Assembly: GCA_035575695.1 (NCBI GenBank)
Contig: DATLXP010000078.1
Location: 1,838 to 65,837, forward strand
Direction: 5' to 3'
Source: Vicinamibacterales bacterium
GTDB taxonomy: Bacteria > Acidobacteriota > Vicinamibacteria > Vicinamibacterales > 2-12-FULL-66-21
Length of the DNA stretch: 64,000 nucleotides
Below the pieces are notes generated by a model, which was not told the origin of the DNA, did not search any database, and saw only the letters and a list, made by a program, of their open reading frames with translations. How positions within the stretch are numbered: the first letter of the stretch is position 1; every line of letters starts with the position of its first letter. This document shows, piece by piece, positions 1 to 64,000 of the stretch. The translations under genes and the position numbers were made by a program.

Positions 1-2
1 AC

Positions 3-347
3 GGTGCCGAGGCCGCCGCGCGGGCGTACTTCGGGAAGTCGGCAGCCGACCTTTCGCCGTCGGAGAGCGCACTCCTGGCCGCAGCGATCAGCAATCCTCG
101 ATCCTTGAACCCCGGGCGTCCCACGGCGAAACTTCGTCGTCGCCAGGCGATGGTGATGCGGCGCATGGGTGCCGTCACGCCTCCGCCCGTCGTCGCCCGC
201 GTTCCCGGGACGGATTCGAAAGACGCGGCGCCTCCGGCGATCGAACCGGTCCCCGCACTTCCGCCTGTGGAAGGACTGCCGACGGCGCTCCCGGGACAGC
301 AGATCGTTCCGCCAAAAAAACCGGGTGGCGGCGGTCCAGGTGGATAA
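3..347 (+). CDS. mtgA: Monofunctional peptidoglycan glycosyltransferase (GT51), C-terminal part; 5' end lies outside the window
   Basis: Frame-3 translation from the window edge reads GAEAAARAYFGKSAADLSPSESALLAAAISNPRSLNPGRP...RRRQAMVMRRMG, the conserved end of GT51 transglycosylase domains. A Pro-rich tail follows, then TAA at 345-347. No transpeptidase domain follows. Confidence 0.65.
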   Translation, partial: GAEAAARAYFGKSAADLSPSESALLAAAISNPRSLNPGRPTAKLRRRQAMVMRRMGAVTPPPVVARVPGTDSKDAAPPAIEPVPALPPVEGLPTALPGQQIVPPKKPGGGGPGG

Positions 348-355
348 GGCTCACC

Positions 356-385
356 TTGACACGTCTCGGCGCACCTATTTATAGT
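356..385 (+). promoter_or_regulatory. Sigma-70-type promoter candidate (TTGACA - 18 nt - TATAGT)
   Basis: TTGACA at 356-361 and TATAGT at 380-385, about 65 nt upstream of the ATG at 451. Near-consensus hexamers stand out in this GC-rich DNA. Confidence 0.45.
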
Positions 386-450
386 CGGCGCACGTTTCAG
401 CAAATCCAGCTCCCCCTGAAGCGACAAGGACGCGGTCGGAGGACCTTCCT

Positions 451-1290
451 ATGTCTCCGGCCGGCGTGTGTGTCGGCATGATCAATTACACAGAGCGCAT
501 GGCGCTACTGATGCAGAATGTTGTCTCGCGAACGGCGCGACTGTCCTTCATCGATCTCGGCGAAGTCATCGTGTTCGGGCGCTTCGGGCGCGCCGACGCC
601 GAGGGAGCGTTTGCGACGTGCCATTGCCTGACGCTGCCGGAAACTGACCCCGGCTACTTCTTCTGGCGGGACCGCGAGACAGGAGAGCTCACGCGCCAGT
701 CACCGTGGTTCGTGACGAAATCACCGCTCGTGCGCATCGGGCCGAAACAGATCAAGTACCTCATCTCGTTCGTCCTGCCGCGTTTCTGTGACCAGACGTT
801 GACACGGTCTCGTAAGGCTGACCTGTACCCGGGGGCCGAGCCCTGGGTGGCCAAGCTCGATACGGTCGTACACGAGCTTTACCACATCGATCCGGCGGAA
901 ACAGGCATCCGCGCCGTGCAGCGCGCCGACGGCACGAGGTCGCCGCGATCGCACGGGCCGATGTTCTATGAGGACGTGGCCGACATGGTCCACGCATATC
1001 TGGCGACCCGGCCGGATCCCCAGGTGTACGACTTCCTGAAATATGACTTCAGCGAGTTGAGCACGCATTATGGCGGGGTGGTCGGAACGACGTTCAAGAA
1101 CTTCCCGTCATTTCCGCAGCGGTACATGGAGGTGGTGGATCTGCCGGCGTCGGATCCGCGCGTCAGGATCGAGCCGATGAAGGCCGCCAGCCAGCCCTGC
1201 TTTTATACCGAAGACGACCTGCATATCCGGCAGTTCACGGATTCGAGCTCCCGCCGGCTGACCCGCAAGGGCCAGCACTGCGCGGCGTGA
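451..1290 (+). CDS. Hypothetical protein with HExxH metallopeptidase-like motif (SprT/DUF45-like arrangement)
   Basis: 279-aa ORF. VVHELYHIDP followed by SHGPMFYEDV resembles the HExxH...H..F signature of SprT/DUF45-type metal hydrolases. I cannot recognise a closer family by eye. Confidence 0.55.
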   Translation: MSPAGVCVGMINYTERMALLMQNVVSRTARLSFIDLGEVIVFGRFGRADAEGAFATCHCLTLPETDPGYFFWRDRETGELTRQSPWFVTKSPLVRIGPKQIKYLISFVLPRFCDQTLTRSRKADLYPGAEPWVAKLDTVVHELYHIDPAETGIRAVQRADGTRSPRSHGPMFYEDVADMVHAYLATRPDPQVYDFLKYDFSELSTHYGGVVGTTFKNFPSFPQRYMEVVDLPASDPRVRIEPMKAASQPCFYTEDDLHIRQFTDSSSRRLTRKGQHCAA

Positions 1291-1830
1291 TTACGGCGTG
1301 ACGCGCCGGGCGCCCACGAACCGCGAGCCCCAGTAGGTCGCAGCCAGCCGTTCGACCCGTACCGTTCCGCTCGATGACGGCGCGTGTACGAAAGCATCTC
1401 CGCCGACCGCGATGCCGACATGCGACGCCCCTGGCGCGGTGGTGCTGAAAAAGACGAGGTCGCCTGGCCGCAGGTCTGCAGTGGCGACGTTTCCCCCAAC
1501 TCGAAAGAGCTCCACAACCGTGCGCGGCACCGGCACCCCGTGCTGCGTGAACACGTACCAGACGAGACCGCTGCAGTCGAATCCTTTGGGATCCGCGCCG
1601 CCGTTCCGGTAGGGAATGCCACGAAGGCCCAGCGCGGTGCCGCTGATCTCGTACCCTCCGGTTCGAACCGGCCTGGTCGCCGTCGGCCTCACCCCTCCGT
1701 TCGGGAGCGACTCTGAGGGAGTCTCGGCGGACGATCTGCCGGGTTGAGGAAATGGGCGGGGCGTCGCGACGGTTGACGCGCAACCGCCGCAGACAAACGC
1801 CACCACCACCACCATTAGAAGGACACGCAT
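1291..1830 (-). CDS. NlpC/P60 (C40) cell-wall peptidase lipoprotein
   Basis: Signal peptide with lipobox (VVAFVCGGC). Catalytic Cys motif GFDCSGLVWYVF and downstream ASHVGIAV are typical of NlpC/P60. Confidence 0.85.
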   Translation of the reverse strand: MRVLLMVVVVAFVCGGCASTVATPRPFPQPGRSSAETPSESLPNGGVRPTATRPVRTGGYEISGTALGLRGIPYRNGGADPKGFDCSGLVWYVFTQHGVPVPRTVVELFRVGGNVATADLRPGDLVFFSTTAPGASHVGIAVGGDAFVHAPSSSGTVRVERLAATYWGSRFVGARRVTP

Positions 1831-1871
1831 GGGCTTCGAGCGGATTATCGGCTAGAATTGGCGCGATCTGT

Positions 1872-2405
1872 ATGGAGCAGACACTGCTGCTCAACGCCAC
1901 GTACGAACCGCTCAAGGTCGTCCATTGGCAGAAAGCGATTACGCTTTGGTGCCAGGGGAAGGTCGAGGTTATTTCTTCGTACGACCGGGAAGTCAGGTCC
2001 CCCTCGTTCAGTTTCAAGCTCCCCTCCGTCATCAGGCTGCTGCGCTACATCAAGATCAAGCGCAACATCGACTACGTCCCGTTCTCACGGGCCAACATCT
2101 ATGCGCGCGATGATCACTCGTGCCAGTACTGTGGGAAGGTGTTCCCAACGCTCGAGTTGACATTCGATCACGTGGTGCCGGTCGCCCAGGGCGGCCGAAA
2201 AGACTGGGAAAATATCGTGACCTGCTGCGTGGCCTGCAACCGCAGGAAAGGCGGCCGGACGCCGGCCGAGGCGCGCATGCACCTGATCCGGTTGCCCAGA
2301 CGTCCCGAAAAGGCGCCGGCCATCAGGATCACGGTCGGGCTGAAGAACGCGCCCGAAGGCTGGCGCGACTACTTCTACTGGAACATGGAGCTCGACGAGA
2401 GTTGA
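1872..2405 (+). CDS. HNH endonuclease family protein
   Basis: ATG at 1872; the longer ORF from 1752 begins with Arg/Pro-rich sequence that is unlikely to be coding. DHSCQYCG...FDHVVPVAQGG...NIVTCCVACNRRKG is an HNH / zinc-ribbon signature. Confidence 0.8.
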   Translation: MEQTLLLNATYEPLKVVHWQKAITLWCQGKVEVISSYDREVRSPSFSFKLPSVIRLLRYIKIKRNIDYVPFSRANIYARDDHSCQYCGKVFPTLELTFDHVVPVAQGGRKDWENIVTCCVACNRRKGGRTPAEARMHLIRLPRRPEKAPAIRITVGLKNAPEGWRDYFYWNMELDES

Positions 2406-2460
2406 CGACGGGTCGGGCCGGTCTCCCCGCCTCTCCGTTCCGCACTCATTCACTCACCGC

Positions 2461-3489
2461 ATGACATCACCCGCTCCATCCCGCATGACGGGTGTGCGCC
2501 CGTTATGGGCGGTCGAGGGTGGACGCCTGGAAGTCACCGGCACCGGCTTCAGCGTGGACCCCCTGCCGGAGGTTCGCGTGGGCGGCGTGCCCGCGCGGCT
2601 GTTTTCCGTGTCGACCCGCGCGCTCGGCATCACGGTCCCTGGGGGGCTGGAGGGGGGCCGCACACCCATCCGCATCGACAGCGCTCCAGGGGAGACCGCC
2701 TACGTGGACATCGGCGTGCCTCTCGCCACGGGCCTGCATCAGGTGGACAACCCTGCCTTCGACCGCGAGGGAAATCTGTACGTCACCTTCAGCGGATCCC
2801 GCGGTCAGCAGGCACCCGTGTCGATTTTTCGCGTTCGCCCCGATGGTGCGCGTGAGCCGTTTGTCTCCGGCATTCCGAATCCCACATCCCTGACCTTCGA
2901 TGCCGAGGGTCGGCTGCATGTCTCCAGCCGGTTCGACGGCACCGTGTACCGCATCGTTCCGGACGGCACAACGGCGGTCGTCGCCTCCGAACTGGGCGTG
3001 GCCTGCGGCATAGCGTTCGATCGCGACGGGGTGCTGTTTGTCGGCGATCGATCGGGCTCGATCCTGCGCGTCGAGGATGGGCGTGCCTCCACGATCGCGA
3101 CGCTGCCGGCGAGCATCGCCGCATTCCATCTCGCGTTCGGGCCCGACGGCAGCCTGTTCGTGACCGGCCCGACACTCGGCAGCCGCGACTCCGTCTACCG
3201 CGTGTCGATGGCGGGAGAGGTGGACGTGGTATACGGCGGGTTCGGCCGTCCTCAAGGCCTGGCCTTCGACGAGGAGGGCCGGCTGTACGTCGTTGACGCC
3301 CTTGCCGGGCGCGGCGGATTGTACCGGTTCGCCAGTGATACGTCGGGCGAGCCCGAGCACCTCGTCGAGGCAGGGGGTCTCGTGGGCCTCGCGTTCAGCA
3401 CCGAGGGTACGCTGGCGCTGGCGACTTCTGACACCGTCTATCGGCTGGACGCGGGTGTGCGAGGGCTGTTACCCTTCAGCCGTTTATGA
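2461..3489 (+). CDS. IPT/TIG-like domain protein with NHL/SMP-30-like beta-propeller repeats
   Basis: N-terminal Ig-like segment (LEVTGTGF...VRVGG), then repeated blades: FDREGNLYV, FDAEGRLHV, FDRDGVLFVGD, FDEEGRLYVVD. The stop overlaps the next start (ATGA at 3486-3489). Confidence 0.65.
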   Translation: MTSPAPSRMTGVRPLWAVEGGRLEVTGTGFSVDPLPEVRVGGVPARLFSVSTRALGITVPGGLEGGRTPIRIDSAPGETAYVDIGVPLATGLHQVDNPAFDREGNLYVTFSGSRGQQAPVSIFRVRPDGAREPFVSGIPNPTSLTFDAEGRLHVSSRFDGTVYRIVPDGTTAVVASELGVACGIAFDRDGVLFVGDRSGSILRVEDGRASTIATLPASIAAFHLAFGPDGSLFVTGPTLGSRDSVYRVSMAGEVDVVYGGFGRPQGLAFDEEGRLYVVDALAGRGGLYRFASDTSGEPEHLVEAGGLVGLAFSTEGTLALATSDTVYRLDAGVRGLLPFSRL

Positions 3490-4964
3490 ATCAATTGTTC
3501 ACGCGGAAGCCGATCTCCGAGCTGCTGGCCGAGAGCGGGCAGTCGCTGAAGCGCGTGCTGGGCGCCGGCGACCTCATCATGCTGGCGATCGGCGCCGTCA
3601 TCGGGGCGGGAATTTTCTCGTCGATCGGCACGGCGGCGGCCGGTGAAATCCTGCCGACGGGGGAAGTGGTCCGCTACGGAGCCGGGCCCGCGCTCGTGGT
3701 GTCGTTTCTCCTCCTCGGGGTCGTCTGCGGTCTGGCGGGGTTGTGTTACGCCGAGCTCGCGTCGATGATTCCGCAGGCCGGCAGCGCTTACGCGTATTCC
3801 TACGCCACGCTCGGCGAGCTGATCGCCTGGATCATCGGCTGGGATCTCATTCTCGAGTACGCGGTCGGGAACATCGCGGTGGCCATCGCCTGGAGCGGGT
3901 ACTTCAACTCTCTCCTCTCGGGGGTAGGCGTGGACCTGCCTGGATGGCTGACGCATGGGTACCGCACCGCGCTCCTCAGCTCCGATCCGGCCGTGCACGG
4001 CCTGCTACAGACGGCTCCGCATGTGGGGGGGATCCCCATCCTCCTCAACGTGCCTGCCGCGTTGATCGTGCTGGCGATCACGTGGCTGCTGTACATCGGG
4101 GTCAAGGAAACGACTCGCGCGAACAACGTCATGGTCGTCGTAAAGCTCCTCGTCCTCGCGGTGTTTGTCGGCCTCGGCGCGATGCACATCGACACGGCCA
4201 ACTACACGCCGTTTGCCCCCAACGGGTGGCGCGGGATCCACCAGGGTGCGGCGATCGTCTTCTTCGCCTACATCGGCTTCGACGCGATCTCGACCGCCGC
4301 CGAAGAAACGAAGAATCCGCAACGCAACATGCCGATCGGGATCCTGGGTGGCCTGGCGATCTGCACGGTCATCTACGTGGTCGTGGGCCTCGTCGCGACT
4401 GGCCTCGTGCCTTACGCCCAGCTCAAGGCGGCCGACCCGCTCGCGCGCGCCCTCGAAGTTGCGGGACTACCGATCGCCAGCTGGTTTGTGGCTTTCGGTG
4501 CGGTCGTGTCCCTTTCGGCGGTGCTGCTGGTCTTCCAATACGGCCAGCCGCGTATCTTCCTGGCGATGGCGCGCGACGGCCTGCTGCCGCAGTGGGCCGC
4601 GAAGGTCCATCCCAAATACCGGACTCCGCACGTGACGACCGTGGTGACCGGCGTGGTTGTGGCGATCGGCAGCCTCGTGATGGACGAGAACGAAATCTAC
4701 GACCTCACGAATATCGGCACCCTGTTCGCCTTTGCGATCGTCTGCATCGGCGTCCTGGTGTTGCGGCACACGGAACCGGAACGGCCGCGTCCCTTCCGCG
4801 TCCCCTTCGTATGGGTGGTCAGCATCGGGGGCGCGGCAGCGTGCATCTACATCATGAAGGGTCTCCCGACTCACGCGTGGGAGCGGTTCGGCATCTGGCT
4901 GGCCCTCGGACTCGCGTTGTACTTCTTCTACGGGTATCGTCACAGCCGGCTCCGGAAGGGATAG
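3486..4964 (+). CDS. APC-superfamily amino acid permease
   Basis: 492 aa with many hydrophobic segments. [20 protein letters not shown] and [24 protein letters not shown] are typical amino-acid/polyamine/organocation transporter motifs. Confidence 0.85.
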
Positions 4965-5060
4965 CGAACGGCCGCATCACGGGCCTCAGCCCAGCTGTAA
5001 CGCGTCCCTGCGTGGTAAAATGTCCGTTTCGGACTGCTGCAGAAAGCCACGCAGAGGGGT

Positions 5061-7910
5061 ATGGCCCACGACTGGATCGCGGTGCGGGGAGCACGCGTCC
5101 ACAACCTCAAAAACGTTGACGTCGACATTCCGCGCGACCGCCTCGTCGTACTGACGGGCCTGTCCGGGTCTGGCAAGTCGTCGCTCGCCTTCGACACGAT
5201 CTACGCCGAAGGCCAGCGGCGCTATGTCGAGTCCCTCTCCTCCTACGCGCGTCAGTTTCTCGAGCAGATGGAAAAGCCGGACGTCGATCTGATCGACGGG
5301 CTGTCCCCGGCCATCGCCATCGAACAGAAGACCACAGGATCCAATCCCCGGTCCACGGTCGGTACCGTCACCGAGATCTACGACTATCTCCGCCTTCTTT
5401 TTGCGAACATCGGCGTTCCGCATTGCCATTTGTGCGGACGCGCCATCGCCTCCCAGTCGCTCGAACGCATCGTCGACATGGTGATGCTGTCGCCGAATGA
5501 CGAACGGGTCAACGTGCTGGCGCCGATCGTGCGCGGACGCAAGGGTGAGTTCAAGAAGGAACTGGCTGCGCTCCGCGCCCGCGGGTTCACGAAGGTCCGC
5601 GCCGACGGCCAGATGAAATCGCTCGACGACGACCTGAAGCTCGATCGCCGGCGCAATCACACGATTGAAGTCGTCGTCGACCGCGTGATCCTCAAGGCCG
5701 GCATCGAACGGCGGCTGACCGAGTCGGTGGAGATCGCGCTCGGCCTCGCCGAGGACATCGTGATCATCAACACGCTCGACGGGGGTGACCGCCTGTTCTC
5801 CCGCCGCCTCGCCTGCACCTACTGCGGCGTCAGCATGCCGGAGATGACTCCGCGGGCCTTTTCGTTCAACTCTCCGCACGGTGCGTGCCCGGACTGCCAG
5901 GGGCTCGGTGCCGTCTACGACTTCGATCCGGCGCGGCTGGTTCCCGACGAGTCCCTGTCGCTGGCCGACGGCGCGATCGCGGCCTGGGTCAAGGGAGACA
6001 AGAAGCTCATTCGGGAGGCGCTCAATACCCTGAGCCGGACGTTTGGTATCGACCTCGCGCTCCCGTTTCGACGTCTGCCGCGGAAACTGCGAGAGTTGGT
6101 GTTCTTCGGGGCCGGCGGCCCGAAGCGCGCGGACGATACGACGCGGAAAAAGACCAAGGCAGCCGACAAGGATCCATTCGGCGCCGGCTTCGAGGGGCTC
6201 ATCCCGAATCTTCGGCGGCGCTACGAAGAGGGCACCTGGCTCGAGCAGGAGAACCTCGAGCCGTACCGGTCGCTTCGCCCGTGCCGCACGTGCACGGGTG
6301 AGCGCCTGAAGTCGCAGAGCCTCGCCGTGCGGGTGAAGGGGCGCACGATCTCGGAGTTCGTGAACCTCCCGATCAGCGAGGCGGTTCGCGTGTTCGACGT
6401 CCTGGAACTCTCCGACCGTGAAGCCTTGATCGCGAGCCGCATTCTTCGCGAGATCCGCGACCGCCTCCATTTTCTGGACGACGTGGGTGTGGGATACCTG
6501 ACGCTGGCGCGGAGCGCGGCGACGCTGTCGGGCGGCGAGGGGCAGCGCATCCGGCTGGCGACACAGATCGGATCCAATCTCACGGGCGTGCTGTACGTGC
6601 TCGACGAGCCGTCCATCGGCTTGCACCAGCGTGATAATCGCGCCCTGCTCTCGACGCTTGCGCGGCTTCGCGATCTGGGTAATACCGTCATGGTCGTCGA
6701 GCACGACGAAGAAACCATCCGCACGGCGGACTACGTCGTCGATCTGGGCCCGGGTGCCGGCGAGCATGGCGGGCAGGTGATCTACCAGGGGCCTCCCGCG
6801 GGTCTGCTCGTGGACGGCAACGGCTCACTGACGGGTGCATACCTGCGCGGCGAGCGCTCGATTCAGACGCCTCGCTCGAGACGGCCCATCACGCGAGGGG
6901 AAGTCGTCATCCGCGGTGCGCGCGAGAACAACCTGAAGGATATCGACGTCAGCATTCCCCTCGGTGTCCTGACGACCGTGACCGGTGTCAGCGGCTCAGG
7001 CAAGTCGACACTCGTCAACGAGATCCTGTACAGGGCCCTGGCGCGAATTTTCTATCGCTCGGCCGACGAGCCAGGCGCGCACGCGAGCATCGACGGCATC
7101 GAACTGCTCGACAAGGTGATCCAGATCGACCAGTCACCGATCGGCCGTACGCCACGTTCGAACCCGGCGACCTACACGGGCCTCTTCACGTTCATCCGTG
7201 ACCTGTTCGCGATGCTCCCCGAGGCCAAGGCTCGCGGATTTCGTCCCGGGCGGTTCTCGTTCAACGTCAAGGGCGGGCGGTGCGAGGAGTGCCAGGGGGA
7301 CGGCGTGATCGCCATCGAGATGCACTTTCTGCCGAATGTCTACGTGACATGCGAGCAGTGCAAGGGGCGCCGGTACAACCGCGAGACGCTCGAGATTCGA
7401 TACCGCGGCAAGTCGATCGCGGACGTGCTGGACCAGACGGTCGACCAGGCCCTGCCGCTGCTCGAGAATTTCCCGGCGATCGCCAACAAGCTCCGCACGT
7501 TGCAGGACGTGGGCCTGGGGTACGTGCAGCTGGGTCAGTCGGCGACCACGTTGAGCGGCGGCGAAGCGCAGCGCGTGAAACTGTCGAAGGAACTGTCGCG
7601 TCGCGGAACGGGCCGAACGCTCTACATCCTCGACGAGCCGACGACGGGCCTGCATTTCGCCGATACCCACAAGCTCCTCGACGTGCTCAACAAGCTCGTC
7701 GATCAGGGCAACACCGTGGTTATCATCGAGCACAACCTCGATGTCATCAAGTCAGCCGATTACGTGATCGACCTCGGCCCCGAAGGTGGGCAGGCAGGCG
7801 GGCGGGTCGTGGCGAAGGGGACTCCTGAGGACGTGGCCAGGAGCCGAGAATCCTTTACAGGACAGTTTCTCGCGGAGATTCTCAATCGACCGGCAGCAGC
7901 GGCATCTTGA
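5061..7910 (+). CDS. uvrA: Excinuclease ABC subunit A
   Basis: 949 aa. Two ABC modules ([18 protein letters not shown]; LSGGE signatures) and zinc-finger motifs ([16 protein letters not shown]). Collinear with UvrA throughout. Confidence 0.97.
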
Positions 7911-8006
7911 GAGGGGACGGCGCATGATCAGCCTTGGACAAGATTCATGGTGTGGTAAAACAGCCACAAATGCCGATGTTGCTTCTGTGGCTGAACAGCC
8001 ACAAAC
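7911..8006. repeat. Degenerate copies of the GGGGACAGCCACC repeat family in an AT-richer spacer upstream of lpxC
   Basis: GAGGGGACGGCGCATGATCAGCC at 7911-7933, ACAGCCACAAAT at 7960-7971, inverted TGTGGCTG at 7986-7993 and ACAGCCACAAAC at 7995-8006. Confidence 0.35.
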
Positions 8007-8153
8007 GTTGTCGTCGCCCGCAAGAACCGCATGCCACCACATCATCGAAGTTCAATGTAATCAGTTAGTTACAGCCAAGTTTTCGGGCCTGATATCGTTG
8101 GCTGGAAGTTTGCTCAGCTGGGGGATTAGTTCCCCCCACTTGCTAGAGAGGCT

Positions 8154-9074
8154 ATGAACGCTCAGCGCACACTGCGTCGCACAGTTTCCTGCACCGGAAT
8201 CGGTCTGCATTCCGGCAACAAGGTCACCCTGACGCTCAAACCGGCCCCGGCTGACTATGGCATTCGTTTTCAGCGCAGCGACCTTGGGGGGCTCGAAATC
8301 CCGGCCACCGTCACGCATCTGGGTGGTATCCAGTACCAGACGGGGCTGACGCGAGAGGCCGTGTCGGTCGAGACGGTGGAGCACCTGCTGGCGGCCCTGA
8401 CCGCCCTCGGCATCGACAACGCCATTGTCGAGCTCAATCACCCTGAAGTGCCGATCATGGACGGCAGCGCCGCGCCATTCGTGCATCTGATTCTGAACGA
8501 AGCAGGCGTGAAGAAGCTCCAGGCGCCGCGGCGCTATCTGAAAGTGCTGCGTCCGATCTCCTTGACGCAGGGGGACAAGCGCATCGCGCTCTATCCGTCC
8601 GAGCATCTCAAGGTCACCTACAGCATCAGCTTCGATCATCCCCTGCTGCGCCACCAGTCGCGGACGATGAGGATCAGCGAAGAGAGCTTTGTCGAAGACA
8701 TCGCGCCGGCGCGGACGTTTGGTTTCCTCAAGGAAGTCGAGATGTTGCGGCAGCGCGGCCTGGCACTCGGCGGGTCGCTCGACAACGCCATCGTGCTCGG
8801 CGAGACCGGCGTGCTGAACAACGCCCTGCGGTTCGATGACGAGTTCGTCCGCCACAAGATTCTCGACGTGATCGGGGATCTCACGCTCGTGGGTCACCCG
8901 GTGATCGGCCATGTCGTCGCGCACCGGGGGGGGCACGCCCTGCATACGGCCTTTGCGGCGAAGATTCTCGAAGAACGTGACGCGTGGAAGCTGATCGAAG
9001 CGCCAGCGGATCCCGAATCGATCATGCTGCCCGCGACGAAGGCCCTCGGCGCGGCGGCACGGTTGGCCAATTAA
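8154..9074 (+). CDS. lpxC: UDP-3-O-acyl-N-acetylglucosamine deacetylase
   Basis: 306 aa. N-terminal TVSCTGIGLHSG; HKILDVIGDL and HRGGHALH motifs characteristic of LpxC. Confidence 0.95.
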   Translation: MNAQRTLRRTVSCTGIGLHSGNKVTLTLKPAPADYGIRFQRSDLGGLEIPATVTHLGGIQYQTGLTREAVSVETVEHLLAALTALGIDNAIVELNHPEVPIMDGSAAPFVHLILNEAGVKKLQAPRRYLKVLRPISLTQGDKRIALYPSEHLKVTYSISFDHPLLRHQSRTMRISEESFVEDIAPARTFGFLKEVEMLRQRGLALGGSLDNAIVLGETGVLNNALRFDDEFVRHKILDVIGDLTLVGHPVIGHVVAHRGGHALHTAFAAKILEERDAWKLIEAPADPESIMLPATKALGAAARLAN

Positions 9075-9082
9075 TCAGACAC

Positions 9083-9143
9083 GCCCGACCTGAAGGTCGG
9101 GCCTACTCTTCACACACCTGTAGGCCCGGCCTTCAGGCCGGGC
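9083..9143. repeat. REP-like hairpin pair (GTAGGCCCGACCTTCAGGTCGGGC family), inverted orientation
   Basis: GCCCGACCTGAAGGTCGGGCCTAC at 9083-9106 and GTAGGCCCGGCCTTCAGGCCGGGC at 9120-9143, between the convergent lpxC and radical-SAM genes. Confidence 0.8.
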
Positions 9144-9157
9144 GTGGGCACGTACGG

Positions 9158-10465
9158 TCAGATCACGAGCAGCGTCTTCGTCGTTGTGGGCGAGCCGCAG
9201 GCCTCGAACCAGTCAATCCCTTCCGACACCATATCGAATTTCAGTGCGTACCGGCCCGGCGCGTCCGGCGCCGTGATCGTGATGGGGATGTCGGTCGCGC
9301 CGCCGCCGGGCAGGCTCGCGGGCAGCCAGGCCCGCTCGTAGTCGCGGTTGATGAGCGTGCCGTCGGCGGAGCAGAGCTGCGCGCCGAGGCGCACAAGACG
9401 CCGTCCGTAGCTCGCCTGCGCGGGGAACGCGCGGCTCGACGCGTTGGTCACGCGGGTGTGGATCGTCGTCTTGCGGCCACGGCGTGAGACGAGGGGCAGG
9501 CCCCGCAGCGTGCCACCGACCGTGATTTCCGCGCGCGGCGTGGCTCCCGGGATCGCGTTTCCGAGATTATTCGCGTCCCAGATCTCGTGACGAATGGCCT
9601 CCAGCTCTGCGCTGCCTTTCACGAACCGTCGCGAAAACATGTCCTCGGGGTGATCGGTGAGCTCCCAGCACAGGCGATCGATGCCGAGATCGGCAGCCAT
9701 CCTGCGAGCGAGGTCCATCTCCTCGTCGGAATCGTTGTGCGTGAAAAGGATGTAGCGCCAGTTGATGAAGGGGATGTCGCGGCCCGAGTCCCGCTTGGCT
9801 CGTGCGGCGGCCGCCAGGTTCCGCATGGCCTTCGCGAAATCGCCCCGCTGCCGGTACTTGACGTAGCTCTCGGCGGTTGCCCCGTCGATCGAAAACGTGA
9901 TCTCGTCGATCCCCGAGTGGACCAGCCGGGCAGCACTCTCTTCGGTGAACGCGAGGCCATTGGTGCTCGAATACAGGTAGATGTGCGGGAAGCGCGCCTT
10001 GATGTACTCGCACATCTCGATCGCCCGTTTGTGGAGGAACGCCTCGCCATAGTTGAAGAAGTCGACACGGGCGAGCGAAGGTCCGGCCTCGTCAATGACG
10101 CGCGTGAACAGATCGAAGTTCAGCATCCCGGCCTGCCGGGTCCGCGTGATGCCCGTCTCGGGCGCGCAGCACGCCTGGGCGCACGAGATGTTGCACGCGG
10201 CCGTGCATTCCACATAGAGCCGGGAGGGGAGCGAGCCCACGTCGACGCCGCGCTGCGGGGGCTGTTGATCTTTCGCGAGGGGCAGCTTCAGCGGACAATC
10301 GCCGCAGAACTTCGACCCGCCGCCGTTGATGGCGGTCCGCAGGCCCGCCGCGGTCTCGCCGGTCCATACAGCCGAGACGGACTCGGTTCGGGCATCGCCG
10401 AGCACGCGCTTGCCGTAGGGGTCCGCACACCCGCACACGAGTCTGCCGTCGCAGAGCAGCGTCAT
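9158..10465 (-). CDS. Radical SAM-like enzyme with N-terminal Cys-rich SPASM/twitch-like segment and C-terminal beta-sandwich-like domain
   Basis: 435 aa. Cys cluster ECTAACNISCAQACC, followed by FFNYGEAFLH and STNGLAF strands typical of radical-SAM TIM barrels. The N-terminus reads CDGRLVCGC...AVW...LR...FCGDCPLK. Confidence 0.7.
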   Translation of the reverse strand: MTLLCDGRLVCGCADPYGKRVLGDARTESVSAVWTGETAAGLRTAINGGGSKFCGDCPLKLPLAKDQQPPQRGVDVGSLPSRLYVECTAACNISCAQACCAPETGITRTRQAGMLNFDLFTRVIDEAGPSLARVDFFNYGEAFLHKRAIEMCEYIKARFPHIYLYSSTNGLAFTEESAARLVHSGIDEITFSIDGATAESYVKYRQRGDFAKAMRNLAAAARAKRDSGRDIPFINWRYILFTHNDSDEEMDLARRMAADLGIDRLCWELTDHPEDMFSRRFVKGSAELEAIRHEIWDANNLGNAIPGATPRAEITVGGTLRGLPLVSRRGRKTTIHTRVTNASSRAFPAQASYGRRLVRLGAQLCSADGTLINRDYERAWLPASLPGGGATDIPITITAPDAPGRYALKFDMVSEGIDWFEACGSPTTTKTLLVI

Positions 10466-10524
10466 CGTGCTCCACGGCCACGAGCAGGTGAACCGGGTGG
10501 CGAGATAGTTGAGAGACAGGGTGG

Positions 10525-10794
10525 CTACGCTTTCCGCGTCAGCTTCTTCATGTAGGCGCCGAGACGCTCGTTCTCGTAGGACACGAAGTTCAGAAAGAGG
10601 CTCTCCGACAGATACTGACGGCGCTCGCCGTCGGTCATCTGGTCGATCACGCCCTGGATCTCCCGGACGGTGTCCTCGAAGGAGTGATCGAGCTCCCGCT
10701 TCGCGGTCACCTCCAGGTACAGCGTTTCGAGCACCTTCAGGAGATCGCCGTCGAGTTCCACTCCCGCGCCGTTCGTCAGTTTGATCGTGCGCAT
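10525..10794 (-). CDS. Hypothetical acidic 89-aa protein (no recognisable family)
   Basis: ORF starting 3 nt downstream of the STAS gene stop and ending 59 nt upstream of the radical-SAM start, on the same strand. GC-rich third codon positions are consistent with coding. Confidence 0.5.
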   Translation of the reverse strand: MRTIKLTNGAGVELDGDLLKVLETLYLEVTAKRELDHSFEDTVREIQGVIDQMTDGERRQYLSESLFLNFVSYENERLGAYMKKLTRKA

Positions 10795-10797
10795 GGC

Positions 10798-11139
10798 CTA
10801 CGCTCCGAAGCTTTTGACGGCGCTCGGCTCATCGGGGTGCACCTCGATGAAATTCTGCGCGCCGGTCATCGTCAGCATCGTCTCGACGCGCTTCTGCACG
10901 CCAGCGAGTTTGAGGGCGCCACCGGCCGCGGCGGCCTGGCGGTACAGGTCCATCAGGCAGCCGATCGTCGCGCTGTCGACATAGCCGACGGCGCTGAGGT
11001 CCACGATGACCTTGCGCTCTCCGGCGGCGATCAACTGGGTGACGACCGTGGAGAACTCGGACAGCAACGGGTACATCAGCCGGGATTCGCCGACGCGGAC
11101 GATCGCGAGGCCGTTGGCGTGTTCAGTATTGAGATTCAT
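10798..11139 (-). CDS. STAS-domain anti-sigma-factor antagonist (SpoIIAA/RsbV-like)
   Basis: 113 aa. VIVDLSAVGYVDSATIGCL...LKLAGVQKRV matches the STAS fold and phospho-serine region. Its start overlaps the sigma stop (ATGA at 11136-11139). Confidence 0.8.
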   Translation of the reverse strand: MNLNTEHANGLAIVRVGESRLMYPLLSEFSTVVTQLIAAGERKVIVDLSAVGYVDSATIGCLMDLYRQAAAAGGALKLAGVQKRVETMLTMTGAQNFIEVHPDEPSAVKSFGA

Positions 11140-11789
11140 TCGGACGCTCCGGAACGCCGGCCTGCCGTCCGCGCGGGTGCTCCGCGTCGGCGGCCCATTG
11201 CCGGTTGTTTATCCTGCAGCCGTTTCAGCTGCCGGGCGAGCTCGTGTCGACCCCGATTGATGCGTGACTTGACCGTGCCCTCAGGCAACTCGAGGCGGTC
11301 GGCGATTTCCTGATACGACAACTCCTGAAGGTCCCGCAACACCACCGCCGTCCGAAGGCTCACCGGCAACGTGTGGAGCGCCTGCTTCAGCATCTCCCGC
11401 AGGTCCTGGTGCTCGGCCGCCGCATACGGTGTTCGATCGCGCGATGCCGGTTGCAGGTCGGCCGTGTCCACGTCCCGCGCCATCGTCTGACGCTCCTTGC
11501 GCACGCTGCGGTAATGGTCGATGCACAGGTTGCGGCTGATACTGACGATCCAGGTCTGGAAATTCGCGCGCCGGTCGAAGGTCGCCAGCGCCTTGAAAAT
11601 CTTGAGGAAGATGTCCTGAGTAAGATCTTCCGCTTCCTCGTGCCTGCCCACGAACTTGTAGGCGACGTTGAATACCTTCCGCCAGTTCTGGCGGACGATC
11701 GCCTCCCACGCCACCTGATCACCGCTGAGACACTTCTCGATGAGGCTGTCGGGTGTCGCCGGTTGCGCGGCGCGAACATCAACGGACAT
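11136..11789 (-). CDS. ECF-type RNA polymerase sigma-70 family factor
   Basis: Region 2 (EDLTQDIFLKIF, FQTWIVSISRNLCIDHYR) and region 4 (LQELSYQEIADRLELPEGTVKSRINRGR). Confidence 0.85.
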   Translation of the reverse strand: MSVDVRAAQPATPDSLIEKCLSGDQVAWEAIVRQNWRKVFNVAYKFVGRHEEAEDLTQDIFLKIFKALATFDRRANFQTWIVSISRNLCIDHYRSVRKERQTMARDVDTADLQPASRDRTPYAAAEHQDLREMLKQALHTLPVSLRTAVVLRDLQELSYQEIADRLELPEGTVKSRINRGRHELARQLKRLQDKQPAMGRRRGAPARTAGRRSGASE

Positions 11790-11824
11790 GCGTCATCTGT
11801 AACTTCTGGCGGGAAACCATCGGC

Positions 11825-11854
11825 ATGATACCAAACGGCGTGCCGCGGTGCCAA
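11825..11854 (-). promoter_or_regulatory. Sigma-70-type promoter candidate for the ECF-sigma operon (TTGGCA - 18 nt - TATCAT, read on the minus strand)
   Basis: The reverse complement of 11849-11854 is TTGGCA and of 11825-11830 is TATCAT, preceded by TGG (extended -10-like). It sits about 30 nt upstream of the ATG at 11789. Confidence 0.3.
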
Positions 11855-11873
11855 GGAACCCGGATGCCATCAG

Positions 11874-11930
11874 ACCGATGGACCGATGGACCGATGGGCC
11901 GATGAGCCGATGAGCCGATAAACCGATAAG
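11874..11930. repeat. 8-bp tandem repeat array, 7 units (ACCGATGG x3, GCCGATGA x2, GCCGATAA, ACCGATAA)
   Basis: CCGAT recurs at exactly 8-nt spacing (11875, 11883 ... 11923). The unit is the reverse complement of the unit in the 39965-40078 array. Confidence 0.85.
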
Positions 11931-11943
11931 ATATGAGCTCATC

Positions 11944-13185
11944 GTGACAGGATTTTTTCGACAGCAGGGCAGCCTGACATGTGACGGCGTGTCGCTCACA
12001 GGCATCGCGTCGGCCGAAGGCACCCCCGTCTACGTCTACAGCGCAGCGACGATCATCGAGCGGTATCGCGCGATTGACGACGCGTTTGGCGCCTACCCCC
12101 ACTCACTCCACTACGCCCTGAAGGCGAACTCCACGCTGGCCATCTCGCGGCTGCTGCGGTCGCTGGGCGCCGGCGCGGACGCGAACTCGGGGGGCGAGAT
12201 CGACGTGGCCCTGCGGGCGGGGTTCATTCCACCCCAGATCGTGTTCACAGGTGTCGGGAAGACCCCCGCCGAGCTCGCGCAGGCGATCGACCTGGGCGTC
12301 ATGACGATCAATGCCGAGTCGTCCGGCGAGATCGAACGCATCGACGCGATCGCTTCCGCCAAGGACACACGCGCGCGAGTGGCGCTCCGGGTGAACCCCG
12401 ACATCGACGCGAAGAGCCACCCCCACATCTCGACGGGCCTCAAGACGAACAAGTTCGGCATGCCGATCGCGGCCGTCAAAGATCTCTGCCGGCGATTCGC
12501 CGGCTCGAGCGGCGTGGCCATCGTCGGGCTTCATATCCACGTGGGATCGCAGATCACCGATCTGCAGCCCCTGCGAACCGCCGGGGAGGCGATCGTTGCG
12601 CTGGCCCGCGAGCTGCGCGACGTCGGGGTCGAGATAGACCACGTCGACCTTGGCGGCGGCCTGGGGGTGTCGTACGACGGCTCCCCCGTGCCGACGGCGC
12701 AGGAGTATGCCGATGCGCTGCTTCCGGTCGTACAGAACTCAGGACTCCACCTGGTCCTCGAACCGGGTCGCAACATCGTCGCCCCTGCCGGCGTGCTCGT
12801 GTCTCGCGTGGTTGACGTGAAGGACCAGCCGGGCGGAAAGCTGTTCGTCATCCTGGACGCCGGGATGACCGAGCTGATGCGCCCCATGCTGTATGGCGCG
12901 TATCACGCGATTGAAGCCGTGGAGGCTGGCGCCGGCGCACATGTCCTCTGCGATGTCGTCGGCCCGCTCTGCGAGAGCAGCGACACGCTTGGGAAGGATC
13001 GGCAGCTGGCGAGGCCAGAGGTCGGAGACCTGATGGCGATCCGGGATACCGGGGCCTACGCCGCCGTGATGGCGTCGAACTACAACCGTCGAGGCCTGTC
13101 GCCCGAGGTCCTCGTGGACGACGGCCGCTGGAGCGTGATCCGCCGTCGCCAGACGATCGACGACCTTCTGGCGCTCGAAACCTAG
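11944..13185 (+). CDS. lysA: Diaminopimelate decarboxylase
   Basis: 413 aa, GTG start. YALKANS (PLP lysine), HIHVGSQ, DLGGGLGV and CESSD motifs of fold-III PLP decarboxylases, collinear with LysA. Confidence 0.93.
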   Translation: MTGFFRQQGSLTCDGVSLTGIASAEGTPVYVYSAATIIERYRAIDDAFGAYPHSLHYALKANSTLAISRLLRSLGAGADANSGGEIDVALRAGFIPPQIVFTGVGKTPAELAQAIDLGVMTINAESSGEIERIDAIASAKDTRARVALRVNPDIDAKSHPHISTGLKTNKFGMPIAAVKDLCRRFAGSSGVAIVGLHIHVGSQITDLQPLRTAGEAIVALARELRDVGVEIDHVDLGGGLGVSYDGSPVPTAQEYADALLPVVQNSGLHLVLEPGRNIVAPAGVLVSRVVDVKDQPGGKLFVILDAGMTELMRPMLYGAYHAIEAVEAGAGAHVLCDVVGPLCESSDTLGKDRQLARPEVGDLMAIRDTGAYAAVMASNYNRRGLSPEVLVDDGRWSVIRRRQTIDDLLALET

Positions 13186-13187
13186 CG

Positions 13188-13781
13188 ATGCGCGGGCTCC
13201 TCATCGCCTTCGAAGGGCTCGACCAGAGTGGCAAGCAGACCCAGGCGGAAGGGCTCAGGGACCATGTCGCGTCGATCGGCCGCGCCACGCGGCTGCTGTC
13301 ATTCCCCGACTACGCCACGGCGATCGGCGGTGAGATATCGCGCGCGCTTCACGGCGAGCGCGAGTACGCCGCCGACACGCTGCAGCTCCTGTACGTGGCA
13401 AACCGGTACGAGCATCGGCAGACGCTCGAATCACTGCTCGCCGCAGGCACGGTGATCGTCTGCGACCGTTACCTCGCGTCGAGCATCGCCTACGGCGAGG
13501 CGCAAGGGCTCGACCTCGCGTGGCTTGCCGAGATCCAGCGGTTCCTGCCGCGCCCGGATCTCACGATCGTCCTCGACATCGCGCCTGAAACCGCGGTGCG
13601 GCGCAAGTCATCCAACCGCGACCGGTACGAGCGCGACCTCGCCCTGCTGTCACGCGTCCGGGAGAGCTACCGCCGGCAGAGCGAACAGTCCGGTTGGACC
13701 CGTGTCGAGGGGGAGCGGCCGAAGGCGGCTGTATCGGCCGACGTCATCAGGGCAGTTTCGACGCTGCTCGCGCTGCCGTAA
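13188..13781 (+). CDS. tmk: dTMP (thymidylate) kinase
   Basis: N-terminal P-loop IAFEGLDQSGKQTQ and DRY motif (CDRYLASSIAYG). Confidence 0.85.
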   Translation: MRGLLIAFEGLDQSGKQTQAEGLRDHVASIGRATRLLSFPDYATAIGGEISRALHGEREYAADTLQLLYVANRYEHRQTLESLLAAGTVIVCDRYLASSIAYGEAQGLDLAWLAEIQRFLPRPDLTIVLDIAPETAVRRKSSNRDRYERDLALLSRVRESYRRQSEQSGWTRVEGERPKAAVSADVIRAVSTLLALP

Positions 13782-14475
13782 GCGCGCGCACCTCGCGCGC
13801 CCCCGCGGCGAGCAACACACGGGCGCAGGCGTCGAGCGTTGCGCCGGTCGTGCTGATATCGTCAATCACCACCACCACCGCATCACGCAGGCGCGCCCGA
13901 ACGACACCCGGAACAGCGAACGCATCGCGGACGTTACGGTGACGCTCCGCTTCCGGCAGGTCGGTCTGCGTGGCGGTCGCACGCGTCCGTCGCAACGCGT
14001 CGAGCACGGGCGGCCCGACGTGAACCGCCAGTTCCCTGGCCTGGTTGAAGCCGCGCTGATACCGGCGGACGAAATGCAGGGGCACGGGCACGACGAAATT
14101 GGAGCCCTCGAGCACACCGTTGCCTGAGGCGGCCATCAGGCGCCCCAGGGGACGAGCAACGGACCGTCGCCCCCTGTACTTGAGCGCGTGAAGGATGTCG
14201 CGCAGGGATCCTTCGTAGGGTGCGATAGCCCGTGCACAGGTGACGATTCGAGGGAGCCGCCGGCAGCGTATGCACTGGCGCGTGTCGGCGCCTTCGGATC
14301 GTCATGACGGCAGTGAATCACCGCACGTGTCGCAGAGAGGATCGCTGAGGGGACGGACGGCGGCCCAGCAGGCCTGGCAGACGGCGCCCCGTGAAGGAAA
14401 GTCGAGCGGCTGTAGGCACGCCGCACAGGAGGGCGCGAAGACCACCGCCATCGCCGCGTCGGCGCAGCGGGCCAT
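13747..14475 (-). pseudogene. comF: ComF-family protein (phosphoribosyltransferase-like competence protein) interrupted by an in-frame TGA
   Basis: The N-terminal zinc-finger part (CAACLQPL...CQACW...CDTCGDSLPS) and the C-terminal PRT part (AIAPYEGSLRDILHALKYRG...VVVVIDDISTTGATL) are in the same frame. A single TGA at 14302-14304 (minus strand) separates them. Confidence 0.7.
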
Positions 14476-14509
14476 CAGGCGTTCCGCCGTCACGCCCGCC
14501 GTCCCGTTC

Positions 14510-15016
14510 CTAGGCGCGCGGGGTTTTCTCGCTCGCCGGGTCGTCGTTGACTTCGATCCGCTCGGCATCTCCCCACAGCCGCTCCAGGGAGTAGAAGGTC
14601 CGTGTCTGCGGCGTAAACACGTGCACGACGAAGGTGAAGAAGTCCATCAGGATCCAATCGGCGCGGTCGTACCCCTCGACATGCGACGGGCGCACGCCTC
14701 CGGCGCGGAGCGCCTCTTCCACGGCGTCGGCGATGGCCTTCACCTGCCGTTGACTGTTGCCTGAACACAGGATGAAGAAATCAGTGAACGCGGGCGCCTC
14801 GCGCAGATCGAGCACGACGACGTCCATGGCTTTCTTGTCGAGGGCAGCCCGCACCGCCTTCGACACTTCGGCCGTGAGCTTCTTTCCACGCTTCGCCTTC
14901 TTGCCGTTCTTCTCGGTCTTGTCGTTTTTGTCGGGGGAGTCCGCTGAGGCCCGCCGGACCTTCACGCGCGCTCGCTCCGTGGTCACGTTCGTTGTCTTCG
15001 CGTCAGTTTTAGCCAT
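14510..15016 (-). CDS. rsfS: Ribosome silencing factor RsfS with Lys-rich N-terminal extension
   Basis: C-terminal AMDVVVLDL...FFILCSGNSQRQVKAIA...DWILMDFFTFVVHVF matches RsfS/IojAP. ATG at 15016 is chosen because the longer ORF overlaps nadD. Confidence 0.85.
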   Translation of the reverse strand: MAKTDAKTTNVTTERARVKVRRASADSPDKNDKTEKNGKKAKRGKKLTAEVSKAVRAALDKKAMDVVVLDLREAPAFTDFFILCSGNSQRQVKAIADAVEEALRAGGVRPSHVEGYDRADWILMDFFTFVVHVFTPQTRTFYSLERLWGDAERIEVNDDPASEKTPRA

Positions 15017-15710
15017 GCAAATGGTCCGCCGTGGAAGTGGTGAGCGGCTGGTGCACGTAGAGATCGTGCTGCCGGATATGGTGCTCGATCGCCGCGGGAA
15101 CGAGACCGTGAAGCGGGAGCGCGGCCCGAAGGCGGCGACGGATCTCCGTCGAGGAGGCGTCCGTCGTCGGCGCATCCACCAGAAAGATTGAGGTTTCGAC
15201 CCCCGCCGCATCGGGCGTCGTGCGTCGAAGCGGAAGACGCATGCGGTTCTTCAGAGTGGGAAGGCGCTGCCTGAGCGTCGCAACGGATACGCCTGGCCTG
15301 GAGACCACAACGAAGTTCGCCAGGTGCAGAACGTCGGGAAACCGGCTCCACGTTTCAATTTCTGCAAATGCGTCGGCGCCTGTGATGAAGAAAACCTGCG
15401 ACGCCTGAAGGCCAAGCGCCTCGCGTATGCGGACCAGTGTGTCGGCCGTGTAGGACGGGCCAGGAGTCGTGAGCTCGATATCGCTGACGCTCAGACCCTC
15501 GACATCGTTGACGGCCAGCGCCGCCATGGCAAACCGATGGAACGGTGACGCGAAAGGCTGCTGGGACCGGTGCGGAGGCACTCGCGAGGGCATGACGATG
15601 ACCTGATCGAGGCCGAGCGCTTCGCGTGCGGCAAGCGCCGTGTCCAGATGACCGAAGTGAATCGGATCGAGCGTGCCCCCGAGGATGCCGATGCGAGCGG
15701 CCGCGTTCAT
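15009..15710 (-). CDS. nadD: Nicotinate-nucleotide adenylyltransferase
   Basis: GILGGTLDPIHFGH (the (H/T)xGH motif) and a downstream ITGADAF segment, in the conserved obg-nadD-rsfS context. Confidence 0.9.
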   Translation of the reverse strand: MNAAARIGILGGTLDPIHFGHLDTALAAREALGLDQVIVMPSRVPPHRSQQPFASPFHRFAMAALAVNDVEGLSVSDIELTTPGPSYTADTLVRIREALGLQASQVFFITGADAFAEIETWSRFPDVLHLANFVVVSRPGVSVATLRQRLPTLKNRMRLPLRRTTPDAAGVETSIFLVDAPTTDASSTEIRRRLRAALPLHGLVPAAIEHHIRQHDLYVHQPLTTSTADHLHG

Positions 15711-16783
15711 TCAGGGAGAAGGTTGGCGTCAGTGTCCACGGACATCGAGACCGTCGTGTCGCGCGCCGCGGCGACTTCGCGCCACACCGCTTCGAGCAGC
15801 GCCGGCAACCCTTCGCCGGCCGCAGCAGACACAGGGTAGAGCGGAACCCCCTGCGTGAGCAAATGCTCGCGCAGCCGGTCGAGCCGTTCCGGCTCGTCGA
15901 GCGCATCGATCTTGTTAGCGGCGACGAGGACCGGTTTCTCGGCGAGCCGTTCGCCGGTCGCGTCGCGCCCGGGGAACAGCTCGAGCTCGCGCTTGATGAT
16001 TTCGTAGTCCTCCACGGCGTCGCGTCCACTGACCGACGAGACGTCCACGAGATGCACGAGCACCTTAGTCCGCTCGAGGTGGCTGAGGAAGCGGTGACCG
16101 AGCCCATGGCCCGAATGCGCCCCTTCGATGAGCCCGGGTACATCGGCGACCACGAAGCTGCGGTCATCGGTGAGTCCGACGACGCCGAGGTTTGGCACGA
16201 GCGTGGTGAACGGGTAATCGGCGATCTTGGGACGCGCGGCGGAAATGCGGGAGATCAGCGTCGACTTGCCGGCGTTCGGGAAGCCCACGAGGCCAACGTC
16301 GGCCAGGAGCTTGAGATGGAGCCTGAGATCTTTTTCCTCACCGGGCAAGCCCGGTTGCGTCTTGCGCGGCGCGCGATTGGTGGAGGTGGCGAAGGTCGAG
16401 TTGCCATGACCGCCGAGCCCCCCCTTGGCAATGAGGAGGCGTGCCCCCTCCGTCGCGAGGTCGGCAACCTTGACGTACTCGTCGCCGCGCTTTTCGTAGA
16501 TGATCGTGCCGATCGGGATGAGCAGCTCGATGTCCGAGCCGGTCTTGCCGGTGCGGTTCGAGCCCTCACCGTGCGCGCCTCGGCCCGCTTCGAAAATCTT
16601 CTGGAAACGAAAATTGAGGAGGGTATTGAGGTTGGCGTGGGCGACGAGGTACACCGAGCCGCCCGGTCCACCATCGCCTCCGTTCGGGCCGCCTCGGGGG
16701 ACGAATTTTTCCCGGCGGAAGCTCATCGCTCCGCGGCCGCCGTGTCCGGCGGCCACGTGGATCTCTACTTCATCTACAAACAT
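15707..16783 (-). CDS. obg: GTPase Obg/CgtA
   Basis: N-terminal MFVDEVEIHVAAGHGGRGAMSFRREKF...GGPNGGDGG Obg fold, plus G-domain motifs GFPNAGKST, DVPGLIEGA and NKID. Confidence 0.95.
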   Translation of the reverse strand: MFVDEVEIHVAAGHGGRGAMSFRREKFVPRGGPNGGDGGPGGSVYLVAHANLNTLLNFRFQKIFEAGRGAHGEGSNRTGKTGSDIELLIPIGTIIYEKRGDEYVKVADLATEGARLLIAKGGLGGHGNSTFATSTNRAPRKTQPGLPGEEKDLRLHLKLLADVGLVGFPNAGKSTLISRISAARPKIADYPFTTLVPNLGVVGLTDDRSFVVADVPGLIEGAHSGHGLGHRFLSHLERTKVLVHLVDVSSVSGRDAVEDYEIIKRELELFPGRDATGERLAEKPVLVAANKIDALDEPERLDRLREHLLTQGVPLYPVSAAAGEGLPALLEAVWREVAAARDTTVSMSVDTDANLLPE

Positions 16784-16823
16784 CTGATGGACGTAGTGCA
16801 GCCGTTCAGGGCGACGGTACCCC

Positions 16824-16874
16824 GGCAGGGCTGAAGCCCTGCGCTACGTACGCAAGCCCTGCACTACGTACGCG
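16824..16874. repeat. REP-like hairpin variant plus 20-bp tandem duplication
   Basis: Hairpin GCAGGGC-TGAA-GCCCTGC at 16825-16842 flanked by CTAC. AGCCCTGCGCTACGTACGCA (16835-16854) is followed by AGCCCTGCACTACGTACGCG (16855-16874). Lies between rpmA and obg. Confidence 0.7.
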
Positions 16875-16883
16875 GAGCGTGAA

Positions 16884-17153
16884 TTACTCGGCTTTCGCTT
16901 CAGCCGGGACGATGCTGATGGTGCGCCCGTGGGCGCCGTGATCGGCAAACTTCACACGGCCGGTGACCTTGGCGAACAACGTGTCGTCCTTGCCAAGACC
17001 GACGTTGAGGCCAGGGCTGAACTTTCGGCCGCGCTGGCGCACGAGAATCGAGCCCCCGCTGACGAGATTGCCGTCGAACTGCTTGACGCCCAGCCGCTGC
17101 GAATTACTGTCGCGGCCGTTCCTGGAGCTTCCCTGACCCTTTTTTGTAGCCAT
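16884..17153 (-). CDS. rpmA: 50S ribosomal protein L27
   Basis: [24 protein letters not shown]...GSILVRQRG is canonical L27. Confidence 0.95.
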
Positions 17154-17155
17154 GG

Positions 17156-17470
17156 CTAGACCTCGATACCGGTCACGCGGATGCGCGTGTAGGTTGTGCG
17201 GTGCCCGGTCGTCTTGCGATACCCCTTGCGGCGACGCTTCTTGAACACGCGGATCTTGGGGCCGCGCTCTTCGCCGTCAACCACGCCGAGAACCTTGGCA
17301 TTGGCGACAAACGGCGCGCCCGCGAGCATTTCTCCGCCATCCTTCTCCAGGAACAGGACGCGGTCGATAGCGACCTCGGTCCCTGCTTCGGCATGGATGC
17401 GGTCGACGGTCACAACGGTGCCGGGAACGACCTTCAACTGCCGGCCGCCGCTCTGAATGATTGCGAACAC
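17156..17470 (-). CDS. rplU: 50S ribosomal protein L21
   Basis: GTG start at 17470 preceded by GGTGAGGA. (V)[13 protein letters not shown] is the canonical L21 N-terminus; the longer ORF start at 17572 is rejected. Confidence 0.9.
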
Positions 17471-17605
17471 TTTCCTCACCCTCTCGCCTACGCCAAAGGC
17501 TACGGCGGACACGCCGCACAAAGCCTCACAGCGCGGCCTTAATCGCTCAGTGCAAAGGAATAAGGGTAACACGCCGACCTATGGCACGGCAACCGGGAGA
17601 CGGTC

Positions 17606-17643
17606 GCCCGACCTGAGGGTCGGGCCTACAGGGGCGGGCCTAC
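17606..17643. repeat. REP-like hairpin (GCCCGACCTGAGGGTCGGGCCTAC) plus partial copy GGGCCTAC
   Basis: Full copy at 17606-17629. The partial copy at 17636-17643 contains the TAG stop (minus strand, 17640-17642) of the adjacent lipoprotein gene. Confidence 0.75.
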
Positions 17644-18491
17644 CTGAGCAGGATGCGGGTTCCGCGGATCTTCTGGGTGCTCAAAGCGCCGAGAAAATCT
17701 GGAAGGAGCTGGTCCATCAGCTCGAAGTATGACGCGAGGGCTGGTGTCGTCTGCTGCGAAGAATAGAGCACTTCGCGGCGATAGGTTTCCGAGTAAATCG
17801 TCGCTCCGGTGCGGCCGTCGATGAACACGAACTTCGGTTCGAGCACGAAGCCTTTGCGTTCTTTGTACGTGCGGGTCGGGATGACCTGGCGGCGACCCAG
17901 CTGGTCGTACACCTCGCGCTGCTCATTGACGAAGCCGGATGTCTGCTGCGGCGTGAACATCACCGTCCCGGTCACGATCAGCGGGCTCTCGTACTCCTCG
18001 CCCAGTTTTTTCCAGAACGCCGCGTCAGCAAAGATCCGGTCGAACTTCTCGAGGTCCTTCTTGGTTCGAACCGTCGAGCCCTCCTTGCTCGTGGGGCTCT
18101 TGGCTTCCTCGCCTGCCGGGGCCGCCGGTGGGGTGGCGGGAAGCGCGCCGGGCGTGGCCGGTGTCTCGGGGGCGGGGGTTGCCGCCGGCGCCGCCGCGGT
18201 CTTTGCTGCCTGTTCCCCCGCGAGCTGGACGAGTGGGAGCGGTTCGGCTTCGATGATGCGAAGGTTCGTCTTGCTCCTCAGCTGGCTGCGGAGGAGGCGA
18301 ACCGTCTCCATGTTCGCGTCGACGTCGTCGCTGCCACCGGAGATGAATCCTGCGACGAGCACACGGCGGAAGGCGGACACGTCGAGCTTCGCCTGGATCG
18401 GCGTTTCGATCGGCACCTCATAAAAATTGGTGCAGCCCGTCGCGCTGAGCAACGCGAGGCTAGCGATCGCGGCGGCGCTTCGTGCGGTCAT
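17640..18491 (-). CDS. Hypothetical lipoprotein with Ala/Pro-rich linker
   Basis: Signal peptide with lipobox LLSATGC. 283 aa, no recognisable family. Overlaps the upstream TPR gene by 32 nt, which suggests an operon. Confidence 0.6.
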   Translation of the reverse strand: MTARSAAAIASLALLSATGCTNFYEVPIETPIQAKLDVSAFRRVLVAGFISGGSDDVDANMETVRLLRSQLRSKTNLRIIEAEPLPLVQLAGEQAAKTAAAPAATPAPETPATPGALPATPPAAPAGEEAKSPTSKEGSTVRTKKDLEKFDRIFADAAFWKKLGEEYESPLIVTGTVMFTPQQTSGFVNEQREVYDQLGRRQVIPTRTYKERKGFVLEPKFVFIDGRTGATIYSETYRREVLYSSQQTTPALASYFELMDQLLPDFLGALSTQKIRGTRILLR

Positions 18492-18813
18492 TGATTTCTT
18501 TGAAGAGATCGTAGTTCTGGCGGATCGCGACGCTTTTCGGATCCAGTTTCAGCGCCCGCTGATAGGACTTGTCGGCGTCGTCGAAGCGGCCGTCGTGTTC
18601 GTAACCAATGGCGAGGTTGTTCCACGCCTGCGCGTAGGTGGGGTCGAGCTGCACCGCTTTTTCCCAGCGGTACGTGGCTTCTTTCCACAGGCCGTTCTGC
18701 GCGACCTTGATGCCGAATTCGACTTGTGCTTTGGAGTCCGAGCGGGCGTCCGCGCTGGCCGGTGGCGCGAAGGCCAGGATTGCCGCGAGCAGTGCAAGAG
18801 CGCGGAAAAACAT
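18460..18813 (-). CDS. Secreted tetratricopeptide-repeat (TPR) protein
   Basis: ATG at 18813 gives the signal peptide MFFRALALLAAILAFAPPASA. TPR-like AQAWNNLAIGYEHDGRFDDADKSYQRALKLDP. The longer ORF to 19086 would run through the repeat hairpin. Confidence 0.65.
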   Translation of the reverse strand: MFFRALALLAAILAFAPPASADARSDSKAQVEFGIKVAQNGLWKEATYRWEKAVQLDPTYAQAWNNLAIGYEHDGRFDDADKSYQRALKLDPKSVAIRQNYDLFKEINDRTKRRRDR

Positions 18814-18889
18814 CGCTAGTAAATTCACTATAGTCACGCGTTCCATGGCTCGCAACTGATTTCCCGAAGGAGTCGCCTCTCCGAACCTG

Positions 18890-18905
18890 AGCAATGGACG
18901 TACCA
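18890..18905 (-). promoter_or_regulatory. Sigma-54 (-24/-12) promoter candidate: TGGTACGTCCATTGCT
   Basis: The minus strand reads TGGTAC-N5-TTGCT with the exact GG-N10-GC spacing (consensus TGGCAC-N5-TTGCW), about 75 nt upstream of the TPR gene ATG at 18813. Confidence 0.4.
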
Positions 18906-18907
18906 CC

Positions 18908-18975
18908 CCCCTGAAGGGGACAGCCACCATTTCCGCTGCAACAGTTACGGCAATGGTGGCTGTCCCCTTCAGGGG
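18908..18975. repeat. Perfect 24-bp-stem inverted repeat of the GGGGACAGCCACC family
   Basis: CCCCTGAAGGGGACAGCCACCATT (18908-18931) pairs perfectly with AATGGTGGCTGTCCCCTTCAGGGG (18952-18975), with a 20-nt loop. Confidence 0.9.
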
Positions 18976-18996
18976 CGACGATCCGTCCTCTATAAT
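18968..18996 (+). promoter_or_regulatory. Sigma-70-type promoter candidate for dprA (TTCAGG - 17 nt - TATAAT)
   Basis: Perfect TATAAT at 18991-18996. The weak -35 TTCAGG at 18968-18973 is contributed by the right arm of the repeat hairpin. Confidence 0.35.
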
Positions 18997-19054
18997 GTGG
19001 ACAGGGGGTCTGGCCGCCAGGCTACGTTCGCCCAGGCGAACGCGAGGATCCGCC

Positions 19055-20135
19055 ATGGACCTTCTGTCCGCGATCGCCGTTTCCATGCTTTCGGTCTCCA
19101 GGCTGAAGGCCGCCTCCGTTTTCCATCAGCTCCGTCAATCCCGCCCGGACGTCGATCTGAATCTCCTTCTGGATGCGTTGCGCGTGCAGGGCGCCGACCG
19201 ACACGCGCTGGCGGACGCGGCTCTCGCCGCCGCACACGCCGCCATGGCGGCCGCACCTGGTCTGGGGATGGTGCCGATTCCCTCCTCCGATCCGCGCTAC
19301 CCGGCCCTGCTCGCGTGCACGACCGACCCTCCCCCCGTGCTCTGGACCAGGGGCTCCCTGGAGGTCCTGGGCCGTCCGGCGGTCGCCATTGTGGGCTCGC
19401 GCGCCGCGACTCCTTACGCGCTTCAGGTCGGGCGCCGTTTGGCCGCTGAGCTGGCCGGACGGGGTATCGTCGTGGTGAGTGGCCTCGCCCGGGGAGTTGA
19501 TTCAGCCGCTCACGAGGGATCCCTCGACGCGGGCGGTCCCACGATTGCGGTCCTGGGCTCCGGTCTGGACCGGATCTACCCGGGCGAACATGTCGCCTCA
19601 GCCGGACGATTTCCGCCAACGGGTTACTGCTCAGCGAGTTAGGGCCAGGCGCACCGCCGCTGGCCGAGCATTTTCCCCTGCGCAACAGGATCATCAGCGG
19701 GATCTCGCTCGGCACGGTCGTCGTCGAAGCCTCAGAGAAGAGCGGATCGCTGATTACCGCAGCCTGTGCCCTGAAGCAGGGGCGCGACGTCATGGCGGTC
19801 CCTGGCAATATTCTCAGCGGCCGGAACCGCGGATCCCACAGCCTGTTGAAGGACGGGGCAAAGATCATCGAGACTGCGGACGATATTCTTGATGAACTGG
19901 GATGGTCCCTGCCCTCATCCGACCCGATAAAGCCCCGGAAGTCCCTGAGCGGCGATCCCATACTGTCCAGAATGCAGGCTGGTGAGACCTACGGACTGGA
20001 CGAACTGGTCGATCTCACCGGGATTTGGCCGCCTCGAAACTGCTCCCGCGGCTCATGGAGCTGCAACTGCTTGGACAGATCGACACCCCTTCCGGCGGAC
20101 GATTCATGCGTCTCGCCGGGGTGGGAGCCGTCTGA
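19055..20135 (+). pseudogene. dprA: DNA processing protein DprA/Smf, disrupted by two frameshifts
   Basis: The DprA sequence runs through three frames. Frame 2 extends to ~19597 (...GVDSAAHEGSLDAGGPTIAVLGSGLDRIYPGEHVA). Frame 1 covers ~19597-20025 (LSRTISANGLLLSELGPGAPPLAEHFPLRNRIISGIS...AVPGNILSGRNRGSHSLLKDGAKII). Frame 3 runs from ~20028 (AASKLLPRLMELQLLGQIDTPSGGRFMRLAG, stop at 20133-20135). The span is 1081 nt, and adding 2 nt would restore a multiple of 3. Confidence 0.75.
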
Positions 20136-20166
20136 GCGACCGGTTCTGGTAACGTAGGTCACAGTT

Positions 20167-22593
20167 ATGGCAAAGGCATTGGTCGTGGTGGAGTCGCCGG
20201 CAAAGGCGAAAACCATCAACAAATATCTCGGCAAGAACTACAAGGTCATCGCCTCGATGGGGCATGTCCGCGACCTTCCGAAGAGCAAGCTCGGCGTGGA
20301 CGTCGACGAGGGGTTCGAGCCCACCTACGAGGTCATTGCGAGCCGGAAGAAGGTTCTCAAGGAGCTCAAGGACGGGGCGAAGGGGGTGGACGACATCTTC
20401 ATCGCGACCGACCCTGACCGTGAAGGGGAAGCCATCGGCTGGCACATTGCCGAGGAGTTCGGCACTGCCAACAAGAAAAAAATCCGCCGGCTGATGTTCA
20501 ACGAGATCACGAAGAAGGGTGTGCTCGCGGCGCTCGAGCATCCCACGACGATCAACAAGCAGATGGTCGACGCGCAGCAGGCGCGCCGTGTGCTCGATCG
20601 ACTGGTCGGTTACAAGATCAGCCCGCTGCTCTGGGACAAGGTCCGCCGCGGCCTCAGCGCGGGCCGCGTGCAGTCGGTCGCGTTGAAGCTGGTCTGCGAC
20701 CGCGAGCGGGAGATCGAAGCATTCGTCGCCGAGGAGTACTGGAACATGACGGCGCGGCTCGCCGGGCCGGTCCCGCCGGAGTTCGATGCGCGGCTGCTCA
20801 AGAAGTCCGGATCCAACATCAAGGTCGGGAACAAGGAAGAAGCCGACACGATCCTCGCCGACCTGCACGCGGCGAGCTGGGTGGTCAGCTCCGTTTCGAC
20901 GAAGGAACGAAAGAAGAGCGCGGTCCCCCCATACATCACGAGCAAGCTGCAGCAGGCATCACGCTTCCCCGTGAAGAAGACGATGATGATCGCGCAGCAG
21001 CTCTACGAGGGGATCGAGCTTCCTGGAGAAGGCGCGGTCGGTCTCATCACGTACATGCGCACGGATTCGACGCGCGTATCGGAGCAGGCGATCATCGATG
21101 TGCGCGAGCACATCGGCCAGAAGTTCGGGCCGGATTTCGTGCCCGAGAAGCCGAACGCCTACAAGACGAAGAAAGACGCGCAGGATGCGCACGAAGCGAT
21201 CCGCCCGACGTCCATGCAGTACGACCCGGAGGCGGTCCGGGCGCTGTTGTCGCCCGACCAGTACTACCTCTACCGCCTGATCTGGAACCGATTCGTCGCC
21301 TCGCAGATGCCGCCGGCCATCTTCGACGACACGACGGTCGATATCACCGCGGCCGACTACCTGTTCCGCGTGAAGGGGTCGGTCCCGAAGTTCGCGGGAT
21401 GGCTGGCCGTCTACGAGCGCGACATTCCGGAGGTGCGCACCGAAGGCCCCGGCCCCGACGCGGCAATGGCTGACGATGACGACGGCTCGGGGGTCCTGCC
21501 GGCCTTGTCGGAAGGGGACCGTCTCGACCTGAAGTCGCTGACGCCCGAGCAGAAGTTCACCCAGCCCCCCGCGCGCTACAGCGAGGCGACGCTCGTGAAG
21601 GCGATGGAAGAAAACGGCATCGGCCGCCCGAGCACGTACGCCTCGATCATCGGCGTGATCCAGGCACGGGACTACGTGAACAAGATCGAGGCGCGGTTCA
21701 AGCCGACCGTGCTCGGACGGATGCTGGTCGACCGGCTGCTCAGCCCGGCGTTTGACGACATCCTCGACGTGAACTACACGCGGGAGCTCGAAGAAGACCT
21801 CGACAAGATCGAAGAAGGCACCGACACCTACAAGTCGACCCTGACGAACTTCTACAAGAAGTTCTCGAAGGACCTCGACAAAGCCAAGAAGTTGATGCCG
21901 AACTTCAAGGAAGGGGTGCCGCCGGATCCCACGGTCGATTGCGACAAGTGCGGCAACCCGATGGTGATGAAGGCCGGGAAGTTCGGCTTGTTCCTGGCCT
22001 GCAGCGCGTATCCCGAGTGCGAAAACACCCGCGAGCTCGAGACCGTGGAAGCGGGCGCCGAGGGTGAAGGGATCGAAGAAGCGTGCGAGAACTGCGGCAA
22101 GCCCATGGCGGTCAAGCGCGGACGCTTCGGACAGTTCCTGGCGTGCACGGGCTACCCCGAGTGCAAGACCACGCGCAAGATCATCACGACCAAGCAGGGG
22201 ATGACGGCGGCCAAGCCGGACCAGATCCTCGACGAGAAGTGCCCGAAGTGCGAGTCGAACCTCGTCATCAAACAGGGACGGTTCGGTGGGTTCACGGCGT
22301 GCACGAATTATCCGAACTGCAAGTACGTCAAGCAGAAGTCCACGGGCGTGCTCTGTCCCAAGGACGGCGGCGACGTCGTCGAACGCAAGTCACGCCGCGG
22401 CAAGGTGTTTTATGGCTGCGTGAACTATCCGGACTGTGATTTCACGCTGTGGAATCGTCCGATCCTGGAGGTCTGCCCGTCCTGCAGCGCGCCGTTCCTG
22501 GTCGAGAAGATCACCAAGAAGCACGGCCGCCAGTTGATCTGCAACAACGAGGAGTGTTCGTACGTCCGGTCGGAGGAGCTCGCTTCCGCGTAA
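20167..22593 (+). CDS. topA: DNA topoisomerase I
   Basis: 808 aa. Toprim N-terminus (ALVVVESPAKAKTINKYLG), active-site region (GLITYMRTDS) and four C-terminal Cys4 zinc ribbons. Confidence 0.97.
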   Translation: MAKALVVVESPAKAKTINKYLGKNYKVIASMGHVRDLPKSKLGVDVDEGFEPTYEVIASRKKVLKELKDGAKGVDDIFIATDPDREGEAIGWHIAEEFGTANKKKIRRLMFNEITKKGVLAALEHPTTINKQMVDAQQARRVLDRLVGYKISPLLWDKVRRGLSAGRVQSVALKLVCDREREIEAFVAEEYWNMTARLAGPVPPEFDARLLKKSGSNIKVGNKEEADTILADLHAASWVVSSVSTKERKKSAVPPYITSKLQQASRFPVKKTMMIAQQLYEGIELPGEGAVGLITYMRTDSTRVSEQAIIDVREHIGQKFGPDFVPEKPNAYKTKKDAQDAHEAIRPTSMQYDPEAVRALLSPDQYYLYRLIWNRFVASQMPPAIFDDTTVDITAADYLFRVKGSVPKFAGWLAVYERDIPEVRTEGPGPDAAMADDDDGSGVLPALSEGDRLDLKSLTPEQKFTQPPARYSEATLVKAMEENGIGRPSTYASIIGVIQARDYVNKIEARFKPTVLGRMLVDRLLSPAFDDILDVNYTRELEEDLDKIEEGTDTYKSTLTNFYKKFSKDLDKAKKLMPNFKEGVPPDPTVDCDKCGNPMVMKAGKFGLFLACSAYPECENTRELETVEAGAEGEGIEEACENCGKPMAVKRGRFGQFLACTGYPECKTTRKIITTKQGMTAAKPDQILDEKCPKCESNLVIKQGRFGGFTACTNYPNCKYVKQKSTGVLCPKDGGDVVERKSRRGKVFYGCVNYPDCDFTLWNRPILEVCPSCSAPFLVEKITKKHGRQLICNNEECSYVRSEELASA

Positions 22594-22596
22594 CCC

Positions 22597-24093
22597 ATGA
22601 TTCACATCATCGGTGGCGGACTGGCCGGCAGCGAGGCGGCGTGGCAAGCCGCCTCCCTGGGCGTGCCCGTCACGCTCTACGAGATGCGGCCGGTGCGTCC
22701 TACCGTTGTTCACAAGACTGACGGGCTCGCCGAGCTGGTCTGCAGCAACTCCTTCCGTGGCGACAAGCTTGATAACGCCGTAGGCCTGCTGAAGGAAGAG
22801 ATGCGGCGGCTTGGATCGCTCGTCATGCGCGCCGCCGAGGTCGCGCGGGTGCCCGCGGGGGCGGCGCTCGCCGTCGATCGTGAGAAGTTTTCTGACGAAG
22901 TGACGCGCGCGCTGTTGTCCCACCCCCTCATCACGATCCGCCGCGAAGAGATCCAGCAGGTACCGGACGGGCTCGATGGCCCGGTGATCCTGGCCACCGG
23001 TCCGTTGACGTCCGACGCGTTGTCGCGCGCGATCGCGGCGCTGGTGGGTGGCGACCACTTGTATTTCTATGACGCCATCAGCCCGATCGTTCTCGCCGAG
23101 TCGATCGATCGGAGCAAGGTGTTCCGTGCGTCCCGGTGGGGCCGCAGTCTCCGAGGGGACAGCCACCATTTGACCTCAAACGAAGGGGACAGCCACCAAT
23201 TGACCCCAGGTGAAGGGGACAGCCACCAATTGACCTGCCCGCCGGAATTGGTGGCTGTCCCCGTTTGTGGGGTGGATGACGGAGAAGGCGACTATTTGAA
23301 CTGCCCGTTCACCGCAGACGACTACGCGCGGTTCTACGAGGCGCTGATGTCGGCAGAAAAGACCTCGCTCCACGAATTCGACGACCCGAAATTCTTCGAG
23401 GGATGCCTGCCGATCGAAGTGATGGCGTCGCGCGGTGTGGACACGCTGCGGTTCGGGCCGATGAAACCGGTCGGCCTCATCGATCCGAAAACCGGACGCG
23501 AGGCCTACGCCGCCGTGCAATTGCGTCAGGATAACCTCGCCGCATCGCACTTCAGTCTGGTCGGCTTCCAGACCCAGATGAAGTGGAGTGAGCAGGCGCG
23601 AGTCCTGCGGCTGATTCCAGGACTCGAGCAGGCGGAGTTCGTCCGGTTCGGCATGATCCACCGCAATACCTACATCAACGGACCGACGGTGCTGCGCGAC
23701 ACCTGGCAGATGCGCGGCAGGGACGATCTGTTTTTTGCCGGACAGATTTCCGGGGTCGAGGGTTACGTCGAGTCCGCAGCCTCCGGCCTGATGGCAGGAC
23801 GAAACGCCGCCGCGCGTGCCCAGGGTCGCGAGCCGACCGCAGCGCCGCGGACGACCGCCATCGGGGCGCTGGCCTATTACGTATCGCACGCCAACCCGAA
23901 ACACTATCAACCGAGCAACATCACCTTCGGGATCATCCCGCCGCTCGTCCGTGAAGAGGGGGGGCCACGGGTGCCGAAAAAGAAGGCTGAGCGGAATGAG
24001 CGCCTGTCGACGCGGGCGCTGGCGCATCTTCAGGCCTGGATGGAGTCGGGCACGCCCGGAGATCAGGTGGGGCCCGAGGCGCTGGCACCATGA
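22597..24093 (+). CDS. trmFO: Methylenetetrahydrofolate-tRNA-(uracil-5-)-methyltransferase TrmFO (Gid), carrying an in-frame repeat-derived insertion
   Basis: MIHIIGGGLAGSEAAWQAA (FAD-binding motif) and ELVCSNSF, collinear with TrmFO. The exception is about 45 extra residues (GDSHHLTSNEGDSHQLTPGEGDSHQLTCPPELVAVPVCG) just before the conserved YLNCP. Confidence 0.93.
   Translation: MIHIIGGGLAGSEAAWQAASLGVPVTLYEMRPVRPTVVHKTDGLAELVCSNSFRGDKLDNAVGLLKEEMRRLGSLVMRAAEVARVPAGAALAVDREKFSDEVTRALLSHPLITIRREEIQQVPDGLDGPVILATGPLTSDALSRAIAALVGGDHLYFYDAISPIVLAESIDRSKVFRASRWGRSLRGDSHHLTSNEGDSHQLTPGEGDSHQLTCPPELVAVPVCGVDDGEGDYLNCPFTADDYARFYEALMSAEKTSLHEFDDPKFFEGCLPIEVMASRGVDTLRFGPMKPVGLIDPKTGREAYAAVQLRQDNLAASHFSLVGFQTQMKWSEQARVLRLIPGLEQAEFVRFGMIHRNTYINGPTVLRDTWQMRGRDDLFFAGQISGVEGYVESAASGLMAGRNAAARAQGREPTAAPRTTAIGALAYYVSHANPKHYQPSNITFGIIPPLVREEGGPRVPKKKAERNERLSTRALAHLQAWMESGTPGDQVGPEALAP
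23151..23267. repeat. Three 30-bp direct repeats plus one inverted copy of the GGGGACAGCCACC element, inside the trmFO coding sequence
   Basis: Units at 23151-23180, 23181-23210 and 23211-23240; adjacent units are 24/30 identical by my alignment. The inverted copy GGAATTGGTGGCTGTCCCCGTTTG lies at 23244-23267. Confidence 0.9.
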
Positions 24094-25070
24094 GAGAGCA
24101 CGTCCGCACATTCCTCGAACGCCTCGCGCTCAACGAGAACGCGTCGGCGCATACCGTGCGCGCGTATGAGAGCGACCTGTCGCAGTTCCTCATGTTTCTC
24201 GCGCGGCACACGGGCAGAAAGCGCCCCGACCTCGAGCCCACCGATTTTTCGCACCTGAACATCCGCGCGTTTCTCGGCGACCTGCAGAAACAGGGCAATG
24301 CCCGCTCGTCCGCCGCGCGCAAACTGGCGGCGCTTCGAACGTTCGGGCGCTACCTGCGGCGTGAAGGCGCGCTCGACGGCGACCCGGCCTCGCTCGTCGG
24401 CACACCCAAGCGTGAGCAGCGCCTGCCCGCGCATCTCGGCGAAGGGGAAATGACGAAGCTCCTCGACGTGCCCGATGCGAGTCAACCGCTCGGGCGCCGT
24501 GACCGGGCGATTCTCGAACTGTTCTACGCCTCGGGGCTTCGGCTGAGCGAGCTCGTCGGACTGAACATCGACGACGTGAACCTCTCGAGCCGGATCGTGC
24601 GCGTGCTTGGCAAGGGGGGGAAGGAGCGGATCGTGCCGTTCAACCGCACGACCGAAGCGGCCATCCGCGCGTGGCTCAAGGACTGGGCAGCCATCGCGGA
24701 GGCGGGGCTCCCGCCTTCGCCAGGGCTTCGGCGGACAAGCCCGACGTCGACAAGGCTCCGGCGGGCAACCCGGGCGGACACGAGACGGAAAGCCGACCCC
24801 CTGTTCCTCAATTACCAGGGAGGACGCCTGTCAACGCGGAGTGTCGACAGGCTCGTCAGGACGTGCGTGGCGCAGTGCAGTACACGATTCGGGATCAGCG
24901 CGCACGCCTTGCGCCACTCGTTCGCCACCCACCTCCTGCAGCGCGGGGCCGATCTGCGGTCGATCCAGGAGCTCCTGGGACACTCGCGGCTCAGCACCAC
25001 CCAGCGCTACACGCACGTCAACACCACGCAACTGATGGATGCGTACAGGAAGTCGCATCCGAAGGCGTAA
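24090..25070 (+). CDS. xerC: Tyrosine recombinase XerC/XerD family (housekeeping context), with an Arg-rich internal insertion
   Basis: N-terminal SAM-like domain (HTVRAYESDLSQF) and catalytic HALRHSFATHLL...LLGHSRLSTTQRYTHV. The start overlaps the trmFO stop. Confidence 0.9.
   Translation: MREHVRTFLERLALNENASAHTVRAYESDLSQFLMFLARHTGRKRPDLEPTDFSHLNIRAFLGDLQKQGNARSSAARKLAALRTFGRYLRREGALDGDPASLVGTPKREQRLPAHLGEGEMTKLLDVPDASQPLGRRDRAILELFYASGLRLSELVGLNIDDVNLSSRIVRVLGKGGKERIVPFNRTTEAAIRAWLKDWAAIAEAGLPPSPGLRRTSPTSTRLRRATRADTRRKADPLFLNYQGGRLSTRSVDRLVRTCVAQCSTRFGISAHALRHSFATHLLQRGADLRSIQELLGHSRLSTTQRYTHVNTTQLMDAYRKSHPKA
24713..24772. repeat. Imperfect 30-bp tandem duplication inside xerC
   Basis: 24713-24742 versus 24743-24772 is 21/30 identical by my alignment. 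The first unit contains the small palindrome GGGCTT-CGGCGGAC-AAGCCC. The two units encode GLRRTSPTST and RLRRATRADT. Confidence 0.6.
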
Positions 25071-25080
25071 GCGCCGCTAG

Positions 25081-26535
<1,455 letters not shown>

Positions 26536-26605
26536 GCGCGTGGAGCCCCACCCCCACGCGCGCTCGCTCGCGGACGCCCTACGGGCGCTCGTCGGGCCTC
26601 ACGCG

Positions 26606-27805
26606 CTACCCGAACAACTCGTGGTGACCGGTCACCGGAAGCGTCACGCGGAAACGGGTGCCCCCCTCGGCGCGCGCGCTCACGTCGATCCGCCCGTCGT
26701 GCGCGTCCACGATCTTGCGGACGATCGCAAGCCCCAGCCCGGAACCCTGAGGCTTGGTCGTGAAGAACGGGCTGAAGATGCGATCCATCACGTCCTGCGG
26801 CACCCCCGGTCCGTCGTCTGCCACCTCGACCAGGACCATCGGGACCGCCTTCACGTCGCTGCCGACGGCCACTTCGTCTTCGGCGGCCAGCTGCACGCCG
26901 GTGATGCGGACCGATCCCTTGCCGCCCATCGCCTCAAACGCATTGGTCAGAAGGTTCGTGAACACCTGTCGCAGCTGGTGAGGGTCGCCCTGGATGGGGG
27001 ACAGGTCTTCCGGCAGATCAACCAGCAGCTCGATGCCGCCGCGCGGGACGTGGCTCTCCGCCATCGAAATCGCGTCGCGCACGACTTCCGCGACGGCCGT
27101 GTGCTCGACCTGCAGGCGCATCGGCCGGACGAAGTCGAGTACTTCGACGACGATGGCGTTGGCCATCTTGGCGTCCTTGATGATGTCAGCGAGCGTCGAC
27201 TGCGCGTCCGCGTTGTCGGCAAGCCTTCGCTTCAGCAGGCCCGCCATCACCTCGATACCGGCGAGCGGGTTCTTGACCTCGTGGGCGATCGCGGCGGCCA
27301 TCTCTCCGAGCGCCGCCAGCCGGTCGCGCAGCCGCTCGCGCTCCTCGATCTGCTCGACGCGCGTGAGATCCTTGAAGAAGAGAGTGGCGCCGGTGATCTC
27401 TCCCTCGCTGTCCTTGACCTGCGACAGCGTGTAGCCGATGACCTTGTTCGTCCGCTTGAGGCGGAGCTCTGCGCGGTTGGGAAGATGTGACAACTCGAAT
27501 GCGCCCGAGACGATGCGGACGACGTCCGGGACGTCTTTGAGGACCTCGGTATACGGGCGACCGATGTCCGTGGCATTCGGCGTCAGCCTGAAGATGCGGT
27601 AGGCCACTTCGTTCATCACCGCGATACGGCCGTCCTGGGTCACGGCGAGGATGCCGTTCCGCAGGTTCCACACCAGGTCACGGTAGAAGCGCTCCGACAC
27701 GGCGACCTGCTCAGACGCTTTGGCGGCGGCACGCGGTCCCGGACGCCGGGCAGCCGCCGCTTTGGGCGGCGTCTTGCGCGGTCTGGGAGCAGCCATGGAT
27801 TCCAT
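26606..27805 (-). CDS. PAS-domain sensor histidine kinase (NtrB-like)
   Basis: H-box IAHEVKNPLAGI and HATPase_c motifs (DDGPGVP, GSGLGLAIV). ATG at 27805 is preferred over the GTG at 27829 because the sigma-54 candidate would start transcription near 27824. Confidence 0.85.
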   Translation of the reverse strand: MESMAAPRPRKTPPKAAAARRPGPRAAAKASEQVAVSERFYRDLVWNLRNGILAVTQDGRIAVMNEVAYRIFRLTPNATDIGRPYTEVLKDVPDVVRIVSGAFELSHLPNRAELRLKRTNKVIGYTLSQVKDSEGEITGATLFFKDLTRVEQIEERERLRDRLAALGEMAAAIAHEVKNPLAGIEVMAGLLKRRLADNADAQSTLADIIKDAKMANAIVVEVLDFVRPMRLQVEHTAVAEVVRDAISMAESHVPRGGIELLVDLPEDLSPIQGDPHQLRQVFTNLLTNAFEAMGGKGSVRITGVQLAAEDEVAVGSDVKAVPMVLVEVADDGPGVPQDVMDRIFSPFFTTKPQGSGLGLAIVRKIVDAHDGRIDVSARAEGGTRFRVTLPVTGHHELFG

Positions 27806-27835
27806 TATTGTAAGTGAACGGTGAATCACGGTGGG

Positions 27836-27850
27836 GCAAAGGGTGTGCCG
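27836..27850 (-). promoter_or_regulatory. Sigma-54 (-24/-12) promoter candidate: CGGCACACCCTTTGC
   Basis: The minus strand reads GGCAC-N5-TTGC with the exact GG-N10-GC spacing, immediately upstream of the kinase / sigma-54-activator operon. Confidence 0.4.
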
Positions 27851-27958
27851 CTGCTCGCCGAAGGGATCCGCTGTCGTTTTCGCGGAAATATTGAGCGATG
27901 TGGACGTATCAGGCGGGATGGCGGTTACAAAACCGTCCAGTAATTACAGAAATGTCGT

Positions 27959-29992
27959 CTATGAGTCGCTGTTCTGCAGCGCTTCCCACTGGCCCATCAG
28001 GTCACCCACCTCCCACATCAGTGCCTGGTGCCTGTCAATAACGGGCTTTGAGACGTCGCGGTCATCGTAGAAGCCGACTGCCGACATCCTGACTTCTATC
28101 TCTTTTATTTCGCGTTCGCGGTCGGCGATGCGGGCCTCGAGCTCCTCGACGCGCTTCTTCTTGGCCCCTTCGACCTTCCTTGCGCGTCGGGCGTCGGCTT
28201 CCTGCTGCTTGCGCTCGTCGTAGGAGGGCCCGCCTTCGCCGCTGCGAGGCTTTGGCGCGGCGTCCGGCTTCCCGACACCAGCGTCCGGCTTCCTGCTGCC
28301 GGCGTCCTGCTGCGTCCCGGGATCCGGTTTCCGAGCCCCGGCTCCGGGCCGCCGGGGGCCGGACGCCGGCAGCTGGGGATTGGACGCCTGCTGCTTGCGG
28401 CTCCAGAGAAACTCCTCGTAGTTCCCGGGATAGACGAGGGCCCCGCCGTTGCCGATCTCGATGACCTTCGTCGCCAGCTTGTCGACGAAATACCGGTCGT
28501 GGGAGACGAAGATCAGCGTGCCCCCGAAGTCTTCGAGCGCGTCGAGGAGCACATCCTTGGAATCGAGGTCCAGGTGATTGGTCGGCTCATCGAGGATCAG
28601 GGTGTTCGAGGGGCGCAACAGCATGCGCGCGACGGCAAGCCGGGTGCGCTCGCCTCCCGACAGCACGCGCACGGGCTTGTCCACGTCATCGCCCGAAAAA
28701 AGAAAACCGCCGAGGATGTTGCGGATGGCCGGGACCATCTGCAGCGGCGCGTCGCCTGCGAGCGTCTGATAGACGGTGAGCGTCGGGTCGAGGCGCGTCG
28801 CCTCGTCCTGCGCGAAGTACTGCATCACGACCTGGTGTCCTTCGGTACGCGTACCCGAGTCGGGATTTTCCACGCCCGAGAGCATCCGCATCATGGTCGA
28901 CTTGCCCGCGCCGTTTGGACCGATCAGCGCGATGCGGTCACCGCGCTCGATGTGGACGCCGACGCTCTCGAACACCACGCGGGTCCCGTAGGCCTTGCGG
29001 ATGCTCTTCAAATCGAACACCGTGCGCCCGCTCTTTGCGCACGCCGGGAAGGTGAAGTGGACGCGCTTCCGCTCCGGGGGGATCTCGATCGGCACGATCT
29101 TGTCGAGCATCTTGATCCGGCTCTGGACCTGCGCCGCCTTGGTCGCCTGGTAGCGGAACCGGTTGATGAACGCGTTGATGCGCTCGAGCTCGTCATCCTG
29201 GTCCCGCTTCATCTGACGCAGGCGCTCCATGCGCGTCTCGCGCTCGAGCAGGTACGCGCTGTAGTTCCCGACGTAGTCGGTGAGCTTCCGAAGGCCGATG
29301 TCGGTGATCCGCGTGACCACCGCATCCAGGAAGAACCGGTCGTGTGACACCAGGATGACGGCGTGCGGGTACTCGGTCAGGTACTCTTCGAGCCAGTTCC
29401 TCGCCTCGAGATCGAGGTGGTTGGTCGGTTCGTCGAGGAGGAGCAGCCCGGGGCGTGTCAGGAGCAGCCTGGCGAGCGCGATGCGCATCTGCCATCCGCC
29501 CGAAAACGTTTCGGTCTGCTTCTCCAGGTCCTCGGCGGAAAACCCCAGGCCCCGAAGGACGGTCATCACCTTGAGGTCGATGCTGTAGCCTTCACCCCGC
29601 CGGAAACTTTCCTGGAGATCGCTGTACCGGCTGAGCATCGCTTCATGCTCGGACTCGGCGACCGTCTCGTCTCCCAGCCGCTCCTCGAGGGCATGTATCT
29701 CCGCGCGCATGTCCAGCAGCGGTTTGAACGCGAGGCTGGCTTCTTCGTGGAGGGTACGCCCGCTGTGGTTCAGGCCGTCCTGGGGCAGGTAGCCGACGGT
29801 GAGGCCCGAGGGCTTGACGACGATGCCTGCATCCGGCTCATCGAGGCCAGCCAGCATCTTGAGCAGCGTCGTCTTGCCCGCGCCGTTCGGGCCGGCGAGG
29901 CCGACGCGCTCTCGATCATCGATCTGCCAGCTGACCGTGTCGAGCAGAACGCGCGCGCCGAAAGATTTGCTGAGGGAAACGAGTTGGATCAA
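27959..29992 (-). CDS. ABC-F family ATPase (Uup/YheS/EttA-like translation-associated ABC protein)
   Basis: 677 aa. Two ABC cassettes (GPNGAGKTT, GPNGAGKST; LSGG signatures), no transmembrane domain, C-terminal coiled-coil. TTG start overlaps the stop of the upstream response regulator (TTGA at 29989-29992). Confidence 0.9.
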   Translation of the reverse strand: MIQLVSLSKSFGARVLLDTVSWQIDDRERVGLAGPNGAGKTTLLKMLAGLDEPDAGIVVKPSGLTVGYLPQDGLNHSGRTLHEEASLAFKPLLDMRAEIHALEERLGDETVAESEHEAMLSRYSDLQESFRRGEGYSIDLKVMTVLRGLGFSAEDLEKQTETFSGGWQMRIALARLLLTRPGLLLLDEPTNHLDLEARNWLEEYLTEYPHAVILVSHDRFFLDAVVTRITDIGLRKLTDYVGNYSAYLLERETRMERLRQMKRDQDDELERINAFINRFRYQATKAAQVQSRIKMLDKIVPIEIPPERKRVHFTFPACAKSGRTVFDLKSIRKAYGTRVVFESVGVHIERGDRIALIGPNGAGKSTMMRMLSGVENPDSGTRTEGHQVVMQYFAQDEATRLDPTLTVYQTLAGDAPLQMVPAIRNILGGFLFSGDDVDKPVRVLSGGERTRLAVARMLLRPSNTLILDEPTNHLDLDSKDVLLDALEDFGGTLIFVSHDRYFVDKLATKVIEIGNGGALVYPGNYEEFLWSRKQQASNPQLPASGPRRPGAGARKPDPGTQQDAGSRKPDAGVGKPDAAPKPRSGEGGPSYDERKQQEADARRARKVEGAKKKRVEELEARIADREREIKEIEVRMSAVGFYDDRDVSKPVIDRHQALMWEVGDLMGQWEALQNSDS

Positions 29993-30588
29993 CTGACGGG
30001 TTCGCCGAGCGCCTTGGCCGCGGCGGCAAGGACGCGGGGCACGCGAAACGGCTTGGTCAGATACCCCTGCACACCAAGGTTGATCGCTTCGACGGCGCTC
30101 GCCTCCGTGGAGTAGCCGGTCACGATGATGACGGGGATGTCCGCCTTGAGGCGGCGCGCTTCGCGAATGACCGTCAGACCGTCCACACCGGGCATCCGGA
30201 GGTCCGTGATGAGCAGGTCGTACGAGATGATTCGCATGCGGTCGAGCGCCGTGCGGCCGTCGGGCGCGAGGTCCACGTCATAGTCGGCCAGCGCCAGCGT
30301 CTTGGCGAGCAGCTCGCGGATGGTGGCTTCATCGTCGACGACAAGAATGCGCGCACGGGCGCCGGACTGCGGCGCAGGACACGGGCCCGCAGCGACTGTC
30401 CGTGCGGCACGCGGACGCTGACTTTCGAGCCACGCGTCGATGTCGCGTTTTCTGAAGCGCCACTGCCGCCCGACGCGGACGGCCGGAATTTTCCCCGCCT
30501 TGATGAGCCTGTAGACCGTACGAAGGTTGACCTGGAGATATTCCAGGACCTCCTCAGTCGTCAGAAATCCTTCGTCGTTCATGTCCAT
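29989..30588 (-). CDS. Response regulator with N-terminal excisionase/MerR-type HTH and C-terminal receiver domain
   Basis: LTTEEVLEYLQVNLRTVYRLIKAGKIPAVRVGRQWRFRKRDIDAWL (HTH_17-like), then a REC domain (VVDDE...ITDLRMPG...IIVTGY...LTKPF). Confidence 0.85.
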   Translation of the reverse strand: MDMNDEGFLTTEEVLEYLQVNLRTVYRLIKAGKIPAVRVGRQWRFRKRDIDAWLESQRPRAARTVAAGPCPAPQSGARARILVVDDEATIRELLAKTLALADYDVDLAPDGRTALDRMRIISYDLLITDLRMPGVDGLTVIREARRLKADIPVIIVTGYSTEASAVEAINLGVQGYLTKPFRVPRVLAAAAKALGEPVS

Positions 30589-30621
30589 GGAGACTTACAG
30601 GGGCATTTTAGCATCCCGCTG

Positions 30622-32190
30622 TCACTCCGCGATGGGCAATTGGAGTGTGAAGACGGCTCCACGCGCGGTCGAGCCGGCCGTGATGCTGCCGTGATGTTCC
30701 TGCATGATCCCGTAGGTGATGGCGAGGCCCAGGCCGGTGCCTTTGCCGACCTCTTTCGTCGTGAAGAAGGGATCGAAGATCCGTGGCAGCACGTCCGGTG
30801 GAATGCCAGGCCCGCTGTCGGCGATGGCGATGACGACGACGCCCTGTTCGACCGCGGTCGTGATTGTGATCTGCCCCGGGCCTGCCGTCTCGGCCATGGC
30901 CTGTTCGCCGTTGATCAAGACGTTCAGCAAGGCCTGCTGCAACAGGCCGGGGTCGCCGCTGACATCAGGCAGGTCGAGTGTTCCTTCCCGGACGATATCG
31001 AAGTCGGTTGGGCGAAGGGCGCCTTCGCGCATGGCGATCACTCGCGACAGGAGCCGCTCGACGTTGACGCGCCTGCGCTTCACGCGTTGAGACCCTGAAA
31101 ACACCAGCAGGTCGCGAACGATCTTGGCGGCACGCTCCGCATCGTGGTACGCGCGGCGCAGTTCAGTTCGGTGCGTCGCGTTGTGCTCTCCGACCTCCAG
31201 CATCAACTCGAGGTGCCCGAGGACGCTCTGGAGGGGGTTGTTCATCTCGTGGGCGATGCCTGCGATGAACTGGCCGAGCGACGCGAGTTTTTCCGCCTGC
31301 ACGAGCCGCTCCTGCAGGCGTACCTGCTCGGAGATGTCCCGCAGGACGAGCACCTGACCGACCGGCCCGCTCTCTGTGACAAACGGGGTGGCGGTGGCGG
31401 CCAACCCATCGGCCAGCTGTTGCCCGAGGAATTCCCGGCGGGCGATTTCGCCGCGCTGTGGCGACAGCGACGTGACCCACTGCGCGATGGATGGCCCGAC
31501 CACCGTCTCGAGGGGTTGGTCCACGAGAGCGGCGCGGCTGGCGCCGACGCGGGCCGCCAGAGCGCTGTTCAGTTGCACGGCGCGGCCCTGCGCGTCGGTC
31601 ACGACGACCATGTCGGCCAGCGAGTCGAAGGTGTCCTCGAGCAGACGGTGCTGCCGTATCAATTCGTCCAGCACCAGCACGCTCTCGACCGCGCTGGACA
31701 ACTGCCGGGCAAGGTCCAGGGACAGGTCGACGAGCTGCTGCTCGTCCACGTCCCGGGGCTGCCCTTCGACGACCAGCGTGCCAAGCGCGCGGCGCCATCC
31801 GCGGAGGGGAACCACGAGCGTCTGCCCGCCGCCCGTGCCGACAATCTGCGGCCCGTCGTGCCGCAGCCCTCGCGCCACGGGGCTGTCCTCTTTGGTGGAA
31901 AGAGGGGGGATGGTATCGGCGGCGGGCCTGTCGGATGAGGCCGCGAGGCGCAGCGTCCTGGCGCGACGGTCGTGCAGCCACAGCGACGTGCGGGTGGTGC
32001 CGAAGAGTGCATTGACCTCGCAGGCGAGCGTCTGCAGGCCCGCATCGAGGTCTAACCTGGCGGATATGCCCAGGGTAAAGCCAAGGAGGCACTCCTGTAG
32101 TCGTTTTCGAAGGGCGAGTTCCCTCGAGATCCGTTCGGTGCCGGGTGCGCTCATCAGGGACCGACGCATTCTAAGTTGTTGAGAGCACAA
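30622..32190 (-). CDS. GAF/PAS sensor histidine kinase
   Basis: H-box [12 protein letters not shown] and HATPase_c motifs ([18 protein letters not shown]), with N-terminal GAF-like and PAS-like regions. Confidence 0.85.
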
Positions 32191-32247
32191 AGGTACAACG
32201 AATCCGACTGGGAATGTGTGTTCTGCGTCTAATCTATCGACAACGGC

Positions 32248-32832
32248 ATGGCGTCGTCTGACGAAGAGCTGGTCGCCCGCTCAATGGGTGGCGATCTGGA
32301 CAGCTTCAACCAGCTGGTCTTACGCTGGGAGCGGCCGATCTATGCCTTGGCGTACCGCGTCATCGGCCGCGAAGAAGAAGCGCGCGATGTCGCCCAGGAG
32401 ACTTTTCTTCGCGCGTTTCGCGCGCTCAGCGGCTTCAAGGGCGAAGCGAAATTCTCGTCGTGGCTCTACCGGATCACGCTGAACCTTTGCCGCGACTGGA
32501 TCCGTAAGGAGAAGCGCACACGCGTGTCGCAGCCCCCGGAGGGGCTCGATATCGTCGATCTGGCGGGTGCGTCGATCCAGACCGAGACGATCGAGCAACG
32601 GATCGGCCGGAAAGACCTCGGGCGCGCTGTCAGCAAGGCGATGGCGGCGCTCCCGGAAGAGCAGCGGACCGCCATCATCTTGAAGGAATATCACGGCCTG
32701 ACATTTCAGGAGATCGCCGACATGCTCGGCTGCCCGTTGAGCACCGTCAAGACCCGGCTGTACCAGGGCCTCAGCGTCGTGAGAAAGCAACTCGAGCAGG
32801 CCGGCGTGAGTTCGGATTCTTTAGGGCGATAG
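32248..32832 (+). CDS. ECF-type RNA polymerase sigma factor
   Basis: Region 2 (ARDVAQETFLRAF, FSSWLYRITLNLCRDWIR) and region 4 (LTFQEIADMLGCPLSTVKTRLYQG). Confidence 0.85.
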   Translation: MASSDEELVARSMGGDLDSFNQLVLRWERPIYALAYRVIGREEEARDVAQETFLRAFRALSGFKGEAKFSSWLYRITLNLCRDWIRKEKRTRVSQPPEGLDIVDLAGASIQTETIEQRIGRKDLGRAVSKAMAALPEEQRTAIILKEYHGLTFQEIADMLGCPLSTVKTRLYQGLSVVRKQLEQAGVSSDSLGR

Positions 32833-32874
32833 ATTCAAAGGTGCGACAGGTGTCTGAGGGTCGAGGGTGTCAGG

Positions 32875-33660
32875 ATGTGTGAGAGCCAGGAATTGATCGT
32901 CGGATATCTGTACGACGATCTGACGGAGTCGGAACGGCAAACGTTTGATGCTCATCTCGTCACGTGCGTCGAATGCCGCGATGAGGTGGCCGGGTTGCGC
33001 GCCGCGCGGGGGTATCTCGCGTCGTGGGCCCCACCGGAGCCGGATTTCGGGTTCCGCGTCATCCGGGAGCCACAGGCTCCGCCAGCGCGGGTGCTCTCGA
33101 TGCGTTCACGCTGGCTGCCGGCGTTTGGCCTGGCGGCAGCCGCCGTGCTCGTGCTCGCAGCCGCGACCGCGATTGCGAATCTTGACGTGCGGTACGACGC
33201 GAGCGGGCTGGTCGTTCGCACCGGCTGGTCTCGCCTCCCGGAGCCGGTCGCGCAGGGCGGGGCACGGGAGAACGGAGTCACCACAGCGCAGGTCAGTGAC
33301 GCAGCCACCGCCACGGCCGTCGCGACGACCGACCTCGATCTACTCGATCGGCGTCTGCGCGAGCTCGAGCGAGCCGCGGCCCCCAATCCCGTCCAGGTCG
33401 CGGGAAGCCCGCGCATGTCGGACGCCGATCTGCTGCGTCGGGTGCGGGAGATGGTCGGCGACGCCGAATCGCGCCAGCAGACCGTCGTGGCGCAGCGCCT
33501 GCTGCAGGTCGTCCGCGACTTCGACCGCCAGCGTCAATCGGATCTCGCCGCGATTCAGCAGGGGCTCGGCAGCTATCAGGGGCTGACCAACGCGGAGATC
33601 GCGCAGCAGCGGGACATGCTCAATCAGTTGTATCGCGTGGCCGCACGCCAGGACAGATAA
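32875..33660 (+). CDS. Anti-sigma factor (zf-HC2 type) with one transmembrane segment
   Basis: N-terminal H-x3-C-x2-C motif (FDAHLVTCVECRDEV) and transmembrane helix LPAFGLAAAAVLVLAAATAIA. Lies directly downstream of the ECF sigma gene. Confidence 0.7.
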   Translation: MCESQELIVGYLYDDLTESERQTFDAHLVTCVECRDEVAGLRAARGYLASWAPPEPDFGFRVIREPQAPPARVLSMRSRWLPAFGLAAAAVLVLAAATAIANLDVRYDASGLVVRTGWSRLPEPVAQGGARENGVTTAQVSDAATATAVATTDLDLLDRRLRELERAAAPNPVQVAGSPRMSDADLLRRVREMVGDAESRQQTVVAQRLLQVVRDFDRQRQSDLAAIQQGLGSYQGLTNAEIAQQRDMLNQLYRVAARQDR

Positions 33661-33670
33661 TCAACGAGGT

Positions 33671-34450
33671 ATGGCCGTGATCAGGACCGCAGGATTACTT
33701 CTCATGCTCACCGCTGCCGGCTCGCATGCCGCCGGAGCGCAGGAGCCCCCGGTGGTTCCACCCCCGGTGCAGGCACCGAAACCGCAGGTGCCAACCGAAG
33801 CTCCACCTTCCCCCGAGATGCTCGTGGCCCGTCCGCCAGTGGCACCGTCGGTCGGGGGCGTCCCGGCGCCCCTGTCGGGCGGCGAGTGGCGCAGGCGACG
33901 TGACGCGATCGATGCGATGGAAGGCATGCTTCCCACCAAAGTGCGTTCGGGTGCGAAAGAGACGATGCGGGAGATCGAGTCCGTCCAGCCCGGGCTCAAT
34001 CTGCTGACCACCAGTGCCCCGCGAGCTCGAGGGTTCCACCTCGAAGGATATGGCGTCTTTTTCTACGTCGAGATTCCCGGTGTGCGCCCGAGCGTTGCGT
34101 CGATCGTCGAGCAACTGGCGCGCGAGCGCGATCGCACGGATCGCGGCGCGGCCGCTTCCCGCGCGAACGCCAGCGGCGGCCCTGTGAGCTTCGACCCCAA
34201 CGCGATGTACACCGAAGCGGTGAAGCGGCAGCTGATCGACGCGTTGCTGGACTACAGCCAGCCGCTCGAGCTGCGCGCGAACGAATGGCTGACGATTGCC
34301 GCACGCGACGGCGATGAGCCCATCCCCAACGTCATTTACGAGTCGATCACGATGGTGCTCCGGGTGCGCGGGGGGGATCTCGTGGAGTTCCGCGCGGGCC
34401 GCATCAGTCGTGATGAGATGCTCAAGCGGGTCGAAGTGCGGGGCTTCTGA
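33671..34450 (+). CDS. Hypothetical secreted protein
   Basis: Signal peptide (LLLMLTAAGSHAAGA) and a Pro-rich segment. Co-directional with the sigma/anti-sigma pair. No recognisable family. Confidence 0.55.
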   Translation: MAVIRTAGLLLMLTAAGSHAAGAQEPPVVPPPVQAPKPQVPTEAPPSPEMLVARPPVAPSVGGVPAPLSGGEWRRRRDAIDAMEGMLPTKVRSGAKETMREIESVQPGLNLLTTSAPRARGFHLEGYGVFFYVEIPGVRPSVASIVEQLARERDRTDRGAAASRANASGGPVSFDPNAMYTEAVKRQLIDALLDYSQPLELRANEWLTIAARDGDEPIPNVIYESITMVLRVRGGDLVEFRAGRISRDEMLKRVEVRGF

Positions 34451-34470
34451 CGCTGCGTTACAATCGCGCC

Positions 34471-34950
34471 ATGACGAAGCGAGCAGTCATCGCCTGTGCC
34501 ATGCTCACGGCCGGTCTCGTTGCCGGCGCATGCGGCAAGCCGGTCGACCTGAAGCAGTCCCTCCAGGTCACGGACGTCACGAGCGGCTGGTTCGACGCCG
34601 GTATCGTCGAGGGCAAGAACAAGCTCGTGCCGACGGTGACCTTCACGCTCCGCAAGGCTGAGGGGGTGGCGAACTCGGCGGTCGCCCTGAACCTCGTCTT
34701 CAAGACGTCCGACACGGGGGACGAAAGCAACGACGAGTTCGTGCAACGGGTCGAGTTCAACGGGAACGAGACGGCGCCGATCGTCGTGCGCTCGAAAAGC
34801 GGATATACGGCGGATCCGCCGCAGTCGCGCGCGGACATGCTGAAGCACAGCCAGTTCCGTGACATGGACGTCGAGATCTTTGCCAAGCAGACCTCGCAGT
34901 GGGTCTCGCTTCACAAGACCCGCATCGAACGCCAGCTCCTCACCAGGTAA
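34471..34950 (+). CDS. Hypothetical lipoprotein
   Basis: Lipobox LVAGAC after a hydrophobic N-terminus. 159 aa. Confidence 0.6.
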   Translation: MTKRAVIACAMLTAGLVAGACGKPVDLKQSLQVTDVTSGWFDAGIVEGKNKLVPTVTFTLRKAEGVANSAVALNLVFKTSDTGDESNDEFVQRVEFNGNETAPIVVRSKSGYTADPPQSRADMLKHSQFRDMDVEIFAKQTSQWVSLHKTRIERQLLTR

Positions 34951-34961
34951 CCCATCGCTTC

Positions 34962-36395
34962 GTGACGTCTCCAATCCCCGCAGCCTCGCAGTCTGCCCCG
35001 TCGCTCGAGCGACGGCTCGGGCCACTGGACGCCGCCGCCATCGTCGTCTCCAACGTCATCGGAGGTGGCATCCTGTTCACCCCGCCACAAGTGGCCGCCG
35101 CCGTGCCGGACGCGTGGCTGTTTCTCGGCGTGTGGGTGGCTGGCGGCCTGCTGGCGTTTGCCGGGGCGATGGCGTACGCCGAGCTGGCCGCGCTGCGCCC
35201 CCGCGCAGGAGGGGAGTATGTCTACCTCCGCGCCGCGTACGGGCGCATGATGGCGTTTCTTACGGGGTGGACATCGTTCGTCGCGGGCTTCTCTGGTGCG
35301 ATCGCCGCGAGCGCCGTGGTGCTTGCCGCCTACGTCGGTCGGTTCGTGCCGGCCGCGAGGGACGTGACCCCCATTTTTACGGTTCCCCTGCCCTTCGTGC
35401 CGCTCGTGTTCTCGCGCCAGTCGTTCGTGGCGCTGTCGGCGATCGCGTTGATGTCGTGGATCCACCTTCGCGGCGTCGGGCCTGGCCGTCTCGTCGGCAA
35501 CATCCTCGCGGGCCTGAAGGTGTCGGCACTGCTCATCTTCATCGCCCTGGGTTTCTCCATAGGGGAGGGGTCCGCTGGCAATCTTCAGCAGGCGGCCTCG
35601 AGTGTGCCGCCGGCGACCTGGCTGCTGGCGCTGATCCCGGTGATGTTCACGTATGCGGGCTGGAACGCGGCCGCCTACGTCGCCGAGGAGGTCCGGGATC
35701 CGGGGCGCAACGTGCCGATGGCGCTCGCGCTGGGCACCGGGGCCGTCATCGCGATCTACCTCCTGCTGAACGCGCTCTATCTGTTCGTGTTGCCCGTTGG
35801 AGAGCTCGCCCAGGTCCGCGGCAGCGTCCTCGATGTGATCGCCGACCGGCTGCTCGGGACGCGGGCGGGGGATGTGATGGGCGTCGTGTCGATCATCAGT
35901 ATCGCGGCCAGCATCTCGGCGATGGTGTTTGCCGGGCCGCGCGTGTACTACGCGATGGCGCGGGACGGATTGTTCGTCCGTTCAGCCGCGGTGGTGCATA
36001 CGCGGTATCGCACGCCCGCGGTCGCCATCGTTGCGCAGGCGATCTGGAGTGGGCTGCTTGTCCTGTCGGGCAGCGCCTCGACGCTGACGACGTACACGGG
36101 CTTCGCGGTGGTGTTGTTCTCCGGGATCGCTGTGGCGTCGCTCTTCGTGTTGCGTCACAAGGAGCCTGACGCGCCGCGGCCGTTCAAGGCGTGGGGGTAC
36201 CCCCTGGCGCCGGCGATCTTCACGGTTGCGAGCGCGCTGATCGTCGGTAACGCATTGTGGACGGACCTGGTGCGGCCGATGATGTGGGGCGGCTCGTGGG
36301 GTCCGTCCGCCGCGGGTCTGATTGTGATTGCGCTCGGCCTGCCGGTGTACCTGATCGCGACACGTGCGAAGGGGACAGCCACCTTTGTACCGTAA
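34962..36395 (+). CDS. APC-superfamily amino acid permease
   Basis: AAAIVVSNVIGGGILFTPP and about 12 hydrophobic segments. GTG at 34962 is preferred over GTG at 34899, which would overlap the preceding gene by 52 nt; the start remains uncertain. The last codons (KGTATFVP) derive from the repeat element. Confidence 0.8.
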   Translation: MTSPIPAASQSAPSLERRLGPLDAAAIVVSNVIGGGILFTPPQVAAAVPDAWLFLGVWVAGGLLAFAGAMAYAELAALRPRAGGEYVYLRAAYGRMMAFLTGWTSFVAGFSGAIAASAVVLAAYVGRFVPAARDVTPIFTVPLPFVPLVFSRQSFVALSAIALMSWIHLRGVGPGRLVGNILAGLKVSALLIFIALGFSIGEGSAGNLQQAASSVPPATWLLALIPVMFTYAGWNAAAYVAEEVRDPGRNVPMALALGTGAVIAIYLLLNALYLFVLPVGELAQVRGSVLDVIADRLLGTRAGDVMGVVSIISIAASISAMVFAGPRVYYAMARDGLFVRSAAVVHTRYRTPAVAIVAQAIWSGLLVLSGSASTLTTYTGFAVVLFSGIAVASLFVLRHKEPDAPRPFKAWGYPLAPAIFTVASALIVGNALWTDLVRPMMWGGSWGPSAAGLIVIALGLPVYLIATRAKGTATFVP

Positions 36396-36441
36396 GTGCA
36401 CAAAGGGGCTGTCCCCTTCACAAAGGTGGCTGTCCCCTTCG
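36367..36441. repeat. One forward and two inverted copies of the GGGGACAGCCACC element between convergent genes
   Basis: CGAAGGGGACAGCCACCTTTGT at 36367-36388, ACAAAGGGGCTGTCCCCTTC at 36400-36419 (one base missing) and ACAAAGGTGGCTGTCCCCTTCG at 36420-36441. Confidence 0.9.
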
Positions 36442-36792
36442 TGTCAGTGCGTACCACGTCAGCAGCGCGAAAGCGCCGTCGCTGGCGGCAAACAGCAGGA
36501 ACGACGACGGAGAGCCTCGCAGGGCGTAGTCGAGCAGGAACGCCGCCGCCCCGGCCCCCTTCAGACCCGGCCCCATGACCCAGAGATAACCCCGGTACCG
36601 TTCGGGGTCGCGCCAGGGCAGGTAGTACCCAGCCCCGATCGCCATCAGGAATATGCCATTCAGGTCGGAGAAAATGGGTGGGCTTGCCGGGGGCACGCCG
36701 AAGGTGGCCGCGAGGTGCGCGGAGGCGAAAAGTAAAAGGGCCCCTACGACGACATCGTAGAGGCCCGAGACTGCCGCAACGCCCTTGAGCAT
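36418..36792 (-). CDS. Hypothetical small integral membrane protein
   Basis: 124 aa with about four hydrophobic helices. The C-terminal codons (RRGQPPL) lie within the repeat element. Confidence 0.55.
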   Translation of the reverse strand: MLKGVAAVSGLYDVVVGALLLFASAHLAATFGVPPASPPIFSDLNGIFLMAIGAGYYLPWRDPERYRGYLWVMGPGLKGAGAAAFLLDYALRGSPSSFLLFAASDGAFALLTWYALTRRGQPPL

Positions 36793-36795
36793 CCG

Positions 36796-37833
36796 TTACC
36801 GAATGGGCCGCAGCTCACCCTTATACGTGACCGTCTCGCCCGGGTTCACCAGCACCTCGAAACCGACCGTCTGGTAACCGGCCGCGCGGATCTCAACGCG
36901 GTGCGCGCCCGCCTCAATCGGCATCCGCTGAAAGGCACCATCGAAACTGTCGACCTCGCCGACATAGTACCCATCCACGTAGACCTGACCGAAGTCCGGC
37001 TTCACCTTCAAGCGCAGCTGACCGACACGCCGCTCGCGCCCGTATCGTCCGGCGTCTCGGTAGCCGCCGTAGCCACCCGAGCCATACCCATAGTCGGAGT
37101 CATACGGTGAGTAGTAGCCGTAACTGAATGGATCGTAAAAATATCCGAGCCCGAAACCGTACGCCGGGAACCACCGGCCATGGCCGTAGTTGGCATAGCC
37201 ATAGTTGCCATACCCGTAGCCGGAGTAGTAGCCGTAGCGGCTTCCGTAGCCGTTCCCATAGCCATAGTACGGATCGTAGTACGAGCCGCCGCTGTAGCCG
37301 CCGTTGTTGCCGCGGCTGGGCACGCCGCCGCGACGTTCGACGGCCGATCCCACAGGCTGCTGCCCGTCGCGGGGACGACTGTAGGCCGGGACCGCCCGGC
37401 GCTCTGCACCGCTGCGGCTGCCATCGGCCGACGGTACCCGGTCGGCACCGCGCGGGGCGTTCGACTGCTCGCCCCGGACCACGGCGCGATCGCGCGAACT
37501 GTCAGCCGAATTATTCTGGCCGCCTTGTTCGCCGCGGCTGCGGCGCTCCGGCGCGCGGGGCGCGCCGTACGAGGATCCGCCACCCGCCGGCATGCTCGAC
37601 GACGATGACCCGCCCGACGAGGCTGAGCCAGCCGATGAGCCGGAGTCGTTCGACGGACGCGACACGGCCGATCCGGTCGTGTCGCCGCTCGACGGTCGTG
37701 AGGCAGCCGATCCGTTGGAATCGGGCGTCGGTTTTGATTCGGGACGTTCCTTCGCCTGGCCGGCCCACGCGGGGCTGACGCTGACCGTCAGTGCCGCGGC
37801 GGCGGTCCAGAGTGTGAGTCTTCGTCGAGTCAT
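36796..37833 (-). CDS. Secreted PEGA-domain protein with long Ser/Gly/Arg-rich and Gly/Tyr-rich low-complexity regions
   Basis: ATG at 37833 gives the signal peptide MTRRRLTLWTAAAALTVSVSPAWA. The C-terminus (LRLKVKPDFGQVYVDGYYVG...HRVEIRAAGYQTVGFEVLVNPGETVTY) matches the PEGA fold. Confidence 0.7.
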   Translation of the reverse strand: MTRRRLTLWTAAAALTVSVSPAWAGQAKERPESKPTPDSNGSAASRPSSGDTTGSAVSRPSNDSGSSAGSASSGGSSSSSMPAGGGSSYGAPRAPERRSRGEQGGQNNSADSSRDRAVVRGEQSNAPRGADRVPSADGSRSGAERRAVPAYSRPRDGQQPVGSAVERRGGVPSRGNNGGYSGGSYYDPYYGYGNGYGSRYGYYSGYGYGNYGYANYGHGRWFPAYGFGLGYFYDPFSYGYYSPYDSDYGYGSGGYGGYRDAGRYGRERRVGQLRLKVKPDFGQVYVDGYYVGEVDSFDGAFQRMPIEAGAHRVEIRAAGYQTVGFEVLVNPGETVTYKGELRPIR

Positions 37834-37914
37834 GATTGCTCCTGGGGCGGTGCCCGGGCTGGCGCCGGGCTTCGATCCGCCTTTATGGTGGACTAAACCC
37901 GCACGTCCGTCAAA

Positions 37915-37930
37915 AGCAACAGGTCTGCCA
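37915..37930 (-). promoter_or_regulatory. Sigma-54 (-24/-12) promoter candidate: TGGCAGACCTGTTGCT
   Basis: The minus strand reads TGGCAG-N5-TTGCT with the exact GG-N10-GC spacing, about 80 nt upstream of the ATG at 37833. It lies inside the rejected long ORF extension. Confidence 0.5.
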
Positions 37931-38048
37931 CCGGCAGAGCTGTGGAACACGCCGAAAACACACAACGTGCCTCCTGGGATGTCCCTCAGCGAGTCCACCC
38001 CTGTCCCGCAACGCGGACACCCGCGCTTTGATAAACTCGGGTGCTTCG

Positions 38049-38576
38049 ATGATGCACGCCACGACAGTTCTAGCGGTCCGGCACCACGACCAGGCGGTCA
38101 TGGCGAGTGATGGACAGGTCACGCTGGGGACGACCGTCGTGAAGCACGCGGCGAAAAAGATCCGGCGCCTGTACAACGACCGCATCCTCGCCGGGTTCGC
38201 GGGGTCGGCGGCTGATTCTTTCGCGCTCTTCTCGCGATTCGAAGCCAAGCTCGAACAGTACCGGGGCAACCTGGAGCGCTCGGCGGTGGAGCTTGCAAAA
38301 GACTGGCGCACGGACCGCATGCTCCGCCGCCTCGAAGCCATGTTGATCGTGATGGACGGCAAGAGCACCTACCTGCTGTCGGGGACCGGCGATCTCATCG
38401 AACCCGACGACGGCATCATTGCGGTGGGATCGGGAGGTCCGTACGCGATGGCTGCCGCCAAGGCGCTCGCGGCGCACACCGAGCTCGATGCCCAGGCGAT
38501 CGCCAGGGAATCGATGATGATTGCCGGCAGGATCTGCATCTACACGAACGGAAACATCACGCTCGAGACGCTGTGA
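38049..38576 (+). CDS. hslV: ATP-dependent protease subunit HslV
   Basis: [11 protein letters not shown] (N-terminal Thr nucleophile), [10 protein letters not shown] and GSGGPYA motifs. Confidence 0.93.
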
Positions 38577-39964
38577 ACCGCATGGCCATTCCTCTCCCAG
38601 AAACCTCGGCGACCACCATCGAGGCCTTGACGCCACGGCAGATCGTCGCCGAACTCGACAAACACGTCGTCGGACAGGCGCAGGCGAAGCGCGCGGTGGC
38701 GATCGCCCTGCGAAACCGTGCGCGCCGGCAGAAGCTGCCCGCGGAACTCGCTGAAGAGATCGCGCCGAAAAACATCCTGATGATCGGCCCGACCGGCGTC
38801 GGCAAGACGGAGATCGCCCGGCGCCTGGCGAAGCTGGCCCAGTCTCCCTTCATCAAGGTCGAAGCGTCGAAGTTCACCGAGGTGGGGTACGTCGGGCGCG
38901 ATGTCGAGTCGATGGTGCGCGACCTGGTGGAGATCGCCGTCGGGATGGTCCGCGAGGAACGGCGGGCTGAGGTCCACCACAAGGCGCGCGAAACGGCTGA
39001 AGAGCGGGTGCTCGACCTGCTGCTGCCGCCTCTTCCCGCGGCGAGTGAATACGACGAGCAGTCGACGTCCGTCCGCGAGCAGGCGCAACGCACGCGCGAG
39101 AAACTGCGGGATCAGCTGCGCGCCGGCCGTCTCGATCACAAGCACCTCGAGATCGACGTCCGCGAGAAGTCGTTCCCGTCGTTCGAGATCGTGGCGGGTT
39201 CATCGGTCGAGGAAGTCGACATCAACATGAAGGACATGATGGGCGGTCTCTTCGCGGGACGGACGAAGAAGCGCCGGCTGCGCGTGCCGGACGCGCTCGA
39301 CGCGCTCGCGCAGGAGGAGGAACAGAAGTTGATCGACATGGACTCGGTTGCGCGCGCCGCAGTCGACCGCGTCCAGCAGGCGGGGATCATCTTCATCGAC
39401 GAGATCGACAAGGTCGCCGGCCGCGAGGGCGGACACGGGCCAGACGTGAGCCGCGAAGGGGTACAGCGCGACATCCTCCCGATTGTCGAGGGCACGACGG
39501 TCAATACGAAGTACGGGATGGTGAAGACCGACCACGTGCTCTTCGTGGCCGCCGGGGCCTTTCACGTGTCGAAGCCGTCCGACCTGATTCCTGAGCTGCA
39601 GGGGCGCTTTCCGATCCGGGTAGAGCTCGAAGCGCTCGTGCGAGCAGACTTCGTGCGCATCCTGACGGAACCGAAGAATGCGCTCGTCAAGCAGTACACC
39701 GCACTCCTCTCGACGGAGGGTGTGACATTGCGGTTCACCCCCGGCGCGATCGATCGGATTGCCGACTTCGCGACGCTCGTGAATGACCGCACGGAGAACA
39801 TCGGCGCGCGGCGGCTCCACACCGTCATGGAAAAACTCCTCGACGAAGTCTCGTTCGAGGCGCCGGACCTCGACCAGAAGCACCTGACGATCGACGAGGC
39901 ATATGTCGACAGGATGCTGGCGGAGATTGCCGGCAACGAAGATCTGTCGAGGTACATTCTTTGA
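38573..39964 (+). CDS. hslU: ATP-dependent protease ATPase subunit HslU
   Basis: [17 protein letters not shown], Walker [26 protein letters not shown]-terminal LSRYIL. Confidence 0.96.
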
Positions 39965-40078
39965 GGATCGACTCATCGACTCATCGACTTATCGATTCAT
40001 CGGGTCATCGACTCATCGACTCATCGATGCATCGACTCATCGACGCATCGACCTGTCGGCTGATCGGGCTATCGGTGA
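39965..40078. repeat. 8-bp tandem repeat array, about 14 units (consensus CGACTCAT / TCATCGAC)
   Basis: ATCG recurs every 8 nt from 39967 to 40071, with one degenerate unit at 40055. The array starts 3 nt after the hslU stop and runs through the candidate ATG (40027) of the next gene. Confidence 0.9.
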
Positions 40079-41286
40079 TGTGCGGAGTGCTGTCGGGCGC
40101 ATGCGGCAAGGTCGGCCCCCCCCTGGCGCCGCTGCGCCTCATGCCGGCGGCGGTGACCGATGTCGTGGCCCGGCGCGCGGGTAACGAGGTGCGCTTCACC
40201 TTCGTGCTCCCGGTCCGAAACGAGAACGGGCCGGGACCGATCGATCTGGGCCGGGTCGAAGTCTACGCCGGCACGGTGGCGGCCGGCGCCGTCAATCCGC
40301 CCAACAGAGAGCTGTTCGTGCCCGGCAATCTCATTGCCACGATCGACGTGAAGCAGCCGGTCCCTGAGGGCACGTCCGAGCTGCCTGCGCGGCCAAACGA
40401 TATTCGGCCATCAGCCGGCGAGACGACGACCTTTGTCGAGGAGTTGAACGCGGCGAAACTCACGCCGGTGTTCACGACCGTCGCGCCACCGGTGCTGCAG
40501 GCGCCGGTCATCGCCACGACGGCCACGACGGCCACGACAGCCACCGTCGTGCCGACGACTCCGGTGGAGCCGCCGCTCCCACCATTGGCGACGAGGATCT
40601 ACGGCATCAGAGGCGCGACCCGTGGTGGACGCCCAGGGTCCCCTGCCGCGCGGATCACGATCCCGCTCGTGGATCCGCCCCCCGCGCCGACAGGCGTCAT
40701 CGCGCGCGTGACGGAGACCGGCATCGTCTTGTCATGGACGCCACCCGCGGGTGCGATCGTGCCGGGTGCGACACTGCCGACGGCGTCACCGGTGGGCTTC
40801 AACGTGTATCGGTCTCTGGATCGCGAGGACCCGGCGCCGCTGAATGCTGCGCCCATCGTCGCGGCGCCATTCGAGCGCGTTGGCGTCACGTTCGGACAGG
40901 AGGAATGCTTCGTCGTGCGTTCCGTGATGATGGCGCGCGGCGCGACGATCGAGAGCGCGCCCTCCGAACGCGTGTGCACGACACCAGCCGATACCTTCGC
41001 GCCTGCCGAGCCGAAGAGCCTTCAGGCCGTGGCGTCCACGGGCGCGATCAGCCTGATCTGGGACGCCAATACCGACAGCGATCTGGGGGGATACCTGGTG
41101 TTGCGCGGGGTGGCTCCCGGTGACACACTTCAAGCGCTCACGCCAGCGCCTATCCGTGACACGACCTTCCGCGATACGACGACGAAGCCCGGCGTCCGCT
41201 ACGTCTACGCGATCGTCGCGGTGGACCGCGCCACGCCGCCAAATGTGAGCGGCCAGTCGAACCGCGCTGAAGAGACCGCCAGATGA
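40027..41286 (+). CDS. Lipoprotein with fibronectin-type-III-like domains
   Basis: ATG at 40027 yields a plausible signal peptide with lipobox (LIGLSVMCGVLSGAC). FN3-like segments (IVLSWTPP...GFNVYRS; ISLIWDAN...GGYLVLRG...YVYAIVAVD). The start is uncertain because of the repeat array. Confidence 0.65.
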   Translation: MHRLIDASTCRLIGLSVMCGVLSGACGKVGPPLAPLRLMPAAVTDVVARRAGNEVRFTFVLPVRNENGPGPIDLGRVEVYAGTVAAGAVNPPNRELFVPGNLIATIDVKQPVPEGTSELPARPNDIRPSAGETTTFVEELNAAKLTPVFTTVAPPVLQAPVIATTATTATTATVVPTTPVEPPLPPLATRIYGIRGATRGGRPGSPAARITIPLVDPPPAPTGVIARVTETGIVLSWTPPAGAIVPGATLPTASPVGFNVYRSLDREDPAPLNAAPIVAAPFERVGVTFGQEECFVVRSVMMARGATIESAPSERVCTTPADTFAPAEPKSLQAVASTGAISLIWDANTDSDLGGYLVLRGVAPGDTLQALTPAPIRDTTFRDTTTKPGVRYVYAIVAVDRATPPNVSGQSNRAEETAR

Positions 41287-42044
41287 AACGATTCTTTCGT
41301 ATCGATCACAAGGGGAACGCCCGGCACGCCGTGGAGGAGGCCGGTCAGTGGACGCTCATCGAGGGGGATATCTTCGGTGAATTCAGCGCCGGCGACCGTC
41401 TCGAACCGACCGGTCATCGGCTGCTTGCGCCGGTGCTACCGTCGAAGATAGTCTGCGTTGGCCTCAACTACAGGGACCACGCCGCGGAAGTGAACAAGCC
41501 GCTGCCGGTCGAACCGCTCATCTTCATCAAGCCCTCAACGTGCGTCATCGGCCCTGACGAGTCGATCGTGCTGCCGGAAGGCGCCGGGCGCATCGACCAC
41601 GAAGCGGAAGCTGGCGTGGTCATCGGGCGGCGGGCGTCGCACGTGCGCGAAGAGGACGCGCAGGATTACATCTTCGGGCTCATCTGCGTGAACGACGTCA
41701 CGGCCCGCGCCCTGCAGGAAAAAGGTGTGGGCTACACCTGGGCCAAGGGCTTCGATACATTTGCGCCCATCGGTCCCTGCATCGCCCAGGGTCTCGACTA
41801 CACGGCGCCGGACGGTCTGACGGTCGAGGGACTCGTCAACGGTGTGGTCCGGCAGTCATCCTCCACGCGGCAGCTGATCTTCCCGATCCCGCGGCTGATC
41901 GCCGTCATCTCGTCCATCATGACGCTCCTGCCGGGGGACATCATCTCCACCGGCACACCGTCCGGCATCGGCCCGTTGACCGCGGGGGACCGCGTCACCA
42001 TCAGGGTGCAGGGGGTCGGCGAGCTCACGAATCCGGTAGAGTAG
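41283..42044 (+). CDS. Fumarylacetoacetate hydrolase (FAH) family protein
   Basis: KIVCVGLNYRDHAAE, DHEAEAGVVIG, KGFDTFAPIGP and GDIISTGTPSGIG motifs. Confidence 0.88.
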   Translation: MKRFFRIDHKGNARHAVEEAGQWTLIEGDIFGEFSAGDRLEPTGHRLLAPVLPSKIVCVGLNYRDHAAEVNKPLPVEPLIFIKPSTCVIGPDESIVLPEGAGRIDHEAEAGVVIGRRASHVREEDAQDYIFGLICVNDVTARALQEKGVGYTWAKGFDTFAPIGPCIAQGLDYTAPDGLTVEGLVNGVVRQSSSTRQLIFPIPRLIAVISSIMTLLPGDIISTGTPSGIGPLTAGDRVTIRVQGVGELTNPVE

Positions 42045-42117
42045 GCCCGACGAGAGTAGGCCCGACTTCAGGTCGGGCGCCACAGCCCGAATAGTAGGCC
42101 CGACCTTCAGGTCGGGC
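42041..42117. repeat. REP-like hairpin cluster (one partial and two full GTAGGCCCGAC copies)
   Basis: The partial copy at 42041-42051 contains the FAH gene TAG stop (42042-42044). Full copies at 42056-42078 and 42094-42117. Confidence 0.8.
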
Positions 42118-42150
42118 GCACAGCCTCAGCAACAACGCAGAACAGCCACC

Positions 42151-42804
42151 ATGAAAATTTTCATCGACAGCGGCAACCTCAAGGAAATCGAAAGCCTCGT
42201 CCCGCTCGGGATCATCGACGGCATCACGACGAACCCGTCATTGCTCGCAAAGGAGCCCGGCGACTACCGCGAGCTGCTGAAGCGGATCTGCCAGATCGTG
42301 AAGGGCCCGACGAGCGCAGAAGTCGTGGCGACCGACGCCGAGGGCATGATCCGCGAAGGGCGCGACCTTGCCACGATCGACGAGCACATCGTCGTCAAAG
42401 TCCCGTTCACCCGTGAAGGCGTGAAGGCGTGCAAGGCCCTGTCGGAGGAAGGGAAGCGCGTGAACGTGACGCTGATCTTCTCTCCGACGCAGGCGCTGCT
42501 GGCCGCCAAGGTCGGTGCCGCGTACGTCAGCCCGTTTGTCGGCCGGCTCGATGACATCGCAACGTCGGGGATGGGGATGGTTTCGGAGATCGTCGAGATC
42601 TTCGACAACTACCAGTTCCCGACGGAGGTGCTCGTCGCCTCCACACGCGGTCCGATGCACATCGTCGAAGCGGCGCGCATGGGAGCTGATATCTGCACGT
42701 GCCCGGCGTCGGTGATCGAGGCGATGTTCAAGCACCCGTTGACCGACATCGGCCTCGAAAAGTTCCTGAAGGACTGGGAGAAGGCCCAGGCAGCAAAGGC
42801 GTAG
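42151..42804 (+). CDS. tal: Transaldolase / fructose-6-phosphate aldolase (short type)
   Basis: MKIFIDSGNLKEI...GITTNPSL, VVKVP and the active-site region SPFVGRLDD. Confidence 0.93.
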   Translation: MKIFIDSGNLKEIESLVPLGIIDGITTNPSLLAKEPGDYRELLKRICQIVKGPTSAEVVATDAEGMIREGRDLATIDEHIVVKVPFTREGVKACKALSEEGKRVNVTLIFSPTQALLAAKVGAAYVSPFVGRLDDIATSGMGMVSEIVEIFDNYQFPTEVLVASTRGPMHIVEAARMGADICTCPASVIEAMFKHPLTDIGLEKFLKDWEKAQAAKA

Positions 42805-42917
42805 GCCAGTAAACCCAGGTGTAGGCCCGACATTGCGACATTGAAGGTGTAGGCCCGACGTTCATGCCGGGCGTCTGACTTAAGGTGTAGGCCCGACATT
42901 CATGTCGGGCGTCTGAC
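42801..42917. repeat. REP-like hairpin cluster (TTCAT-loop variants)
   Basis: GTAGGCC at 42801-42807 contains the tal TAG stop (42802-42804). A partial copy starts at 42821. GTAGGCCCGACGTTCATGCCGGGCGTCTGAC at 42849-42879 and GTAGGCCCGACATTCATGTCGGGCGTCTGAC at 42887-42917. Confidence 0.8.
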
Positions 42918-42918
42918 G

Positions 42919-44460
42919 ATGAACACACTCAAGTATCTCGAAGACCTCGAACGCCGCGCGGAACTCGGCGGGGGCGAGGACCGCCTCCAGAAGCAGCACG
43001 ACGCCGGCAAGCTGACCGCGCGCGAGCGGATCGACCTGCTGTTCGATCCCGCGACGTTCCAGGAAGTCGACAAGCTGGTCACGCATCGCTGCCGCGACTT
43101 CGGGATGGAGGAGCAGATCGTGCCCGGAGACGGCGTCGTCGCCGGGCAGGGGCGCGTCGACGGCCGTCCGGTCTTCGCGTTCGCGCAGGACTTCACCGTG
43201 TTCGGCGGATCGCTGTCGGAGACCAACGCGGCGAAGATCGTGAAGCTCATGGATCTCGCCCTCAAGATGGGTGCGCCCATGGTCGGCCTCAATGATTCGG
43301 GCGGGGCCAGGATCCAGGAAGGGGTGATGTCGCTCGGCGGCTACGCCGACATCTTCCTGCGCAACACGCTGTCGTCCGGAGTCATTCCGCAGATCTCGGC
43401 CATCATGGGGCCCTGCGCGGGGGGCGCGGTCTACTCCCCCGCGATCACCGACTTCAACATCATGGTCGAGGGCACGAGCTACATGTTCGTGACGGGACCC
43501 GAGGTGCTCAAGACGGTGACGCACGAGGAAGTCACGAAAGAGGAGCTCGGTGGCGCGCGGACGCACAACGAGATCAGCGGCGTCGCGCACTTCGCCGTGC
43601 CGGACGACCGCGAGTGTCTGCGCCTGGTCCGGGAGCTGCTCGGTTATCTCCCGGGCAACAATGTGGACGACGCCCCGCGGCGCGAGACGTCGGATCCAGT
43701 CGACCGGGAAGACGATGCGCTCGACAGGCTCATTCCCGAGTCTCCGAACCAGCCGTACGATATGCACGACCTCGTGCATTCGATTGCGGACGATGGGGGG
43801 TTTCTCGAGGTGCATCGGCACTTCGCGAAGAACATCATCGTGGGGTTCGCGCGCCTCGGCGGACGAAGTGTGGGGATCGTGGCGAACCAGCCCGCGCACC
43901 TCGCGGGGACGCTCGACATCGATGCGTCGGTGAAGGCGGCCCGGTTCGTGCGGTTCTGCGACGCGTTCAACATTCCGCTCGTGACGTTCGAAGACGTCCC
44001 GGGCTTTCTCCCGGGGACGCGCCAGGAGTACGGCGGCATCATCCGCCATGGCGCGAAGCTGCTGTATGCCTACGCGGAGGCGACCGTGCCGAAGCTGACC
44101 GTGATCACGCGCAAGGCGTACGGCGGGGCCTACTGCGTGATGTCGAGCAAGCACATCCGGACCGACGTCAACTTTGCGTGGCCGTCGGCCGAGATCGCAG
44201 TCATGGGTCCCGAGGGGGCAGTGAACATCCTCTACAAGCGCGAGATCGATGCGGCGGAAGACAAGGATGCCGCGCGTGCGAAGCGTGTGGACGAGTTCAA
44301 GGAGAAGTTTGCGAATCCGTACGTCGCGGCCTCGCGTGGGTTCGTGGACGAAGTGATCCGTCCGAGACAGACGCGTGCGAAGCTGATCGCGGCGCTGGCC
44401 GGACTCGAAACCAAGCGGGACAGGAACCCCCCGAAGAAGCACGGAAACATTCCGCTGTAG
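42919..44460 (+). CDS. Acyl-CoA carboxylase carboxyltransferase subunit (propionyl-CoA carboxylase beta / methylmalonyl-CoA carboxyltransferase 12S-like)
   Basis: 513 aa. [31 protein letters not shown] and [12 protein letters not shown] motifs of the carboxyl transferase family. Confidence 0.93.
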
Positions 44461-44682
44461 GCCATCACGGCCTCGATCCTCCCACCTCCCAAAACTTACG
44501 CATACCGTACCGAAATAACACAGTTGCTCATGAGATGAATTCGTATCGGCAATTATCGCTACCGCTTGGTAGTAATGGAATTACTGCGTTCTGGTCGTAA
44601 CGCTACCAAACGGTACGGCCTGTGCGTCCACCCGGCCGCTGCCGCTGAGCTCCCCTCACGGCGGGTTTTCTGGGAGGATGAA

Positions 44683-47600
44683 TTGAATACGCCGAGCTGC
44701 CGCCGTCGGGCGGTTTTGATCCACGCCATGGTCGCCGTCACCTTCGCCGGCCTCCTGCAGGCCTCCACCCCTAGTTCAGGAACGATCGCCACCCCCTCCG
44801 ACGAAAGCCTCGGACCCAAGCAGACCCTGACCTTCACCTCCGGACCATTTGTCGCCGGCACCCTCGCGGGTACGCAGGTCAAAGACACGGTCGCGATCTG
44901 CACGCAGGCGGTCACACCGCCCGGGGTCTGTGACGTTTTTGCGGTGAACTTCAACCTCCCCGACGGCTACTGGGGCACACGACGCGGTACACTTTCGGCG
45001 ACGGTCAAATGGGCCGATGCTCCTGACGGCAACGACATGGATCTCTATATCGTCGACGAGCAGGGGAAGATCGTCGCGAGCAGCACGACCTCCAACACGC
45101 AGTCGGCCAGCGAAACAGCGTCCTTCACCAATCCCGGGACGGGCCCCCGCACCTACCGCGTCGTCGTGGTGAACTGGCTGTCGCCGGTGCCGATCAACAG
45201 CGCGGCGGGCACTGTGACCTTCAGCCTCGTCGCCCCCCCGACGGCCCTGCCGCCGGAACCGACACAGCCCTCCTATGCGCCGCGATTCTTCAACTACAAG
45301 CCGCCGAGCGGCCTGGGCGAGACGGCGGGTGAACCGACCCTCGGCGTGAACTTCAAGAGCGGCAACGTCATGTTCATCGCGCTCCTGGAAACGCTGCGCG
45401 CGAGCTTCGACGACAGCTCGTCTCCGGCGAAGGCGCAGTGGTTCAACCGGAGCTTCATCACCACCGGGACGCGCACGAACGACCCCATCCTCTTTACGGA
45501 CTCGTCAACAGGGCGGACGCTCGTCTCGCAGCTGATTTTCCCGACCAAGCAGAGCCTGTCCGCGTTTACCGACGACGATGGCGAGAGCTGGGAGATCAGC
45601 CAGGGATCCGGGATCAATTCCGGTGTGGACCATCAGACGATTGGCGGCGGCAGGTTTGGCGCCGGGCTCGGCTCGATAGATCCGGACTACCCGAACGCCG
45701 TCTACTATGCGGCCCAGGACATTGCGGTTGCGGAGTTCGCGACCAGCCTGGACGGCGGGCGCACCTACGGCCCGGCCGTCCCGATGTACGCCCTGACCGA
45801 TTGCGCCGGCCTGCACGGCCACATCAAGGTGTCGCCGGCCGACGGCGCCGCGTATATTCCGCTCGGCAGCTGCGTCGCGAAGGGGATCGGCCAGCAAGCC
45901 GTCGCCTTCTCCGCCGATAGCGGCATCACGTGGTCCATTCGCCGCGTGAACGGCACGAAGGCCAGCACGTGGGACCCGGCCGTCGGGGTGGGAAAGGCCG
46001 GCACGGTCTACTTCGGATACGGTGACAACGGCGACAGGATTCCGCGGGTCGCCGTGTCGAGAGACAAGGGGCAGACGTGGACGATCGGTCCCGACCTCGG
46101 AGCGGCCCACGGCATCAAACGCATCGCCTTCCCGGCGATGGTCGCAGGCGACGACGACCGCGCCGCCTATACGTTCCTCGGCACGCGCAATGAGGGAGAA
46201 GCCCTCGGCAGCGGATCCGGTTTCGAGGGCACCTGGCAGCTTTACGTCTCGACGACCTACGACGGCGGCGCCACGTGGGTGACCGTCAATGCCACCGGCG
46301 ACGACCCGGTCCAGCGCGGCAACATCTGCGATGCCGGCTTCAGCTGCCCGTCAACGCCAGACACCCGTAATCTTGTGGACTTCATGGACGCCCAGATCGA
46401 CGCCCGGGGCCGGATCCTCGCCGGTTATGCCGATGGCTGCGTGAGCGCGGGCTGCATCAGCGGAGCGGACAAGAACCGGGACGGCTTCCTGGACGCGCGG
46501 GACAACGACGCCACCGACAAGGCCGCCATCGCGCGGCAGTCGGGCGGGCTGGGGCTCCTCGCGGCATTCGACGCCCCCGCGGTGGCCGCTCCCGCGGCGC
46601 CGCAGCTCACGGCCGCCCTGCAGGGGCAGGCGGCCTATCTGTCATGGTCGACGCCCGACGACGGCGGATCGCCGATCACGGGATATCGCGTGTATCGCAA
46701 CGACGCGGCGGTAGCCAGCGTCGGCGCCGGCGTCAACACGTATACCGATGGCAGCAGCAGCGCGACCACCGGTTACCGGGTCAGCGCGATCAACGCCGCG
46801 GGTGAAGGCGCGAGGTCCGCCGCGGTCTTCCCGACCGTGCCCGCGAGCGGCTGCTCGCTGCCGGGCATGCTCGTGGCTGAAGATACGATCGACAACCTGC
46901 CGAACAAGCCGCTGCAGCCGGCAGTCGACGTGAAGACGACCCACGTGGCCGAGCCCTACGGCGACGGCACCGGCAGGCTGCACTTCACGGTTGCGACGGG
47001 CGGCGGAGCACTGCCCCCGAACAGCCAGTGGTACGTCATCTGGCAGCGGACGACGCCTGACACCACGCACGATCGCAATTACGTGGCGATGCGGTCGAAT
47101 GTGCTGGGGGCCCTGAGCTTCGAGCACGGCCGCGTCAGCTATCCGGTCTCGACGTCGGGCCCGGCACCCAACCAGGGCAACGTCCCGACGCGGTTCGGCG
47201 CCGCCACGGGAAGCTACGATGGGGCGACGGGGGCTATCCGGATCACGGTGCCGACCGCCAGCGTCGACAACGTGTCGGCGGGGGCCTCGCTCCTTGGCAT
47301 CGAGGTACGGACGTTCCTCGGGCGCAACGACAGCCTGCCGATCAGCCAGAGCGTCTCGTCGGACTTCTCACCGGCGGGCAGTTACACGATGGTCGGCAAC
47401 GCATCCTGCCAGCTCGCCCCCGAGGCGCCGACGGCCCTCACGGCCACCGCGACCAGCGGCAAGCGGACCGTCCAGCTCGCGTGGGCCGACAATTCGTCCA
47501 ACGAGACGGCGTTCATCATCGAGCGGTCGGCGTCGTTGAGCGACAGCTTCGTCGAGCTGGCCACGGTCGGCGCGAACGTGACGACCTACACCGATGCCAC

Positions 47601-47697
47601 CGTCGTCAAGAAAACCACCTACTTCTATCGCGTGCGCGCGGCCAATGGCGGGGCGCGGTCGGCGTATACGAACGTCGCCAGCGTGACGGTGAAGTAG
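44683..47697 (+). CDS. Large secreted BNR/Asp-box (sialidase-like beta-propeller) protein with PPC-like N-terminal and FN3 C-terminal domains
   Basis: TTG at 44683 follows GGAGGA and gives a signal-like N-terminus. Asp-box repeats: SLDGGRTY, SADSGITW, SRDKGQTW, TYDGGATW. Two FN3-like modules (LSWSTPDDGGSPITGYRVYRN; LAWADNSSNETAFIIERS). The ORF track starts the ORF at 44566. Confidence 0.7.
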   Translation: MNTPSCRRRAVLIHAMVAVTFAGLLQASTPSSGTIATPSDESLGPKQTLTFTSGPFVAGTLAGTQVKDTVAICTQAVTPPGVCDVFAVNFNLPDGYWGTRRGTLSATVKWADAPDGNDMDLYIVDEQGKIVASSTTSNTQSASETASFTNPGTGPRTYRVVVVNWLSPVPINSAAGTVTFSLVAPPTALPPEPTQPSYAPRFFNYKPPSGLGETAGEPTLGVNFKSGNVMFIALLETLRASFDDSSSPAKAQWFNRSFITTGTRTNDPILFTDSSTGRTLVSQLIFPTKQSLSAFTDDDGESWEISQGSGINSGVDHQTIGGGRFGAGLGSIDPDYPNAVYYAAQDIAVAEFATSLDGGRTYGPAVPMYALTDCAGLHGHIKVSPADGAAYIPLGSCVAKGIGQQAVAFSADSGITWSIRRVNGTKASTWDPAVGVGKAGTVYFGYGDNGDRIPRVAVSRDKGQTWTIGPDLGAAHGIKRIAFPAMVAGDDDRAAYTFLGTRNEGEALGSGSGFEGTWQLYVSTTYDGGATWVTVNATGDDPVQRGNICDAGFSCPSTPDTRNLVDFMDAQIDARGRILAGYADGCVSAGCISGADKNRDGFLDARDNDATDKAAIARQSGGLGLLAAFDAPAVAAPAAPQLTAALQGQAAYLSWSTPDDGGSPITGYRVYRNDAAVASVGAGVNTYTDGSSSATTGYRVSAINAAGEGARSAAVFPTVPASGCSLPGMLVAEDTIDNLPNKPLQPAVDVKTTHVAEPYGDGTGRLHFTVATGGGALPPNSQWYVIWQRTTPDTTHDRNYVAMRSNVLGALSFEHGRVSYPVSTSGPAPNQGNVPTRFGAATGSYDGATGAIRITVPTASVDNVSAGASLLGIEVRTFLGRNDSLPISQSVSSDFSPAGSYTMVGNASCQLAPEAPTALTATATSGKRTVQLAWADNSSNETAFIIERSASLSDSFVELATVGANVTTYTDATVVKKTTYFYRVRAANGGARSAYTNVASVTVK

Positions 47698-47700
47698 AGG

Positions 47701-48243
47701 ATGGTCGTTTCGTTCGCCATCGTCTGGCTTGTGGCTGGGGCCGCCTTCACGGCGTCCCCGGCGCAGCCTGCGGCGGCGAGCCTGGATGTGTGCACCCTGC
47801 TCGGCGCGGAGGATATCCGCGCCGTGCAGGGTGTTGCGTTGAAGGATCGAAGGAAGAGCAGTGAAAACGTCCGGGGCCTGGATTTCGCGCAATGCTTTTT
47901 CGCGGCGGGGGACTTTACCAGGTCCGTCAGCCTGACGGTCATCTCGGGGGACGCGAAAGGCGGCGCGCGAGGCTACTGGCAGGACGCCTTCCATCGGCGC
48001 CCGCCGGTGCCTCCGGCCGCAGCGCCGGCAGGCGGCAGAAAAAAAGAACCGCCTCGATCGATCGAGGGGGCCGGTGACGAGGCCTTCTGGACCGGCGATG
48101 CACGCGCGGGGGCGCTCTATGTTCTCAGCGGCGACCGGGTCCTGCGGATCAGCGTCGGCGGCGTGACGGATCCGAACGAACGGCTGCGCCGGAGCACCAC
48201 GCTCGCGAAGGTCGCGCTGGAGGCGTTACCCCGCAAGCGCTAG
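47701..48243 (+). CDS. Hypothetical secreted protein
   Basis: 180 aa with an N-terminal hydrophobic signal (FAIVWLVAGAAFTASPA). Starts 4 nt after the preceding stop. No recognisable family. Confidence 0.5.
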   Translation: MVVSFAIVWLVAGAAFTASPAQPAAASLDVCTLLGAEDIRAVQGVALKDRRKSSENVRGLDFAQCFFAAGDFTRSVSLTVISGDAKGGARGYWQDAFHRRPPVPPAAAPAGGRKKEPPRSIEGAGDEAFWTGDARAGALYVLSGDRVLRISVGGVTDPNERLRRSTTLAKVALEALPRKR

Positions 48244-48354
48244 CGGAGGCCGTCACCCCTTCCGCCGCCCCTTCTTCGCCAAAAGTAGCGAAACCACCTA
48301 CGATGGAAGAGGTCGTCACGTTGCTGGCCGAGATCGCCGGGCAGAAGGGGAGCG

Positions 48355-48900
48355 GTGGAGTTTCAATTTGACGACGCTCTGCCCGTGCTGCGGCGGACCC
48401 CCGCCGTTCTGCGCGAGCTGCTCCTGGACCTGCCACGCCCGTGGACTGGCGCCACCGAGGGGCCCGGCACCTGGAGTCCGTTCGACGTCGTCGGGCACCT
48501 GATCCACGGCGAGCGCACCGACTGGATGCCGCGCGTCGAACACCTCCTGCGACACGGCGACACCGTCCCCTTCCCGGTATTCGATCGCGAGGCGATGTTC
48601 GCCGAGTCCCAGGGGCTGGCGCTCGGTGAACTCCTGGACACCTTCGCTCGATCACGGACCGAGAGCCTGGACCGCCTGATGGCGCTGGGCCTGACGGGGG
48701 CCGACCTGACCCGTCGCGGCAGGCACCCGGAGTTCGGTGTCGTGACATTGGGGCAACACCTCGCGACATGGGTGGCCCACGACCTGAGTCACGTGGGGCA
48801 GGTGGTTCGGGTGATGGCGCGTCAATATTCGACGGCCGTTGGACCGTGGCAGGCCTATCTCCCGATCCTGGGCCCGAAGGGCCTCACCGGGAACACCTGA
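48355..48900 (+). CDS. DinB-superfamily (DinB_2-like) protein
   Basis: GTG start. A His triad pattern spread over a four-helix layout (VVGHLIHGE ... HDLSHVGQV) is typical of DinB/YfiT-like metalloproteins. Confidence 0.7.
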   Translation: MEFQFDDALPVLRRTPAVLRELLLDLPRPWTGATEGPGTWSPFDVVGHLIHGERTDWMPRVEHLLRHGDTVPFPVFDREAMFAESQGLALGELLDTFARSRTESLDRLMALGLTGADLTRRGRHPEFGVVTLGQHLATWVAHDLSHVGQVVRVMARQYSTAVGPWQAYLPILGPKGLTGNT

Positions 48901-48929
48901 TTCGCCCTAACTCCCATTCCTGCTAGAAT
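48901..48929 (+). promoter_or_regulatory. Sigma-70-type promoter candidate (TTCGCC - 17 nt - TGcTAGAAT extended -10)
   Basis: TAGAAT at 48924-48929 preceded by TG at 48921-48922, with TTCGCC at 48901-48906, about 48 nt upstream of the accC ATG. Confidence 0.4.
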
Positions 48930-48976
48930 TAACCGCCAGACGCCACCGCTCGCGCGACCGACATTTTGATCCCGTC

Positions 48977-50494
48977 ATGAAAGTTCTGATCGCCAATCGC
49001 GGGGAGATCGCTGTCCGCATCATCCGCGCGTGCCGGGAGATGGGGATCCCGACGGTCGCCGTCTATTCGGACTGCGATCGCGATTCCCGCCACGTCCGAG
49101 ACGCCGACCAGGCGATACACCTCGGACCGAACCCCGCGTCGGAGAGCTATCTGCGCATCGACAAGATCATCGATGCGGCGCAGCGTTCCGGCGCTGATGC
49201 CGTGCATCCAGGCTATGGCTTCCTTGCCGAGAACGCCGCGTTCGCGCAGGCCTGCGTCGACGCGGGCCTCACCTTCATCGGTCCGTCCGCCGAGGCGATC
49301 AGGTTGATGGGCAGCAAGACGGCGGCGCGCTCCGCCGCGATCAAGGCGGGTGTGCCGGTCGTGCCCGGGACCGAGCAGCCGTTCTCAGCCGCCGCGACAG
49401 ACGAAGCGATCGTCTCCGCCGCGGCGAAGGTGGGCTTCCCTCTCGTCGTGAAGGCGGTCGCTGGGGGGGGCGGCAAGGGGATGCGCACGGTCGATCGCGC
49501 CGAGGACCTCCTGCCCGCGGTCCGAACCGCGCGCTCGGAAGCAGGCTCCGCCTTCGGCGACAGCGCCGTATATTTCGAGCGGCGCATCGTAAAGCCCCGT
49601 CACATCGAGATCCAGCTGCTCGGCGACCACCACGGGACGATCATCCCCTTCGTCGAGCGCGAATGCTCGATCCAGCGTCGTCATCAGAAAGTCGTCGAAG
49701 AGTCGCCGTCCATGGCGGTATCACCGGCGCTTCGTCGAGAGATCGCCGCGGCGGCGGCGGCTGTCGCGAAAACGGTCCGCTATACCAACGCCGGGACGAT
49801 CGAGTTCCTGCTCGATGCCGACGGATCCTTCTACTTCCTCGAAATGAACACGCGGCTCCAGGTCGAACACCCGGTCACCGAGATGGTGACGAGCATCGAC
49901 CTCGTCCACTGGCAGATCCGCATCGCCCGAGGCGAACGGCTCGACATCGATCCTGAAGACGCGCTGACACCGACAGGGCACGCGATCGAGTGCCGCATCT
50001 ACGCAGAGGATCCCGACCTCGGCTTCATGCCGTCCCCGGGCATGATCCGCGGCCTGCGACCGGCCTCCGGCCCCGGTATCCGCGACGATGGGGGGGTTGG
50101 CGCGGGCTATACGGTCCCCGTGTTCTACGACTCGTTGATTGCGAAACTGGTGGCGTGGGCCGGCACCCGCGACGAGTCGATCGCGCGGATGGCGCGGGCG
50201 CTCACCGAATACCAGGTCCTGGGGATCAAGACGACGATCCCGTTCTTTCTCTGGCTCATGCGGCAGCCCTCGTATGCGTCGGGCGAGTACGACACGACCT
50301 ATCTCGACCGGCTCCTGACCGACCGGCAGGGAGAGAGCTTCAGCGATCTCGACGAGACCGAGGAGGATCTCGCCGCCATCGCGGCGGCGCTCGATGCCTA
50401 CCTCCGCGCGACGGCCAGCGCCGGCACGCCTTCCGTCGGCGCGAATACAACGCTGTGGACGCAGGGCGCCAGGCGGGAGGCGCTGCGCGGATGA
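48977..50494 (+). CDS. accC: Biotin carboxylase subunit of acetyl/propionyl-CoA carboxylase
   Basis: MKVLIANRGEIAVRIIRAC, HPGYGFLAEN, GGGGKGMR and EMNTRLQVEHPVTE motifs. Confidence 0.95.
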   Translation: MKVLIANRGEIAVRIIRACREMGIPTVAVYSDCDRDSRHVRDADQAIHLGPNPASESYLRIDKIIDAAQRSGADAVHPGYGFLAENAAFAQACVDAGLTFIGPSAEAIRLMGSKTAARSAAIKAGVPVVPGTEQPFSAAATDEAIVSAAAKVGFPLVVKAVAGGGGKGMRTVDRAEDLLPAVRTARSEAGSAFGDSAVYFERRIVKPRHIEIQLLGDHHGTIIPFVERECSIQRRHQKVVEESPSMAVSPALRREIAAAAAAVAKTVRYTNAGTIEFLLDADGSFYFLEMNTRLQVEHPVTEMVTSIDLVHWQIRIARGERLDIDPEDALTPTGHAIECRIYAEDPDLGFMPSPGMIRGLRPASGPGIRDDGGVGAGYTVPVFYDSLIAKLVAWAGTRDESIARMARALTEYQVLGIKTTIPFFLWLMRQPSYASGEYDTTYLDRLLTDRQGESFSDLDETEEDLAAIAAALDAYLRATASAGTPSVGANTTLWTQGARREALRG

Positions 50495-51006
50495 CGTTCG
50501 AAATCGACATCAACGGACGGACACGCACGGTGTCTATCGAACGAGGCAGCCCCGGGCAGTACCGAGTGACGGTGGACGGCGCGCACCATGATCTCGACGC
50601 GGTGCGGGTCGGCGTGCACGGACTGTCGATGCTGCTCGACGGCGAACACGGCATCAGCCGCGAAGTACAGGTCACGCCGGCCACGGCGCGCGGGGAGCTC
50701 CTGGTCACGCTCAACGGACGCACGGTCGCGGCGACGGTCAACGGACGACGCACCGGGCGGGCGGGGGTGGATGGTGGCGCCGGCCCGCATGGCGAGCAGG
50801 CCATCCTGGCCCCGATGCCGGGCCGCGTCGTTCGCGTCCTCGTCGCCGTCGGAGACGAAGTCGCCGTCCGCCAGGGGGTCATCGTCGTCGAAGCCATGAA
50901 AATGGAGAACGAGCTCCGCTCGCCGAAAGCCGGTCGCGTCAAGGAAGTCAGCGTGACGCCGGGGACGTCCGTCGAGGCCGGTCGCGTTCTTCTCGTCGTC
51001 GAATGA
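50491..51006 (+). CDS. Biotin carboxyl carrier protein (biotinyl/lipoyl domain)
   Basis: The start overlaps the accC stop (ATGA). The C-terminal biotinylation motif VVEAMKMENEL lies within a PMPGRVVRVLV...G lipoyl-like fold. Confidence 0.85.
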   Translation: MTFEIDINGRTRTVSIERGSPGQYRVTVDGAHHDLDAVRVGVHGLSMLLDGEHGISREVQVTPATARGELLVTLNGRTVAATVNGRRTGRAGVDGGAGPHGEQAILAPMPGRVVRVLVAVGDEVAVRQGVIVVEAMKMENELRSPKAGRVKEVSVTPGTSVEAGRVLLVVE

Positions 51007-51009
51007 TCG

Positions 51010-54000
51010 ATGGCCGAGGCACCGCTGGAACCCACCGCGGACGACACCCCGCCGCCACCGGCTGAACCCGGGCGCACGGGGATGGCGCGCGTGCGCGCGC
51101 GGCGTGCGGCCCTGGCCATCCTAGCCCTCGTGACAGCCGTGGTCGCCGCCCTGCTCGTCGCGATTTTCACCGTCGACCTGGGGCCCGAACTACGCGCGCG
51201 CGCGGAGAAAGAGGGCAGCAAATGGCTCGACCGCCCCATGCACATCGGCAGCGTCAAGGCGCTCCTGCGTCCGGGTGAATTCGAATTCCGCGACGTCGTC
51301 ATCGAAGGGCTCACGCCTGCGGACCGTCCCTTCCTGACGGCGAAGAAGATCACGGTGTCGCTGCCCTGGTGGACGGCGTTCAACAAGCGCCTCGTCATCG
51401 AGTCGATCGAGATGACCGACTGGCACATGGTCATCGAGAACTTTCCGAAGGGGCGGCACAACTTTCCGCGCGTCAAAGGCCCTCCGAAGCCGCCGCGCAC
51501 GGGGCCCAAGACGTTCTTCACGACGCTGCGGCAGGTGCTCGCCTCACGCGGGCGCTTCACGTATGTCGATCACACGACACCGTGGAGCATCGACGCACCG
51601 AACGCGCGCATGACCTACTTCCGGCGTGACGCGCGCCAGGATTACGGCGGGACCATCGCGTTCGACGATGGGACGGTGCGTGTGCAGACGTACGAGCCCT
51701 TCGGCGCGTCGATGACATCGAGCTTCAGCCAGAGCGGCGGCAAGGTGCATTTCGACCGGATCGACTTGCTGAGTGAAGGGGCGCGCTCAGTGCTGGACGG
51801 GGACGTCGATCTCGACCGATGGCCCGAACAGATCTACCGCATCACATCGAAGATCGACATCGCTCCGCAGAAGAACATTTATTTTCACAAGGACAAGTTC
51901 GACGCCGCCGGTGACGCGGAGTTCGAGGGGACGTTCCACTACTTCAAGGGTGGCCGCGAGCTGAAGGGGACGTGGAAGACCCCGCTGGCGCGCGTGAAGC
52001 TCGGCGCGAATACCTGGGCGTTCACGAACGTCCGCGGCAAGGTGCTGTGGGTGCCGTCCACCCTCGAAGTGACGGAGACGACGAGCCACCTCTACGGAGG
52101 CACGGCGCGGTTCGATTACCGCATCCTGTCGATGGATCAGAAGTCGGGACCGAAACGGTCGGTGTGGGACGTGAAGTATCAGAACCTCGAGCTACCGCAG
52201 CTGACCGACGCGGTGAAGACGGAAGGCATTCGGCTCGGCGGCACGATCAGCGGACGGCACCGGCTCGAGTGGCCGATCGGCAAATGGGCGATGCTCCGCG
52301 GCGAGGGGGAGCTCTTCGCGCAGCCACCGCCCGGCAGTTCGATGATGGCGCGCGAGTTGCGCGCCGAGCGTGTGGCGGGTCAATCGGAGCTACCGAAAGA
52401 GGCAGGGCCGTTCAACCCGCGCGCACCTCTGGGCTACGTGCCGGTCGCCGCGCACCTCGTGTACCGGCTCGACCCCGAGTGGATCACACTCCAGAAGAGT
52501 TGGGCCGCCACCGGAAAGACGTACGTCGAGTTCGAGGGGAAGACGGCCTACTATCAGCGCTCGAGGATCCCGTTTCATGTGACGAGCCTCGACTGGCAGG
52601 AGGCTGACCGCGTCTTTGCCGGCATCCTGACGGCCTTCGGATCGCCGACCAGTGCCGTGGCGATCGGCGGGCTCGGTGAGTTCGACGGCGTGCTGCTCAA
52701 CGCGTTTGCGAAGCCGCGCATCGAGGGCACCTTCAGCGGCGAACACCTGACCGCGTTCGACGTCGACTGGGGTCGCGGTTCCGGGAAGATAATCGTTGAG
52801 AACAACTACGCGCTCGTGAGCGAGAGCTCCCTGCGGAAGGGGAACGCGGAGATCAAGGCGGAGGGGAAGTTCTCCCTCGGCTATCCGCGGCGGGACGGCG
52901 GCGAGCAGGTCAACGCGCGCATCCGGATGACCCGCTGGCCGATGCCGGATCTGCGGCACGCGTTCGCGCTGGACGACTGGCCCGTCGATGGAGCGGTGTC
53001 GGGCGAGTACCATCTCTACGGGAACTACGAGACGCCCTACGGGTTCGGCCGCGTCGCCGTGACCGACGGCATCGCCTACGGTGAAACGTTCGACCGTTTC
53101 AGCGGCCCGCTTGGCTTCGAAGGGAACGGCGTGCGCCTCGAATCGTTCCAGATCCAGAAGAGCACGGGCTCTGTCACCGGAGCCGCCTGGGTGGGCTGGG
53201 ACGGCAACTATTCGTTCAACGCCGACGGGCGCCGCATCCCCGTGGAATCCATGAAGCTCGTCGCGTTTCCGAAGGCGCCGCTCTCCGGGCTCATGCAGTT
53301 CAGCGCGTCCGGCACGGGCACATTCGAGGTGCCCCGGTACGACGTGAAGGTGCGGATCGACGACCTCTTTGCCGGGGATGAAGGCATCGGGCATGTCACC
53401 GGCCAGATCGGGCTGCGCGGGGAGCAGGCGACCGTGAGCTTCGATGCGGCATCGGCGCGGCTCGCGGTGTCCGGCGCCGGTCGCGTCGCACTGACCGACA
53501 CCATGAACGCCGACATGACGCTGCGATTCAGCGACACGTCACTCGACCCGTACCTGCGATTCTTCGAGCCGCGACTCTCACCGTTCACGAACGCGGTCGC
53601 GGGCGGCACCATTCGCGTGAGCGGCGAGTTGATGGACGTCGATCGCCTCGTCGTCGCCGCGCGCATCGAGCAGCTCGACCTGAAGCTCTTCGATTATCAG
53701 CTTCGCAATAAGGGCCCGATCGAGCTGTCGCTCGACCAGCACGTGGCAAAGATCGGGCAGCTCAGGCTCGAAGGAGAGGGGACAGCACTCGACGTTACGG
53801 GGAGCGTCAGCCTCCACGACAGTACGATCAACGTGACCGCGGCAGGCGATGCCAACCTCGGCATCCTGCAGGGTTTCTACCGCGACATCCGGAGCTCCGG
53901 CGCCGCCACGCTGCGCGCCGATGTGTCGGGCCCCCTCAGCAAGCCGGTGTTTTCAGGAAGCGCGGGGGTGACGAACGGACGGGTCCGGTACCTGGCGCTG

Positions 54001-55167
54001 CCGCATGCGCTCGAGGCCATCAACGGGACGTTGTCGTTCGATGCCGGCGGGATCCGGGTGAACGATGTCCGCGCGCGCATGGCGAGCGGCGACATTGTCT
54101 TCGGCGGGCGTATCGGGATGAACGGGTTCGTGCCGGGAGAGCTGAGCCTGACGGCCACGGGCGAGAACATGCACCTCCGGTATCCAGAAGGATTCCCGTC
54201 GACGATCGATGCCGACCTGGCGCTCCGCGGCACGCCCGCGGCACCCGTGCTGTCGGGGAGGGTCACCGTGCGCGACGCGCTGTGGTCCAGGCGCTTCGAG
54301 ACGACCCCGGACCTGTTCAACTTTAGCGTCCAAGGCCCCCTCGTTCTCGCCGCACCTCCCGCCGCGTCGTCCATTCCGCTGCGGCTCGACATCCAGATCG
54401 ACGCCCCTTCGTCCCTGCGTATCGAGAACAACCTCGCGCGGCTGAGGGCCAAGGCGAACCTGGAACTGCGAGGCACGTACGATCGTCCGCTGCTGTTCGG
54501 GCGCGCGGAGATCGATCGCGGGGACGTGCTGTTCGAAGGTAATCGGTACGTCGTGACGCGCGGAACCATCGATTTCTCGAATCCCGTGCGGATCGAGCCG
54601 TACGTCGACATCGAGGCCGAAACACGCATCCGCGTCCCGCGCGAGAGCCAGGCCTACCGCGTGACGATCGGCTTCAGCGGAACAACCAGTCGCTTCACCT
54701 ACACGCTGAACTCCGACCCGCCCCTGCCGGAGGTCGACATCGTGTCGCTGCTCTTCGGGCAGGCCACCGACGTGCAGAATGCCGAGCTCCGCGTGCTCGA
54801 TCCGACCAAGGGCGCGCAGTCGGAGACCGACCTGCTGAAGGCGCTGTCGTCGCGGCTCCTCGCGAGCCCCATCTCCGCGCCGGTCGGGCGAGTCGTCGAA
54901 CAGACGCTCGGCGTGGATACCGTGCAGATCACCCCGAACATCGGGTCCGATACGGATCCCTTCGCGCCGTCTGCCAGACTGGTCATAGCCAAGCGCCTCT
55001 CCAACCGCGCGTACCTGACGTTCGCGCGGCCGCTCGGAACATCGGCGGACCGTCGCGACCAGATCCTCGTGCTCGAGTTCGACCAGAGCGATCGACTCGG
55101 TTTTGTCATCACGTCGAATGGCGATCGGACCTTCGCGCTCGACTTCCGCGTCCGGCACGTCTTCTGA
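51010..55167 (+). CDS. tamB: TamB-like translocation and assembly module protein (AsmA-like, DUF490 C-terminus)
   Basis: 1385 aa. N-terminal membrane anchor (ILALVTAVVAALLVAIFTV), long beta-rich body, and a C-terminus (RLVIAKRLSNRAYLTF...LVLEFDQSDRLGF) typical of TamB. Confidence 0.8.
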   Translation: MAEAPLEPTADDTPPPPAEPGRTGMARVRARRAALAILALVTAVVAALLVAIFTVDLGPELRARAEKEGSKWLDRPMHIGSVKALLRPGEFEFRDVVIEGLTPADRPFLTAKKITVSLPWWTAFNKRLVIESIEMTDWHMVIENFPKGRHNFPRVKGPPKPPRTGPKTFFTTLRQVLASRGRFTYVDHTTPWSIDAPNARMTYFRRDARQDYGGTIAFDDGTVRVQTYEPFGASMTSSFSQSGGKVHFDRIDLLSEGARSVLDGDVDLDRWPEQIYRITSKIDIAPQKNIYFHKDKFDAAGDAEFEGTFHYFKGGRELKGTWKTPLARVKLGANTWAFTNVRGKVLWVPSTLEVTETTSHLYGGTARFDYRILSMDQKSGPKRSVWDVKYQNLELPQLTDAVKTEGIRLGGTISGRHRLEWPIGKWAMLRGEGELFAQPPPGSSMMARELRAERVAGQSELPKEAGPFNPRAPLGYVPVAAHLVYRLDPEWITLQKSWAATGKTYVEFEGKTAYYQRSRIPFHVTSLDWQEADRVFAGILTAFGSPTSAVAIGGLGEFDGVLLNAFAKPRIEGTFSGEHLTAFDVDWGRGSGKIIVENNYALVSESSLRKGNAEIKAEGKFSLGYPRRDGGEQVNARIRMTRWPMPDLRHAFALDDWPVDGAVSGEYHLYGNYETPYGFGRVAVTDGIAYGETFDRFSGPLGFEGNGVRLESFQIQKSTGSVTGAAWVGWDGNYSFNADGRRIPVESMKLVAFPKAPLSGLMQFSASGTGTFEVPRYDVKVRIDDLFAGDEGIGHVTGQIGLRGEQATVSFDAASARLAVSGAGRVALTDTMNADMTLRFSDTSLDPYLRFFEPRLSPFTNAVAGGTIRVSGELMDVDRLVVAARIEQLDLKLFDYQLRNKGPIELSLDQHVAKIGQLRLEGEGTALDVTGSVSLHDSTINVTAAGDANLGILQGFYRDIRSSGAATLRADVSGPLSKPVFSGSAGVTNGRVRYLALPHALEAINGTLSFDAGGIRVNDVRARMASGDIVFGGRIGMNGFVPGELSLTATGENMHLRYPEGFPSTIDADLALRGTPAAPVLSGRVTVRDALWSRRFETTPDLFNFSVQGPLVLAAPPAASSIPLRLDIQIDAPSSLRIENNLARLRAKANLELRGTYDRPLLFGRAEIDRGDVLFEGNRYVVTRGTIDFSNPVRIEPYVDIEAETRIRVPRESQAYRVTIGFSGTTSRFTYTLNSDPPLPEVDIVSLLFGQATDVQNAELRVLDPTKGAQSETDLLKALSSRLLASPISAPVGRVVEQTLGVDTVQITPNIGSDTDPFAPSARLVIAKRLSNRAYLTFARPLGTSADRRDQILVLEFDQSDRLGFVITSNGDRTFALDFRVRHVF

Positions 55168-58082
55168 TGTCGCTGCTGTTTGCGCTCGTCCTGCTCGTCG
55201 CACAACCCCCCGTCCAACAGGCGCCTCCAGTGCTCCACGGCGCGGGGCAGTTCGCCGGCAAGAACATCGTCGCGACCGAGGTCGTTCTCGAGGGGCGTCT
55301 GGCGGACGACGCGACGCTCAGGGACCTTATTGAGACCCGCACCGGCACGCCGCTGTCGATGGCGGCGGTGCGGGAATCGATCGCCCACCTCTACAGCCTC
55401 GGGCGCTTCCAGGACATCCAGGTCGAAGCCGACGAGGTGCCGGGCGGTATTCGCGTCCGGTTCAACCTGATCCCGATTCACGCCGTGCAGCGCGTGGAGT
55501 TCCGGGGCAACACCGCGCTCGGCGCGGGTGAGTTGAGGCGGGCGATGTCGGACCGGTTCGGCTCCACCCCCTCGCCAGGACGCGCGGTCGAAGTCGCGCA
55601 ACTGCTCCAGCGCTACTACCAGGACCGCGGCTACCTGAGGGCGAACGTGCGGCCGACCCAGGAGGTGTACCACGATCCCGATCGCACGATCCTGGTGTTC
55701 GAGATCGAATCGGGGCCTCGCGCGCGCGTCTCGAGCGTGAACATCGTGGGAGAGCCCGGCGAGCCGCGAGAGGCGTTCCTGCGCCGTGTGCACGCCGGCG
55801 AAGGCACGTTCTATCAGCGCGCCGACGTCGACGACCGGCTCCGTGAGGTCGTGCAGCGCGCGCGAAAACAGGGCCGCTACCAGGCCAGCGCGAGCCACCG
55901 CTTCCGCCCGGCAGATGACGGGACGACGGTGGACCTGGATTTCGAGGTGCAGCTGGGTCCGCCCGTGACGATCCGCTTCGAGGGCGACCCGATCCCCTCG
56001 GCCAGGATCGACGATCTGGTGCCGGTGCGCGGCCAGCTCTCGGCAGACGAGGACCTGGTCGAAGACTCCGAACGGCGCATCACCGAATATCTGCGGCAGC
56101 AAGGCTACTGGAAGGCGTCGGTCGTGGCCTCGCGAAAGACGGTGGACGGCCGGCTCGAGACCCTCTTCACCGTCCGGCGCGGGTTGCAATATCGCATCGA
56201 CGAGGGAGGGGCTGACGTGGCGGGCAACGTCTCGGTCCCGATCGAGGATCTGCACTTGGCGCTGACCCGCCTGCAGGCCGGTGCGCTCTACAACGCATCG
56301 AACCTCGGCGCGGCTGTCGCGGCGATCACGGGCCTGTATCGCTCACGCGGATTCGCGCAGGCGAAAGTCACGTCGGCGGAAAATGAGCGCACGCCCGTGT
56401 CGGGTCTTGAAGGGCGGCTGAAGCCATCGATCGTGATCGTGGAGGGCCCGCTGACACGCGTCGGGGCCGTCACCGTGCGCGGTAATGCGGCCGTGTCGTC
56501 GCAAGACCTCACCGGCCGGCTGTCGGTCGCACAGGGCCAGCCCTACGTGGAGCCGCGCATCATCCAGGATCGCGATGCCCTGCAGCTGGAGTACCTCAAT
56601 CGCGGCTTCGCCTCGGCGACCGTGACCGTGGTGCCGGCGGTCTCGGCCGGCGGAACGACAGTGGACCTGGCGTTCGACATTCGCGAGGGATCCCAGACGA
56701 TCGTCGACCACGTGTTGATCGTTGGCAACGTGAAGACCGACCCGCGCGTGATCCAGCGGGAGATCCTGCTCCGCCCGGGGCAGCCCCTCGGGCTGACCGA
56801 CCTCATTGACAGTCAGCGGCGCCTTGGTGCGCTCGGCCTGTTCAGGCGGATCCGCATCACCGAGATCATGCACGGCGGCTCCGACCGCCACGACGTTCTC
56901 ATCACGGTGGAAGAAGCGCCGGCCACGTCGATCGGCTACGGCGCCGGCCTGGAGGCGAGCCGCCTGCTGCGCGCGGACAACTCCGGCACGGCGCGCGAGC
57001 GATATGACATCGCGCCACGCGGATTCTTCGAAGTCGGCCGTCGAAACCTCGGCGGCCGCAACCGTTCACTCAACTTCTACGCGCGGCTGGGGCTGCGTCC
57101 AGACGTCACTTCGCCGGGTGAGAGCTCACAATTCGGGTTCTCGGAATACCGCGTGGTGGGCACGTACCGGGAGCCGCGGGCGCTCGGCATCAACGCAGAC
57201 GTCGGCGTGTCGGTCGCTGCCGAGCAGGGCGTGCGTTCGAGCTTCAATTTCGCGCGCAAGGGGGTCAACACCGAGATCCTGAAGCGGCTGTCGCCACAGC
57301 TGCGCGTCAGCGGGCGCTACTCGTTCGGCACGACGAGAACATTCGATGAGACCTTCACCGAGGACGACAATCCGACGACCATCGAGCGGATCTTCCCACA
57401 GGTCAGGCTGTCGGTCTTTTCGGGTGCCGTGTCGCGGGATACGAGAGATGACGTCCTCGATCCGGCGCGCGGCACGTTCATGAGCGGTGAGGGCAGCGTG
57501 GCGGCGCGCGCGATAGGCGGCCAGGTCGGCTTCCTGAAGTCGTTCGTGCAGACGTCCTGGTTTCAGCGATTGCCCGGACGGCACCGCATCGTGCTGGCGG
57601 GTCGTGTGGCACTGGGACTCGCCGACGGATTTTCACGGGTCGTGCAGGTGACGGACGCAAATGGGGACCCGGTTGCCAACCAGTTCGTGACGATCGAGGA
57701 TCTGCCCGCCAGCGAGCGGTTCTTCGCCGGCGGCGACACGACCATTCGCGGATTCGCGCTCGATAGCGTCGGCGCAGAGAAGACCGTGACGGCCACCGGC
57801 TTTCCGCGCGGCGGCAACGGCCTGCTCCTGCTGAACGGCGAGCTGCGGGTGCCGGTGTGGCGCCAGCTCGGCGCGGCCTTCTTCGTGGATGGAGGCAACG
57901 TCTTCGAACGAGCGTCCCAGATCGACATCGGGAACCTCCGAGGCTCAGCCGGGCTCGGGCTCCGGTACCGGTCGCCGATCGGCCCCGTGCGCTTCGACAT
58001 CGGATTCAAGCTGGACCGCCGGCGGGTGGGTGGCGACCAGCGCCGGTGGGTGCCTCATTTGAGTATCGGCCATGCGTTCTAG
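55167..58082 (+). CDS. bamA: Omp85-family outer membrane protein assembly factor (BamA-like; multiple POTRA domains plus beta-barrel)
   Basis: 971 aa. Repeated POTRA-like units (IxxVxFxGN...), a C-terminal barrel with alternating hydrophobic pattern and a terminal aromatic residue (SIGHAF). Confidence 0.85.
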   Translation: MSLLFALVLLVAQPPVQQAPPVLHGAGQFAGKNIVATEVVLEGRLADDATLRDLIETRTGTPLSMAAVRESIAHLYSLGRFQDIQVEADEVPGGIRVRFNLIPIHAVQRVEFRGNTALGAGELRRAMSDRFGSTPSPGRAVEVAQLLQRYYQDRGYLRANVRPTQEVYHDPDRTILVFEIESGPRARVSSVNIVGEPGEPREAFLRRVHAGEGTFYQRADVDDRLREVVQRARKQGRYQASASHRFRPADDGTTVDLDFEVQLGPPVTIRFEGDPIPSARIDDLVPVRGQLSADEDLVEDSERRITEYLRQQGYWKASVVASRKTVDGRLETLFTVRRGLQYRIDEGGADVAGNVSVPIEDLHLALTRLQAGALYNASNLGAAVAAITGLYRSRGFAQAKVTSAENERTPVSGLEGRLKPSIVIVEGPLTRVGAVTVRGNAAVSSQDLTGRLSVAQGQPYVEPRIIQDRDALQLEYLNRGFASATVTVVPAVSAGGTTVDLAFDIREGSQTIVDHVLIVGNVKTDPRVIQREILLRPGQPLGLTDLIDSQRRLGALGLFRRIRITEIMHGGSDRHDVLITVEEAPATSIGYGAGLEASRLLRADNSGTARERYDIAPRGFFEVGRRNLGGRNRSLNFYARLGLRPDVTSPGESSQFGFSEYRVVGTYREPRALGINADVGVSVAAEQGVRSSFNFARKGVNTEILKRLSPQLRVSGRYSFGTTRTFDETFTEDDNPTTIERIFPQVRLSVFSGAVSRDTRDDVLDPARGTFMSGEGSVAARAIGGQVGFLKSFVQTSWFQRLPGRHRIVLAGRVALGLADGFSRVVQVTDANGDPVANQFVTIEDLPASERFFAGGDTTIRGFALDSVGAEKTVTATGFPRGGNGLLLLNGELRVPVWRQLGAAFFVDGGNVFERASQIDIGNLRGSAGLGLRYRSPIGPVRFDIGFKLDRRRVGGDQRRWVPHLSIGHAF

Positions 58083-58578
58083 GGCACGTGCGGTGGTGCT
58101 CGCCGTCGTGATGATGGCGGGGCCCGTCAGGGCCGAGGTGATCGATCGCGTCCTCGCGGTCGTCAGCGGGGGACTGGTGCTGCAATCGGATGTCGCGGCG
58201 TCGACCCGATTGCGTCTCGTGGAGGATGCGGCACCGGGAGACCGGATACAGGTGGCGCTCGACAGGCTGATCGAGCGGCGCCTCATGTTGCTCGAGGTCG
58301 ACCGCTACGGCCCGCCCGAGCCTTCACAGGCTGACATCGACGCGGGTTTTGCGGCCATCGCACGCCGGACCGCGTCGGGCGACACCCTGGAGTCGGTCCT
58401 GGCACACACGGGACTGACCATCGAGCAACTCCGCGCGTTCGTGCGTGACGACCTGCGTATCCGCGCCTACCTTCTGCAACGGTTCGGCGCCTCGCCTGCC
58501 CCCACCCTCGTCCGCGACTGGGTGGCGGGCCTTCGCCGCCGGGCGGACGTCAACGTTCTGTACTTGCCAGGTCGCTGA
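58072..58578 (+). CDS. Periplasmic SurA-N-terminal-domain-like chaperone candidate
   Basis: Signal peptide, then IDRVLAVVSGGLVLQSDV, which resembles the start of SurA N-terminal domains. Overlaps the bamA-like gene end by 11 nt. Confidence 0.5.
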   Translation: MRSRARAVVLAVVMMAGPVRAEVIDRVLAVVSGGLVLQSDVAASTRLRLVEDAAPGDRIQVALDRLIERRLMLLEVDRYGPPEPSQADIDAGFAAIARRTASGDTLESVLAHTGLTIEQLRAFVRDDLRIRAYLLQRFGASPAPTLVRDWVAGLRRRADVNVLYLPGR

Positions 58579-58589
58579 AGGGCCTCCGT

Positions 58590-60623
58590 CTACCGCACCT
58601 GCACGCGCACGTAGTCGAGGCCAGCCGAGAGGTGACGGTCATCCGTTCCCAGGTCCACGTCCACCGGACGCGTGGTGCGCAGGAACTCGAAACGCACCCT
58701 GTTCACGCCGGCCCGCCAGTCGCGCTTTTCCACCACGAATTCCAGGACGCTCCATTCATTCGGCACGACCTGCACGTGCTGTGCACGACCGTTGATGAAG
58801 GCCGTGACGGTCTGCGGCGGCGCACCAGGATAGTTGAACGCCAGCATTCGTACCTGCACGAGGAGCCTCTCAGGGTGGTGGAGCGAGACGAGCAGCGTTG
58901 CCGGGGATTCAGCCCAGCGGAATGTGGCGTCACCGGATTTCTCCGGCGCGTGCCACCCCGTCTCGAGAAGCACCGCATCGCCGTCGCTCCCAATGTCTAT
59001 CCGCCCGTACGGCCGTGTCGAGTCGCCGAGAAAACGATTCGCCGCCATGACATCGTACCTGCCGACCGGCACATCGTTCCGGGCGGCAAACACGAGGCTC
59101 GCCGGGTATGTGAAGGGATTGCCCAGCCAGTCGTGCAACGCGAGGAGCTGGTGCCCGCCCATGTCCCCGAAGGACACGGCTTCGCCCAAACGCACCCGAC
59201 CGGTCTGGCCGACGCGCACGAGCGCGATATTCCAGACGACGAGCAGGGCGCCGATGGCCGAGACCATCCCGAAAGGAAAGCGCCGCGCGGCTGCCACGGC
59301 ATGTTCGATGAAGGTCGCCATCCCCAGGGCGAACAGAGGAATCGTTCCGTCGAACCGGCGGGCCCCGAAGCCGGCACTGCCCCACCAATCCTGGATCGAC
59401 GCATTGAAGTAGACCATCGCGCCGACCGACAGGAGCATCGGACACCCCAGTTCCGGACGCCTGACACAGAACAGCACCAAGCCCGCGGCCGAGACGTAGA
59501 TGACGGGAGACCAGCTGAAGAGGCCGTTGCGCGACGACCACAGGATGTCCACGAGGTGAGGATCCCACCAGCGGATCTGCGGGCCGACCGGCGACACGGC
59601 GAGATAGCTGCCGTAGATCGCGCGCCAGGCCAGCATCTGAGGAAGAAAGGCCAGCGTGGCGCAGACGGTGAAGAGCGCGCCGGCGGCCAGCGTTGACCGC
59701 AGCCGGACGTGATCACGGGCACGCGCCGCGGAGACGAGGGCGGCGAGAGCGTCGCACGCTGGCATGATCGCAAAGAGTGCGTTCTGCCACCGGATCATGG
59801 TGATGAAGCCGGCAATGGCGCCGAGGGCGGCCCATTGCCAGAGCGTGCGCCGCTCGCGGGTGGCGACCCACATCCAGGTGAAGCCCGCCACACCCGCCAT
59901 CGACGGGGCGTGCGTCATGCTCGGTTCCTTTACGAGGTACCAAAGCATGAAGGACCCGCACACGACGAAGGTCGTCGCAACCGCCGCGTACCTCCGCAGG
60001 AAAAGTCGTGCCGCCACGCGATACGTGAACCAGCAGCCCAGCAGCCCGTAGACGAGGCCGGCGATGCAGACCGCCTGTCGATACGGGTATGAAATCCCGT
60101 TCGTGCTGACATCTGCGCCAGCCTCGTTCAGGTGCCGCGCAATGGGGCCGGCCGCCACGAAGAATGGCGCCCAGACGATCGCGGGGCCGATCGTCCACGC
60201 CGACTGCGCGTGTCCCGTGGGTGTCGGTACGAACAGGTGCGCTTTATCTCCAAGGCCGAGCATCCTGTAATCGTTCGTGAAATCGACGTCCCGGTCGAAG
60301 ACGATCGACCGGAGGTACGCGTAGTAGTAGAAGCCGTCGCTCTGAAGGCGCGCCGAGAGCTGGAGCTGGCACGCCACGCCCACCACGAAGAGCAGGGTAA
60401 AGAGCGAGAGCGTCCGTGAGGCGCGGAACACGAGCGCCGCCACGACCGCCGCAATCGCTGCCGAGACGATCAGTGCGCCGAGCGTGGTCTCGACGTCGAG
60501 CCGGTGCAGAAAGAGCGATCCACGAGCGACTTCACGCGAGCACAGCTCGAGCGCGATGCCGCTCAGCACGCTCCACGCAACGATCCCTACGCCTCTGCGT
60601 GCCGCTGTGCCGAGGTGCCTCAC
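58590..60623 (-). CDS. Large polytopic membrane protein with C-terminal soluble beta-rich domain (possible GT-C-type glycosyltransferase)
   Basis: GTG at 60623 overlaps the upstream gene stop (GTGA). Many hydrophobic helices, then a roughly 200-aa soluble tail. The 903-aa ORF in the track would overlap the GT39 gene. Confidence 0.6.
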   Translation of the reverse strand: MRHLGTAARRGVGIVAWSVLSGIALELCSREVARGSLFLHRLDVETTLGALIVSAAIAAVVAALVFRASRTLSLFTLLFVVGVACQLQLSARLQSDGFYYYAYLRSIVFDRDVDFTNDYRMLGLGDKAHLFVPTPTGHAQSAWTIGPAIVWAPFFVAAGPIARHLNEAGADVSTNGISYPYRQAVCIAGLVYGLLGCWFTYRVAARLFLRRYAAVATTFVVCGSFMLWYLVKEPSMTHAPSMAGVAGFTWMWVATRERRTLWQWAALGAIAGFITMIRWQNALFAIMPACDALAALVSAARARDHVRLRSTLAAGALFTVCATLAFLPQMLAWRAIYGSYLAVSPVGPQIRWWDPHLVDILWSSRNGLFSWSPVIYVSAAGLVLFCVRRPELGCPMLLSVGAMVYFNASIQDWWGSAGFGARRFDGTIPLFALGMATFIEHAVAAARRFPFGMVSAIGALLVVWNIALVRVGQTGRVRLGEAVSFGDMGGHQLLALHDWLGNPFTYPASLVFAARNDVPVGRYDVMAANRFLGDSTRPYGRIDIGSDGDAVLLETGWHAPEKSGDATFRWAESPATLLVSLHHPERLLVQVRMLAFNYPGAPPQTVTAFINGRAQHVQVVPNEWSVLEFVVEKRDWRAGVNRVRFEFLRTTRPVDVDLGTDDRHLSAGLDYVRVQVR

Positions 60624-62155
60624 GGACGAACCCTGTAGATGCGGAGCTCGGCGCCTGGGTGCTCCTTCGATGCAGGGAAACGCGCGACCTCCCGGCTCTG
60701 CTCGAAGATGCGCATGTACTCCGCATACTCCTTGCCGTACAGCTGAGGCTGCTCGAGGTACGGACCAAAGGCCTGCGACGATGCAATGAGGTACTGGACC
60801 CCTTCCTTCACATATTCCTCGTAGGTGTGCTGGCGGAGCTGCGGAATGTGGCGGCTCGTGTACGGAGGGTTGGGCGGCACGAGAAGCGCGGACTCGTACA
60901 CGAACGACGTCCCCGCCGGCAGGTTGTCGCGGATCCACTGATACGCCAGCTTCGAAGTGCCTTCCCTGGAGCGCGCGACGTTGAATCCCACCGCGTCGAT
61001 CGCCGGCGGCAGAATGATTCCCACGGTGAGCGCCACGATGAGCGTCGTGCGAACGACGCGAGGGATCGAGAAGCGCCGCAGCAGGCTGACGCCCGAGATG
61101 ACGGCCGCCGAGGCCAGCAGGCAGACGAACGGAAGCACCGGCAGGAGGTAGCGACCGAAGACCAGCGTCTGCCGCGACACGAACCAGAAGTACATGATCG
61201 CGAAGGTGACGGTCAGCGTCCACCGTACGCGCCCCGGACCCTTGATCGCGCGGATCAGCGCGAGGCCAATCCCCGCAAGGGTGAAGAGCAAGGCGGGCCA
61301 TTTCAGACTGATGCGCAGATGTTTGGCGTACAGGAGCCAGACCGGCTCTCCGTATGGGGGGCGCGCGTAGCTGGCCATGAGCTCACCGTAGCTGTCGAGA
61401 AACGCGGGAAGGTCGAGCACCGTGTACGGCGACACAAGAAGGAACGACCCGGCGGCGGCGGCGAGCGTGGCCAGGAGCGCCAGTAGTCGCGACGGACGGA
61501 GCCCTGGGGTCATCCACGCCGCAAGCATCGGAAGAACCAGGGCGAGCGCACCGTTGTACTTCGTGCCGGCGGCGAGCCCGGCAGCCATGCCTGCCCAGGC
61601 AAACGCGCCCACGCGTGCACGCTCGTTCGCGCGCAAGGAGAACAGCAATGTCAGCGTCACGAAAAAGGTCATCGGGACGTCGGCCAGCACGAAATGTGAC
61701 TCGCGGACGTGCATGGGCATGACCGCCATGAGTCCGGCCGCGAGCAGCGCGTACCGGGTCCCCCAGCGCAGGCCGCAGAAGTACACGAGCGCGACGGTGG
61801 CGGTGCCGAGCGCGGCGGTCACCGCCCGGCCCCAGAGATAGAAGTCCATCGGTGCGAAGTCTCTGACCGCGTGCCACTCGCCACCCATGGACCCGAAGAG
61901 GAACCGGACGACCGCCACGAGCATCTGCACGTAGATATAGAGGCCCGGGTAATGAAAGAAGTGCGGGTTGAAGTCGCCGGTCCGCATCATGGAGTACGCG
62001 CGATTCATGATCTGCGGTTCGTCGACGCCGATACCGTAGGGGATGCCGGCTCCCAGTGCCCAGAAACGCAGGAGCGCCGCCGCAATCAGGACCGCCCCGA
62101 ACGTTGCCGTCGATTGCCGCATGTCACTGGCTTCTCGCCACTCGCGTTCGGTCAT
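60620..62155 (-). CDS. Glycosyltransferase family 39 (ArnT/PMT-like, GT-C fold)
   Basis: 511 aa, polytopic. An early periplasmic loop with a DE motif (GIGVDEPQIMNRAY) is typical of ArnT/PMT-type undecaprenyl-phosphate-sugar transferases. Confidence 0.75.
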   Translation of the reverse strand: MTEREWREASDMRQSTATFGAVLIAAALLRFWALGAGIPYGIGVDEPQIMNRAYSMMRTGDFNPHFFHYPGLYIYVQMLVAVVRFLFGSMGGEWHAVRDFAPMDFYLWGRAVTAALGTATVALVYFCGLRWGTRYALLAAGLMAVMPMHVRESHFVLADVPMTFFVTLTLLFSLRANERARVGAFAWAGMAAGLAAGTKYNGALALVLPMLAAWMTPGLRPSRLLALLATLAAAAGSFLLVSPYTVLDLPAFLDSYGELMASYARPPYGEPVWLLYAKHLRISLKWPALLFTLAGIGLALIRAIKGPGRVRWTLTVTFAIMYFWFVSRQTLVFGRYLLPVLPFVCLLASAAVISGVSLLRRFSIPRVVRTTLIVALTVGIILPPAIDAVGFNVARSREGTSKLAYQWIRDNLPAGTSFVYESALLVPPNPPYTSRHIPQLRQHTYEEYVKEGVQYLIASSQAFGPYLEQPQLYGKEYAEYMRIFEQSREVARFPASKEHPGAELRIYRVRP

Positions 62156-62228
62156 GTCTTCAATCTGCTTTCGGTTAGAATCCCTTAGGCTACGGCAAGC
62201 GTCAGCCGTTCCGCAACCTGTCTACTGA

Positions 62229-62981
62229 ATGGATCGCCTTCTCGAAGCCACCCACCGCGCCGAGCGCCTGCATTTCTGGTTCACCGGGTTTCGCGCGTTC
62301 GTCCGGCCGCTCGTCGCGGCCGCCGTCGCGGGGCGTCCCTCGGCCCGGATCCTCGACTGCGGGTGCGGCACCGGCGCAAACCTGGTGCTGCTCGGCGAGT
62401 ACGGACGCGCCTACGGCTTCGACATCAGCTGGAACGGGCTGGAGTTCGCCCGCGGCTACCAGCAGGCGCGCATCGCGCACGCATCGGCGTCCCGCATTCC
62501 ATTCGAGTCCGAAGCCTTCGACCTCGTCACCGCCTTCGACATGCTCTATTCCCTCACCGAGGAACAGGAGACCGACGCGGTGCAGGAGTTCCTGCGCGTC
62601 CTGCGTCCCGGGGGCACGCTCATCGTCAACGTGGCGGCGCTGCAGATGCTGCGCGGCAACCACGCGGTGTTCGCCTCGGAGCTGCGTCGATCCTCGCGCC
62701 GCCGGCTGCGCGCCCTGCTGATACGGCACGGCTTCGAGGTGACCCGGCTCACGTACACGAACTTCACCCTGTTCCCGCTGATGCTGGCGGTCCGCACGGC
62801 CCAGCGCCTTATCGGGTTGGCCACACCCGAAGAAGGAGGCACCGACATCACGATCCCGCCGGCGCCGGTCAACAGGATCCTGGCTGCCCTGCTCGCGCTC
62901 GAAGCGCGCGCGCTCCGCGTCACCGACATGCCGATCGGCAGCTCATTGCTGTGCGTGGCGCGCAAGCCGGCGCGTCAGTAG
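62229..62981 (+). CDS. Class I SAM-dependent methyltransferase
   Basis: Motif I ILDCGCGTGANL, with later FDLVTAFDMLY and LRPGGTLIV. Confidence 0.8.
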   Translation: MDRLLEATHRAERLHFWFTGFRAFVRPLVAAAVAGRPSARILDCGCGTGANLVLLGEYGRAYGFDISWNGLEFARGYQQARIAHASASRIPFESEAFDLVTAFDMLYSLTEEQETDAVQEFLRVLRPGGTLIVNVAALQMLRGNHAVFASELRRSSRRRLRALLIRHGFEVTRLTYTNFTLFPLMLAVRTAQRLIGLATPEEGGTDITIPPAPVNRILAALLALEARALRVTDMPIGSSLLCVARKPARQ

Positions 62982-63416
62982 CGCCGCCGTGACGAAGAAC
63001 GTCGCCGCTCCAACGATGGCGGCCCCGATGGTCGAGCCGATCACGAAGCTCCAGAAGAACGGCGAAACGAGATCGTAGGCCCGCCGCCAGAACTCCGCTC
63101 GATAGAACGCCAGTCCCATCAACTCGCTCAGCCGCGCGCCGAAGTCCGCGGGTATCCGCTGGCCCAGGAGCGCCGCCCCCGCCACAGTGGTCAGGGTGTA
63201 CCAGGGAATGACGAACCACGGCAGGTTCGTGCAGAGGCCGATGACCACGGCAGGACGGCTCAGGCGCATGAAGAACGCCACCGCCAACCCGGTCGCGATC
63301 TGGAAGCCGATGAACGGCGAAAAGCTGAGAAAGGTACCCAGCGCGAATCCCGCCGCCGTGCGCCGCGGGGAGTCGGATGACCCGGCGAGCTTGTCGACCA
63401 GTCGCCCCCAGTTCAT
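62943..63416 (-). CDS. DUF2062-like membrane protein
   Basis: ATG at 63416 overlaps the upstream stop (ATGA). SPRRTAAGFALGTFLSFSPFIGFQ...NLPWFVIPWY resembles DUF2062. Confidence 0.65.
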   Translation of the reverse strand: MNWGRLVDKLAGSSDSPRRTAAGFALGTFLSFSPFIGFQIATGLAVAFFMRLSRPAVVIGLCTNLPWFVIPWYTLTTVAGAALLGQRIPADFGARLSELMGLAFYRAEFWRRAYDLVSPFFWSFVIGSTIGAAIVGAATFFVTAALLTRRLARHAQQ

Positions 63417-64000
63417 GATGACGGGCGGCCCCGATCGAGGAGTTCGTCGTAGAGCTCCAGCGTGGCCTGCACGGCAGCGGCCCACGAGAACTCACGCTCG
63501 ACGATCTGCCGGCCCGCCGCCCCCATTTGCATCAGCGCGAGGCGGTCGTCGATCGCGCCGCTGATGGCCGCCGCAAGCGCCGATGGATCGCCCGGTTCGA
63601 CGATCCAGCCATTCACCCCGTTCTTCACTTTGTCGGGCAGCCCGCCCGCCCGGGTGACGACGCATGCCCGCCGATGCGCCATGGCTTCGAGCGTCACGAG
63701 GGAACTGCCTTCGTAGAGCGTGGGATGGACGAAGAGGTCCGCGGCTTCGTACCAGCCATGCAGGTCGCGGTCGCCCAGCCGTCCGACCAGGTGCACGCTC
63801 CTGGCGAGGCCCGCATCGGCGACGACGCGCTCGAGACGGCTTCTGAAGGGCCCGGCGCCGACAATCACCCAGCGCCATCGCTCCTGGGCCAGGCGGCCTG
63901 AGTGCGCCTTCAGCGCCGCGAGCGCTGCGGCGAGAACGTGAAAGCCCTTGTTCTCCTCCAGACGTCCGACGCTCAGCAGCACGATCTCTTCGTCAGCGAC
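63413..64000 (-). CDS. Glycosyltransferase family 4 (GT-B, group 1), C-terminal part; 5' end lies outside the window
   Basis: LLSVGRLEENKGFHVL...LFVHPTLYEGSSLVTLEAMAHRRACVVTRAGGLPD is the E-x7-E region of group-1 glycosyltransferases. Confidence 0.8.
   Translation of the reverse strand, partial: VADEEIVLLSVGRLEENKGFHVLAAALAALKAHSGRLAQERWRWVIVGAGPFRSRLERVVADAGLARSVHLVGRLGDRDLHGWYEAADLFVHPTLYEGSSLVTLEAMAHRRACVVTRAGGLPDKVKNGVNGWIVEPGDPSALAAAISGAIDDRLALMQMGAAGRQIVEREFSWAAAVQATLELYDELLDRGRPSS

Follow-up and report, generated by a model that had tools for sequence, protein, structure and literature searches.

A dispersed palindromic repeat arrayed in frame within a variable loop of TrmFO in a Vicinamibacterales bacterium

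The trmFO gene of a Vicinamibacterales bacterium carries an in-frame insert of repeat arms, three forward and one reverse, in modules of ~30 nt, whose core recurs in hairpin-forming arms elsewhere in the 64,000-nt stretch of DNA that we analysed (the window). We think it probable that this insert is an arm array of a dispersed, non-autonomous palindromic repeat, lodged in a tolerant loop of TrmFO and ancestral to the closest relatives of this genome. The array is a further case of a known phenomenon, that of RPEs and intragenic REPs. The features concerned, in window coordinates, are:

22597–24093, + strand: intact trmFO ORF, 498 aa, with NCBIfam equivalog and 3G5Q matches
23140–23289, + strand: clade-wide hypervariable loop hosting the repeat, aa 182–231, from ...SRW to DYLNCP
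23154–23183, + strand: direct 30-nt unit 1, core at 23155–23167
23184–23213, + strand: direct 30-nt unit 2, core at 23185–23197
23214–23243, + strand: direct 30-nt unit 3, core at 23215–23227; its first 17 nt are the 5′ hairpin arm
23246–23262, − strand: inverted arm AATTGGTGGCTGTCCCC, 17 nt, the 3′ hairpin arm
18908–18975, no strand assigned: copy A of the trmFO-type element, perfect 24-nt arms and a 20-nt loop
36367–36441, no strand assigned: copy C, a forward arm, a degenerate reverse arm and a perfect reverse arm, 21-nt period

TrmFO is the FADH2/methylenetetrahydrofolate-dependent tRNA m5U54 methyltransferase. The window ORF matched two NCBIfam equivalogs above their cut-offs (NF003739, 642.4 bits vs 262; TIGR00137, 598.3 bits vs 428.65), each in two stretches with the insert between them, and aligned with the T. 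thermophilus TrmFO structure 3G5Q (E 2.5e-140), query residues 2–184 lying opposite 4–183 and 231–487 opposite 184–433. In this alignment C49 falls opposite C51 and C270 opposite C223, which we take to be the two catalytic cysteines of the T. thermophilus enzyme, and both query cysteines are invariant in alignment A1 of TrmFO homologues. Full-length equivalog matches above cut-off and retained catalytic cysteine positions place the protein in the TrmFO family. A preliminary description of this DNA had the protein collinear with its family except for about 45 extra residues. Against 3G5Q this holds, residues 185–230 being 46 extra residues between structure residues 183 and 184, but the repeat contributes only ~36 of them (23155–23262); the remainder (GRSLR...CGVDDGEG) is loop common to the whole clade, and the site itself, whose length across Vicinamibacterales ranges between 5 and 73 aa (198 relatives, median 36), holds other repeat families elsewhere. 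To call the enzyme 'essential-type', as was done there, was an overstatement: trmFO knock-outs are viable in B. subtilis and T. thermophilus.

Within the insert we recovered the three direct 30-bp units and the inverted copy originally reported, at 23154–23243 and 23246–23262. Units 2 and 3 are 83% and 73% identical to unit 1, adjacent units agree by eye at 24/30 positions for both pairs in the register first used, and Tandem Repeats Finder returned a period of 30 with 2.8 copies and a score of 131. All three units and the inverted arm carry a 13-nt core, GGGGACAGCCACC, and the arms have the general form (G/C)(A/G)A-GGGGACAGCCACC-(A/T)(A/T)TT. The inverted arm pairs perfectly with units 2 and 3 (100% complementary) and nearly so with unit 1 (94%). 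The strong mRNA hairpin proposed for unit 3 and the inverted copy was reproduced by RNA folding (−42.8 kcal/mol, z −5.2; whole insert −79.9 kcal/mol, z −4.4), and the tail on its 3′ side, GTTTGTGGGG, has no T-run. The core is free of stop codons in all six frames; the spacers between arms close the other two coding-strand frames of the insert, and the read frame alone is open. Three other readings of the locus were dropped on reasoning: a CRISPR (the units are too short and there are no spacers), an intein (no splicing domain) and programmed bypass (the frame is simply open).

The 64-kb window holds 8 copies of the core, where 0.15 are expected and 100 shuffles gave at most 1. These sites fall at three loci, 18916(+)/18955(−), 23155/23185/23215(+)/23250(−) and 36371(+)/36425(−), and inverted arm pairs are present at all three. 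Copy A is in the spacer from which a TPR gene (−) and dprA (+) diverge, and folds at −58.6 kcal/mol (z −10.2); the window dprA is frameshifted, which could be an assembly indel. Copy C folds at −54.5 kcal/mol (z −7.0). The core had been placed in intergenic hairpins at both of these loci, where we also found it, but copy C is not purely intergenic: it lies between convergent genes, and both ORFs take their final codons, stop codons included, from its arms. Arms of 17–24 nt, with an exact 13-mer core and near-identical flanks, are thus found at unlinked, non-homologous loci and make hairpins at two loci besides trmFO, as expected from the earlier proposal of a dispersed REP/MITE-like element multiplied in frame with the ORF unbroken. 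At the intergenic copies the flanks prolong the palindrome.

Some observations count against such an element. The inter-arm loops are wholly unlike one another, which counts against transposition as a unit, and the period of tandem arms varies (30, 27 and 21 nt). No target-site duplication was seen beside the arms in the flanks read at the three window loci, and no transposase or RAYT domain was matched in the 20 mid-sized window ORFs scanned. The unrelated inter-arm loops, the varied periods and these two negative results would suit a palindrome of local origin, made by replication slippage and template switching in a low-complexity loop, with the other window copies arising independently under the same mutational bias. 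Short TrmFO loops do contain GGGCC/GGCCC motifs, possible palindrome seeds for such a process. Nevertheless we regard a local origin as quite unlikely, given an exact 13-mer with near-identical flanks at unlinked loci where 0.15 occurrences are expected, genome-specific arm variants that are common to trmFO and xerC in two relatives (L203 and L206), and an identical core on unrelated metagenome contigs.

We found the same repeat family in the trmFO genes of the closest relatives. The right junction, GTCCCC GTT TGT GGG GTG, is common to the window and relative L201, which argues for common descent of the insertion; L202, L203, L206 and L004 have one slightly longer right junction in common. Arrays of 30-nt arms occur in the window, L202 and L203. 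Judged by these junctions, the insertion is old and was already in the common ancestor of the window genome and its closest relatives. Dating by relatives, as initially suggested, thus recovers the same family and junction in the nearest genomes, and the insertion is not strain-specific. The arms of these relatives differ from those of the window by compensatory changes: while the sequence drifts among genomes, the two arms of a hairpin remain strictly Watson-Crick complementary, which suits a repeat whose arms are kept alike at the DNA level. These comparisons bear also on the origin of the sequence from a MAG, in which a collapsed or chimeric repeat might mimic an array and the dprA frameshift could be a sign of faulty assembly. 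That the insert is an artefact of this kind is extremely improbable: the independent assemblies L201, L202 and L203, from other samples, have the same family and the same junction with differing arm numbers, and the ORF is unbroken, with conserved flanks.

In-frame dispersed palindromes were found in trmFO of the window, L201–L203, L206, L004, L031, L001 and L027, and also in other genes. The xerC genes of L203 and L206 carry in-frame arms that are the same as those in their trmFO, in L204 the arms recur, three of them within an ABC-F gene and another in a spacer, and in-frame palindromes lie in topA of L018 and dprA of L020. Translated, the core gives GDSH in the window trmFO, both GTVT and GDSH in that of L201, and RGQPP in L203 xerC. 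As its reading as different peptides in trmFO and xerC indicates, it is the DNA and not the peptide that is conserved in the arms. Although third-codon-position identity between the window and L202/L203 is 0.52–0.53, the 13-nt core is identical in all arms of the three genomes, which suggests conservation of the core beyond neutral drift.

The site of insertion proved to be variable well beyond this repeat family. Diverse TrmFO representatives mostly have a spacing of 22–24 aa, about 45 aa less than the 68 of the window protein, and inserts at the same point in other lineages are unrelated in sequence to that of the window, as the initial view of the segment as an insertion would predict. In 1.49 Mb, 7 of 44 perfect-hairpin clusters (stem >=13) lay inside the TrmFO loop, which makes up 0.5% of that sequence; they are enriched there 31-fold (binomial P = 2.7e-9). 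Across genomes the loop is home to at least six repeat families, and for several of these the same contig carries further copies. Relative L001 has an identical 30-nt GTAG REP upstream of trmFO and inside the TrmFO loop, the heptamer array in the L027 loop is also present at four further sites, and the loop palindrome of L018 recurs at 19240. A loop matching its own genome's repeats was seen for the window, L001, L018, L027, L203, L204 and L206, rather than in general. Loop 14-mers gave 9.1 vs 2.8 matches per kb in the 10–20 kb flanks, a modest excess dominated by a few loci, and most hairpin-bearing loops of species representatives have no second copy within 10–20 kb, which may reflect low copy numbers. 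From its length variation alone, the loop would be taken to be surface-exposed; an AlphaFold model (25-sequence alignment) was too poor to place it, with a pLDDT of 50 and the whole insertion domain <50. By its length variation and the unrelated inserts, the site is a pre-existing, naturally variable loop of TrmFO and probably a structurally tolerant one.

Loop content also turns over quickly. A crude NJ/Fitch estimate on a 120-leaf tree gave 43 state changes, and only 19 of 62 nearest neighbours have a loop family in common, with family labels of the 120 homologues taken from peptide patterns and confirmed for those loci that were examined as DNA. Such turnover bears on the idea that the GDSHxLT peptide repeat is adaptive for TrmFO, for example in tRNA or partner binding, as might be suggested by a frame kept across three units and an insert that has persisted since the split from L201. 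That one and the same DNA is read in a frame that changes with gene and genome also speaks against adaptation, as does the TrmFO of the close relative P0096, which is without the insert, and we consider this idea very improbable.

We also weighed the possibility that the hairpin is a selected nucleic-acid signal: an intragenic terminator or attenuator that works once translation becomes uncoupled, an element for RNase action on, or stability of, the topA-trmFO-xerC transcript, or a motif of the protein-recognition or DNA-uptake type accumulating by molecular drive. In its favour, the core is 100% identical at ~52% third-position identity, and the arms covary strictly. Among 17 hairpins, 18/27 stem pairs were changed on both sides and none on one side; the covariation score was 0.348 vs 0.106 in shuffles (0/500 shuffles reached 0.348), in a set picked by the similarity of both arms to one core and therefore biased to paired arms. 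Copies lie in or beside the DNA-processing genes dprA, topA and xerC. Some relatives provide a terminator-like context: in L118, L152 and L082 the core is flanked by A-/T-tracts between convergent genes, resembling a bidirectional intrinsic terminator, and GTTTTTT follows the L203 trmFO hairpin. Yet the hairpin is not kept at its site, most of 79 species having none in the TrmFO loop and families differing among loops. An intrinsic terminator scan called 0/3 of the window copies, none of which has a T-run. The cores of the 17 hairpins contain no G-U pair, which points to constraint on DNA rather than RNA, and no Rfam family was matched by the window. (Sub-threshold miRNA-like matches of related hairpins in Rfam were set aside as generic long-hairpin matches.) Known uptake sequences occur at a density far above the approximately one arm per 8 kb of the window. 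On balance a selected signal seems unlikely.

Returning to a dispersed repeat in a tolerant loop, we infer a mode of spread in which copies would arrive and be homogenised at the DNA level, either by transposition-like insertion or by gene conversion from family members. Arm number would then shift by slippage or unequal recombination between arms, recombination between inverted arms would flip units, and selection on TrmFO would purge variants with a stop codon or a length that is not a multiple of three. The encoded peptide, GDSHxLT...VAVP, would be a tolerated passenger in a surface loop and the mRNA hairpin would be unwound by ribosomes. Outside genes the family forms hairpins of terminator-like appearance.

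The closest behavioural parallel is with RPEs, in-frame palindromes in housekeeping genes whose hosts are not inactivated (Ogata et al. 2000, 2002; Claverie & Ogata 2003; as cited in PMC10969869 and PMC3733652). Like RPEs, the window family has in-frame copies within ORFs of otherwise conserved proteins. Both add a peptide segment, here at a probably tolerated site, have several families per lineage and have intergenic copies too. RPEs are ~100–150 bp long and belong to an AT-rich obligate intracellular genus, whereas the window family has arms of 17–24 nt, is GC-rich (GGGG...CCCC), has variable inter-arm loops and tandem arrays, and is hosted by a free-living Acidobacteriota order in which one loop is colonised repeatedly. 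The likeness is thus one of behaviour, and length and base composition make homology unlikely. Intragenic GTAG/CGTC REPs offer a second parallel (Di Nocera et al. 2013, PMC3733652). These stem-loops are mostly extragenic, often between convergent genes, but single, dimeric or grouped REPs sometimes lie fully within ORFs, coding 20–30 aa; they are suggested to sit in linkers or loops and show a bias to DNA replication and repair genes (PMC3733652). Arms of the window family have no GTAG or CGTC tag and are not palindromes themselves, the 13-nt core self-pairing, by eye, only at GG/CC; unlike self-palindromic REP units, each hairpin needs a forward arm and a separate reverse arm to pair. In L001, by contrast, this loop of TrmFO does hold a true GTAG REP.

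Inverted arm pairs that make long hairpins, and sequence that is homogeneous within a genome, also recall REPIN/RAYT systems, but no RAYT was found among the 20 window ORFs scanned, the GTAG tag is missing and inter-arm spacers are not conserved. MITEs likewise have inverted arms, but here the enclosed sequence is unrelated in every copy and the three window loci show no target-site duplication. 'REP/MITE-like' therefore describes the behaviour of the window family and not its family membership. Inverted pairs of DNA-uptake sequences in Neisseria are a further comparison. SPRITE of S. pneumoniae is listed in PMC10969869 as a terminator-like dispersed repeat. Relatives of the window resemble these repeats in having a GC-rich stem with A-/T-tracts between convergent genes, from which the window copies differ in lacking T-runs and terminator calls. 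Coding palindromes of up to 284 bp are reported from Nematomorpha mitochondrial genes (PMC6649704), and these too are perfect inverted repeats in coding sequence with both arms translated; they are organellar, much longer and not part of a dispersed family with intergenic copies.

A broader reading, which we put forward tentatively as a possibility, is that Vicinamibacterales have landing pads in loops of housekeeping proteins, where successive repeat families insert, amplify in ~30-nt modules, stay self-complementary through DNA-level homing or gene conversion, and decay to disordered linker. The proposed pads are TrmFO SRW-DYLNCP, XerC AWLKDW-LFLNY and sites in TopA, DprA and an ABC-F protein, and the reading covers GGGG...CCCC-type families and others. 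If true, new protein sequence would keep arising in this way in a free-living phylum, and the strict 13-nt core would imply a recognising protein. Short of that, in-frame 'selfish' palindromes, familiar mainly from Rickettsia and a few genomes rich in REPs, now extend to Vicinamibacterales, an abundant free-living soil order of Acidobacteriota, with elements outside both the GTAG and CGTC classes and with one loop of a conserved enzyme repeatedly colonised by differing families. The TrmFO and XerC loops would make a natural system for studying repeat movement, the upkeep of arm identity and the passage of inserted DNA into a disordered loop. For annotation and phylogenetics there is a warning: peptides of the TrmFO loop are repeat-derived and should be masked.

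Matches to the 14-mer in metagenomes provide contexts for the family rather than a census. Among the matches listed, L082, L118, L134, L135, L146 and L152 are inverted arm pairs ~30–60 nt apart, the two matches of L147 lie 7.5 kb apart, and most single matches look like chance. Viral contigs scanned for the two-arm pattern had none. A single arm can have A/T flanks that would pair with each other, as some metagenome copies show (AAATAGG...CCTATTT), but this is not so in the window. The window also contains true GTAG REPs, at 42036–42110 and 42820–42915, that are separate from the trmFO-type family.

The trmFO gene of the window was identified by NCBIfam equivalogs (642 and 598 bits, well over the cut-offs), and the best solved-structure match of its product was Thermus thermophilus TrmFO (3G5Q, E 2.5e-140). 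That alignment breaks cleanly, query residues 2-184 matching residues 4-183 and query residues 231-487 matching residues 184-433, and thus leaves 46 extra residues in the window protein. About 10 of these are the clade's own loop rather than repeat-derived. Because query C49 and C270 pair with the catalytic cysteines C51 and C223 of T. thermophilus, and both are invariant among relatives, the gene looks functional. The preliminary description had reported an in-frame palindromic repeat in trmFO, built of three direct units and an inverted arm with its core recurring elsewhere in the window; we confirmed this observation, and its interpretation proved correct for what is a real feature. We use arm for a 17-24-nt unit carrying a 13-nt core; forward and reverse arms pair into a hairpin. 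The features are as follows.

22597-24093, + strand: trmFO ORF, 498 aa (NCBIfam equivalogs)
23154-23243, + strand: three direct 30-nt units (Tandem Repeats Finder score 131)
23246-23262, − strand: inverted arm, 17 nt, perfect complement of units 2 and 3
18908-18975: arm copy in the divergent spacer preceding dprA
36367-36441: arm copy, its arms coding the C-terminal ends of two convergent genes, stop codons included
34899-36395: transporter-like ORF, its end (...RAKGTATFVP and stop) from element arms
36418-36792, − strand: convergent ORF, its end (...RRGQPPL and stop) from element arms

The core, GGGGACAGCCACC, has 8 occurrences at three loci in the window, where 0.15 would be expected and shuffles gave one at most; the hairpins predicted at these loci are all very stable (z of −5.2 in trmFO, −10.2 at 18908-18975 and −7.0 at 36367-36441). 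This is therefore a dispersed palindromic family, resident in frame within trmFO. The core is stop-free in all six frames, and on the trmFO coding strand the two unused frames are closed by the spacers. The frame in which this DNA is read differs from place to place, which indicates that the DNA is conserved, not the peptide. In the window, one frameshift near 19585-19600 divides dprA (about 19055-20157, + strand), its N-terminal part ending ...LDRIYPGEH in one frame and the remainder (...SELGPGAPPLAEHFPLRNRIISG...) lying in another; the gene is a pseudogene, or else the metagenome-derived assembly has an indel here. A 400-aa ORF at 36796-37998 (− strand) has an extremely Tyr/Gly/Ser-rich low-complexity region (GYGNGYGSRYGYYSGYGYGNYGYANYGHG...).

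Arms of this family occupy the corresponding place in close relatives, whose loci carry L-handles. The trmFO loops of L202 and L203 have GGGGACAGCCACC arms, two forward (30 nt apart) and one reverse in the former, one forward and two reverse (30 nt apart) in the latter. In L201, the closest relative, the arms are GGGGACAGTCACC / GGTGACTGTCCCC, and the right junction, GTCCCC GTT TGT GGG GTG, matches the window exactly; L206 has GGGGACACTCACC / GGTGAGTGTCCCC, L004 four units of GGGGACAGTCCCC and L031 GGGGACAGTCACAC. The presence of one family at one place in all these genomes implies common descent at the trmFO site, from an insertion older than their split, and the arms have since changed in concert. 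Across 17 hairpins, 18 of 27 stem pairs were altered on both sides and none on one side alone, and the core contained no G-U pair; these values lie far outside shuffled and slid controls, for arms picked by similarity to one core and hence biased towards paired arms. Arm complementarity has been maintained. The window, L202 and L203 also have exactly the same 13-mer core despite just 52-53% identity at third codon positions in the rest of trmFO; it is conserved beyond neutral drift, so either constraint acts on the arms or a shared family has re-seeded them repeatedly.

Among the 120 nearest homologues of the window TrmFO (75-85% identical), the loop flanks ...FRASRWGRS and CGVDDGEGDYLNCP are highly conserved and the segment between them is very variable in length and sequence; the shortest homologue, P0096, is without any insert there. 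A species scan with one genome each gave 80 trmFO loci with the same pattern; their labels were almost always Vicinamibacterales, Vicinamibacteria, Luteitalea or just Acidobacteriota, a few records being titled Bifidobacteriaceae, Acidimicrobiia or Solibacteraceae. Loop length ranged from 5 to 73 aa (median 36, 198 sequences). Of 150 diverse TrmFO cluster representatives, 87 allowed the YDAxSPI-to-YLNCP spacing to be measured; it was 22-24 aa in 50 of these, against 68 in the window protein, and a minority of other lineages had unrelated inserts at the same point. Together, these features suggest that the repeat occupies a place where TrmFO tolerates insertions.

Beyond the preliminary description, we found that this loop is a lineage-wide hotspot common to several repeat families, with like behaviour in neighbouring housekeeping genes. 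The loop holds GGGGCCTGACCCC repeats in L204, GGGGTCAGACC repeats in L205, the 20-bp palindrome GGGGTCAGACCCC in L044, a canonical GTAG REP in L001, the palindrome GGCCGGGCTGAAGCCCGGC in L018 and a GGGATTR heptamer array in L027. Of the 120 close homologues, 62 had peptide signatures belonging to four of these families, strongly intermingled when placed on a crude tree (43 state changes versus 56.6 shuffled), the nearest neighbour having the same family in only 19 of 62; the one loop has been colonised repeatedly. A census of perfect hairpins (stem at least 13, loop at most 60) in 1.49 Mb, comprising the 80 loci and the window, returned 57 hairpins in 44 clusters. The TrmFO loop, 0.5% of the sequence, holds 7 of the 44 (31-fold enrichment, binomial P = 2.7e-9), versus one such hairpin in topA, a neighbour sampled equally often. 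Spacer hairpins with arms of tandem 6-7-nt units (for example TTGGTGAATTGGTGAATTG, GATTCGGGATTCGGG and GGGATTR arrays) occur in many Vicinamibacterales spacers, often adjoining trmFO (L006 9892-9967, L057 9914-9956, L059 9929-10003, L064 9931-9984, L048 7508-7586, L071 9482-9546 and L027 1667, 7242 and 18567), and in L027 one such array now lies inside the TrmFO loop.

Other genes carry copies as well. L203 and L206 each have their own arm variant, a GGGGACA-type hairpin also present in their trmFO, in frame in a variable xerC loop, and in L203 the forward-reverse-reverse layout is common to both genes. L204 has arms three times within its ABC-F gene and once in a spacer, and L001, L018 and L027 have copies matching their loop repeat in their flanks. 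A related GGGGACGGGAG(C/T)C family forms perfect hairpins in frame in topA of L018 (8723-8766, 17 bp) and dprA of L020 (484-529, 14 bp), and is present in the TrmFO loop of L049. In metagenome contigs, among the matches listed, the identical core forms hairpins that have A- and T-tracts and lie between convergent genes, resembling a bidirectional terminator; the window copies have no T-run and were not called in a terminator scan. In L135 (4098-4224), arms of different subfamilies are stacked symmetrically in a nested palindrome, GGGGACGTTCACC enclosing GGGGACAGCCACC, with A-/T-tracts flanking each. As separate observations, the hypervariable XerC loop between AWLKDW and LFLNY spans 11-57 aa across relatives, and in the window xerC (24090-25070, + strand; loop at 24700-24800) it contains a different palindrome, GGGCTTCGGCGGACAAGCCC / GGCTCCGGCGGGCAACCC (peptide PSPGLRRTSPTSTRLRRATR). 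The window ABC-F ORF (27959-29992, − strand) has a linker at 28258-28373 that combines tandem repeats of 21 and 14 nt with a 13-bp inverted repeat, encoding RKPDPG / RKPDAG / GKPDAA ... PKPRSGEGG; the last peptide recurs in the TrmFO loop of L006.

We envisage that arms would arrive and be homogenised as DNA, either through insertion or through gene conversion with other copies as donors, and that slippage or unequal recombination may alter their number. Units could be flipped through recombination between inverted arms, as suggested by the spacer of L203, which approximates the window spacer in reverse complement. Purifying selection would retain open-frame variants only, and the encoded peptide, probably disordered, would be tolerated. 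No transposase or RAYT was found in the 20 window ORFs scanned, no target duplication was seen, and sequences between arms are unrelated among copies, which sets the element apart from MITEs and GTAG/CGTC REPs in their defining properties. The element resembles in behaviour the Rickettsia palindromic elements (RPEs), also protein-coding palindromes, though homology to them is unlikely. It also behaves like intragenic REPs, which are single, dimeric or grouped, code 20-30 aa and show a bias to DNA replication and repair genes, with linkers or loops as their suggested location (Di Nocera et al., PMC3733652). Our literature search found no description of such repeats from Vicinamibacteria.

GTAG/CGTC REPs were rejected as the family of the window trmFO element, although L001 has a GTAG REP in the same loop. 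Canonical GTAG-tagged REP clusters, GTAGGCCCGAC...GTCGGGCG, are present in intergenic spacers of the window at 42036-42110 and 42820-42915, so the source genome has at least two unrelated palindromic repeat families. Two tandem arrays of 8-nt units are also present in the window: CATCGACT (about 10.8 copies, 39967-40052), at the junction after ORF 38573-39964, probably hslU, and GACCGATG (about 6.9 copies, 11873-11927), in a divergent spacer adjoining an ECF sigma gene.

What the first reader, a model, noticed from the sequence alone, without database searches (positions are those of the whole stretch)
39965..40078. 14-unit 8-bp microsatellite running from the hslU stop through the start of a lipoprotein gene: possible phase-variation switch
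ATCG recurs with strict 8-nt periodicity from 39967 to 40071. The units are CGACTCAT x2, CGACTTAT, CGATTCAT, CGGGTCAT, CGACTCAT x2, CGATGCAT, CGACTCAT, CGACGCAT and more degenerate 3' units. The only start that gives the downstream FN3 lipoprotein a usable signal peptide (ATG 40027, MHRLIDASTCRLIGLSVMCGVLSGAC) lies inside the array, with about six units downstream of it. Because 8 is not a multiple of 3, gain or loss of one unit would switch the reading frame, as in classical contingency loci. Unit degeneracy weakens but does not exclude slippage. Alternatively the array could be a protein-binding array.
Basis: partly seen in the sequence, partly recalled or inferred. Interest (0 to 1): 0.5.

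Follow-up and report, generated by a model that had tools for sequence, protein, structure and literature searches.

The report
Octamer satellite inside lipoprotein signal peptide
An 8-base tandem repeat scattered through this soil acidobacterium's genome has also expanded inside the cleaved-off signal peptide of a conserved lipoprotein gene, where it appears to be translated and kept in frame rather than acting as an on/off switch.

Summary
The array is real: 14 units of 8 bp at 39967-40078, 13 of them with an ATCG core, starting 2 nt after the hslU stop.

It is not locus-specific. This Vicinamibacterales MAG has 38 loci (56 arrays) of the same ATCG-R-Y-Y-N octamer. All the others are intergenic.

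Here the array lies in coding sequence. In relatives the lipoprotein starts at an NTG overlapping the hslU TGA. The window keeps that start (TTG 39961), and the frame runs open through the array to the lipobox Cys (40102-40104).

Seven related junctions have leaders of 17-47 codons, all in frame. The sister contig has 5 units, and the difference is exactly 9 units (24 codons). So the repeat is translated as the disposable n-region of a signal peptide, and length changes are filtered for frame.

A true phase switch is unlikely:
- The purest tract is only 23 nt.
- No out-of-frame allele was seen.
- A second assembly has the identical array.
- An internal ATG (40027) gives a normal 25-aa signal peptide that survives the likeliest slips.

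Another note in this scan had already recorded 8-bp-period arrays elsewhere in this genome.

The parts
38049..38576 (+). hslV (proteolytic subunit); its stop overlaps the hslU start
   Evidence: NF003964 HslV 280 bits, matching residues 71-246 of ORF 37836-38576. The start near 38049 is inferred from where the profile match begins.
38573..39964 (+). hslU (ATPase subunit), stop TGA at 39962-39964
   Evidence: TIGR00390 hslU 652 bits against a cut-off of 362; ORF.
39949..39952 (+). GAGG, a Shine-Dalgarno-like tetramer 8 nt upstream of TTG 39961, inside the hslU 3' end
   Evidence: Read from the sequence. Not conserved in all relatives, so this is weak evidence.
39961..39963 (+). TTG start codon overlapping the hslU stop (TTGA); orthologous to the GTG/TTG start of the lipoprotein gene in relatives
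   Evidence: the NTG overlapping TGA is in frame with the lipobox at all 7 junctions of the repeat-leader clade, and it fits a normal-length signal peptide at most of the 19 order-level junctions. 84 of 95 homologues have residue 2 encoded by an A-starting codon.
39967..40078 (+). 14-unit 8-bp array (ATCGACTC consensus). Units 1-10 are purer. Units 11-14 are degenerate and encode the start of the hydrophobic core.
40027..40029 (+). Internal in-frame ATG created by the unit variant ATCGATGC; gives a 25-residue leader of typical length
   Evidence: The gene caller used this start on the Logan contig. No SD-like sequence lies upstream.
40102..40104 (+). Lipobox cysteine codon (L-S-G-A-C), followed by the family-conserved G-K-x-G-P-P-L
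39961..41286 (+). Conserved lipoprotein gene with a weak FN3 match; its stop overlaps the next start
   Evidence: Pfam fn3 E=1e-4, below the cut-off. Homologues found in 38 of 41 related genomes, always downstream of hslU in the 20 loci examined. 1898 homologues at E<=1e-20.
41283..42044 (+). FAA-hydrolase family gene; its ATG overlaps the lipoprotein stop (ATGA)
   Evidence: PF01557 209 bits; ORF.
11873..11927 (-). Second member of the same octamer family in this window (7 units, CATCGGYY), in the divergent gap between a sigma-70/ECF-type gene and lysA

Best explanation
The array is a local expansion of a genome-wide, lineage-specific ATCG-core octamer satellite. At this one locus it grew inside the 5' coding region of a conserved lipoprotein gene. 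That gene has no intergenic space because its start codon overlaps the hslU stop (translational coupling). The expansion probably started from a two-unit seed already present in the codons for the conserved A-I-G-L-S stretch of the signal peptide, and it spread 5'-wards into the n-region. The repeat is translated, from TTG 39961 and/or from the internal ATG 40027. Three units make 24 nt, which reads as an 8-residue H-R-L-I-D-S-S-T repeat. It is tolerated because the whole leader is removed at the lipobox Cys. Replication slippage changes the unit number over evolutionary time, but only changes that keep the frame survive. Shown here: the array, the family, the orthologous start, the open frame, and in-frame length variation among relatives. 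Inferred: slippage as the mechanism, the seed origin, actual translation and cleavage, and which start is used.
For: The family is genome-wide. There are 56 arrays at 38 loci with ATCG at period 8, against 0-5 arrays at periods 5-7 and 9-11. The pattern gives 157 hits in this genome, 0-12 in congeners, almost none outside the genus, and 0 for the reversed control. Adjacent units are identical in 28% of cases against 4% for random unit pairs, a slippage or duplication signature.

At most of the 19 junctions from the same order, the lipoprotein frame opens at an NTG that overlaps the hslU TGA, giving a leader of normal length. The window has TTGA at the same place.

Seven junctions of the CATCG-leader clade have leaders of 47, 23, 45, 33, 17, 19 and 40 codons, all in frame and without stops. 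In L026, L027, L028 and L035 no other in-frame start leaves a usable signal peptide.

The sister contig L026 (77% identical protein) has the same hslU end and TTG start but 5 units. The difference is 72 nt, which is 9 units or 24 codons. L027 has alternating 8- and 7-nt units, a 15-nt triplet-compatible period that encodes H-R-V-I-G repeats.

No RNA structure (z=-0.57), no Rfam match and no promoter- or terminator-like site compete with the coding reading.
Against: No direct evidence of translation or of signal-peptide cleavage exists. A 47-residue lipoprotein leader is far above the family median of 22 and beyond the usual position of the lipobox Cys. The n-region carries five Asp, which is unusual. 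L027 and L028 were picked because their called proteins were long, so only four of the six comparisons (L026, L033, L034, L035) are unbiased; for those, (1/3)^4 is about 0.012. One other frame of the array region is also free of stops, so openness alone is uninformative. Why this motif expands at 38 loci in this genome is unexplained.
Confidence: 0.6

Rival explanations
1. It is a true contingency locus. Slipped-strand mispairing in the array changes unit number at an appreciable rate. This switches the lipoprotein on and off by frameshift, as with the CTCTT repeats in the leader-peptide coding region of Neisseria opa genes. The translationally coupled FAA-hydrolase gene downstream might switch with it.
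For: The architecture matches: a non-triplet repeat between the start codon and the mature protein of an exported lipoprotein. Both off-frames stop within 25-34 codons. The unit number has changed in evolution, 5 against 14 units between sister lineages. The family shows homogenised runs typical of slippage. The opa precedent is documented in PMC3960869 and PMC3899988.
Against: The tract is impure. The longest perfect run is 23 nt (2.9 units) and usable homologies are 13-21 nt. Impurities strongly lower repeat instability (PMC3899988). All 7 junctions are in frame, with no OFF allele. A second assembly that differs by 2 SNPs has the identical array. Single-unit slips in the two purest tracts lie upstream of ATG 40027 and would leave an ATG-initiated gene intact. 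The gene is conserved and syntenic across the order, unlike typical accessory contingency genes. 37 of the 38 family loci are intergenic, so the array's presence needs no locus-specific selection.
Confidence: 0.13
2. The octamer arrays are multi-site binding platforms for a DNA-binding protein, such as a nucleoid-associated protein or a global regulator. The hslU copy would then act at the DNA level, and its being translated would be incidental.
For: The core is strictly conserved (ATCG at 97-99%) with variable positions 5-8, as expected for a recognition core. The period is strictly 8. Half of the loci are inverted array pairs. Geobacter metallireducens has paired opposite-strand sites of four tandem octanucleotides, annotated as putative global-regulator sites (PMC2700814).
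Against: Loci are spread over divergent, convergent and tandem gene gaps at about 11:8:16, close to random expectation, so there is no consistent promoter or terminator position. Unit numbers range from 4 to 20. No candidate binding protein was identified. Most congeners have few arrays or none. The locus has no promoter-like site.
Confidence: 0.12
3. The array is non-coding spacer. The lipoprotein starts downstream at GTG 40075 or ATG 40078, and the open frame through the array is an accident of unit composition.
For: Repeat units lack stop codons in two of three frames, so open frames arise for free. Gene callers picked downstream starts in several relatives.
Against: A start at 40075 or 40078 leaves only 8-9 residues before the lipobox Cys, with no charged n-region and too short a hydrophobic core. 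The family median is 22. Where short leaders had been called (L033, L034, L035), the DNA shows an in-frame NTG at the hslU overlap that gives a normal or long leader. In-frame conservation across 7 different lengths is unexpected for a spacer.
Confidence: 0.05

Closest known systems
Neisseria opa genes: CTCTT pentamer coding repeats in the leader-peptide region (PMC3960869; PMC3899988)
   Same: A tandem repeat whose unit is not a multiple of 3 lies in the part of the gene that encodes the signal peptide of an envelope protein. The repeat itself encodes leader residues, and changes in unit number shift the frame of the mature protein.
   Different: The opa repeats are pure, numerous and switch at about 1e-3 per cell per generation, and genomes carry both ON and OFF copies. 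Here the tract is impure (at most 2.9 perfect units), all seven orthologues are in frame, an internal ATG bypasses the purest tracts, the gene is single-copy and conserved, and the host is a soil acidobacterium.
Short tandemly repeated repetitive (STRR) heptanucleotide sequences of heterocystous cyanobacteria (own knowledge; mentioned in PMC2670836 and other papers listed)
   Same: Many dispersed, mostly intergenic arrays of a 7-8 nt unit occur in one lineage, with no known function. This genome also carries several heptamer families.
   Different: The phylum and the unit sequences differ. STRR are not known to me to form part of a translated signal peptide.
Geobacter metallireducens paired sites of tandem octanucleotide repeats (GTTGCTYN; PMC2700814)
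   Same: Dispersed multicopy sites built from tandem 8-nt units, often as pairs on opposite strands at variable distance, with function unknown.
   Different: Those sites have a fixed four units and a different sequence, and some are associated with IS elements at a fixed distance. Here unit number runs from 4 to 20 and flanks share nothing.
Rickettsia palindromic elements inserted in frame in protein genes
   Same: A genome-wide repeat ends up translated inside a conserved gene, at a place that tolerates extra residues.
   Different: RPEs are about 100-150 bp palindromic mobile elements that remain in the mature protein. This is a direct octamer array, it has no hairpin, and it sits in a leader that is cleaved off.

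Membership tests
SSR contingency locus (opa-type translational phase variation) | A repeat with unit length not divisible by 3, located between the start codon and the functional part of the protein | tested here: met
   The 8-bp units at 39967-40078 lie between TTG 39961 / ATG 40027 and Cys codon 40102.
SSR contingency locus (opa-type translational phase variation) | A long, pure tract of identical units that supports frequent slipped-strand mispairing | tested here: not met
   The longest perfect period-8 tract is 23 nt (2.9 units). There are 9 different unit variants among the 14 units.
SSR contingency locus (opa-type translational phase variation) | Both in-frame and out-of-frame repeat numbers among strains or close relatives | tested here: not met
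   All 7 junctions are in frame despite leaders of 17-47 codons. A near-identical second assembly has the same array. The sample is small.
SSR contingency locus (opa-type translational phase variation) | Length heterogeneity within a population, and ON/OFF expression | not testable with these tools
There are no expression data.
Bacterial lipoprotein signal peptide (SPase II type) | A positively charged n-region, an uncharged hydrophobic core, a lipobox [LVI..][AST..][GAS]C, and a Cys within about 15-35 residues of the start (PROSITE PS51257-type rule, from memory) | tested here: inconclusive
   From ATG 40027 all conditions are met (Cys at residue 26, Arg at residue 3, core L-I-G-L-S-V-M-C-G-V-L-S-G-A). 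From TTG 39961 the Cys is at residue 48, beyond the usual range. No predictor was available.
Translationally coupled gene pair (overlapping NTGA) | The start codon of the downstream gene overlaps the stop codon of the upstream gene by 4 nt, and this is conserved among orthologues | tested here: met
   TTGA at 39961-39964. GTGA or TTGA occurs at all 7 clade junctions and fits most of the 19 order-level junctions. 84 of 95 homologues have residue 2 from an A-starting codon. Actual coupling was not tested.
Dispersed short-tandem-repeat satellite (STRR-like) | Many dispersed arrays of one 7-8 nt unit family, mostly intergenic and lineage-restricted | tested here: met
   38 loci and 436 units, with 37 loci intergenic. 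The family is expanded in this genome relative to 40 relatives.
MITE / REP-BIME type mobile repeat | A conserved element body or termini beyond the short unit, with hairpin potential and shared flanks or target duplications | tested here: not met
   No similarity among 200-nt flanks of the 38 loci. The hslU array is direct only and folds no better than shuffles. About half of the other loci are inverted array pairs.

The most novel reading that the evidence does not exclude
The ATCG-core octamer arrays are the product of an active, sequence-directed expansion process specific to this lineage, for example a motif-specific nicking or binding protein that provokes template slippage. That process seeds and grows arrays wherever a two-unit seed exists, including inside tolerant coding leaders. 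The hslU-coupled lipoprotein leader would then be a natural reporter of it, and a low-rate, frame-dependent switch for the lipoprotein and the coupled FAA hydrolase.
Probability: 0.12. Interest if true: 0.6.

Novelty: new variant of a known kind. Interest (0 to 1): 0.36.

Why it matters
The locus shows how a selfish or neutral short satellite can enter an essential-looking operon that has no intergenic space. It settles in the one coding segment that is discarded after export, and selection then acts only on frame.

It yields unusually long (40-47 residue), repeat-encoded lipoprotein leaders in several uncultured Vicinamibacterales. That bears on gene-start calling: callers chose three different kinds of start at these loci. 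It also bears on signal-peptide prediction.

The locus is a caution against reading every non-triplet repeat near a start codon as a contingency switch.

The genome-wide octamer family appears undescribed in Acidobacteriota in the papers I could search, and it may deserve study in its own right.

Tried and rejected

More copies from the same species:
- The metagenome-contig scan gave 4 loci. The only close one (L029, 96%) lacks the 5' end.
- The genus holds only 13 genomes and none is close.
- hslU and the 441-aa product are not on record by exact sequence.
- The only extra copy is Logan contig L025, which is identical in the array.

P0003 (73% identity), with a suspiciously short called leader, could not be checked. 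Its contig is not on record and its genome is not among 112 family genomes.

Regulatory readings were tested and rejected: no mRNA structure (z=-0.57), no Rfam family, no sigma-70-like promoter and no intrinsic terminator.

The MITE or shared-flank hypothesis was rejected: 0 flank pairs were similar.

A link between the arrays and a cargo gene was rejected. The C53 pair brackets a borderline 23S-rRNA-IVS-family gene, but this is a single case with only one weak paralogue elsewhere.

A literature search for 8-bp repeats in Acidobacteria found nothing.

My gene map is a crude GC3-based ORF filter. Calling the other 37 loci intergenic rests on it.

Full report
OBSERVATION

The sequence from 39967 to 40078 consists of 14 head-to-tail 8-bp units. 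Units 1, 2, 6, 7 and 9 read ATCGACTC. The others differ from that by one to four bases. Thirteen units begin with ATCG, and unit 12 begins with GTCG. Tandem Repeats Finder gives period 8, 10.8 copies, 84% matches and score 123. A two-unit probe matches 12 times in the window at up to 3 mismatches, against 1.09 expected, and 0 of 100 shuffles reached 12.

The upstream gene is hslU (TIGR00390, 652 bits). Its TGA is at 39962-39964, two bases before the first unit.

THE ARRAY IS ONE OF A GENOME-WIDE FAMILY

The window holds a second array of a related unit at 11873-11927, between a sigma-factor gene and lysA.

In the whole assembly (3.85 Mb, 331 contigs, 65.8% GC), I scanned for ATCG at fixed spacing with at least 4 units. 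This found 56 arrays at period 8, against 0, 2, 1, 5, 1 and 0 at periods 5, 6, 7, 9, 10 and 11, and 22 at period 12. They merge into 38 loci.

The unit consensus is ATCG-R-Y-Y-N. The core is 97-99% conserved. Adjacent units are identical in 28% of cases against 4% for random pairs of units, which is the pattern expected from local duplication or slippage.

About half of the loci are an array followed by its inverted counterpart. The 200-nt flanks of the loci share nothing, so the octamers are the only common element.

By a crude GC3-based gene map, 37 of the 38 loci are intergenic. They are spread over divergent, convergent and tandem gaps at about 11:8:16, so there is no preference for promoters or gene ends.

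A five-unit pattern matches 157 times in this genome. It matches 0-12 times in the 12 other genomes of the genus and almost never in 28 other genera of the order. The reversed control gives 0. The organism is a Vicinamibacterales (Acidobacteriota) MAG, judged from the titles of related records. The genome also carries several heptamer satellites.

AT THIS LOCUS THE ARRAY IS CODING

The gene downstream of hslU is a conserved lipoprotein. It is found in 38 of 41 related genomes and lies next to hslU in all 20 loci examined. The family shares C-G-K-x-G-P-P-L directly after the lipobox, and the median leader is 22 residues.

At most order-level junctions, an NTG overlapping the hslU stop (ctGTGA) opens the lipoprotein frame with a leader of ordinary length. 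In line with that overlap, 84 of 95 homologues with a plausible leader have a second residue encoded by an A-starting codon. Signal-peptide n-regions favour such residues anyway, so this is only supporting evidence.

The window has TTGA at exactly this place. TTG 39961 is in frame with the Cys codon at 40102-40104, and no stop lies between them. So there never was an intergenic region here. The array sits in the part of the gene that encodes the signal peptide.

RELATIVES WITH SHORTER AND LONGER VERSIONS

The closest homologue (P0002, 77% identity, Logan contig L026) has the same hslU end and the same TTG start, but only five ATCG units and a 23-residue leader. The length difference from the window is 72 nt, which is nine units or 24 codons.

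Five further contigs of the same clade (60-64% identity) have 2 to 11 ATCG cores in the leader. Across the seven junctions the leaders are 47, 23, 45, 33, 17, 19 and 40 codons. All are in frame with the hslU-overlapping NTG and free of stops.

Seven different lengths need at least six length changes, and all of them preserved the frame. Two contigs were chosen because their called proteins were long. Counting only the four chosen without regard to frame gives roughly (1/3)^4, about 0.01.

In L026, L027, L028 and L035, no other in-frame ATG, GTG or TTG leaves more than 7 residues before the Cys. In those, the repeat region must be translated for the protein to have a signal peptide at all.

In L027 the units alternate between 8 and 7 nt. 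That gives a 15-nt period and a five-residue H-R-V-I-G repeat, which is again compatible with translation.

The degenerate 3' units of the window (units 12-14) encode R-L-I-G-L-S-V. This corresponds to the A-I-G-L-S stretch conserved in the clade. Those codons naturally hold two ATCG cores 8 nt apart. I infer that this was the seed and that the array grew 5'-wards from it into the unconstrained n-region.

WHICH START IS USED

Both TTG 39961 and ATG 40027 are in the same frame, so the sequence cannot decide between them.

- TTG 39961 is the orthologous, coupled start and has GAGG 8 nt upstream. Its leader of 47 residues is very long for a lipoprotein, though L027 (45) and L035 (40) have no alternative start.
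- ATG 40027 has no SD-like sequence. It gives a 25-residue leader that satisfies the usual lipoprotein rules, and a gene caller chose it.

Either way the mature protein is the same.

IS IT A SWITCH?

The layout is that of the opa genes of Neisseria. There, CTCTT repeats in the leader-peptide coding region switch expression at about 1e-3 per cell per generation (PMC3960869; PMC3899988). Several results argue against the same behaviour here:

- The tract is impure. The longest perfect run is 23 nt. All direct homologies of 10 nt or more are 13-21 nt long and lie within 39967-40044. None lies 3' of 40044. Impurity strongly lowers repeat instability (PMC3899988).
- Single-unit slips in the two purest tracts (39967-39989 and 40005-40027) fall upstream of ATG 40027. 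They would shift the TTG frame but not the ATG frame.
- No out-of-frame allele was seen among the seven junctions.
- A second assembly of nearly the same strain (2 SNPs in 2273 bp) has the identical array.
- The gene is conserved and syntenic across the order, unlike typical contingency genes.
- The presence of the array is explained by a genome-wide process, not by selection at this locus.

I therefore leave about 13% for a real switch, possibly one of low rate.

OTHER READINGS

- A non-coding spacer with a start at 40075 or 40078 would leave an 8-9 residue leader. It is contradicted by the relatives.
- A DNA-level role as a protein-binding array remains possible for the family as a whole. 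Geobacter metallireducens has comparable tandem-octamer sites of unknown function (PMC2700814). No positional bias, promoter, terminator, RNA family or RNA structure supports it at this locus.

VERDICT

The best reading is a translated, frame-filtered expansion of a dispersed octamer satellite in the cleaved leader of an hslU-coupled lipoprotein. It is a new variant of known kinds: coding non-triplet repeats in leader peptides, and dispersed short satellites. Interest is moderate.

I confirmed that pair and the borderline Pfam match of the gene between them.

Noticed in passing
window 11873-11927: Second ATCG-core octamer array (7 units), filling much of the divergent gap between an ECF-type sigma-factor gene on the minus strand (start 11789) and lysA on the plus strand (start 11944).
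   Followed up: partly
window 38573-38576, 39961-39964, 41283-41286: hslV, hslU, the lipoprotein gene and the FAA-hydrolase gene form a chain of three 4-nt start/stop overlaps (GTGA, TTGA, ATGA). A frameshift in the array could therefore also uncouple translation of the hydrolase.
   Followed up: no
G000 genome-wide (for example C53:25630-25782, C181:4232-4389, C224:16719-16848): About half of the 38 octamer loci are back-to-back inverted arrays, (ATCGACTT)n followed by (AAGTCGAT)n. These would form long imperfect hairpins. At 8 or more loci the array begins within -1 to +4 nt of the upstream gene's stop codon.
   Followed up: partly
G000:C53:13007-13666 (L039): A 181-aa gene of the 23S-rRNA-intervening-sequence protein family (PF05635, 33.6 bits against a cut-off of 33.8) is bracketed by inverted octamer arrays between two convergent genes. 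This is a single case, with one weak paralogue on C137.
   Followed up: partly
G000 genome-wide: Several heptamer satellite families are present: canonical units ACGTCGC in 34 TRF rows, AACCCTG in 18 and AAGCTGG in 16. There is also a second octamer family with an ACGTGC core. Period-7 arrays cover about 8 kb and period-8 arrays about 4 kb.
   Followed up: no
L027:222-360: In a 60%-identical relative the leader array alternates 8- and 7-nt CATCGGG(T) units. The result is a 15-nt period that reads as an in-frame H-R-V-I-G pentapeptide repeat within a 45-residue leader.
   Followed up: partly
G007:C4:115696-115819: A congener that otherwise shows no array hits carries one nearly pure ATCGGCTC array of about 16 units, much purer than the one studied here.
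   Followed up: no
window 23154-23236, 36399-36440, 42844-42917: Other tandem or palindromic repeats (30-bp, 21-bp and 38-bp units) reported by TRF. Earlier notes of the scan discuss the first two as a hairpin repeat family that is also found in frame in trmFO.
   Followed up: no
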